A stretch of DNA of 64,000 nt from Amoebidium appalachense (Eukaryota; Protista; Ichthyosporea): assembly GCA_963693365.1 (NCBI GenBank), contig CAVNZM010000007.1, forward strand, positions 10,413,962-10,477,961. Reading direction: 5' to 3'. Made by a program: the position numbers and the translations under genes. Each line of letters opens with the position of its first letter. The stretch's first letter is position 1. A model generated the notes under the pieces. That model ran no database searches. It saw only the letters and a program-made list of their open reading frames with translations, and was not told the DNA's origin. Shown in pieces: positions 1 through 64,000 of the stretch.

Positions 1-105
1 CTTTGCTACATGTGTGGGCATGGGTGTTTCAGCTGCGCACGTGTGTACGTGTGCGTGTGTGTGTTTGTGCATGCTTATTAACGTGGCTGTGCATGTGTAT
101 GCAGC

Positions 106-875
106 ACTGTCTGAGCTCCAAGAGCAGCGTGTTGAGGACAGTGTGCTAGTGCAGCCCGACAACTCCACCACCCACGACCTGCCCAGCTCCGTCAACACCC
201 AGCAGGTAGGCCTGATGTGTGCCTGCAGACACCAATTTCTTGGCTCTGTGCAGTGTTGCTGTGGTGTGTTCAAAACAAATGTGTGGGTCAGGCTGTTATC
301 TCTCCGGGCATCCTCTATGTTGTGGATACACATGTGCACGTGTGTTTGTGTGCCTCCTGCCTGTGTGCTCCCGTACGTGTCTGTAGTGCTATGCCTGTAT
401 CTTTGTGTGTGCTTGCCTCATGTGTGCCCTTGTGCTGGGATGAAGGTTGCTGACGGCCTGCCTGCCCGCAGGAGGAAGTAAGTGCTCGACTGAGATTACT
501 GCAGAATAACTTCAGCCTGGATGGCGATGTATGTGCACGTGTGTGTGTGTGTGCGTACATGCATGATATGAGCTACCCTGCATTTTGAGTGGGTGTGCTT
601 GAAAAGTGCCCATGTGTTGTGGTGATCCGACTATGGTTTGTGCTTCTGACAACGGGTTTTTACCTTGTCTATTCTTGGTGTTTATGGTTTCACCCTCTCC
701 TTTCCTCAGGTGCCTCTCTTCTGATTTATCTTCGTACTCACCAACTTTCTTCGCTGTTCTCCTGCACCCCTTCCCTGCTCTGATGTCCATATTATTTTGC
801 ACACACACACACACACACGTGCGCGCGCGCGCGCGTACACACACATACACACACACACACACACGCACACGCACA

Positions 876-928
<53 letters not shown>

Positions 929-2411
929 GCACGCATGCACACACACACACACACAAACACACACAGATGATACCCATGGAGGACATTCAGCAGATGATGG
1001 GGGCTATGGGCATGTCCAAGGAACAGCGCACGCTCACACCTCAGGTACCGTACCTGCACGCATGCAGTGGTCTGGCACGTACATGTGCTCATGGTTGCTG
1101 CACTAATGCTGCATGGTAGGGTGTTGGTAGACTGGCGCCCTGGTAGAGTACGTGTACATTTGGCCATGGGTAGTGCGGACGGTTGTAGTGCCGTGTTTAT
1201 GGATGGTGTGCTTGTGTGTGTGTGTGTGCTCGTGGTTGGTGAACGGGGGTCAAAAAGAAGAAGGGGGGAGGGGGGGGGGGGGGGGGGGGGGAGGGGATAG
1301 CAGGGGGGGCATGTTCTGACGGGGATGTGGTTGCAGGCAGCAGGGGGCCGGTCTGGTCTGGCGCCACCACGTGCAGGCAACGAGAGCCACAGCATGACTG
1401 ACCTGGATGCTTACAGGGTAGGTTGCATGCAGTGCGCTGCTTGGCCGTGTGGCCTTCCCCCTCCAATTATCTACCCTAGCCTCCCTCCCCTGCCTCCTCT
1501 CCTGTTTGCCATCTCTCCCCACTCCCCCCCAACCAAAAAAAAAAACAAAAAAACTACCTTCTAGTTGCCTGAATGGCCACATATCCTGACCTTTTTATCT
1601 GCATGGCCACATATCCTGACCTTTTTATCTGCATGGCCACATATCTTGACCTTTTTATCTGCATGGCCACATATCCTGACCTTTTATACTTCATGGCCAC
1701 ATATCCTGACCCAATAATACTGCAGGATAATCCCCGGCGGCAGCAGGCCGACCACCGCATGCAGATGGAGGCCAACCTGCTGCAGGAGATCGAGCTGATC
1801 CGTACGTGTACAGCCAAGCACGTGCACACGCACACACATCCATCCACATGCACCTGTGCACTCACACAGCCAACTATATGCACAATGATTGCACATGCAG
1901 TAACTATCCCTCCCACGTGCAGGCACACATGGTGCACACAGATGCATCCACATAAACACAGGTACACAGGCACCTGTATACACACACACACACACCTATC
2001 CCTCTCACATCTACCAAACCCACACATTCATTACCACCACCACCACCGCCGCCAACCATCACTAATTTTTTTTTGTGGCATCCCTTCTGCCACGGTACTC
2101 CCCTTCCCACCTGCCATGCACGGCACAATGTAAGCCATGCCCGTCTCGTCACTACAAGTGCTAATATGAACACACATTTGAATCACAGCCTACATTCATG
2201 CCCTAGTCATGTGTCTTGGCTACTGTATCTTCCGTGTGTATGCCCCATGCTCATTTAATAATTCTTTGCAGAGCGGCTGCTGGACAGCTACTTTAACATA
2301 GTGCGCAAGAGGGTGCAGGACAGTGTGCCCAAGGCCATCATGCTGCACATGGTCAACGCAGTCAAGGAGCACCTGCAGAGCACCCTGGTAAGTGAGCACG
2401 CACATGCACAT

Positions 2412-2448
<37 letters not shown>

Positions 2449-3358
2449 GAGAGAGAGAGATACTATGTGTGTGTGGCATGAGTGTGTGTGAGTGTGTGTG
2501 TGTGTGTGTGTTCGACATCCATCCTCTGATGATGTGTGCTGCGCCACATGCACCACTCTTTGGCAGTGTGTGCACCATGAAATGCCGACTTCAGTTGTAC
2601 ACATGCACGTGCTCGTTACCACGGACCTACCCGATGCATGTGCTTGTGCATGCACGTTGCTGTGCTGACACTGTGTGCAGGTGGCCAAACTCTACACCCC
2701 CGAGTCTGTGGAGACACTACTCCAGGAAAGCCCTCACATCGCAAAGCAGGTCCGTCCCCCCCCCCCCCCCCCCCCCCTCCCCCGCCTTCCCCCCCCTCAC
2801 ACACACGCACACACACCACCGCCACCACCATGCCGCTGCCACCGCCGCCGCGGCGGTGGCCGGCTAAAACAGCAACAGCACAAACACCATTCTAATTCCA
2901 GATTTTGTGTGGATTGTTTTAGTCGATGGGTGCTCACAACTACAAGGGGCCATGTGTGGTTGTTGAACACATTCTCTGTTTTGATAATGATTTTGGTTGT
3001 GTATGTACGGACTCCCCCTGCATGCAACGGTCGGTTCCATCACAGAGTATTGGTGGTGCGTTGTTCGGTTCGTCGATATCTTGCACTATTCCCACACAGA
3101 TACATGGACAAGTGGCAAGCACACTGAAACACTCACAATTTTGTACATTTATACCACATGCACATTCATGCACGCACACACGCAGACACACATACGCTCA
3201 CTCACTCACCCACCCACCCACCCACCCACCCACCCATCCACCCGCCCATCCACCCGCCCGCCCACCCCATTACCCACACACACATCCACACACACATGCG
3301 TGCGCGCGAGCACACACACACACACACACACACCTACCCGCCCACACACACCTACCCG

Positions 3359-3417
<59 letters not shown>

Positions 3418-3501
3418 CGCAAGGAGACCAAGGAAGTACTCGACACACTCAATCGGGCGGCATCCATTCTCAACACAATCAGCGACTCGGTGCAGCTGTG
3501 A
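106..3501 (+). CDS. Dynamin-family GTPase (Drp1/Vps1-like), 3' portion with variable region and GTPase effector domain (GED); 5' part lies upstream of the window
   Basis: Exons ~106-205, 472-528, 967-1044, 1337-1417, 1727-1801, 2272-2387, 2681-2748, 3418-3501 join in frame through GT-AG introns. The translation includes [78 protein letters not shown], a typical dynamin GED. Confidence 0.92.
1573..1711. repeat. 30-bp minisatellite, ~4.6 copies
   Basis: Unit ATGGCCACATATCCTGACCTTTTTATCTGC; ends ~15 nt before the acceptor at 1726. Confidence 0.95.
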
Positions 3502-4974
3502 GCCAACCATTGAGGTGGTTATAGATCGGTTTGCCGATTAGTGTAATCGACTGTGATCGAGTAGAAATTGCCGCGAATGTGTTCTTGCGTCCGAATATTA
3601 AAACCTTCAGTTTGTTTCTCTTAGATACAGAATCTGAGATTTCTTCCGTTGATTTCCTATTGTTTTTAGTCTGTTCCTTTTAAATTTCGTTTCTGTTCAG
3701 GCTCTTCCATTGCATTCCAAAGTTCCGGATTCGTTCCTGTTCTCTCAAATGTTGTGCAGTGGTTGATTGCAAGAGGTGGGGATGGTAGACTTGCTGCTAA
3801 TGAGAAGAGTGGGTAGGAAGCGCCCTAGCTACACAATTGAAGCAGTACACTGCACAGGCACTCATAAGCACACATCTACACTGTAGCCCTAGTAGCACTG
3901 TATGGCCACATGGCGCCACATGTGGACAAATTTTTTGACGTTGTATGAATTATCTTTCACACTGTCAGACCCGCGATTTATGTTCGCGTTTATTTCGTGT
4001 GTATGTGTGAGGCCCCGGCCGGCCCGGGGATGTAATCCGATATCGACGTCAAATATATGCATCGATATATACGTTGTCCTACACGTAAATCGAATAATAT
4101 TAGGCTCCAGATGTTCATGCAACCCACAATGTGCACATCATGTAGCTGTATTTAGTTGTACGTGTACACATGCATATGTACACGTGCGCACGCCCATGGC
4201 CATGTGTGTGTCGTGTCACGTGTGCACGGTATGTGTGTACGTGTGTGTGTATGTATCTTGGAGGCTAGAGCGGGCGTTTCCACGGCGATGGCGTACATGT
4301 GCAGGCGTCAGTGGCGACTTTGCATGTGCGTGTGTGTGTGTGTGTGTGCACGTCTGTGTTTTGTCTTCAGTTATTTTATGCAAAATTTTGCGGCTTTGAT
4401 TCTTCCGGTTTCAAATTTGACGGTTGCAATGGGTGTACATGTCAGTACGCGCACGTGTGTGGAGGTAGCGCTGGGCATGCACAGGGATCCTGCTTAGAGG
4501 CACCTAACCATGAAGTTCCAACGTTAACAACCCCTTCATCTCCTTCCTCACCAGTAGGTAACTGTTCAAAGCTTCATCATCGGCTCAGACACACCTCTAC
4601 AGGCGGGGGGGGGGGGGGGGGCGCAGCTCGGCCACGTGTGGCGCCTGTCAGTGCACTTAGTACCGTGCAGCAGGAGCACAGCATTAATTATTTGCCCATG
4701 GGCCTAATGGCCATACTTATTGGCCACGTGCTGGGGAAGGTGTGCCTGCACATGGCACGTGTGTTTGCCAAAAAAATCACCAGCTAACGTGTACAATATA
4801 TGCCACTTGTCAAATCCCTCAAAAGCAGCATTACATATGCTCCGTTACGTGAGCATGTGCTAGATATTCCTGATTACAATAGGCACACAACATAGTGCTC
4901 CTATGTTTGTTGCGCAGTATAAAGAACTTTGGCGCTGCTTAATATTGCGCACTCAATGTGTTCGGTAAGTGTGA

Positions 4975-5034
<60 letters not shown>

Positions 5035-5052
5035 GTGTGTGCGTGTGCGTGC

Positions 5053-5083
<31 letters not shown>

Positions 5084-5235
5084 TATGTGTGTGTGTGTGT
5101 GTGTGTTTGTTTGGCCCCTGTGATGTGCGAGTGTAAGTGCATGAGTTTGAAGTATGTTCTCAAGACTTAGTGCGACATGTTTGATATGTCTGTGCAAGTG
5201 CGTCAAGAGTGTTCATGCCACACAAGTCACGTGGC

Positions 5236-6388
5236 TTAGAAGTCCTCATCCATTGGCTCCAGGTCATCATCGTCCATAGCCACCTCCTGGCCCTGTGTCT
5301 CCACCTGCACCTGCTCTGCAACCACTGCTGGCGCTTGCACGGGGGCTGGGGCTGGGGCCGGGGCCGGGTCTGTGTCGGCCATTTGTGCCATGTCTTCGGC
5401 CTAGGCAGACAGTGCAGTGTGCGTGTGTGTGTGTGTGTGTGTGGTGTGTGTGTGTGTGTGTGTGTGTGCGTGTGTGTGTGCGTGTGTGTGTGTGTGCGTG
5501 TGTGTGTGTGTGCATGTGTGTGTGCGTGTGTGTGTGTGTGCGCGGCGGGGGGAGGGAGGGGGGGGGGGGTGTTAGTGTTTGGATTTAACAGGGGAGTCAT
5601 GCAAGACATTCAAAAAAGGTGGGAAAGAAACAGATGCACATAAGCAGGCAGGCCCACCTACACACAAGCACACACACACTCGAGACACACATCATGCCCT
5701 TGCTAGCCATGTGGGTGGATCACGTGTTCTCCCACATGGACACAAATATTAATCACTTAGAATTCTCTACTCATCTGTTGGACCTTATGCAGCCCCCCCC
5801 CCCCCCCCCCCCCCCCCCCCTTTCAGTCCCTCTCTCTCGACCAGCAGAGGTGGAGGAAGGAAAGCGGGTGATCTTGAGTGTATGCGAGGTGATCTTGAGT
5901 GTATGCATGTGTGCATCCATGTGTGCGTGCGTGTATAGAGGGGGGGGGGGGGGGGGGGGGGGGTGGGGGTGGGAATGCGGAACACGGTACGAAGTACGCA
6001 TACACGAAGGACAAATGCAAAGGCAAACATTCAAGTATGCAACATCAGCCATGCGCACAGCATGCGTCATAAGCAGAGCCCATCCTCAGGGAGGGCCCAA
6101 GTCACCAATTGCGTCTGAGTTTCGACCCCTTTGCCCGCGTATATACAACTATCCAACTCAGACAGCAGCATCAACTGAACTTGGGAGGGTCAACCCGTCT
6201 TGATCAAAGACGAGCAGGGTTGCTTATGCAAGCAAGGTGAGCAAAACGGTGAATATGTGTGTGCAAACTAATGCAGTGCAGCGGAAAATGAGTATGTGCT
6301 TACAAATGCACGACACAGAGCAACCATGCCCGGTTGCATGGAAGTAAAGCGGTCTCCACACAGTGGTCTGTCCTGAAAGGACACCTCT

Positions 6389-6419
<31 letters not shown>

Positions 6420-8271
6420 GCTATACACACCATCTTTGCCTTTGCAGCCGCCACGGCAGCAGCCAGCAGGTCGTCCACATCCTCCTCCACCTCCCTCCCT
6501 TGACACACACTCAGCATGCATGCACACGTATACTCCCAATCTCTTGGTGCATTCACTCAGTCCATCCAACCGTCACCCCCCTCAACTTTTTCTCTCTGCT
6601 CTGTGCTTTAAGTCCACTTACTGCCATCACAACCACATCCACTTTTGCACAACCCCCCCCCCCCCAAAAAAAAAAAAAAAAACACTTGGATTTGGACACA
6701 TTATTCCATCCTAGTTCCTCCTAGTTCGAATATATGCCTTCCCCAGCCTCTCGCCTGCCGTTGCCCCCCCCCCCCCCCCTCCCCCCCCCCTCCCCCCCCC
6801 CCCCCCCCCCCCCCCCACTTCTCCTCAACAATGCAAAGGGAGGAGAGACCATGCACACAAATAACCCCCCCCTCTCCCCCCCCCCCCCCCCTCCCCACCT
6901 CCACACACACATACACACACGCGCGCGCGCGCGCGCGCATGCACATACCTGGTCTTCCGAGCACCACAGGCCCCGTGTTCACCCTGCAACCCCTCAGTCA
7001 GCAATGCCCCCCACTGCATTCACCCTCACGCCACTGTGCCACGCACCAATCAAAGACCTGCAAACATTCACACCATCCTAGGCATGCAGCCCAACTACAC
7101 AAGAGTACAAACACATCATTCTTGAAGGTGTGGTCGACAATCTCTGTGACTTGGCCAACCTAAAAACATTTCCACACACAGTATTGTAAACAACCCCATT
7201 ATTGCTTGGTGTATAGGAACAGTGTGCGTTGGAATGGAGAAGTGGGTGGTGGTGGTAAGGTCGGGAAACCGCGGGCTGGGCGGGCGGGCGGGCGGCGGGG
7301 GGGGGGGGGGGGGGGGGGGAGGGTGTTGTTACGGCAATGGGGGAGGAGGAGGAGGCTGGAAGTCGTCTTTTGCCACACGGGCCCACTTGACGTCATCTGC
7401 AGGTGCGAGACAATCAGATGGGGCATGGACTAGTGCCCAGTTCAAGGTGGGTGTCCAAATATGGCATGGCAGCAGCCCACCATCATATGCACATACATAC
7501 AAACACACACATGAACCAACGACACACCAACCCACCTACCACTCATCCTTACACTCACTGTGGGTGAAGGGAAGATGTTGAACAGGAAGGATTACAGACA
7601 CACGCACGAATGCACGCATGCATGCACACGCACGAATGCATGCACACACACACACACACACACACAGAGCAAAAGCCCACAACCCATGTAGCCGAGAGTG
7701 TCACAAACGCAACTATGCAACCACCAGCACAGACAGATACACATGCCTGTACACTCGCACAATGCCCCGAAAGAGAGGGGGGGGGGGGGGGGGGGGGACC
7801 CCACGTACGCACCTTCGGTGGCACCCCGCAGCAGCACAAAGTCCCGACCGTTGAAGGGTCGACCTTGTCTCCAGTGCAGCTCGGGTAGGCCGGAGACTGG
7901 GGAGGAGGGGGGGGGGGGGGGGGGGGGGGGAGGGGCAGACAGAGGATGAATGGGTTGGAACGGGGGTGTGTGTGATGGAATGCAGAGGGGAGACTGGAGA
8001 GGAGAGATGTGGCATGAGCGATTAGACTTCGGGTTACGGGGTTGGTTGTAAGGGGATGGGGGGGGGGGAAGGGACACAGGGACAGAATGAAGAGCATGAG
8101 CAGTACTGAAAGCAGCAGCACGGAGATTACACTCACAGCCCATTGAGGAGGGGAGGTGGCCAGAGGATGAATCCATGGGAGGCTGGCACCATTACAATCA
8201 TCCCTACAGCACCCCACCATGTAGACATGCTACCCCCCCCCCCCCCCTCCATCAAACCACGCTAACCCTCA

Positions 8272-8309
<38 letters not shown>

Positions 8310-8326
8310 CAACCCATGCAGACAGA

Positions 8327-8363
<37 letters not shown>

Positions 8364-8557
8364 ACCCACCACCACCACCACCACCACCACCACTGCTAAC
8401 CCCCAACAGGCTAAAACACCCCACCACCAGTAGACACCACATCAAGAAAACACCATTGCACCATAACATAGGATTGATGCAACCACGGGGTATTCACATG
8501 CGACACAGCACCTAATTACACAACGACAAAGAATGATTCAACACGGGAGGAAGGGAG

Positions 8558-8603
<46 letters not shown>

Positions 8604-9365
8604 TGAATGCGTCAAAAAGTATGAAGTACACAAGAACAAACGGATAACACGATGCAGAATGCAAGCCATACATAAAGAGTATGCATAATAAGCAGAGCCC
8701 ATCCTCAGGGGGGGCCCACGTCATCCACAGTACCCGAGTTTCGACCTATTCCCCTCGTTAACGAAACCCAACTCAGATACTGTTTCACTGGGGGATACTT
8801 ACAGTCATCGGCGTTGATGCCGAGCATTTCTGGATAGTCACTCTGCAGGGCACATGCAGTGAGTGAGCGGGTGCACCAACCGTACACACGCAATGAATAG
8901 CAAAGGGAGGATCATGGCCATGCCGCACCCTCAAGAGGGCTCAAAAGCATGAGGCATTCACAGATCGTGCTAGCTATGGGGTGGGATGGTGTGAGGTGTA
9001 ACTAGTGGGAAAGGGATGTGTTAGAGATAGGAAGCAGTGGCAGTGATGCATAGGGGTGCCCTCACCAGCAGGATAGGCTTGCTGTGTTGCTGCAGGCTGC
9101 GCTGTGCATCCTTGGCATCTGCCCACGACACGATACCTGCACGTGCACACACATCAGCACACATGCTGCCCTCTGCCAACATAGACCCCCTCCATATGCC
9201 TAACCCAGCAACCCCCTTCCACACCTGCCCAGTCCACACCATTCCAACCATCTTCCCTCCTTCGACGTTTGTTCAAACCCCCCTCCCCCCTCCCCCTCCC
9301 TCCCCCCCGTTCCCCTTCATCACATAACCATCCATCTATCCTCCCCCCCCCCCCCCCCCCCCCCT

Positions 9366-9397
<32 letters not shown>

Positions 9398-10216
9398 CCC
9401 CCCCAAAAAAAACCCTCACGAAAAAAAATCTTTCAAGCCTTAACACACACTTTCTATAAACAACTCGCACCATTTCCTTATACACACTTCCTTTCCCTAT
9501 CCCCCCCCCCCCCCCCCCCCTCCCCCTCCCCCCCGTCCCCCCGGGGAGCCACCCCATCTATCCCCATCTCTCTTGTTGTCCCCCCACCTCCAGCCCAACC
9601 CCCCTCCTCCCCCATCCCCCCCATCCCCCCCTCCCCCCCCCAACAAAAAGAAAGAGGGAGAAAGAAAGAAAAAGACCTACAGCTGGAGTCGTTTATAGGC
9701 TCGACACTGGCTGGTGGGGGCACAGCCTGGACCCAGTAGTTCATGATGTCATCAGTGGTCCACCCGTCTGTGCCGTACATGTACACTGCATCGCCCTGCA
9801 CCACGGCATGCTCACTGGCCTCCCTGCGTGGCTCACTGAACAGGTCTGCCCCACCATATCCTGTCAGAATAAACAATACCAACAAACACCCCCTCCCCCT
9901 GCCCCTCCCCACTCCCTCATAGCCAAGCGTCTCCCCCTCCCCCCCCCCCCATCCCACCCACCCACCAACCAACCACCACCACCTTTGAGACCACCACCAC
10001 CAGCAACAGCAACCCAAGCCCATCGCCCTCATTCACGCCCCCTGCCCCCGCCCCCTCCCCTTCTCCCCCTCAAGACACACGCACACACCCCACCACTTCC
10101 CCCCCTTCCGTGTATCACAGATATGGCGCACCATTCCCGCCTACGTTGTTTACATCCAAAGCTACCAGAAGCAAAAAGGGAGGCCACAAAAGAGGAGCCC
10201 CAGCCACATAGGAAGG

Positions 10217-10268
<52 letters not shown>

Positions 10269-10709
10269 TACTTGGATCTCCGTAATCCTCAACCCTGCAA
10301 AGAAAAAAAAAAAAAAAAAAAAAAAAAAAACTGTGAGACCATGGACTCGACAACACCCCATGCTCAAAAGGAAAAGGAGAGACATATCACACCAGCAGAT
10401 ATCCTAGATGCTCCTGCACACACCAAAGACCTTTGCACTACACCCACACACGTCTCTCCGTGCACATGTTTCTATGTGTTCGTGTGTACCTGCACCTGTA
10501 CAATGCTTGTGTGTGTGTGTGTGTGTGTGTGTGTTGGGGGGGGGGGGGGGGGGGGGGGGGCCAGGGTATGCACTATGCCTATGCCCACACCTTGTACAGT
10601 AAGGTGTGTGCGTGTGGTGTGCGTCACGTGCATGCCCGTCTGCCTTGTGTGAAACCCAGGCAGGACAGCAGATGCATGGCCGTGAATGCACATACAGGGT
10701 CATAACCAG

Positions 10710-10748
<39 letters not shown>

Positions 10749-11084
10749 ACCACCACCACCACCACCACCACCTCCCCCTCCCCCCCTCCCCCTCCCCCCC
10801 GTTTTTTTCTTTTTCTTTTTGGCTTTTTTGACTCTGCCGCAAGCAGATAGAAGGGGGGTTATTCAAACTCACTCCATGCCCTGAGAGTTAAATTTGCGGG
10901 TCCGACCCCCGACCCGACCCGTAAAAGCATCTGGCACGCTGCCGGCATTCTGTGGAGGAAGATTAGTGGGTGGCAGAACATGGGCAAGGGGGGATGCAAC
11001 AGGAACACAGGCACGGGGTTAAGTCACGGGTGTGTGCGCGCATGTGCACTGTGTCTGAAATAACGTGCAGATGTAGGCACACCA

Positions 11085-11154
<70 letters not shown>

Positions 11155-12412
11155 ACTCGTGCAAGGTGTGTGGGTGTGTAGGTCTCTCTCTCTTTCTCTC
11201 TCTTTCTTTCCCCCCCACCCCTCCCTTCCCTCCCTCCTTCCCTTCTTCTCTCTCCCCCTTCCGCTTACTCGCTCTCCCTCTTGCATCCCTCCCCTCTCCC
11301 TCCTCTATTCCCCTCCTCCTCCTCATCAGTTTCTCCCTCCCTCCCTCTCCCCATCTCTCTCCCTCCCTCCCTCCCTCCCCTTCTCCCCCTCCTGCCCGCC
11401 ATCTCTCCCTTCCTCCATCTCTCCCACCTCCCTCCTCTTTCTCTCCCCCCCCCCCCCCCTCTCCCTCTCCCCTCCACCTCTCTTTCCCTGTCTGCCCGTG
11501 CACATGCACTGACCTGCTGTGGTGGTGCCTGGCCCAATCGCATGAGCACGCTGACACGGTCCTGGAGGGGGGGCAAATCCTCGCCCTGCCCCTCCTCATC
11601 CATGTGCCGCCTGCTGTCTCTTGCTCTGTCTCGGTGGCTGCGCTCCTCCCCCCTCCGCCTCTCACGTGCACGCTCACGCAGGTCAGCAACAGTCAGCCCC
11701 TTCTGCTTGGATAAGACACAGACTCAGCCTGCCTGGTAGCTGTCTTTGAAGTCTTGCGCAAAACACACAAACTATGCAAGTTTAAAGCTAGAAAAACGTG
11801 TATGGACAGAAGGGACGATGGGTAAAGGGAGCATGCCAGGTGTAGCGGCCAACAGGGTGGTGTGTGCTATGTGGTATGAGACGCTGCAAAGCCCAGCACG
11901 TCTGGTGCTCTTGCATGGGGGTAGGGGGGGGGGTGGGCACTCCATTTTTCTGTGACGTATGTGTGATGTGTGTGGATAGGGGAGCGCAGGGAGCAGGGAG
12001 AGGGGAAGGAGGAGGGGAAGGGGGGGGGGAAGGAAGGGGGTTGGATGGGGGATTAAGCGAGCATGTCTGTGTGTGTGTGTGTCATGCAGTGTGCATGTCA
12101 CACTCAGTGTGTGCACCCCCCCCCCCCCAAAACACGTGCACATGCACCCACCTTGCCACCGCCGACCCGGTCTCTCGTTCTGTTTGATCGGTTGTCCCGT
12201 CCATCCTGTGTAACCCAATGTCAACCCCACCCACATATGTGCCCATCACCACACACCCAATCAGACACATACATACACACACACTCTCTCTCTCCTCCTT
12301 CACCCTCCTCTCTCTCTCTCCCCTTCCCTCCCCCCCCCCCTCTCTCTCCCCCCTTAATCCCTCGCTCAATCCCTCCCTCGCTCCCCCCCCCCCCCCTCCC
12401 CCCCCTCCCCCC

Positions 12413-12443
<31 letters not shown>

Positions 12444-12608
12444 CTCTCATGCGCCTTTTCCTTTCTCCCACCACTCTCTTCGTTCGCTGTGTATACCCGA
12501 GGGTTCATCATTCAACCGAAGCCCTAGGCACCTGTGCAATAGGCAGAAAAAGATCCATGCAAGAGAGAAGGCCGAGAACGGGGGGGGGGTGGGTTGAGGT
12601 TTTGGGGC

Positions 12609-12640
<32 letters not shown>

Positions 12641-12822
12641 AGAAGCCACGGCAAGAGGCACACATAAGGGCGAACCAACAAACTAGCCAGGCATACAGTG
12701 TGCTGCCAGATAAAAGAAGGGGGACCGCAGGAGGTTTCTTTCTTCTTTTTTTTTTTTTTTAGGGGGGGGGGGAGGGGGGGGAGTTGATAAGGGGTGGATC
12801 TTTCAAAAGAAGAAGGGGGGAA

Positions 12823-12863
<41 letters not shown>

Positions 12864-14564
12864 GTGAAATGCAGAACAAGAACACAAAGAATATGAAAAC
12901 CGGGGAGAGAGGGCGAGGGGGGAGGGGGAGTTAAAGATATGCAGAACAACAACACAAAGAATATGCAAATAGGCAGAGCCCATTCTGGGGGGGGAGGGGG
13001 GGGTCTGGTAAATTGCGTGGGTGTGTGTGTGGGGGGGGGGGGGGGGGGGGGGGGGGTAGGGTACAGAGGGGGAAGGAAGTTCCAAATGGCATTATAAACG
13101 ACCTAAAATGGCCACCAATAACTCAAGCCAGGAGGTGCAAAGATTGTTTCAGGCACCCTGGCAGCCTTCTTTTGTGCCCCTACCTGCCGTCTGTCCCTGT
13201 CGTCCTCCCTGTCCTCCGTGTGCCTGCTCCTCCTACGGTCATCCCACATCTTCCTCTCCTCCTCCCTCCGCTGGTGCACCTCGTCATATGCCCCCTCTGC
13301 CTTGTAGAACCTATCGTCGTGCTGACTTTGCCTCCTCCCCGAATCCCTCTCGTCATTCCTGGACCTATCTCCCCCACGTCTCCTATCCCCTCTCCTATCA
13401 TCTCTATCTCTGTCCCTGTCTCCACCCCTGTCTCTGCCTCGGTCTCTGTCTGAACCTCTCCTCCTCTCATCACGCTCATCACGCCTTCCCAGTCTATCCT
13501 CCGTTATCCTGTTCTTTCTCCACTTCCCCTCGCTATCTTTTGGTGGTTCCTGGTTGTCCTGTTGCCTGTCTGTGTTTACTCTTGGGCCTAGCCTACTCCT
13601 AAGGTCCCCTTTGCCCACCGTCACCCCCCCGCCCATTCCCTCTCCCCCGTCGTCTTGGTCGTCAGCTTGCCGTGCCCCCAGGCGCACTCGCACACTGGGT
13701 TTTGCCCTGCAACCACACAGCAATAAGGCACTGGACAGGCATAAATAAACCTAAACCAAGAACCCATGAACATTTCGTTTCTCATGCATATCAGTCCTTG
13801 AAGCTCAGCCTCAACCAATGGTTTCATGCTGAAACATGGACACCAATTGTAATACATGTGCCAAGTACAATAATCTCTGCACACACCTGGCTGCTGCATT
13901 CTGCTGGTCATCGTCCGGCCTGTCCAGGTCACGGTATATCTTGCGTGGACGAGGAGCAAACCCACCACCACCGCGCATGGCGGCCAGCTGGTTGAAGGAG
14001 AAAAGGAAGGAGAAAGAGCAAGGAAGGAGGAAGGAAGGAATGGGAAGATGCTGTCAGGCTACAGGAAGACTCTGCAGAAGACGCCACTCAAAACAATAAC
14101 ATGGAGGCCATAGTTTGAGTTATCCCCGTTTTGCCTGGGCTTCATGATGTGGGAGAATGCAGGGAGGAGGGCAGGGTTGTGTGTGTGGAGGTAAAACGAA
14201 TAGAAGAGAGACGAGGGAAGAGAAGAGAGAGGGCGGGGGGGAAAAAAAGAAGAGGAAGGGTGGAGAAATGTAGGACCCATAGATCGGTAGATGATGTTGA
14301 GAGCACACAACAGAACAAAATGAGAGGAACAAAAGGGTAACCGTTACTAAAGGGTGACAACATGAAACAAGAAGACTTAGGTCAGGCATAGCAAAGAAGC
14401 ACAAAAAGCCCCCGTGTACCCCTTGCTTGATAGCTGAGCTTCGACCATGTAGCAAAGCCGCATGGAGTAGGACAATCAAATTCACACTCAGCATCCAGCA
14501 GCCCTTCCACAAACACCAAGTTTACCTCCTGGTCAAACAGATCTGCTTCGTCGTCCAGCATCAT
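5236..14564 (-). CDS. NCBP3: Nuclear cap-binding protein subunit 3 (C17orf85 family), about 14 exons
   Basis: Phase-consistent exons ~14564-14526 ([13 protein letters not shown]), 13987-13887, 13706-13184 (R/D-rich), 11702-11513, 10949-10874, 10294-10272, 9860-9681, 9136-9066, 8843-8804, 7896-7813, 7396-7333, 6984-6949, 6499-6432, 5400-5236 (stop TAA). The core [37 protein letters not shown] and HWRQG..LLRGATEDD match the NCBP3 RRM-like pattern. Confidence 0.8.
5973..6390 (-). mobile_element. Poly-C-associated retroelement, subfamily B, near-full ~420-nt monomer in an NCBP3 intron
   Basis: Closely similar to 19460-19855 (+) and 30811-31253 (-). G/C runs on both sides. Short internal deletion near the 3' end. 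Confidence 0.85.
8602..8789 (-). mobile_element. Poly-C-associated retroelement, subfamily A, 5'-truncated
   Basis: Reverse complement matches ~19023-19210. Ends GCATTCAAA followed by a long C run. Confidence 0.85.
12930..12988 (-). mobile_element. Degenerate fragment of the poly-C-associated family
   Basis: Reverse complement reads CCCCCAGAATGGGCTCTGCCTATTTGCATATTCTTTGTGT, resembling CCCTGAGGATGGGCTCTGCTTATTATGCATACTCTTTATGT. Confidence 0.45.
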
Positions 14565-15127
14565 TTTCGGGCCTTTCTTGTGCTTGCTTTTGGCTATCAA
14601 AAGAGCAGTAAGAGAAGAGACCTGGGTGCTTCTGGTGTTTAGCTAAACGACTTTTTTAAAGGGTGGTTTTCACGCTCGGAGGCTTCTGATACCACTTGCA
14701 CCTAATAATATCAGCTGTCCACTGAATATGCTGTAACCAGGTGAAGTAAATATTTTTGGTCCCGCCAAAATGCCGTTGCGATTAGGGGTGGGCTATGCGC
14801 GATTGCAATTTTGCGATTTGAAAGCGATAACTGACCAAAACATATGCCTATGACGCCAATTCATAAGCCGCTTCACGCTAAATGGATGCTTCTGTGGGCT
14901 ATCGTTGACGGTGCACATGCACAAGTGGTCCGTCAGTCCGTGGTCAGGGGGTCGGCACAACTTTACAAGTTGCATGCTGGTGTAACCAAGTTAAATAGAG
15001 GGACAGCAAACGGGATTTAGTGGTTTTGCTTGTAGGTGTACCTGGAGAAACAACAGAAACAACAAGCTGCATTTAGAGGGTCGTAGGTTACGCATAACAA
15101 TAGGCCAGCTCTCTGTTAAAAGTAAAG
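14565..15127. promoter_or_regulatory. Probable bidirectional promoter region (NCBP3 / DUF1764 gene)
   Basis: 563 bp of microsatellite-free sequence between two divergent start codons. Confidence 0.55.
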
Positions 15128-15847
15128 ATGGCGAAACCAAAAGCGACTGAATCAAAAGCGCCTGCCAAGAATGCAACAGGCGCAGCTGTGCCAAAGGCAA
15201 CCACGACCAAGGCACCAGATTCTAAAGCCTCGAGCAAGGCAAAGCTAAACACACCAGCGGCTGTGCCAAGCACGGGCACTGCAGGGGCGGTCAAGCGTGC
15301 AGCCACTCAGAGTGTGAAGGGTGTGGCCAAGAAGGCTAAGCTAGACCCACAACCAGCTGCAAAACCTGCAAAACCTGCCGTACCCGTCACACAAACAAAG
15401 ACAACCGGACAAACGCGGAGCAATGCAACACCCTCCCATGCCATCGCTAGCGGGGAGAAGGCAAAGAAGAAGAAGAAAAAGAAGAACAAGCAGGCTGCAG
15501 TGCCAGAGCAGGCCGTAGATGCAAAGGGAAAGTCGGAGGGTGAGAATGAGGATGTTGAGAACGAGGATAAGAGTGATGGAGATGACATAGATGATATCTT
15601 TCAAGATGCAGCAACAAAAGTTGCAGCGAAAGTAGCGGAGGCGAAGAAAAAGGCCGAGCAGGAAAAGATTAAAAAGGCAAAGGCTGACGTTAAACCGGAG
15701 GATGAGTCGTTTTTTGACAGCAGAGGCCTGAACACGCAGCGACGAAAGAAGGTTGAAGGTGTGTTTGTTTACACGCTGGACGAGCTAGGGGTGGGCAAAG
15801 GAGGTGACACTGAGTTGTGCCCGTTTGACTGCAAGTGCTGTTATTGA
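15128..15847 (+). CDS. DUF1764-family protein (K/A-rich N-terminus, conserved Cys-rich C-terminus), single exon
   Basis: Clean 239-aa ORF ending FFDSRG..RRKKVEGVFVYTLDELGVGKGGDTELCPFDCKCCY, the characteristic DUF1764 C-terminus. Confidence 0.88.
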   Translation: MAKPKATESKAPAKNATGAAVPKATTTKAPDSKASSKAKLNTPAAVPSTGTAGAVKRAATQSVKGVAKKAKLDPQPAAKPAKPAVPVTQTKTTGQTRSNATPSHAIASGEKAKKKKKKKNKQAAVPEQAVDAKGKSEGENEDVENEDKSDGDDIDDIFQDAATKVAAKVAEAKKKAEQEKIKKAKADVKPEDESFFDSRGLNTQRRKKVEGVFVYTLDELGVGKGGDTELCPFDCKCCY

Positions 15848-18681
15848 GTATAGACCCTTCTGTGTGTATTATTTAGTTGAAGGCTGGGTGAAGATAGCAG
15901 TTTCAACGTAGGGGGAAAGGTGGGATGGTCTGTATTGCTGTTAGTATGTACGTTTTTCTCCAGGGCCACTACTGTATTGGAGCTCAGTTTATTCATATGA
16001 GAGCTAATTTTTGAGTTGAACACGTTGAAAGCATCATGATTGCATGGAAAGTGCACGTTTCCCCAGTGGCTTTGGTGAGTATAACACCATTTCAATATCA
16101 ATAGACCAAGTCATATCACTATGGTTGATATGTCAAAAGGCCGGTGCTACAGTACGCGCCATGCACATACGACATACCCGCCCAAGTATGCATGTATGCA
16201 CACACGCACATACAAGTAGCATAGGCATACGTGGCAAACACAAGCCCGTCGCAACACTCCGACCTGTCTGCACACACCCTGACACACGTACAGTCAAGTT
16301 GACCGTGGCAGCACGCTGAGCCCCTACTGTATTCCCCTCGTCGAAGCTGATTGGCTTATGCCGTGTGACCAACTAATGACAATTAGCCGTACCTGACGGA
16401 TCTGCCGTGTTACGCGATCTTTATGCACATAAGTTGGCCCTCTATACAGTCATGTCTATGTATATAATGTGACTGTAAACACACGTGTAACTGTTAATTT
16501 TAATTATTTTCACAACGCATTACTGTGGGGGTGGTTATTCATGTGCATAATTATGCTGGCACTGTTACAGATAGTGATGGGCTATGTAAGTTAGATCACT
16601 ATGGCGCTAACGCAGACTCGTGATCTGAAGCCAATGGGGCACAGCCTACCGCGGCCTGCCTCCAAGTGCACGGCTACGTTGGCGCTTTGCTTTTTCCTGT
16701 TGCGGTTTTTTCTTTCTCTCTGCATGGAGGCTGGGGATTATTGCATGTTTAGAGGGAGAAGGGTGGCCATATGTGGGTAGCGGGCAATATTACATACATT
16801 TGTTTTATCTCTCTGTTTATTTACCGCCCCAATTAGTTTTTAGCTGAGTGGAAGCGCATAAACACCGTCGCATGGTCAACGCACACGTTAGTCCAAGCAG
16901 AAGTAGTCTGTTACCCCTTGAACAGGCTGCTGTGTTGAATCGTTTTCCAAAAAGCAAGCTGGCAACAGATAAATAGCCATCTCTCATCATTTTATTCAGC
17001 CTTTTTGCGCGTCCAAGTACTTGCCGGTGTGGGCTCTACAGGCACGTTCATCCAGGCACTGTCTTCATCTATACTTGGAAAACTCGTCGTGACGACTGAA
17101 CCACCCTGCCTGGTAAGGCGTGTGCATCTTGCTGTGACAGGCCGGGCTATAGTTTGTATGCACGCTTAACCTTAAGCCTTTTATAATACAGGGTTGTGTG
17201 TACTTTTTGAAGGTGAGGCTCTCGGTAGAGCAACGGCCTTCCTCTCTAAATCACACGGGTGGGAAGGCTCTTGCCGGTTCGTCGCTTTGGTTGCTGAGAT
17301 AAAAAACAACCATTCATCGCTTTAGGGTGTTTGGGCTGTGCAAAGGCTTCCAAGAGCAACTAAGAGAGAGCTTCGTGCATGACATGCTTGAAAGGAACCT
17401 TGAGGTCGAACTTTCTAACGGCGGGTCTGCACATGCAAGTGAGAGTAGAAGCTAAGACACCTTGTCGGCACTGCAGGTTCCAGGCAGAGTAACAGCGTCA
17501 CCAGCGTGTCTTCTTCTTTCTGATGACGCTAGAGAAGATGGTTAATTTTTGGTGCCCGTGTGTGTCTGCGGAGGAGGAGAAGGTACGTTGGTCTTTGCCC
17601 GTGGGTGGTAGCTGCTCTTGGCGTCACTTGGCAACACTGTGTGTGCGTTGAGCCCCGTATTAAATACATCTGCACTGTTGTGAAAGAGCACGTTTGCAAT
17701 GCTCTCCCTCGTGAGACCATACGTCTATTTAAGTTGTGTTCAGTCAGCTGTGTCCTTGCCCCGCTCATATGGTTTTCCTTGGGCCCTGCACTGGCCGCCT
17801 GGAACCTGTCTGTCCCATTTGTGTGCAAACCCTGCTTTCGTTCTTGGAAATATGTTGTGCAACTGTCCTGGCTCTTTCTGGGCCTCGTGGACTTGCAAGT
17901 GCTCCTCTTAAGCTTCCATGTTCACTTCTCCCTTTTACCACGAGCTTGCTTAAGGTTCTTGGCTTGGGTCGCTTTCGCAACACACGTCCGTGTGTACGGG
18001 GAGTTGTCTCTACTGGCAAACTGCATGTACGTTTGCTACATGCACAACACAAACACATACACCATCTTTTTTATTGTGTCTGCACTATGCACCACAAGTG
18101 AGCAAGTGCATCACGGACTTGTTTTTACTACTGGTCACGGGATTTCAGGACAGTATAGTACCGTCTTACAGTACGGTTGTTGTTTCCTTTTGTGTGTGTG
18201 TGGGGGGGGTGGGGGGGTGGGGGGGGGGGGGGGGGGGGGGGGGGACTGTTCGAATGCAAAGCTGATATGACGTGACGCTCTCGTTGTTTGATACCAAACT
18301 GCATGAATTTCGTAGGCACCCGTCAACAAAACAACTCTTCCGACAATTACTCGTACTTCTTGTTTCTCGTGTACAACGGTGTGCTTGCGTTGACAACATA
18401 GCACATGCACGAAGCTTTTTTGCCAAGCCTTTCCTCTTGTTTGCCGTTGGTAATTTGCTTTTCTCGCCAGTGTCCATGCAAGTCCCTTTTTCTTATTGTC
18501 TCTTTGTTATACTTGCTCTCTCCCACCCCTTCCCCCGACTCCGTACCCTGCTCAGAGTTGTTTGGTTGTGCATAAATTTTATGTACCTTTCTCCTGTGTG
18601 TGCCCCCCCCCCCCCCCCCCCCCCCTGCCCCCTTCGTCTCTCTCTCTCTCTCCCCCCCCCCCCCCCCCCCCCCTTCCCCCG

Positions 18682-19210
18682 GGGGGCATAGCTTTCCGTT
18701 CGAAGACGTTAAAGTTCCGCCCTAGTAAGCGTGTTACTACCCTGCGGCGTGGGTCAAATCTCATATTTTCCCCTCTGATTGCGAATTCTGCGGCCTTCGG
18801 GACTTAATTCTTTTCAGCTGGTGTAGTATGTTAGCCAGGGAAGTATCGACTTAGGGTAGCGACGGGGGAGCTTCCTAGAAGCCCCGTCTCCTGAGTTCCC
18901 ATCTATATTTTTCTTGCTTCTGCTTACTGCTGCAACTTTAACCCCCGGCCTTTCCCACTGCCCTTGCCTGCATAGGCAACCCTGCTCGTCTCTGATCAAG
19001 ACGGGTGACCTACCCATGTTCAAGTGAAACAGTATCTGAGCTGGGTTTCGTTAACGAGGTGAATATGTCGAAACTCGGGTACTGTGGATGACGCGGGCCC
19101 CCCCTGAGGATGGGCTCTGCTTATTATGCATACTCTTTATGTATGGCTTGCATTCTGGATCGTGTTATCCGTTTGTTCTTGTGTACTTCGTACTTTTTGA
19201 CGCATTCAAA
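18682..19210 (+). mobile_element. Poly-C-associated retroelement, subfamily A, longest copy; possible Penelope-like (Chlamys/Naiad-type) 3' end
   Basis: Starts and ends at C runs. The 3' ~235 nt share the structured module with other copies. The 5' part translates to ..RVTTLRRGSNLIFSPLIANSAAFGT*. Confidence 0.75.
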
Positions 19211-19228
19211 CCCCCCCTCTTCCCTCGG

Positions 19229-19287
<59 letters not shown>

Positions 19288-19351
19288 CCCTCCCTCCCTC
19301 TCCCTCTCTCCCTCCCCTCGCCCCCTCTTTACCCCCCCCCCCCCCCCTCTC

Positions 19352-19383
<32 letters not shown>

Positions 19384-19415
19384 ACTCTCCCTGTCCCTCC
19401 CCTCACCCTCTCTTT

Positions 19416-19452
<37 letters not shown>

Positions 19453-19459
19453 CCTCTCG

Positions 19460-19855
19460 CGCTTTACTTCCATGCAACCGGGCATGGTTGCTCTGTGTCG
19501 TGCATCTGTAAGCACATACACATTTTTCGCTGCACTGCATTAGTTTGCACACACATCTTCACCGTTTTGCTCATCTTGCTTGCATAAGCAACCCTGCTCG
19601 TCTTTGATCAAGACGGGTTGACCCCCCAAGTTCAGTTGATGCTGCTGTCTGAGTTGGAGAGTCGTATATACGCGGGCTAAGGGGTCGAAACTCAGACGCA
19701 ATTGATGACTTGGGCCCTCCCTGAGGATGGGCTCTGCTTATGACGCATACTGTGCGCATGGATGATGTTGCATACTTGAATGTTTGCCTTTGCATGTGTC
19801 CTGCACCATGCTTCTCATCGTGTATGCATACTTCGTACCGTGTTCTGCATTCAAA
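19460..19855 (+). mobile_element. Poly-C-associated retroelement, subfamily B, slightly 5'-truncated
   Basis: Matches the reverse complements of 5973-6390 and 30811-31253. Ends GCATTCAAA plus C run. Confidence 0.87.
19583..19742 (+). ncRNA. Structured RNA module with hammerhead-core motifs in permuted order (candidate ribozyme)
   Basis: Closing stem CATAAGCA/TGCTTATG; hairpin CTCGTCTT/AAGACGGG; long stem CCCAAGT..GTCTGAGTT/AACTCAGAC..ACTTGGG; GAAA at 19687-19690; CTGAGGA at 19721-19727. Compensatory changes are seen against subfamily A. Confidence 0.55.
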
Positions 19856-19904
19856 CCCCCCTCTCTCCCCTCATTCTTCCTTTCCTATCCTTCCTCCCCT
19901 TCCT

Positions 19905-19936
<32 letters not shown>

Positions 19937-20007
19937 CACCACGTTTCCTCCCTCCCTACACTTCTTTTCCTTCCTGCGCTTCCTCCCCTCCCCCCTCGCC
20001 CCCTTGC

Positions 20008-20111
20008 CCCCAAAGATGGGCTCTTCTCGTTGTGTATACTCTTTCTGTGTGGGTTGCACTCTGTGTAGTCATGTCCGTGAACGTGTACTTTCGTACTTCA
20101 TAACACATCGC
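20008..20111 (+). mobile_element. Diverged 3' fragment of the poly-C-associated family
   Basis: CCCCAAAGATGGGCTCT..GTATACTCTTTCTGTGTGGGTTGCACTCTG..GTGTACTTTCGTACTT aligns by eye with the subfamily A 3' end. Confidence 0.6.
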
Positions 20112-20521
20112 ACCCCTTACCCCCCCTTCCCCCCCTCAAGACATACGCACGCAGTGCGCGCGCGCACACACAAACACACACGCACACTGCCGACTTGATT
20201 GCTTCCTGAATGCCAAGCATAAAGGCTTTTCACCTGATACGCTGCTGGTGGTGATGTGCGTGTTTTTGCCTTTGGAGATGTCTATGGAATTGTAATCGTT
20301 GCTCGCTTCAGATAAAGCGCCACACCACCACAACCACCACCCACCCTCCCTCCCTCTCCCAAGGATAGGCTATGCTCGTGAATGTGTGCTTCGTCCTCTA
20401 TAGCGCACTCTATCCCCCCCTCCCCTGATGCACTCTTCGTGTGTGCTTCGTCAAAAACATGCATTGTGTTGCCAGTCGTGATAATGACCTCGCACTCTGT
20501 CCTAAATTCTATCCACTACTA

Positions 20522-20567
<46 letters not shown>

Positions 20568-21093
20568 ACAACACACACGGGGGGGGGGGGGGGGGGGGGG
20601 GGGGGGTTGTCTCATTTGCATAATACAGCTATGCTTTATTCGACGAAGGCATCAATTGTTCATTTTCTCGTTTGCTTGCTGTTTTGTGTCTCCTCTTGCT
20701 CATGTTTGCTTCGTCAAGCACTTCGGTCCCTGAACACATACATACGAAGCATATCAGCGCACTTCCACGCTCATGCACAGGCAGTCTACACATCACCTCG
20801 ACCTATGATACCTGCATGTTTGTTTTTGATAGCAAATGCTGAACACAGGAGCATGTTTGGAAACATTTTGCTCACAACCACGGTGCCTTTTACAGCCAGC
20901 AAGGAAAAGAATCCGCATTGACAAGACGATGATTGGCGAGCCCACAAACTTTCAACACACAACACACTTGGGCACAACAGACATGGCAAACAACACAGTC
21001 CATGTACGTGCTTTCCTCTTTCTTCATGTTGGTGTTTGTGATGGCACCAATTTTAGTGCCACAAATGCATGAAAATACTCTTTATCTTTAGTC

Positions 21094-21148
<55 letters not shown>

Positions 21149-21279
21149 CTTGTGTGGATGTGTACACACGGTATGTGCACGGATGGGCTTGTATTTATGT
21201 TTTTCACTTGCACTAGAAATGTGCAGCAGGTGTACGAGTGGCCCCCCGCACGACCACCCACCATCGAGACACTCTTCTA

Positions 21280-21311
<32 letters not shown>

Positions 21312-21496
21312 CCCCTGCCCTTCCCCTTGCCCCCTCAACCCCCTCACCCACCCCTACCCACTCACACACGCAAACACATGCACACATCCATTCACTCCCC
21401 ACCCACCCACCCACCTACCCATCAACCCGTTCCTCCACCATCCACTCACACCATCTCCCACCCAATTCTACCCCTCCACCCCCCTCCCCTCCCCTT

Positions 21497-21542
<46 letters not shown>

Positions 21543-21573
21543 CGTGGAGACACCCTTGTATCCCTAACCTAAC

Positions 21574-21604
<31 letters not shown>

Positions 21605-21777
21605 AAAAAAAAAAAAGGTGGCCGACGGACATTTTCGGCAGTTTTTCCCTGTCTTTTTACTTGCTTGTTTTTGTAGATGGCTTTTTCCAATACTGTGACT
21701 GGTGGTGTGCATGCGCTTTCAACTGTATGTGGGTGTGGTAGCGATGGTAGTCCGGACATGGTGATGTAGATGGATTG

Positions 21778-21808
<31 letters not shown>

Positions 21809-23422
21809 AGGATCAAGCATGTGCTCGTACATATCCCTTGGGTTATATGGCAGCTGACAAACATGCTTTCCAACCAGCTACCAGAAATCCAGACAAATAT
21901 GACGTCAAAGGGGGGCTACAAGAAGTAACCTCTTAGTAAGTGTTTTGCCGGTTTCACACAGCATCGCGCGTCGTCAAGATTAGTGATTGCTGTCTGTAAC
22001 ACTGTCCTCGAAGATGGCGGGTCGATGCTGGCTGAGACGTTGCTTAGACAGGTGCACTAGGTTTGCTGTCTCTGGCCCTCACATTATTATTGCTGTACAT
22101 TTTACTCGGTGGTGGGTGAAGAAGGCAGTCTTAGATAGGCTTTAAGGTCGCAGTATTTCCCCCACTTCCCCTCGCTGTGACACTCCGGCACCTACCATAT
22201 ACCCCACCGATACTTAGAATTGCGACACACAAACTTGCGGCTCTTGCTTAGTGATTGCCGGACCCGCCTGCCGGTTGGGCGGATAGTATGCGTACATAGA
22301 CATTATGGGGGTGGGGATAAAGGTATCTTATTATCGCAGGAAGCGTGAATGGCAGGCTACGGCCTCAACTAAAGGTGGCCCCGGTTGGACGAGTGTAACA
22401 CTTTGCCAACTTGTGGGTTTGAACGTGAATCAAATTTTTTATGACTCTAAGGAGGTAAATTTTGTTTATTGTGCCGTTCATGCATGTCTGGTATAGATTT
22501 GTGTTGCGAATGTGTTAAGGGGACGTGCAATGGCAGTTTCTAAAAGTACTTTGACTCCTGAATGTAGATGTGCGGATGGAATGCATATAGTGATGGATGG
22601 CGTGGCGTTATCCTGCAAATTTGTTGTATACGTATATATGTTGTCCTGCTGCGCCGACATGCAAAACCGCAGGCCTGTAAAAGAAGGGCTGGGGTGTGTT
22701 CTGCATTAAGCTTTTCTGAACACTTGCATGTGCATATGCTTTGCTTCGTGCATGCCACAAGGGTAGATCTAACTATATAGTTCATGATTTGTGTCATAGT
22801 CGCATAAAACATGCCCGTCCTTGCAACTTGCAAGCTCGGCATTGCCGCCATCAGCATGGCTGTCCTGATGATCCCGGCCATGCACATGAATGCCAACGAT
22901 GGTCATAGAGCACAAGAAAAATAGGGCCACATAATTGCCTGTGTTTCATGGGCAGCCCTTGTGCCTCGTAGCTTGGTTTCCGTATTTTAACCTGCACGCC
23001 CCTCGAATGATGGCCTCTCAGAAGTAGCCGGCTGGTGCTCACCAAGGCCCGCGAGCAGCCGTCCAAGGCCGTCTGCCTTGCCCATTATATTGCACCTAAT
23101 TAGGCTCGCAAACGACAACTTCTATTGGATGTAAACGCAGCGATGTCGCGCAAACCAATCAAAAGTGCCGATATGATCAGCTGTACTGCGCATGCACTCG
23201 CACTTGCCAGCCAGCATGCACTGAACGGGCCACGCACTCAGCAGTGCTGCAGCTGGCAGACACCGTGTTTACGCACTATTTGGCACCGGTTTATACAGGT
23301 AGATAGACTCGAGCTCTACTATATAGCCACTATAGCCTTAGCCTTGACACCGTGTAGACTAAAGTTAAGCGCGCTCTTACACGTCTTAGGCTGTATTATA
23401 TTGTGCGAAGGGACACTGCAAG

Positions 23423-24858
23423 ATGGCCAACCTGCAGCTGGACCAGGGATACCTGTTGCTCTATCATGCGCTCGTGGGCGCTATGATTTCGGCAGGCGTG
23501 CAGGTGTGTGCTTGGCGTTTCAGGAGGGGGAGGGGAAGGATTTTATGTATAATATTGGTTGTTTGTGGTTGGTTAGGCAATGTCGGTGATGTTCAGATTT
23601 TGGGGCCCGTGGGAGGTGTTTGGCTGGGTGTGCTGTGGGAGGGCCCTCAAGATTGGAGGGTGTGGGGCGGGGTGGGGGGAGGAGGAGGGGGGGGGGTGGG
23701 GGGCGGGGGGGGGGTGGAGGGGGGGGCTTTGGGGAAGGGGGGGAGGGGGGAGGGGTTGGGGGGAAGGGGGATAGGATAGGGAGAACAGGAAGGAAGTATC
23801 GGGGATTGTTTTGCGAAAGAGATCTGGGGAATCTTCGGTTTTGGCAGGTTTGAAGGCCGTGAAGGAGCTGTTTTTTTGTGGGTGATAATAGATGTTTTCC
23901 CCATGTTTTGTTTTACGTGAGCTCGAGGGGTGGCCGTGCTTCTAAGCACACATAGAGACTGGTGTTCTTCTAACTTAAAGTGGTGGGAGACGAGACTGAA
24001 GTGTAGTGGGTGGGACACATAAATTTCGACGAAGATCTAGTAAGCCTCTTTAGCCTTAATGTAAAGTTGCCCGGTTTGGTGGTAGAGTGTTTAGACAGGT
24101 GGAAAAGGTGGCGGCCGGTGTGTGTGCGTTTGTGTGTGTGTGTGTGGGGAGGGGGGGGATAAAAACAAGGAATTGAAAAACCTTGAAAACGATCGAAGTA
24201 CTTTCTGTAGGAGGGAAGGTGGAGGGGGAGAAGGTGGGGCGATTGGGAGAGGATAAGTGATGAAACTGAACGGGTTCTGCTTTTTGCAATCTTCCAGTGT
24301 CTCTATGTTCCAAACATTAACAGCCCCTTCCTACCCTGCTTCGGCCTAAGTCACACACACAGCTTCAGTCACACACGCTGGCACGCACAAACAACCCACC
24401 TTATTCATTGCCCTTTCCCTCACCTAGCTCCCTCCTTTCCTCGTCCCAGCCACCCCATCTCTAGTTGCTAAATAACCAACCTTTGTGCCACCAGGATGTG
24501 CAACAACCCGTAATGGAGTACGGGCAGGGCTACGCCATCATCAGTGGTCAGGGGGTAGTTGGCAATGACATCTTCCAGCTGCACTTTTCAGCCATGGGCG
24601 ACAGGGTGCTGATGCGCACGGCCAGGCACGTGGGTGCAGCAGCAGACAGTGTGGCCTTTAGGAACTTTGAGCGGCCCACGAAGGGGGACATGTACGTCAT
24701 GGGCCTGACGGCAAGCAACTACATTGATAAGCAGGTGGGAAGCGGGGGGGGTTTGTGTGGGGGGGAGGGGGAGGGGGGGGGGGGGGTTGGATGTAGGGGA
24801 AAGGGGGGAGGGGGCGGTGGGGATAGGGGGAGTGGTGGGGGATTGAGGGGACAGTTGT

Positions 24859-24890
<32 letters not shown>

Positions 24891-25706
24891 GGAAGGAGGG
24901 GAGGAGGGAGAGGGCAAGGGGGGGGGATGGAACGGTGAGGAGAGGGGGGGGGGGGGGGGGGGGCGGGGGGGGGGAATGGAGGGGACGGTGGGGAGGGGGG
25001 GGGGGGGGGACAGGCAGTGTTCGTGTGTGTGTACGAGGAGAAGGTGTTTTATGGGAGGTCTGTTTTTTGGGACGTGTGTGTGTGTGTGTGTGTGTTGTGT
25101 GTGTGTTGGGGGAGGAGGGTGGAGGGTGCGGGGAGGATTGGGGGCAGGTTGACGGGGAAGGAGGAATTGGAGTTGGCAAATAGTCTGCCGTCCCCCCATC
25201 CCCTCTTCCTCTCGAACCGTATCATATGGGTGGGTTTATCACAGGGCGTGTGTTAGGGAGGCATGGGGGGGGGGGGGGGGGGGGGGGGGGCACATGGTGT
25301 AGTGAAAGAGATTTTATGGTGCCATTGCGGGGCTCGATGGAGGCAAACGTGTGGTACTTGGTTGCTGGGGCTGGGGGGGGGGGGGGGGGGGGGGGGAGGG
25401 GGGGGGGGGGGTGGGGGTGGGGGGGGGGAAGGGGGAGGGGGGGGGGGAGGGGGAGGGGGGGAGGGTCCTTTGGTAGCTAAGCCTGATGGTCCCAAGTGAT
25501 TGCTTTGCGCAACCACATTCACATTCCAACATGCACACACACACCCCTTCTCCTCCCCACTTTAAATACACACACATCATCTCACCCCACATCCCACCCC
25601 ACCCCTTTCTCCCAAAATGGTGGTGTTCTGAGTTTGACTTTGCTCAATGTTTCATTCTCCCTCTACTTAAATTACCATCACTCCCCCCCCCCCCCCCCCC
25701 CCCCCC

Positions 25707-25746
<40 letters not shown>

Positions 25747-26021
25747 ACCCCTCCGCCCTTTCCCTAATGCCCTGCCACCCGCCACCCAACCCTTTTCTTC
25801 CTTCAGAGGCTGGCCTAATGACTGCCGCTCGCCCTGCTTTGAGCCTTGTGGTTTCAGTTCAAGGAACCACATTCATTATCCTTGCCCTACGTCGAAAGAC
25901 CATCTCACGTAACTTCTACCCCGCCTCACTTGCCCAACTCACGCATCCATGCAAACACCCACATACATGCTGGAAGGCTTGTGCGTTAGTGTGCATATCA
26001 TCTTGTGTGTGCACACGCGGG

Positions 26022-26093
<72 letters not shown>

Positions 26094-26321
26094 TACACAC
26101 AGGACCCCAAGAAACCACAGCTCAAGGATTGTGAGCAACTTATCAGCACCCTCAACACAAACATCTTCAAATACTACAATATGGAGGCCACGGGGTGTGA
26201 AATGCCAAAAGAGGCCCAGTCAGTTAGCGACAAACGGTGGAGAAAACGAGACATAACTGCTGTTGCTGTTGTCGTGGGAGTGATGGTGGTGGTGGGTGTG
26301 GTCTTGACTAGGAGGAGATAG
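23423..26321 (+). CDS. Uncharacterised ~179-aa protein with C-terminal transmembrane tail anchor, 3 exons
   Basis: Exons 23423-23503, 24495-24734 and 26103-26321, all phase 0 with GT-AG boundaries and GC3-rich codons like neighbouring genes. Ends ITAVAVVVGVMVVVGVVLTRRR*. No family recognised. Confidence 0.72.
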
Positions 26322-26358
26322 GTGGACTGTGAGTGGACGAAGGGGTAGGAATGGGGTT

Positions 26359-26398
<40 letters not shown>

Positions 26399-27589
26399 GG
26401 GGTTGCATGTGTGTACGTGTGTGTGGGAGGGGTGGGGGGTGGGGAGGGGGATTATGTGCTGGTGTGGGGTAGGAAGGAGACTTGAGTCAGGGTTTGACAG
26501 GGGCTGTGTGTGTATGTGTGTGTGTTGGGGAAGGGGGGAAGGGAGATCTCTAGAGGGGGGGAGGGGGGCAGTGTAAGGATTAGATGACTTGAGACTGTTA
26601 CTGAAAATCAATGATGATTATACATATACAGGGTGATTCCTCCGCTTAATTCGGTTAGGCTCATAGAAAGGATCAGTACAGTTTGTAGCGTTTCGAGTGT
26701 GTGTGGCGGTGGTTGTGTGCGTGCGCATGTGTGATCGTTGAGATGTGGTTGGTCAGGTGCACCTGTGTGTGCGTGCGCATGCATGCATTCAGGCATGTTG
26801 ATGTACATTTGAGATCACCAGATGTGTGTGTGCATGTGTACTATATAAAGGTCATGGAAAACGAAAGAAGGGCAATGGGAGAATTGACATCGCAAACAGA
26901 GGAACCTGATGATTAATTGGCTGTGATGTAACACACATGATAGGGTGTGGTTAGCCTTGTACAGTGACTGAGGCTGGGACCTCGGTTGTAGTAAAACAGA
27001 TCCAAACAGTGCACAGTTGCTTGCTTTCTGTATTACCCATATGCATTGCACGTACATGCATACACACACACAAAGTTTTCACCATGAAACATGCCCACAC
27101 TACTGTTCATACAGACACACTTGCACACTGACACGCTAAGGTGCACGTCTACATCATTGAACACAAAACTGCACTTGCGCAAATGTCATGAGTATCTTGA
27201 TTGCATTTTCACGCCAATCTATTTACAAGGCACACGTCACACCACGGGGGGCCCAGCCTTCCCCTGTTCATAACACCCGCACCCCAACTCCACCCACGCC
27301 CAGACTGCATGCCCCCTATGGATCAAAATTATAAACACCATCCCCACCCTAACACTTACATATACACCCTAGTGCCTATACAAGTATGCCCCCCCTCCCC
27401 CCTCCCCCCCACCCCACCCCACCCTCCTCCTTCCCCCTTCCCTCTCGTTGCATACTCACACCCCTTACACCGTAGTGCCTACACAACACTGCACACCGTT
27501 TCCCTCCACAACACATCACATATACCCTGGTGCCTATACGATATGCACCCCCTGCACCCTCATGCCTATGCATTGCACATTAACCCAAT

Positions 27590-36319
<8,730 letters not shown>

Positions 36320-37162
36320 TTTTCTGTTGGGTTTTGGCGTGCAATTGCACCCTACGTTCTTGGTTTTCTGTTTTTCCTGTTTGCCCTGAACCTTCATGCA
36401 GTCATGTGATGTGACGGAATTGAAAGCGCGGGCCTGCCAAGCTGCAACGTCATCAGAAGAAAAAGCTATTTTTAAGGTAAAAAGAATATTAATAGCTCCT
36501 TTAATGACATGTGCTACTAAAAATAGGTTTGAAGACTTCAGGTGGTGAAAATTCAAATTCTAAATGCTACTTTTGGCTTATTTGCAATACATAAACTTTA
36601 AAAAATACTATTAAACGATCTACAGTTTAAATACTGTTTAAACTGATAGAAGTCTGGTAATAAAAAAACCGCATTCATTGCAATAAATTGATGAACCTTA
36701 GCTATTCCATTTGCATACCACGCATTCCTGCAACGTTGTTAATGTTGCGCCTTACAAAGACTGCAACGTCAAGAGAGAGCGCCAGTTTGGGGTTTTCCTC
36801 TAACTGGTTCTTTTCCCAAACTAGTTTTCATAGTTATCGAGCTTATGTTAGTTTGCCCTTACTTAGGTTTTCTCTCTTTTACCACATGAGCTTATATTGT
36901 CACTGTAAGGGCAGTTCTGTTACCTCAGGACTGTAAATAATCTGGGCAAAACTGCAGGCCGTGTCCGTACGTGAACCTATCTTTGAGCACAACCACTATG
37001 TGGCCCATACACAGCACACAGCCACACCACTCCGCCTAGTCTGCCCTAGAGGCCAATTTAGTCCCTTGTCCTTTAACTTCCCCCTTTTTCCTTACCCCTT
37101 GGTGTTGCATGAGAGCCTCGGGCGTGGGCGTTGCGCTGTACATCCTCCGCCTTGCCAACAAG
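36320..37162. promoter_or_regulatory. Probable bidirectional promoter region (GLRX3 / FLVCR)
   Basis: 843 bp between divergent starts, AT-rich core at ~36460-36700, CTGCAACGT at 36442, 36728 and 36761. Confidence 0.55.
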
Positions 37163-44222
<7,060 letters not shown>

Positions 44223-44808
44223 CGCTCCCTGCTTTTAGTTTTTTGAGTTCTTCGAAGCTTTCTTATTTTCTATCCTTTTGTTTGTTTGTTTGTTTGTTTG
44301 TTTTTTTGTTTTGTTATGTTATGTTTTGAAAGTTTGGTTTGGTTTGTTTTGTTTTCCCTTATGCCCCATTGACTGAAGGGGATGGCCACCGTGGGTAGGA
44401 CCGTGTCTCCTGACCGTGACAGTGTTATTTGTGTTGTTTTGTTTCGGTTTCTTTTTTTTGGAACCGTAGCTCTGGTAATCCATGTACGCAGACATTAGAG
44501 AGCCACAAGTCATAGCAAACTGCTTTCAACAGGCTTAAAAGTGTTCACCCCTTGGATATCCCCCCCCCCCCCCCCCCCCCCCCTCTCTCTGCGTCATTCG
44601 GCCCCCTCCACACAACACCCACGTTCAATTAGTTCCCACTTTTCCATGCTTTCTTAAAAATGTATATGTCTGAGTATGCCAGCTGATGCGTCATGTGTGT
44701 AAGGGGTTACGTTCAAGTATGTGTGCACTGATATGGTGATGCTGATTTGTGGCCTGGCAGAGCTTCAGGTGTTAAGTGTTGGTGTGTGTAGAGGGACAGA
44801 GAGAAGAG

Positions 44809-44844
<36 letters not shown>

Positions 44845-45308
44845 GGGGGGGGGGGATGGAGATTGTAATACATACGTGCGGCACGCACTACTAGGTGACA
44901 AGCAATCTGTGCTGAAATTTATATTCATATAAGTTAGTTGGCTCTAGTGCAAAGCACTCCAGCCCCCTGTACCGTTTATAACCGCCCATTAGCACAATGT
45001 ACGATACTACGCGGCTGACATCAGGGATAGCTAATAATGGCCCTGCAACACCAATAATAACCAAATAAAGAAGCACATGTACATGATGGCAAACACCACT
45101 ACACCCAGGTGTCAACCAAAACCCTGCCAAGCATGCTAGCCATTGAAAGTATAAATGTACACCAGCCCGGGAGTCCATCACAACCTACGGAGCTCGATCG
45201 AAATCTCTACTAGTAGGTGGACAACATGTGCATGCGGCAACAATGCAAGTAAAAATTACAACGGCCCAAGAACCACAACAGTGCAACCATCCCCTCTCCT
45301 CCGGGCCC

Positions 45309-45348
<40 letters not shown>

Positions 45349-45986
45349 CGCCCCCCACCCCTTCCCGGGCACACACACGCACCACCACCACCACCACACT
45401 AAACCGTGCATACATCATCATGCTTGGCTACATAGATGTATCCGCAGTGCAAGAAGTGTGTGCATCAACGTCGAAGTGTTCTTTGCTGAGGGATATGGCT
45501 CATCTGGATGATACTGTTGCAGTATCTGTGGCATGTGCACACGGTGCATCTGGGTCTTTTTATTGCCTCTTTATGCGACTTCATATGCTTAGACAAACAG
45601 CTTTTCTGAAGGCAGCTTACATGTCTATACTTGACCAATTAACTGAGCAGAAGCGATTGTGCAGTTTCGCAAAAATCATAACGTACACATGCATATCACT
45701 TCGGCCAACAGTCAGTTAGAAACACTATCGTCAATTAGTCTTCATGAGCATCTCTGCTCCTTGTGTTAGTAGACTAGGAACAAAACAAAGTTACATCACT
45801 CTTACAACGAGTAGGTTAGGCGAGGAGCAAAATACAAACACGGCATTCACTCCAATAATTCTAGTTGTTGTGAGACCAAAGCGACCTCTTACCACAGCCT
45901 TCGATTTCGCACACATGTGCACTAAAATCCTGTGTTGCTTTCCTAAATAGGCAGGTGTTGCACCAAATAAGACAACAATGACCAAA

Positions 45987-53351
<7,365 letters not shown>

Positions 53352-53997
53352 GTTGCAGATAGGAAACGAAGAAAAAACTGGCGCGGAAGCAACGAGAGCT
53401 TCATATTATCTGCCCCTGTTGACGACATAAGGCGTACATGCCGCGTACATTCCTGTAAACAATGCGCTATCGACAAGAACCACTACATGATAAATAACAA
53501 ATAGGATGCTTGAAAATACAAATATATGAATGTGGTTGGTCGACATTTAGGCCAATAAGAATACAGGATCGCTGATGATTATGATTGGTTACTAAATTTC
53601 GGTTAGACCAGGGCAAGCGTTCTGGTTGGTTTCAGCTGGTCACGAGGCACTGGTTTGAGCAGCCTGAGCTGAGCCGGATGAAGCGATAGATGATATACAA
53701 ATAGCCCGTTACTGCACGGTCATTAGAGCCTGAAGGTATAACGTATATACTGATAATTTTCATTTGGTTTGAGATCACGTACGGACATCTGGAGGTGGGA
53801 GCGGATTTGAGAGCGTTGCGCCCTTGCATGGTTCGAATGCATTCGGGCTGTGCACATGTCCAATGGTGCAATGTGTGTGTGGGCACATGTGTGTGTGTGT
53901 GTGTGCGTGTGTTTGTGTGTTTACATGTGCGTGTGTTTGTGTGTGTGTGTGTGTGTTTGTTTGTGTGTGTGCGTGTGTGTGCGTGTGTGTGTGTGTA

Positions 53998-54029
<32 letters not shown>

Positions 54030-54192
54030 TGTGCGTGCTTGTGTTTGTGTGTGTGTGTGTGTGGTGTGTGAGTTTGTGGGTGGTTGGGTGTAAGTGCGTG
54101 TGCACGAGCGCGTGCACTTGTGAGCATGTGTGTGGGCGCATGTGCACGTGTGTGTGTTTGTGTCGTGTGTGTGGATCCGGAAGATGGGGGGT

Positions 54193-54229
<37 letters not shown>

Positions 54230-54466
54230 GGCCGGGGGCCAGGGGGGCTTGTCCATGGTTGAGTGAGTGTGTGTGTGTGTGAGTCGGTGTGTGTGCGTGC
54301 GTACGTGCGTGTGTGCGTGTGTGCGTGTGTGCGTGTGTGTGCGTGTGTGTGTGTGTGTGTGTGAGCGTGCGTGCGTGCGTACGTGTATATTTGTGTGTTT
54401 GTTTGTGCGTGTGTGCGCGTACGTGTGTGTGCGTGCGTGCGTGCGTGCGTGCGTGCGTGTGTGTGC

Positions 54467-54535
<69 letters not shown>

Positions 54536-54659
54536 GTTAAAGCCGTAAATGTGAACTCTTCAATAGAACAGGTAAAGCAAATCAGGACTCCAATTACGGG
54601 CTAGGAATTATTATTATGCTGCTTGTATGGCTGGGTGAGGGGGTGGGTGTGGGTGGGGG

Positions 54660-54698
<39 letters not shown>

Positions 54699-55598
54699 CA
54701 CGGAAAATATTTGTGCAGGGCAAATTCTTGTTTTGGAAGTTTGGAAGAACTCCATATATAATACATTAAAAAGCAATCGTATTTTGTGGGTTTCATTCGG
54801 TTTTTTACCATTTTGTTTTTACCGTGTTTTGCACAGTCTACGAAAGCCGAATGGCAGCTTCCCTAACTGTCAACCCCTGTTGAGGAAATGGGGAGCGGGG
54901 GGGGGGGGGGGGGGGGGGGGGGGGGATTTAGGCTAATTCGGGCTCGGTGATGATGGAGAGATTTCTTGTAAATATGAGGTCGTTTTGTCTTAGTGCAAAA
55001 GTATTCATAAACCTGATCCCACAACAGACTTTCGGGTGGAACACGAAGAGGGGAGTTGGGGGGGAAGGGGGGGGGGGGGGGGGGGGGAGGGGAGGAGGGG
55101 AGGAGCCTGGTGGGGGGGATTCCGTAATAAGCCACTGAGGGATGGCACAACGTGGGCCCATGCACGGGCAGTAGTATGCGATATCACGATTGAGTACCCC
55201 AGATAGAATGGGTTGGTAGGATCAGGTGAAAGAACTTGGGGGCACATCATCGGGAAATTTGATGAGGCACAGCTGGTATAATGACAACGGGGGAGTGGGG
55301 TGGGTGTGGGAGGGGGGGGGGGGTGGGGGGGGGGGGGATTTTAACCATGCCAAATGCGGGGAAAAGGAAAGCAGAACCAATTGTCATGATGAGTTTATGC
55401 CGTAGCGCACGTGTGGGTATGTGTGTGTGTAGGTGGGTACTTTTAAATTCGGAGTGTGCGCGTGCGTGGGGGAGGTAAGGGAGAAGGGGGGGGGGGGGGG
55501 GGGTTGAAGGGGGGAGGGGGGGAGGGGGGGGGGAGGAAGAAGCTGAGTTTACCATGCCTTTCCTGCTGACCTTAGCCATGGGTATTTACGATTGGATG

Positions 55599-55688
<90 letters not shown>

Positions 55689-56718
55689 GTGTGCGTGTGT
55701 GTGCGTGTGTGTGGTTGGGGGGGAAAGAGGGGGTGAGGGAGGAAAGGGGGGGGGGGAGTGTGTCGGATTGGGTAGGAAGGCGGGGCTGTGGGAACATCTT
55801 CATTGGTGGTGGTCCAGGGCAGAAGGGGAATACTGGCTGGTGCCTGGTGGGGAGAGAGGGGGGGGGGGGGGAGGGGGGGGGAGAGGATGCGCTAATGGTT
55901 GGGGGGGGGGGGGAGGGGGGGGAGGGGGGAGGTGGTATGAAGAGAAGGGCGCCAACAATATGGCACAGATATGCACTTACGCTATGTCTCAACAGAATAT
56001 ATCTCAACGGAAAACTACAAACCCACGTTCTTTGTTGGATATTTATTATCTAATCAGGCTATCCCGTCTCACCCCACCGAGGCTACCGTCTTCCAATTGG
56101 CTAGCTGTTCCTATACCCCCATGCAGAATTGTACAACAACATCAAAATAATATTGCTACCATTCACACTTCTACCTGAAAGTATAGGCCATCTAGGCCAT
56201 GCTAATGTTGATGGATACTTTGGTGTACTGAGCTTTGGGCTGTTATGTTTGGCAACGCCGGTACATATACACCATCATGTAGGGAATGGCAAATTGGTCG
56301 CTTAAATAGGGGACATGGGTCGACCCATTGTGTTTGTATATCCTGAAGATAGAATAATCGATCTGCATGTCTGAGATATCAGGTCATTTATCGGTGAAAC
56401 AAGAAACGTAAATCTTTCAGAATAACTAGCTTTTTTTTTTTTTTTTTTTTTTTCAGGGGCGTCTGGGGCAGGGGAGGGGGGGTGGGGGGGGAGGGGGGGA
56501 GGGGGGAGCGGGATGTACGATATTAACCACAGGCTCTATGCCAAATAACCTAGGATCTATCAGTGGCCGTCATCTACCTCCCATGCCTATGCACAGACTG
56601 AGAGGCACAGAGAGAGGGCAGCAGAAAGAAAAGGCAAGCAGCTAGAAGCATGTGCTAGCACTGGGACATGGAGGCCGGGGGGGTGTGAGAAGAAAACGGG
56701 GGGTTTTTTTTTTTTTTT

Positions 56719-56749
<31 letters not shown>

Positions 56750-57003
56750 TTTCAAACGGGACGTGGTGCTCGATTACGACCAGTTGGGTCCAACTGTCAA
56801 GATTAAGAGCAAAGGTGTGTGTGTGTGTGTGCGTGTGTGTGTGTGTGTGTGTGTGCATGTTCGTGCGGGCGTGTGTGTCTGTGTGTGTGCGTGTGTATGC
56901 CTGTGTGCGTGCGTGTGTTCGTGTATGTGCGTGCATGCGGTGCATGCTTGTGTGTCGTGTGTGTGCGCAGGTGTGTGTTTATTTGTTTGTATGGCCGCGG
57001 GGG

Positions 57004-57037
<34 letters not shown>

Positions 57038-57739
57038 GCAGATGTGTGCAAGTGTTTAGGGGGTTTGGGGTTTGGGGGGAGGGCGGGGGGGGGAGGGATA
57101 TATATGGAGTCGATATGAAAAGATTCACAATGTGCAACAGGAATAGCAAAGGTACCTGTTCAAACTTTACCCACAACATGTTGCCCTTAAGTCATACTAG
57201 ATAACCTCAAAATTCATCTGTATATCCAGCAGAGCCTGTTCATCTGAAACACTGGTTATATGAATGTGTTTCTTTGTTGCGCCATCATGCCCAATATTTT
57301 GTGTAATATCTTGTTGCTTTAAGGCCTAAGCCGGAATTTCACGGTGTGACGTCATATTGACATCACACATTATTATGATGTCGGTATGGGCGCCTTTGGT
57401 TACGTTACATGTCATGCCCAGCAGCCTCTGGTGTAACCGAGCACAATGATTGATTTATTCCATGTATGGGGCTGCCTCTTTTTAGGCATCGCCATACAGT
57501 TTGTGGCACCGAGAGATGCCAGCTTAGTCGTTAAAAATAATCAAAAAGAGTCATTGGTCCACCTCACAGCCTTGAACCATTCACCTCTCTGGAAGACATT
57601 TGAGATTGGATGGTGCCGGCTGTGTACGCGATCCTGCGTGAACATTCTTTGTTTTTCTAGTGTGTGTGTGCGTGCGTGCGTGTGTTCGTGTGTATGTGCA
57701 TGTGTGCGTGTGTGTCTGTGTGTGTGTGCTCGTGTGTAT

Positions 57740-57787
<48 letters not shown>

Positions 57788-57839
57788 TGGGTGTATGGGT
57801 GTGTGTGTGTGTGTATGTATGTGTGTGTGTGTGTATGTA

Positions 57840-57872
<33 letters not shown>

Positions 57873-57882
57873 TGTGGGTGTA

Positions 57883-57913
<31 letters not shown>

Positions 57914-58711
57914 ACCAGTGTGAGTGTGTCCGTGTCTGTGTGGGTGTATGGGCGTGTGAATGTGCATCTGTACAGCTTCTGCCTGTGTGTTCGTGTGCCT
58001 TTGTGTGCACATGTGCGTGCTGGCAGGCGGGCGGGCGGACGCGGGGGGGGGGGGAAAGGCGGGGCGGGGGGTGGGGGGAGGGGGGGAGGGGGGGGGGGGA
58101 GAGTTCCTCGCATGTGGTGTGTGTGTGCTGGGTTAGTCTGATTAAGCCCCGTCATTGGGGAAAGGGAAAGACTACGAGGAAGAACGGTGGGGAAAGGCCC
58201 CCGAGGGGGGGGAGGGGGGGAGGGGGGGGGGAAGGGGGGGGAGAGGGGAGGGGTGAAGGGAGGAGGGGTACTAAATGATGGGGTGGGGAGGAGAGGGAAG
58301 GTTTGGTGCCGGGGACTGTGTGGTAGGGACAAGAGGCGGGGAAGTGTTTCAACGGCAGGGCCCGTAGAGGGGGGAAAGGGGGGGAGGGGGGGGGGGGGGG
58401 GAGAGGTCGAGCGAGTTTGAAGGGAAGGAGGGGCGAGGGGAAGGGTGTGAGGGTGGTGGCGGGTGGGTGGGAGGAGGGGTTCGGGGGCGGAAGGGGGGCG
58501 GGGGAGAGGGGAGATGGGGGGTGGGGGGGTGGGGGGGGGGGGGGGGGGTGGAGGAGGGGGCAAGATACCGGGGCCCACAACAAGATATGAATCCAAATAG
58601 GAAGAGCACGTCGTTCGTAATACAACAGTGACCACAGAAATCTAGCATATACCAAGAGGAAAAGGGAGAAGGGAGGGGGAGCGGGGGAGCGGGGAGGGGG
58701 AGGGGGGGGGA

Positions 58712-58745
<34 letters not shown>

Positions 58746-59012
58746 GGACGGGGTAGATTTTTCCAAAGTCCTAGGGAATTGGGTCAGTAGGCACCGATAG
58801 GGAACGAGGAGAGATTTGGGAAGGGTGAAGGGATAGGAGGCAGGTGGGTGTTGTGGTAGCACAAGAACAACAGGTGATTGATTGAACAAACGAATGCTGA
58901 AATTGTTGGTGTGTCTGGTGATGGTTGGCTCGTGCTGAGGAGGTAAACACATGGGGAAATTAAGGGAATAAGGGCCATGTTTGTGCGAAGAGATGGTCGG
59001 GGGAGGATGTGC

Positions 59013-59051
<39 letters not shown>

Positions 59052-59271
59052 CGTGGAAAGTGCGGGGAAGGGGGGGGCTGGGGGAAGGTGAGGGGCGGGT
59101 GGGTGGGACGGTGGGAAGGTTGTTGTTGGGGGGGGGGGGGGGGGGGGGGGGGAGGGGCAGTGGCATGGAATCAGTGAGCGAAGACTGCCAGGATTGCAAT
59201 TGGGTGGCACAGCAAGCAAGGGGGGAGGGGGGGGGGGGGGGGGGAGCGGGAGACAGAAGGAGGGAGGGAGG

Positions 59272-59367
59272 TTATACCGACGTATGTGCATGCCGGAGGT
59301 GGCTTATCAAGATATACACAAAAGGAGAGTGAGGATCTAGGTATGAGGGGAATACGGGGAGATTGGG

Positions 59368-59462
<95 letters not shown>

Positions 59463-59470
59463 TGGGGCGG

Positions 59471-59508
<38 letters not shown>

Positions 59509-59754
59509 AGGGGGGGATGGGGAGGAGGACAGGATTTCAGCAATGGTCGATCAAGCATGCCTGTCACGTGACCCACCAGCCCCACTGATCGTGGGCCTTA
59601 ACTGTTGGAATACGTCACTACGTAGGACAGCAAGAGTCTTGAAGTATGTATGTGTCTTAGCTTTGTTTGTATTCGTGTCTGCTCTCCTTCTTTGTGCTCT
59701 CCCCCCTCTCTCCCTTTTTCTCTTTTCTTTCTCTCTCTCTCTCTCTCTCTCTCT

Positions 59755-59786
<32 letters not shown>

Positions 59787-60834
59787 CTCTCTCTCTCTCT
59801 CCCTTGCTTCTGTGTGCACAGATATCTGTAGATCTGTGCACACCTGGTTCCTTTTGCCTGATAGAACTTATTGTATTTTATCTGTGTTTGCTCTCCTCTG
59901 TTTATCTGAGAGGTAGCGTGATTGGCTAGCTACATTCGTTGTCTTTGTTTTATTTCAAAGAGGTTTAGTTTTAGTTCACAATAAGATGACTCGCCAATAG
60001 TCGCGAGTGAGTACATCTATAGATCGTGTTGTGCATTCCTGTCTATTAATATACGTGTTATGATTGGACACAATAGATATATATGGAATTCGTATATCGT
60101 AATGTGTCTTCACTTTGAGAGTGTCGACTATTAGGATATATATGTATGTAGTTAAATGAGTTTCTTTGTAGAGACGAGTATAAATATATATGTGTATAAA
60201 TAGTGACAAGATGTATAATTACTTAAGTTATTTAAGTAAGAGTTTCTAAGCTTCAGTTATGTCGGAAGTTGGAATGCGTATGCTCTGTCGGAATGTGTTT
60301 TTCTATCATCTGATAGAAAAGATTGGTTCTCCCGTTTTAGTTGAGATAAGATGATAAGTTGCAAGTACAAAAAGACACGAGAGCGCAATAAAAGGTCAGT
60401 TGTTGTTTGAAATCTTTCATGTGTCGCGAACAACTCCGATTGCCCTCTCTTTATTGTGTTGGTCGTGTTTTACATGACACCTCTGTGCACCCTGCTCCCT
60501 TAGACCCGTACAAAACAACATTAACAGCCCCTAGCCCTTAGGCCTTAACCCCTTAACCAGTCCATGCATCTGCACCTCCATAAGACCTATTGATGCACAA
60601 TGTGGCAGTCTAACCTTTCAGGTCCCTTCCCCCCACCCATCCCCCTCCGCACACACACAGATACACATTGCTGTGTGTGTGGGCGGGGGAGGGGAGAGGG
60701 GGGCGGGGGGAGGGGAAGAGGAAGGGGGGGGGGGGGGGGGATGGGGGTGCGCATGCATGTGGCTTTGCAAGTGTAGTTATAGGCATGGATATGGTGGGGT
60801 GCACAAAGCACTCCATGCTGTGTGTGTTAACCTT

Positions 60835-60923
<89 letters not shown>

Positions 60924-61910
60924 ATACGTTCGTGGGGTCGGGCGGGGGGCGGCGGGGGGGGGGGGGGGGGGGGGGGCAGGCTTTTTTTTGGGAGGGGGGG
61001 AGAGCTTCATGGTTCCACCTGGTTTGCTCTTTATGGTGGTTTATTGCATGCGGTGGGTGTGTGCGGTGTTAGTCCAGTAGGCCCCGAGATTGGAGAGATT
61101 GAAAGTTTAGGGGGAAGAAGGGTGGGTGGGTGGTGGGCGGGTGGGGGGAGGGGGAAGGTACTCAATAATTATATTGGGGTAGGGAAGAGAGTGAAGGGTA
61201 GATGCAGTCTGATGCAGCAGGCCGTATAGCAGGAAAGAGAGTTGGGGATGGGTTTCAAGAAGGGGGTGTGGGAGGGAGCGGGGAGGAGAGGGAGCGGGAG
61301 GGGAGGGGGGGTGAAGGGGGGGTCTTGCGGGGGGAGGGAGGGGCGGGTGGGGGAAGGGGAGGGGGGGTGGATGGATTTGGGGAGGGGCGGGGGGGGGGGG
61401 GGGGAGGGGGTAGAGTTGGGGTGCTAGGGTTAGGGCGGGGTGGGGTGGGGGGGGGGACGGGGGGCGGGGGGAAAGGAGGTGCAGGGGGAGGAGAGTGGTA
61501 TACCGATGTATGTGCATGCAAAAGGTGGCTGATCAAGATATACACAAAAGAAGTGTGAGGGCCTAGGTGTGAGGAGATTATGGGGAGATTGGGGGGGGAG
61601 GGGGGGGGGGGGGGGGAGGAGAACGGGGGAGGTGGGAGAGGAGGAAGGGGGGGGCACGGGGGTTGGGGAGGAGGGCAGAAGGAAGGGGGGTGGGGTTGAT
61701 ATGTGCATGTGTGTATGTATGGGAAGCGGGCGGGGAAGACCTTTAAAAAGCTTAATCTGCTACATTGTGCGTCAATAGACTTATGGAGGTGCAGAAGAAG
61801 GTTAAGGGGTTAAGGCCTAACGGCTAGGGGCTGTTAAGGCCTACTATCAGTGGGGCTGGTGGGTCACGTGACAGGCAAGCTTGATCGACCATTGCTGAAG
61901 ACACTGGTGT

Positions 61911-61959
<49 letters not shown>

Positions 61960-62060
61960 GCATGTGTGTGTGTGCATATGCATGCACATGTGCCTGTGCA
62001 CGTGTACTTGTGGGTATGGGTGTGATGGTGTGCACCCAGCACTTCATGCTGTGTGCATTG
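59272..62060. repeat. Diverged duplicated block (W-X-Z-V), middle X-Z segment inverted in the second copy
   Basis: W 59272-59368 ~ 61498-61594 (direct); V 60748-60825 ~ 61978-62055 (direct); X 59536-59602 plus Z 60521-60660 ~ reverse complement of ~61700-61899. Confidence 0.75.
59603..60520 (+). mobile_element. Solo LTR (918 bp) of an LTR retrotransposon
   Basis: Termini TGTTG..CAACA (5-bp inverted repeat, TG..CA). 5-bp target duplication TTAAC at 59598-59602 and 60521-60525. AT-rich body with TATAAA (~60179) and AATAAA (~60387). An uninterrupted site is present in reverse at ~61800-61860. Confidence 0.88.
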
Positions 62061-62501
62061 GCTGATATTTCACAGATACCGGCCGAAGATGTGGTAGAAA
62101 ACGAAGGGAAGGAAAGTCCCGGCAGGAGGGAAGAGGCAAATGGAGGCCAAGGGAGGGACCGAGGTAGAAGGAGAGGGGGGTGGGGGGGTGGGTGGGGGGG
62201 GGAGGGGGGGGGGGCAAAGAGGTGTATGTGTGTGTGTGTGTGTGTGTGTATGGGGGGGGGGGGAGGGCTAGGGGGGGGGGGCACAGATTTATTGTTTGGC
62301 GGGTAACAACCGTGTGGGTGGGTGGTGGTGGTGGTGGTGTTGGTTGGGGGGGGGGGGGGGGGGGGGGGGGAGGGGGGGGGAGGGGTTAGACAGAGAGAAA
62401 GCGGGAGAGACCGAGGGAGGGAGGAGGGGAAGGAGGGGGAGAGCAAGAGAGTTTTTGCTCTCGGAAACACGGGAAGAGAGGTGTGGGTTCCGATCGGGAT
62501 G

Positions 62502-62538
<37 letters not shown>

Positions 62539-62586
62539 TAAGGGGGTTAGACAGAGCGAAAGAGTGAGAGAAAGGGAGGGGGGGAT

Positions 62587-62622
<36 letters not shown>

Positions 62623-62708
62623 GGGAGGGAGAGAGAGAGTGATCTTTGATTTGCCCTCGGAAACACGGGGGAAGAGGTGGGTTCCGAGGGGGGCACGGGC
62701 AGGGGCTG

Positions 62709-62823
62709 AAATACAATAAGTTCTATCAGGCAAGAGAGCCAGGTGTGCACAGATCTACAGATATCTGTGCACACAGAAACAAGGGAGAGAGAGAGAGATA
62801 CGGGGGGGGGGGGGGGGGGGGGG

Positions 62824-62867
<44 letters not shown>

Positions 62868-63056
62868 AAAAGAGAAAAGGGAGGGAGGGGGGAGAGCACA
62901 AAGAAGGAGAGCAGACACGAATACAAACAAAGCTAAGACACATACATACTTCAAGACTCTTGCTGTCCTACGTAGTGACGTATTCCAACACGAATACAAG
63001 CAAAGCTAAGACACATACATACTTCAAGACTCTTGCTGTCCTACGTAGTGACGTAT
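62709..63056 (-). mobile_element. Partial inverted copy of the same LTR (5' ~280 bp) plus tandem duplication of ~66 bp
   Basis: 62709-62990 is the reverse complement of ~59603-59878, ending at the TGTTGG terminus; 62990-63056 repeats ~62917-62983. Confidence 0.85.
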
Positions 63057-63901
63057 TGTTGTAGTACTAAGTATCTACATGTTTAAGATCTTTTCAGTTT
63101 GTGTTGTGTTTCAGTTCATGTGCTTAGCCATGATAAATGTCACACTCCTACTATGTAAAGTGTAGCATCGATCTCCGATATGCTTGTATACTTGTAATCG
63201 TGTTGTATCGGCTTTAATCGTGTGTTGCAATATCGATTAGAATATGAAAATGTGTGTACACGGATCCACCCACTCAGGGAAGGACGTGTACATGTTCGTG
63301 TGTACATAAATATCTTTAGTTATAGTTATAAGTTATTACTATCTTGTTTGTTGATCTGTGCTCTTTTCTCCTTTCTCTTTCTCCTTCTTTATTTTCTTTT
63401 CTTTCTCTCCTTGTTTTCATGTGTATAATCGTATTTCTTTTCTACTCATATATGTTAGGTAGATTTGTGTTACTTAATATGTGTTGATTGGACGGTAACA
63501 CACTTAGGCTACACTTGGGTTGACATCATCAGTGTGTGATTAGACTTCATTAATTTACTTTAGTTTTCATGTGTTGCCGTGCTTTAACCAATCATCAAGG
63601 TTAAGTGTGGTATGTCTGAGTCTTTGCATAGTGTCACAGGTTAGAACCTCGATAATGACGCAAGTTGATCTTCGCTAGTGTCTGTGCCCTATCCTGTACA
63701 TATCCGCGTACCGGATCTCTCTGAAAGCAATTAGTTCTTAGTGATTGGTTTCTTTTAGAGACAGATCTGATTTCCGACTGGTCGGAAATCATGGATAGGT
63801 TTGACTTAAGGGATTACGAGTATATATACGAGATCGGAATAAATTTAGTTCAGTCGTGTCTAAACATTGATGTCTGTTGTGTACCAGTACTGCTCCGATC
63901 G

Positions 63902-63939
<38 letters not shown>

Positions 63940-64000
63940 AAGAAAAACAACTTTCTTTCATTCCTTTCTTTCTTTCTAAGGTTATGTCGGGCCATTCCTC
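63057..64000. mobile_element. Possible second LTR-like element running off the window
   Basis: Abrupt start TGTTG interrupting the duplicated LTR fragment; AT-rich composition like the solo LTR. The other end is not visible. Confidence 0.35.

What the first reader, a model, noticed from the sequence alone, without database searches (positions are those of the whole stretch)
19583..19742. Candidate hammerhead ribozyme with a scrambled (pseudoknotted or multimeric) topology inside a retroelement
Seen: three segments reproduce the hammerhead core. Segment 1 is GUCUGAG-U-U-GGAG (19647-19659; stem III strand, UH site, stem I strand). Segment 2 is GGGGUC-GAAA-CUCAGAC (19681-19697). Segment 3 is CUCC-CUGAGGA-UGGG (19717-19731). 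The helices covary between subfamilies. Stem III is GUCUGAGU/ACUCAGAC in B and ACAGUAUCUGAGU/ACUCGGGUACUGU in A (8602-8789). Stem I is GGAG/CUCC in B and GGG/CCC in A. The strand before GAAA pairs with an upstream segment: GACCCC/GGGGUC in B and GACCUA/UAGGUC in A (the A strands are read from two different copies). The outer stem is CCCAAGU/ACUUGGG versus CCCAUGU/ACGUGGG. Known: type I, II and III hammerheads all keep the cyclic order UH, CUGANGA, GAAA; Penelope-like elements often carry hammerheads, while N-terminal-endonuclease PLEs (Naiad/Chlamys) were described as lacking canonical ones. Here the order is UH, GAAA, CUGANGA, which standard descriptors would miss. Inference: a new hammerhead architecture, folding as a pseudoknot or across tandem copies, predicted to cut after U19655. 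Caveats: stems I and II are short, and segment 3 can instead form a local hairpin (GGGCCCUCC-CUGA-GGAUGGGCUC).
Basis: partly seen in the sequence, partly recalled or inferred. Interest (0 to 1): 0.88.

Follow-up and report, generated by a model that had tools for sequence, protein, structure and literature searches.

The report
Split-core scrambled hammerhead in C-tailed retroposon
A very abundant 450-base mobile repeat carries every catalytic letter of the hammerhead self-cutting RNA in scrambled order, with the catalytic core likely rejoined through two extra helices; the same layout sits at the ends of several published Naiad jumping genes reported to lack such an RNA, but cutting is predicted, not shown.

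Summary
The three segments and the covarying helices are there. The order UH-GAAA-CUGANGA is not new: it is the validated type-SGC permutation (Eckert 2023). The wiring differs. Stem II is not made by the bases after CUGAGGA (83% paired, 0 compensated pairs) but by an upstream strand (GACCY/RGGUC). The core is therefore severed between A9 and G10.1 and bridged by two extra helices, and a likely kink-turn links the stem I-II interaction helix to stem III. Read by eye, 6 Naiad consensus records in Craig 2021's supplement show this split layout with different stems; 7 show the unsplit type-CSG form. The carrier is a non-coding, (C)n-tailed, 5'-truncated, partly tandem 450-nt repeat, very abundant in reads. 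No reverse transcriptase was found, so its class (Naiad/Chlamys or HERO-like) is open. One unit can form all helices; no dimer is needed. Predicted cut: after U19655. Cleavage is untested. This scan noted the same fold before in at least eight other genomes; my paper searches found no report. Verdict: new variant of a known kind.

The parts
19462..19861 (+). Copy B1 of the non-coding repeat (5'-truncated, ends in a C run)
   Evidence: 92-96% identical to B2 and B3
19583..19590 (+). 5' strand of the closing helix (pairs 19735-19742)
   Evidence: pair probability 1.0 in B1-B3; 8 pairs, 96.9% of cells paired
19592..19595 (+). Extra helix X, 5' strand (CCCU; pairs 19728-19731, the bases right after A9: three G-C pairs and a U.U)
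   Evidence: helix 2; in the minimum-energy fold of B2; equivalent helices of 5-6 pairs with other sequences in Naiad records (by eye)
19596..19618 (+). Extra hairpin hp1; its 3' end leads into G10.1 (one extra U in B, none in A)
   Evidence: pair probability 0.92-1.0; equivalent hairpin in the split Naiad records (by eye)
19620..19624 (+). Stem II 5' strand (G10.1-ACCC), pairs 19682-19686
   Evidence: one C-G to U-A compensation between B and A; 19011 U>C and 19065 A>G at 3-5% each in X1 and X8 (not shown to be linked)
19625..19634 (+). Stem I-II interaction helix, 5' strand (pairs 19706-19714)
   Evidence: A-U to U-G compensation; C>U at the A-family equivalent (19014, about 55%) keeps a U-G pair; same connectivity as the interaction helix of Naiad type-CSG motifs
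19635..19640 (+). Likely kink-turn, bulged strand (3-nt bulge then GA; partner 19703-19705)
   Evidence: read from sequence: tandem G.A/A.G then U.U in B, A.G in A; k-turn consensus recalled, lead from e1-8668580; not probed
19647..19659 (+). Block S: stem III 3' strand, U16.1, U17, stem I strand; predicted cut between 19655 and 19656
   Evidence: no variant listed at >=2% in four runs
19663..19672 (+). Self-complementary linker hairpin between stem I and stem II strands (a different palindrome in A)
   Evidence: role unexplained
19682..19697 (+). Block G: stem II 3' strand, G12-A13-A14-A15.1, stem III strand
   Evidence: no variant listed at >=2%
19717..19727 (+). Stem I strand (CUCC) and intact CUGAGGA
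   Evidence: A-U to G-C compensation in stem I; no core variant listed at >=2%
19728..19742 (+). 3' strands of helix X and of the closing helix
30811..31260 (-). Copy B2, one full 450-nt unit from C run to C run
31261..31333 (-). 73-nt repeat of the unit's 3' end placed head-to-tail upstream of B2 (pseudo-LTR-like partial tandem)
   Evidence: 100% identical to 30811-30883; a head-to-tail joint with 58 letters between in run X9
5965..6390 (-). Copy B3 (stem I 3 bp; one kink-turn A changed)
18684..19214 (+). Copy A1 of the second subfamily; shares only the motif and the last ~40 nt with B
8597..8790 (-). Copy A2, 5'-truncated just upstream of stem III
40747..40896 (+). Copy A3, 5'-truncated at block G, C3 changed to G

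Best explanation
This is likely a self-cleaving hammerhead ribozyme of the non-circular (SGC/CSG) strand order whose core is predicted to be severed between A9 and G10.1 and rejoined by two extra helices, carried by a non-autonomous retroposon. Shown: all 15 core letters, stems I-III, the interaction helix and two extra helices can pair in one unit, with one compensated pair each in stem I, stem II and the interaction helix. Inferred: one continuous strand (19592-19604) pairs first with the bases after A9 (helix X), then with the 3' arm of hp1. The two helices would stack, with A9 and G10.1 leaving from the same nick and meeting G12/C11.1 as in a normal core. A kink-turn would bend the interaction helix back to stem III. 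Inferred role: cutting after U19655 releases 450-nt monomers from tandem transcripts; these would be circularised and reverse-transcribed by an unidentified autonomous element, primed at the C run by a nicked G-rich target strand, giving 5'-truncated, partly tandem, C-tailed copies.
For: Split structure on six copies: 96.9% of 163 cells paired, 3 compensated pairs, 0 of 500 shuffles reach the covariation score, slid controls 27-49% paired (related sequences inflate this). 0 split hits in 40 shuffled windows. Variable sites in reads fall mostly at predicted unpaired joints (spacer after stem II, base after stem I, linker before stem I, hp1 loop), and no core variant is listed at >=2%. Of 78 of 81 CGAAAC places seen in the Craig 2021 supplement, 6 Naiad records show the split layout with different stem sequences (three Acropora, two Octopus, one record whose name was not displayed) and 7 the unsplit CSG form; pairings checked by eye. 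Non-circular orders cleave in vitro (PMC10085705). A nucleotide between 9 and 10.1 is a conserved feature of PLE hammerheads (PMC4209133), so this joint tolerates insertions. The nested scaffold is the minimum-energy fold of B2 (z -2.95) and of the 450-nt circle. Scaffold (-51) plus stems II (-7.1) and I (-3.7) about equals the overall minimum (-61.9) before pseudoknot penalties.
Against: No cleavage data. No precedent for a helical insertion at A9/G10.1 was found in print, and Eckert et al. assume block C cannot be interrupted. In B1 and B3 a local hairpin over CUGAGGA has probability 0.91-0.96, stem III 0.12-0.14 and the interaction helix 0.12-0.14 in a pseudoknot-free model. Stem I is only 3-4 bp, helix X starts with U.U, and the triplet is GUU (weaker than GUC; recalled). 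Helix X and hp1 never vary in the window, so their support rests on by-eye Naiad comparison. A variant at 19615 breaks an hp1 pair in 18% of depth in X4. The families are young, so invariance of the core within a family says little. No window copy starts at the predicted cut. The partial tandem fits an uncut tandem template as well as a circle. No autonomous partner was found.
Confidence: 0.68

Rival explanations
1. The fold is ribozyme-derived and conserved but cuts poorly or not at all on its own here. It would need a protein (a kink-turn binder or the element's RT) or serve only as the recognition structure for the mobilising enzyme.
For: Competing hairpin over CUGAGGA dominates in B1 and B3; short stem I; GUU triplet; many PLE hammerheads cleave weakly in vitro (PMC4209133); intact genomic copies span the cut site.
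Against: All 15 core letters are kept between A and B while 40% of non-core columns in the central part differ (51 of 85 identical), and the core is intact in 6 split Naiad records.
Confidence: 0.19
2. It is an ordinary type-SGC hammerhead: stem II forms between the bases after CUGAGGA (2-nt insertion) and the strand before GAAA, and the upstream strand is an off-switch.
For: A 6-bp adjacent stem II can be drawn in B and a 4-bp one in A2; insertions of 1-2 nt are allowed (PMC10085705).
Against: 83% paired, 0 compensated pairs, half G-U. The upstream strand is followed directly by the interaction helix, as stem II is in Naiad CSG motifs. In the split Naiad records the bases after CUGAUGA pair with the strand before hp1.
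Confidence: 0.07
3. The active form is a dimer or spans tandem copies, joined through the palindromic linker.
For: Both subfamilies have a self-complementary linker with different sequences; head-to-tail copies exist; metazoan PLE hammerheads act as dimers (PMC4209133).
Against: Stem III is 8-13 bp and every helix can form in one unit; CUGAGGA is never contiguous with the stem II strand even in a tandem; Naiad equivalents have 1-6-nt linkers here.
Confidence: 0.04
4. Chance motifs in a structured repeat.
For: Core plus stems I and III alone arise about 0.5 times per shuffled window (19 in 40); only two independent subfamilies are in the window.
Against: 0 of 40 shuffled windows give the full layout; compensations in three helices; the same six-helix layout in distant Naiads.
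Confidence: 0.02

Closest known systems
Type-SGC hammerhead ribozymes (HRIMA-1 and variants; Eckert et al. 2023, PMC10085705; seen: abstract, text parts 2-5 of 8, Discussion part 1, supplement search hits only, no figures)
   Same: Order of S, G and C blocks; all core letters; an interaction helix between stems I and II; pseudoknotted stems I and II.
   Different: Block C is severed from stem II; two extra helices and a likely kink-turn; about 160 nt against about 80; in a genomic repeat rather than metatranscriptome contigs; cleavage untested.
Type-CSG hammerheads (two sequences in PMC10085705; unsplit examples read by eye at Naiad 3' ends in the PMC8557442 supplement)
   Same: Same cyclic order; stem II strand followed directly by the interaction helix; 1-3-nt linker from that helix to stem I.
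   Different: This motif is the CSG plan opened between A9 and G10.1, with stem I strand and CUGANGA moved to the 3' end.
Naiad/Chlamys Penelope-like elements (Craig et al. 2021, PMC8557442; seen: 12 passages, supplement parts 1 and 14, search hits)
   Same: Partial tandems, 5' truncation, (C)n insertion bias as in Chlamys; the split layout at the ends of 6 Naiad records, one labelled HHR_half_core.
   Different: No ORF or RT here. No split motif seen by eye in the Chlamys records (CGAAAC places 37-75; six 600-nt 3' ends). Naiads prefer (TA)n.
Non-LTR retrozymes (bioRxiv 10.64898/2026.07.22.740005; seen: abstract and passages, supplements not seen)
   Same: Small non-autonomous ribozyme-bearing repeat with head-to-tail units, likely copied from circles.
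   Different: Those carry type I hammerheads in tandem arrays (recalled); here mostly dispersed, truncated, C-tailed copies with a permuted split core; circular RNA not shown.

Membership tests
Hammerhead ribozyme | Core letters C3-A9, G12-A15.1, U16.1, H17, G10.1-C11.1 | tested here: met
   15 of 15 positions present and identical in A and B
Hammerhead ribozyme | Stems I, II, III flank the core | tested here: met
   I 3-4 bp, II 5 bp, III 8-13 bp; one compensated pair in I and in II
Hammerhead ribozyme | Site-specific self-cleavage after H17 | not testable with these tools
   only contigs were available; no listed holder is on record as RNA
Types I-III (circular permutations) | Cyclic order C, G, S | tested here: not met
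   all 4 descriptor hits in the window are SGC; no Rfam hammerhead match
Type-SGC (Eckert 2023) | Order S, G, C | tested here: met
Type-SGC (Eckert 2023) | Block C uninterrupted: stem II follows CUGAnGA within 0-2 nt | tested here: not met
   adjacent stem II 83% paired, 0 compensated pairs; upstream stem II 95% paired, 1 compensated
Type-SGC (Eckert 2023) | Interaction helix joining the strand upstream of stem I with the strand downstream of stem II | tested here: met
   19625-19631 with 19708-19714, 1 compensated pair
Naiad/Chlamys Penelope-like element | N-terminal GIY-YIG endonuclease plus RT in the element or an identifiable partner | tested here: inconclusive
   no RT-like frame seen among window ORFs; the 42-codon frame at the start of A1 had no homologue; no genome held
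Naiad/Chlamys Penelope-like element | Partial tandem insertions, 5' truncation, microsatellite targeting | tested here: met
HERO-type non-LTR element | RT with restriction-like endonuclease in a partner element | not tested
   lead from earlier scan notes only
Non-LTR retrozyme | Expressed as unit-length circular RNA | not testable with these tools
   no raw RNA reads offered
Kink-turn | Canonical stem, 3-nt bulge, tandem G.A/A.G pairs | tested here: met
   sequence level only, in B1, B2 and A; consensus recalled; not probed

The most novel reading that the evidence does not exclude
A natural hammerhead whose CUGANGA strand is not covalently continuous with stem II: the active site is assembled from four separate strands, with A9 and G10.1 brought together at the nick of two stacked extra helices. 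It is an old, shared RNA-processing module of retroelements thought to lack ribozymes (Naiad-related), here driving a circle-based, poly-C-primed retroposon in a host that may lie outside animals.
Probability: 0.55. Interest if true: 0.8.

Novelty: new variant of a known kind. Interest (0 to 1): 0.68.

Why it matters
It would overturn an explicit assumption of the permutation scheme, that block C cannot be interrupted, and add a natural way to plug helices into a hammerhead core. It would place non-circular permutations, so far known from metatranscriptomes, metagenomes and one bacterium, in eukaryotic transposons. It offers a direct, cheap test of an open point: Naiad/Chlamys elements were said to proliferate without canonical hammerheads, and their unexplained 'HHR_core' and 'half_core' motifs look like complete permuted ribozymes.

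Tried and rejected
Whole genome: none held, so no copy count, deep alignment or partner search. Rfam at E<=1: only repeat-driven matches. Collection scans: 8 viral loci and 3 metagenome loci showed no block S or stems; the 3 metagenome loci look like bacterial DNA. All 11 were dropped as chance. Sequencing runs: no RNA holder listed. X17 is only guessed to be RNA; its contig bridging 19603-19690 fits uncut RNA, a circle or DNA and was not used. No 5'-end pile-up at the cut site was among the loose ends shown (501 and 717 more were hidden): inconclusive. Alternative cores considered and rejected: the hp1 loop (CUGAUCA in A, UUGAUCA in B; lacks G8 or C3), and a split at N7/G8 with U at 9 (needs an A9U change and leaves the intact CUGAGGA unexplained). 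Minus-strand hammerheads: none. Host lineage: unresolved. Papers read for a precedent of a helix at A9/G10.1, none found in the passages seen: PMC3088659, PMC10162972, PMC13725137, bioRxiv 10.64898/2026.09.16.752053. Reference 13 of PMC13725137, cited for hammerheads with additional helices, was not identified. No covariance model or R-scape test was run; six related copies are too few.

Full report
Observation. The window is eukaryotic DNA rich in C/G runs and CA repeats, with host genes such as DUF1764, a glutaredoxin and a papain-family protease. The three segments are as described. Six copies reach the motif: B1 (19462-19861), B2, B3, and A1, A2, A3; five shorter 3' fragments score E<1e-4. 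A and B share only the motif (78% over 178 nt) and the last ~40 nt. In public runs the repeat is very abundant: 13592 contigs of X1 and 8600 of X4 lie on B1, and 9554 of X1 on A1. Twenty listed runs from 7 studies hold it; one may be the source sample.

Chance. Core plus stems I and III is not rare by itself: 19 hits in 40 shuffled windows. The fuller layout had 0 hits against 3 in the real window (post-hoc descriptor, non-independent copies). All 15 core positions match between A and B, against 107 of 147 elsewhere.

The order is known. Eckert et al. 2023 (PMC10085705) divide hammerheads into blocks C, G and S and show that SGC, CSG and GCS orders cleave. UH-GAAA-CUGANGA is SGC. They assume each block is uninterrupted, and found these forms in metatranscriptomes, metagenomes and one bacterium.

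The wiring is not SGC. A stem II adjacent to CUGAGGA needs a 2-nt insertion, is half G-U, is 83% paired and has no compensated pair. The strand at 19620-19624 starts with G, pairs fully with the strand before GAAA and shows a C-G/U-A compensation. It is followed after 0-1 nt by a strand that pairs just upstream of stem I, which is the interaction helix. The 0-1-nt spacer is free to be A, U, G or absent in reads. So G10.1 lies about 100 nt upstream of A9. The bases after A9 pair with 19592-19595 (helix X), which runs straight into hairpin hp1, whose 3' end leads to G10.1. An 8-bp helix closes the whole. Between the interaction helix and stem III both subfamilies fit a kink-turn consensus (recalled; the lead came from note e1-8668580). 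The whole structure is 96.9% paired over six copies with three compensated pairs. Helix X and hp1 do not vary within the window.

Outside support. In the supplement of Craig et al. 2021 (PMC8557442) I viewed 78 of 81 places holding CGAAAC (motifs split by a line end or with other flanking bases are missed) and part 14 in full. By eye, 6 Naiad records have the split layout with different sequences: three Acropora (helix X 6 bp, hp1 6 bp, stem II 6 bp, stem I 6 bp, interaction helix 9 bp), one record whose name was not displayed (X 5 bp, hp1 8 bp), and two Octopus (with a kink-turn in the opposite orientation; one labelled HHR_half_core). Seven records have the unsplit CSG form. The three Acropora records are near-identical, as are the two Octopus, so this is about three independent split examples. 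No Chlamys record showed the split form. These pairings were not computed.

Folding. The nested scaffold is the minimum-energy fold of B2 (z -2.95) and of the unit folded as a circle. In B1 and B3 a hairpin over CUGAGGA dominates the pseudoknot-free ensemble. Scaffold plus stems I and II about equals the minimum before pseudoknot costs: the active fold is allowed, not favoured outright.

Carrier and mechanism. B2 is one 450-nt unit from C run to C run, preceded by a perfect 73-nt repeat of its own 3' end. A head-to-tail joint of about the same length appears in run X9. Copies end in C runs and are 5'-truncated. The predicted cut lies 250 nt into the unit and 200 nt from the C run, and full copies span it, so the template is either uncut or a religated circle. 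I favour cutting of tandem transcripts to monomers, circularisation, and reverse transcription primed at the C run; each of these steps is inferred. No RT was found. Anatomy resembles Chlamys ((C)n bias), the ribozyme resembles Naiad, and earlier notes put the same fold in HERO elements (unchecked), so the partner is open. The host is unplaced.

In print and in the scan. Searches listed no report of a permuted or split hammerhead in retrotransposons; the library lacks most subscription papers. Eight earlier notes of this scan describe this fold in other genomes; they are not independent evidence. I reached the split reading before seeing them (note) and share their word 'split-core'.

Verdict. 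Observation confirmed; interpretation partly supported; new variant of a known kind; interest 0.68, limited by untested cleavage and an unknown partner.

Noticed in passing
PMC8557442 supplement File S5, CGAAAC places 11, 13-16, 19, 20: Seven Naiad records, including Naiad-1, -2 and -3_Nbra, end in complete unsplit type-CSG hammerheads with an interaction helix (by eye); only two natural CSG sequences were published.
   Followed up: partly
PMC8557442 supplement File S6, places 71 and 73: Two Physarum records hold a canonical-order type I hammerhead whose stem II strands are separated by a long, intron-like stretch, which loop-length limits would miss.
   Followed up: no
window 19663-19672 and 19048-19057: The linker between stem I and stem II strands is a 10-nt palindrome in both subfamilies, with different sequences; the hp1 loop is also palindromic. 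Unexplained.
   Followed up: partly
window 19596-19606 with 19722-19732: The 5' arm of hp1 can form an 11-bp alternative helix with the CUGAGGA region, a possible off-state.
   Followed up: no
run X1, joint 19010-19107 (table 5c): A single contig shows different letters after GAAA, a hint of a third subfamily with another stem III.
   Followed up: no
window 28475-28584 (-), 20008-20110 (+), 12938-12991 (-): Older, diverged 3' fragments that begin near the C run before CUGAGGA; 82 contigs of X8 also start with poly-C at 19098, suggesting a truncation hot spot by C-run microhomology.
   Followed up: partly
window 18684-19214 and 19462-19861: An A copy and a B copy lie about 250 nt apart on the same strand in one C/CT-rich tract.
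   Followed up: no
window 59536-59878, 61486-61899, 62709-63057: A second repeat family next to C/CT runs, with a 70-nt tandem duplication at 62915-63057; no hammerhead descriptor hit.
   Followed up: partly
window 31473-31777 and about 32440-33120: Tandem arrays in glutaredoxin-gene introns: one of period 88, one seen only as repeating translations.
   Followed up: no
window 15128-15847 (+): Intronless DUF1764 gene (Pfam E 1.9e-22) among intron-rich neighbours.
   Followed up: partly
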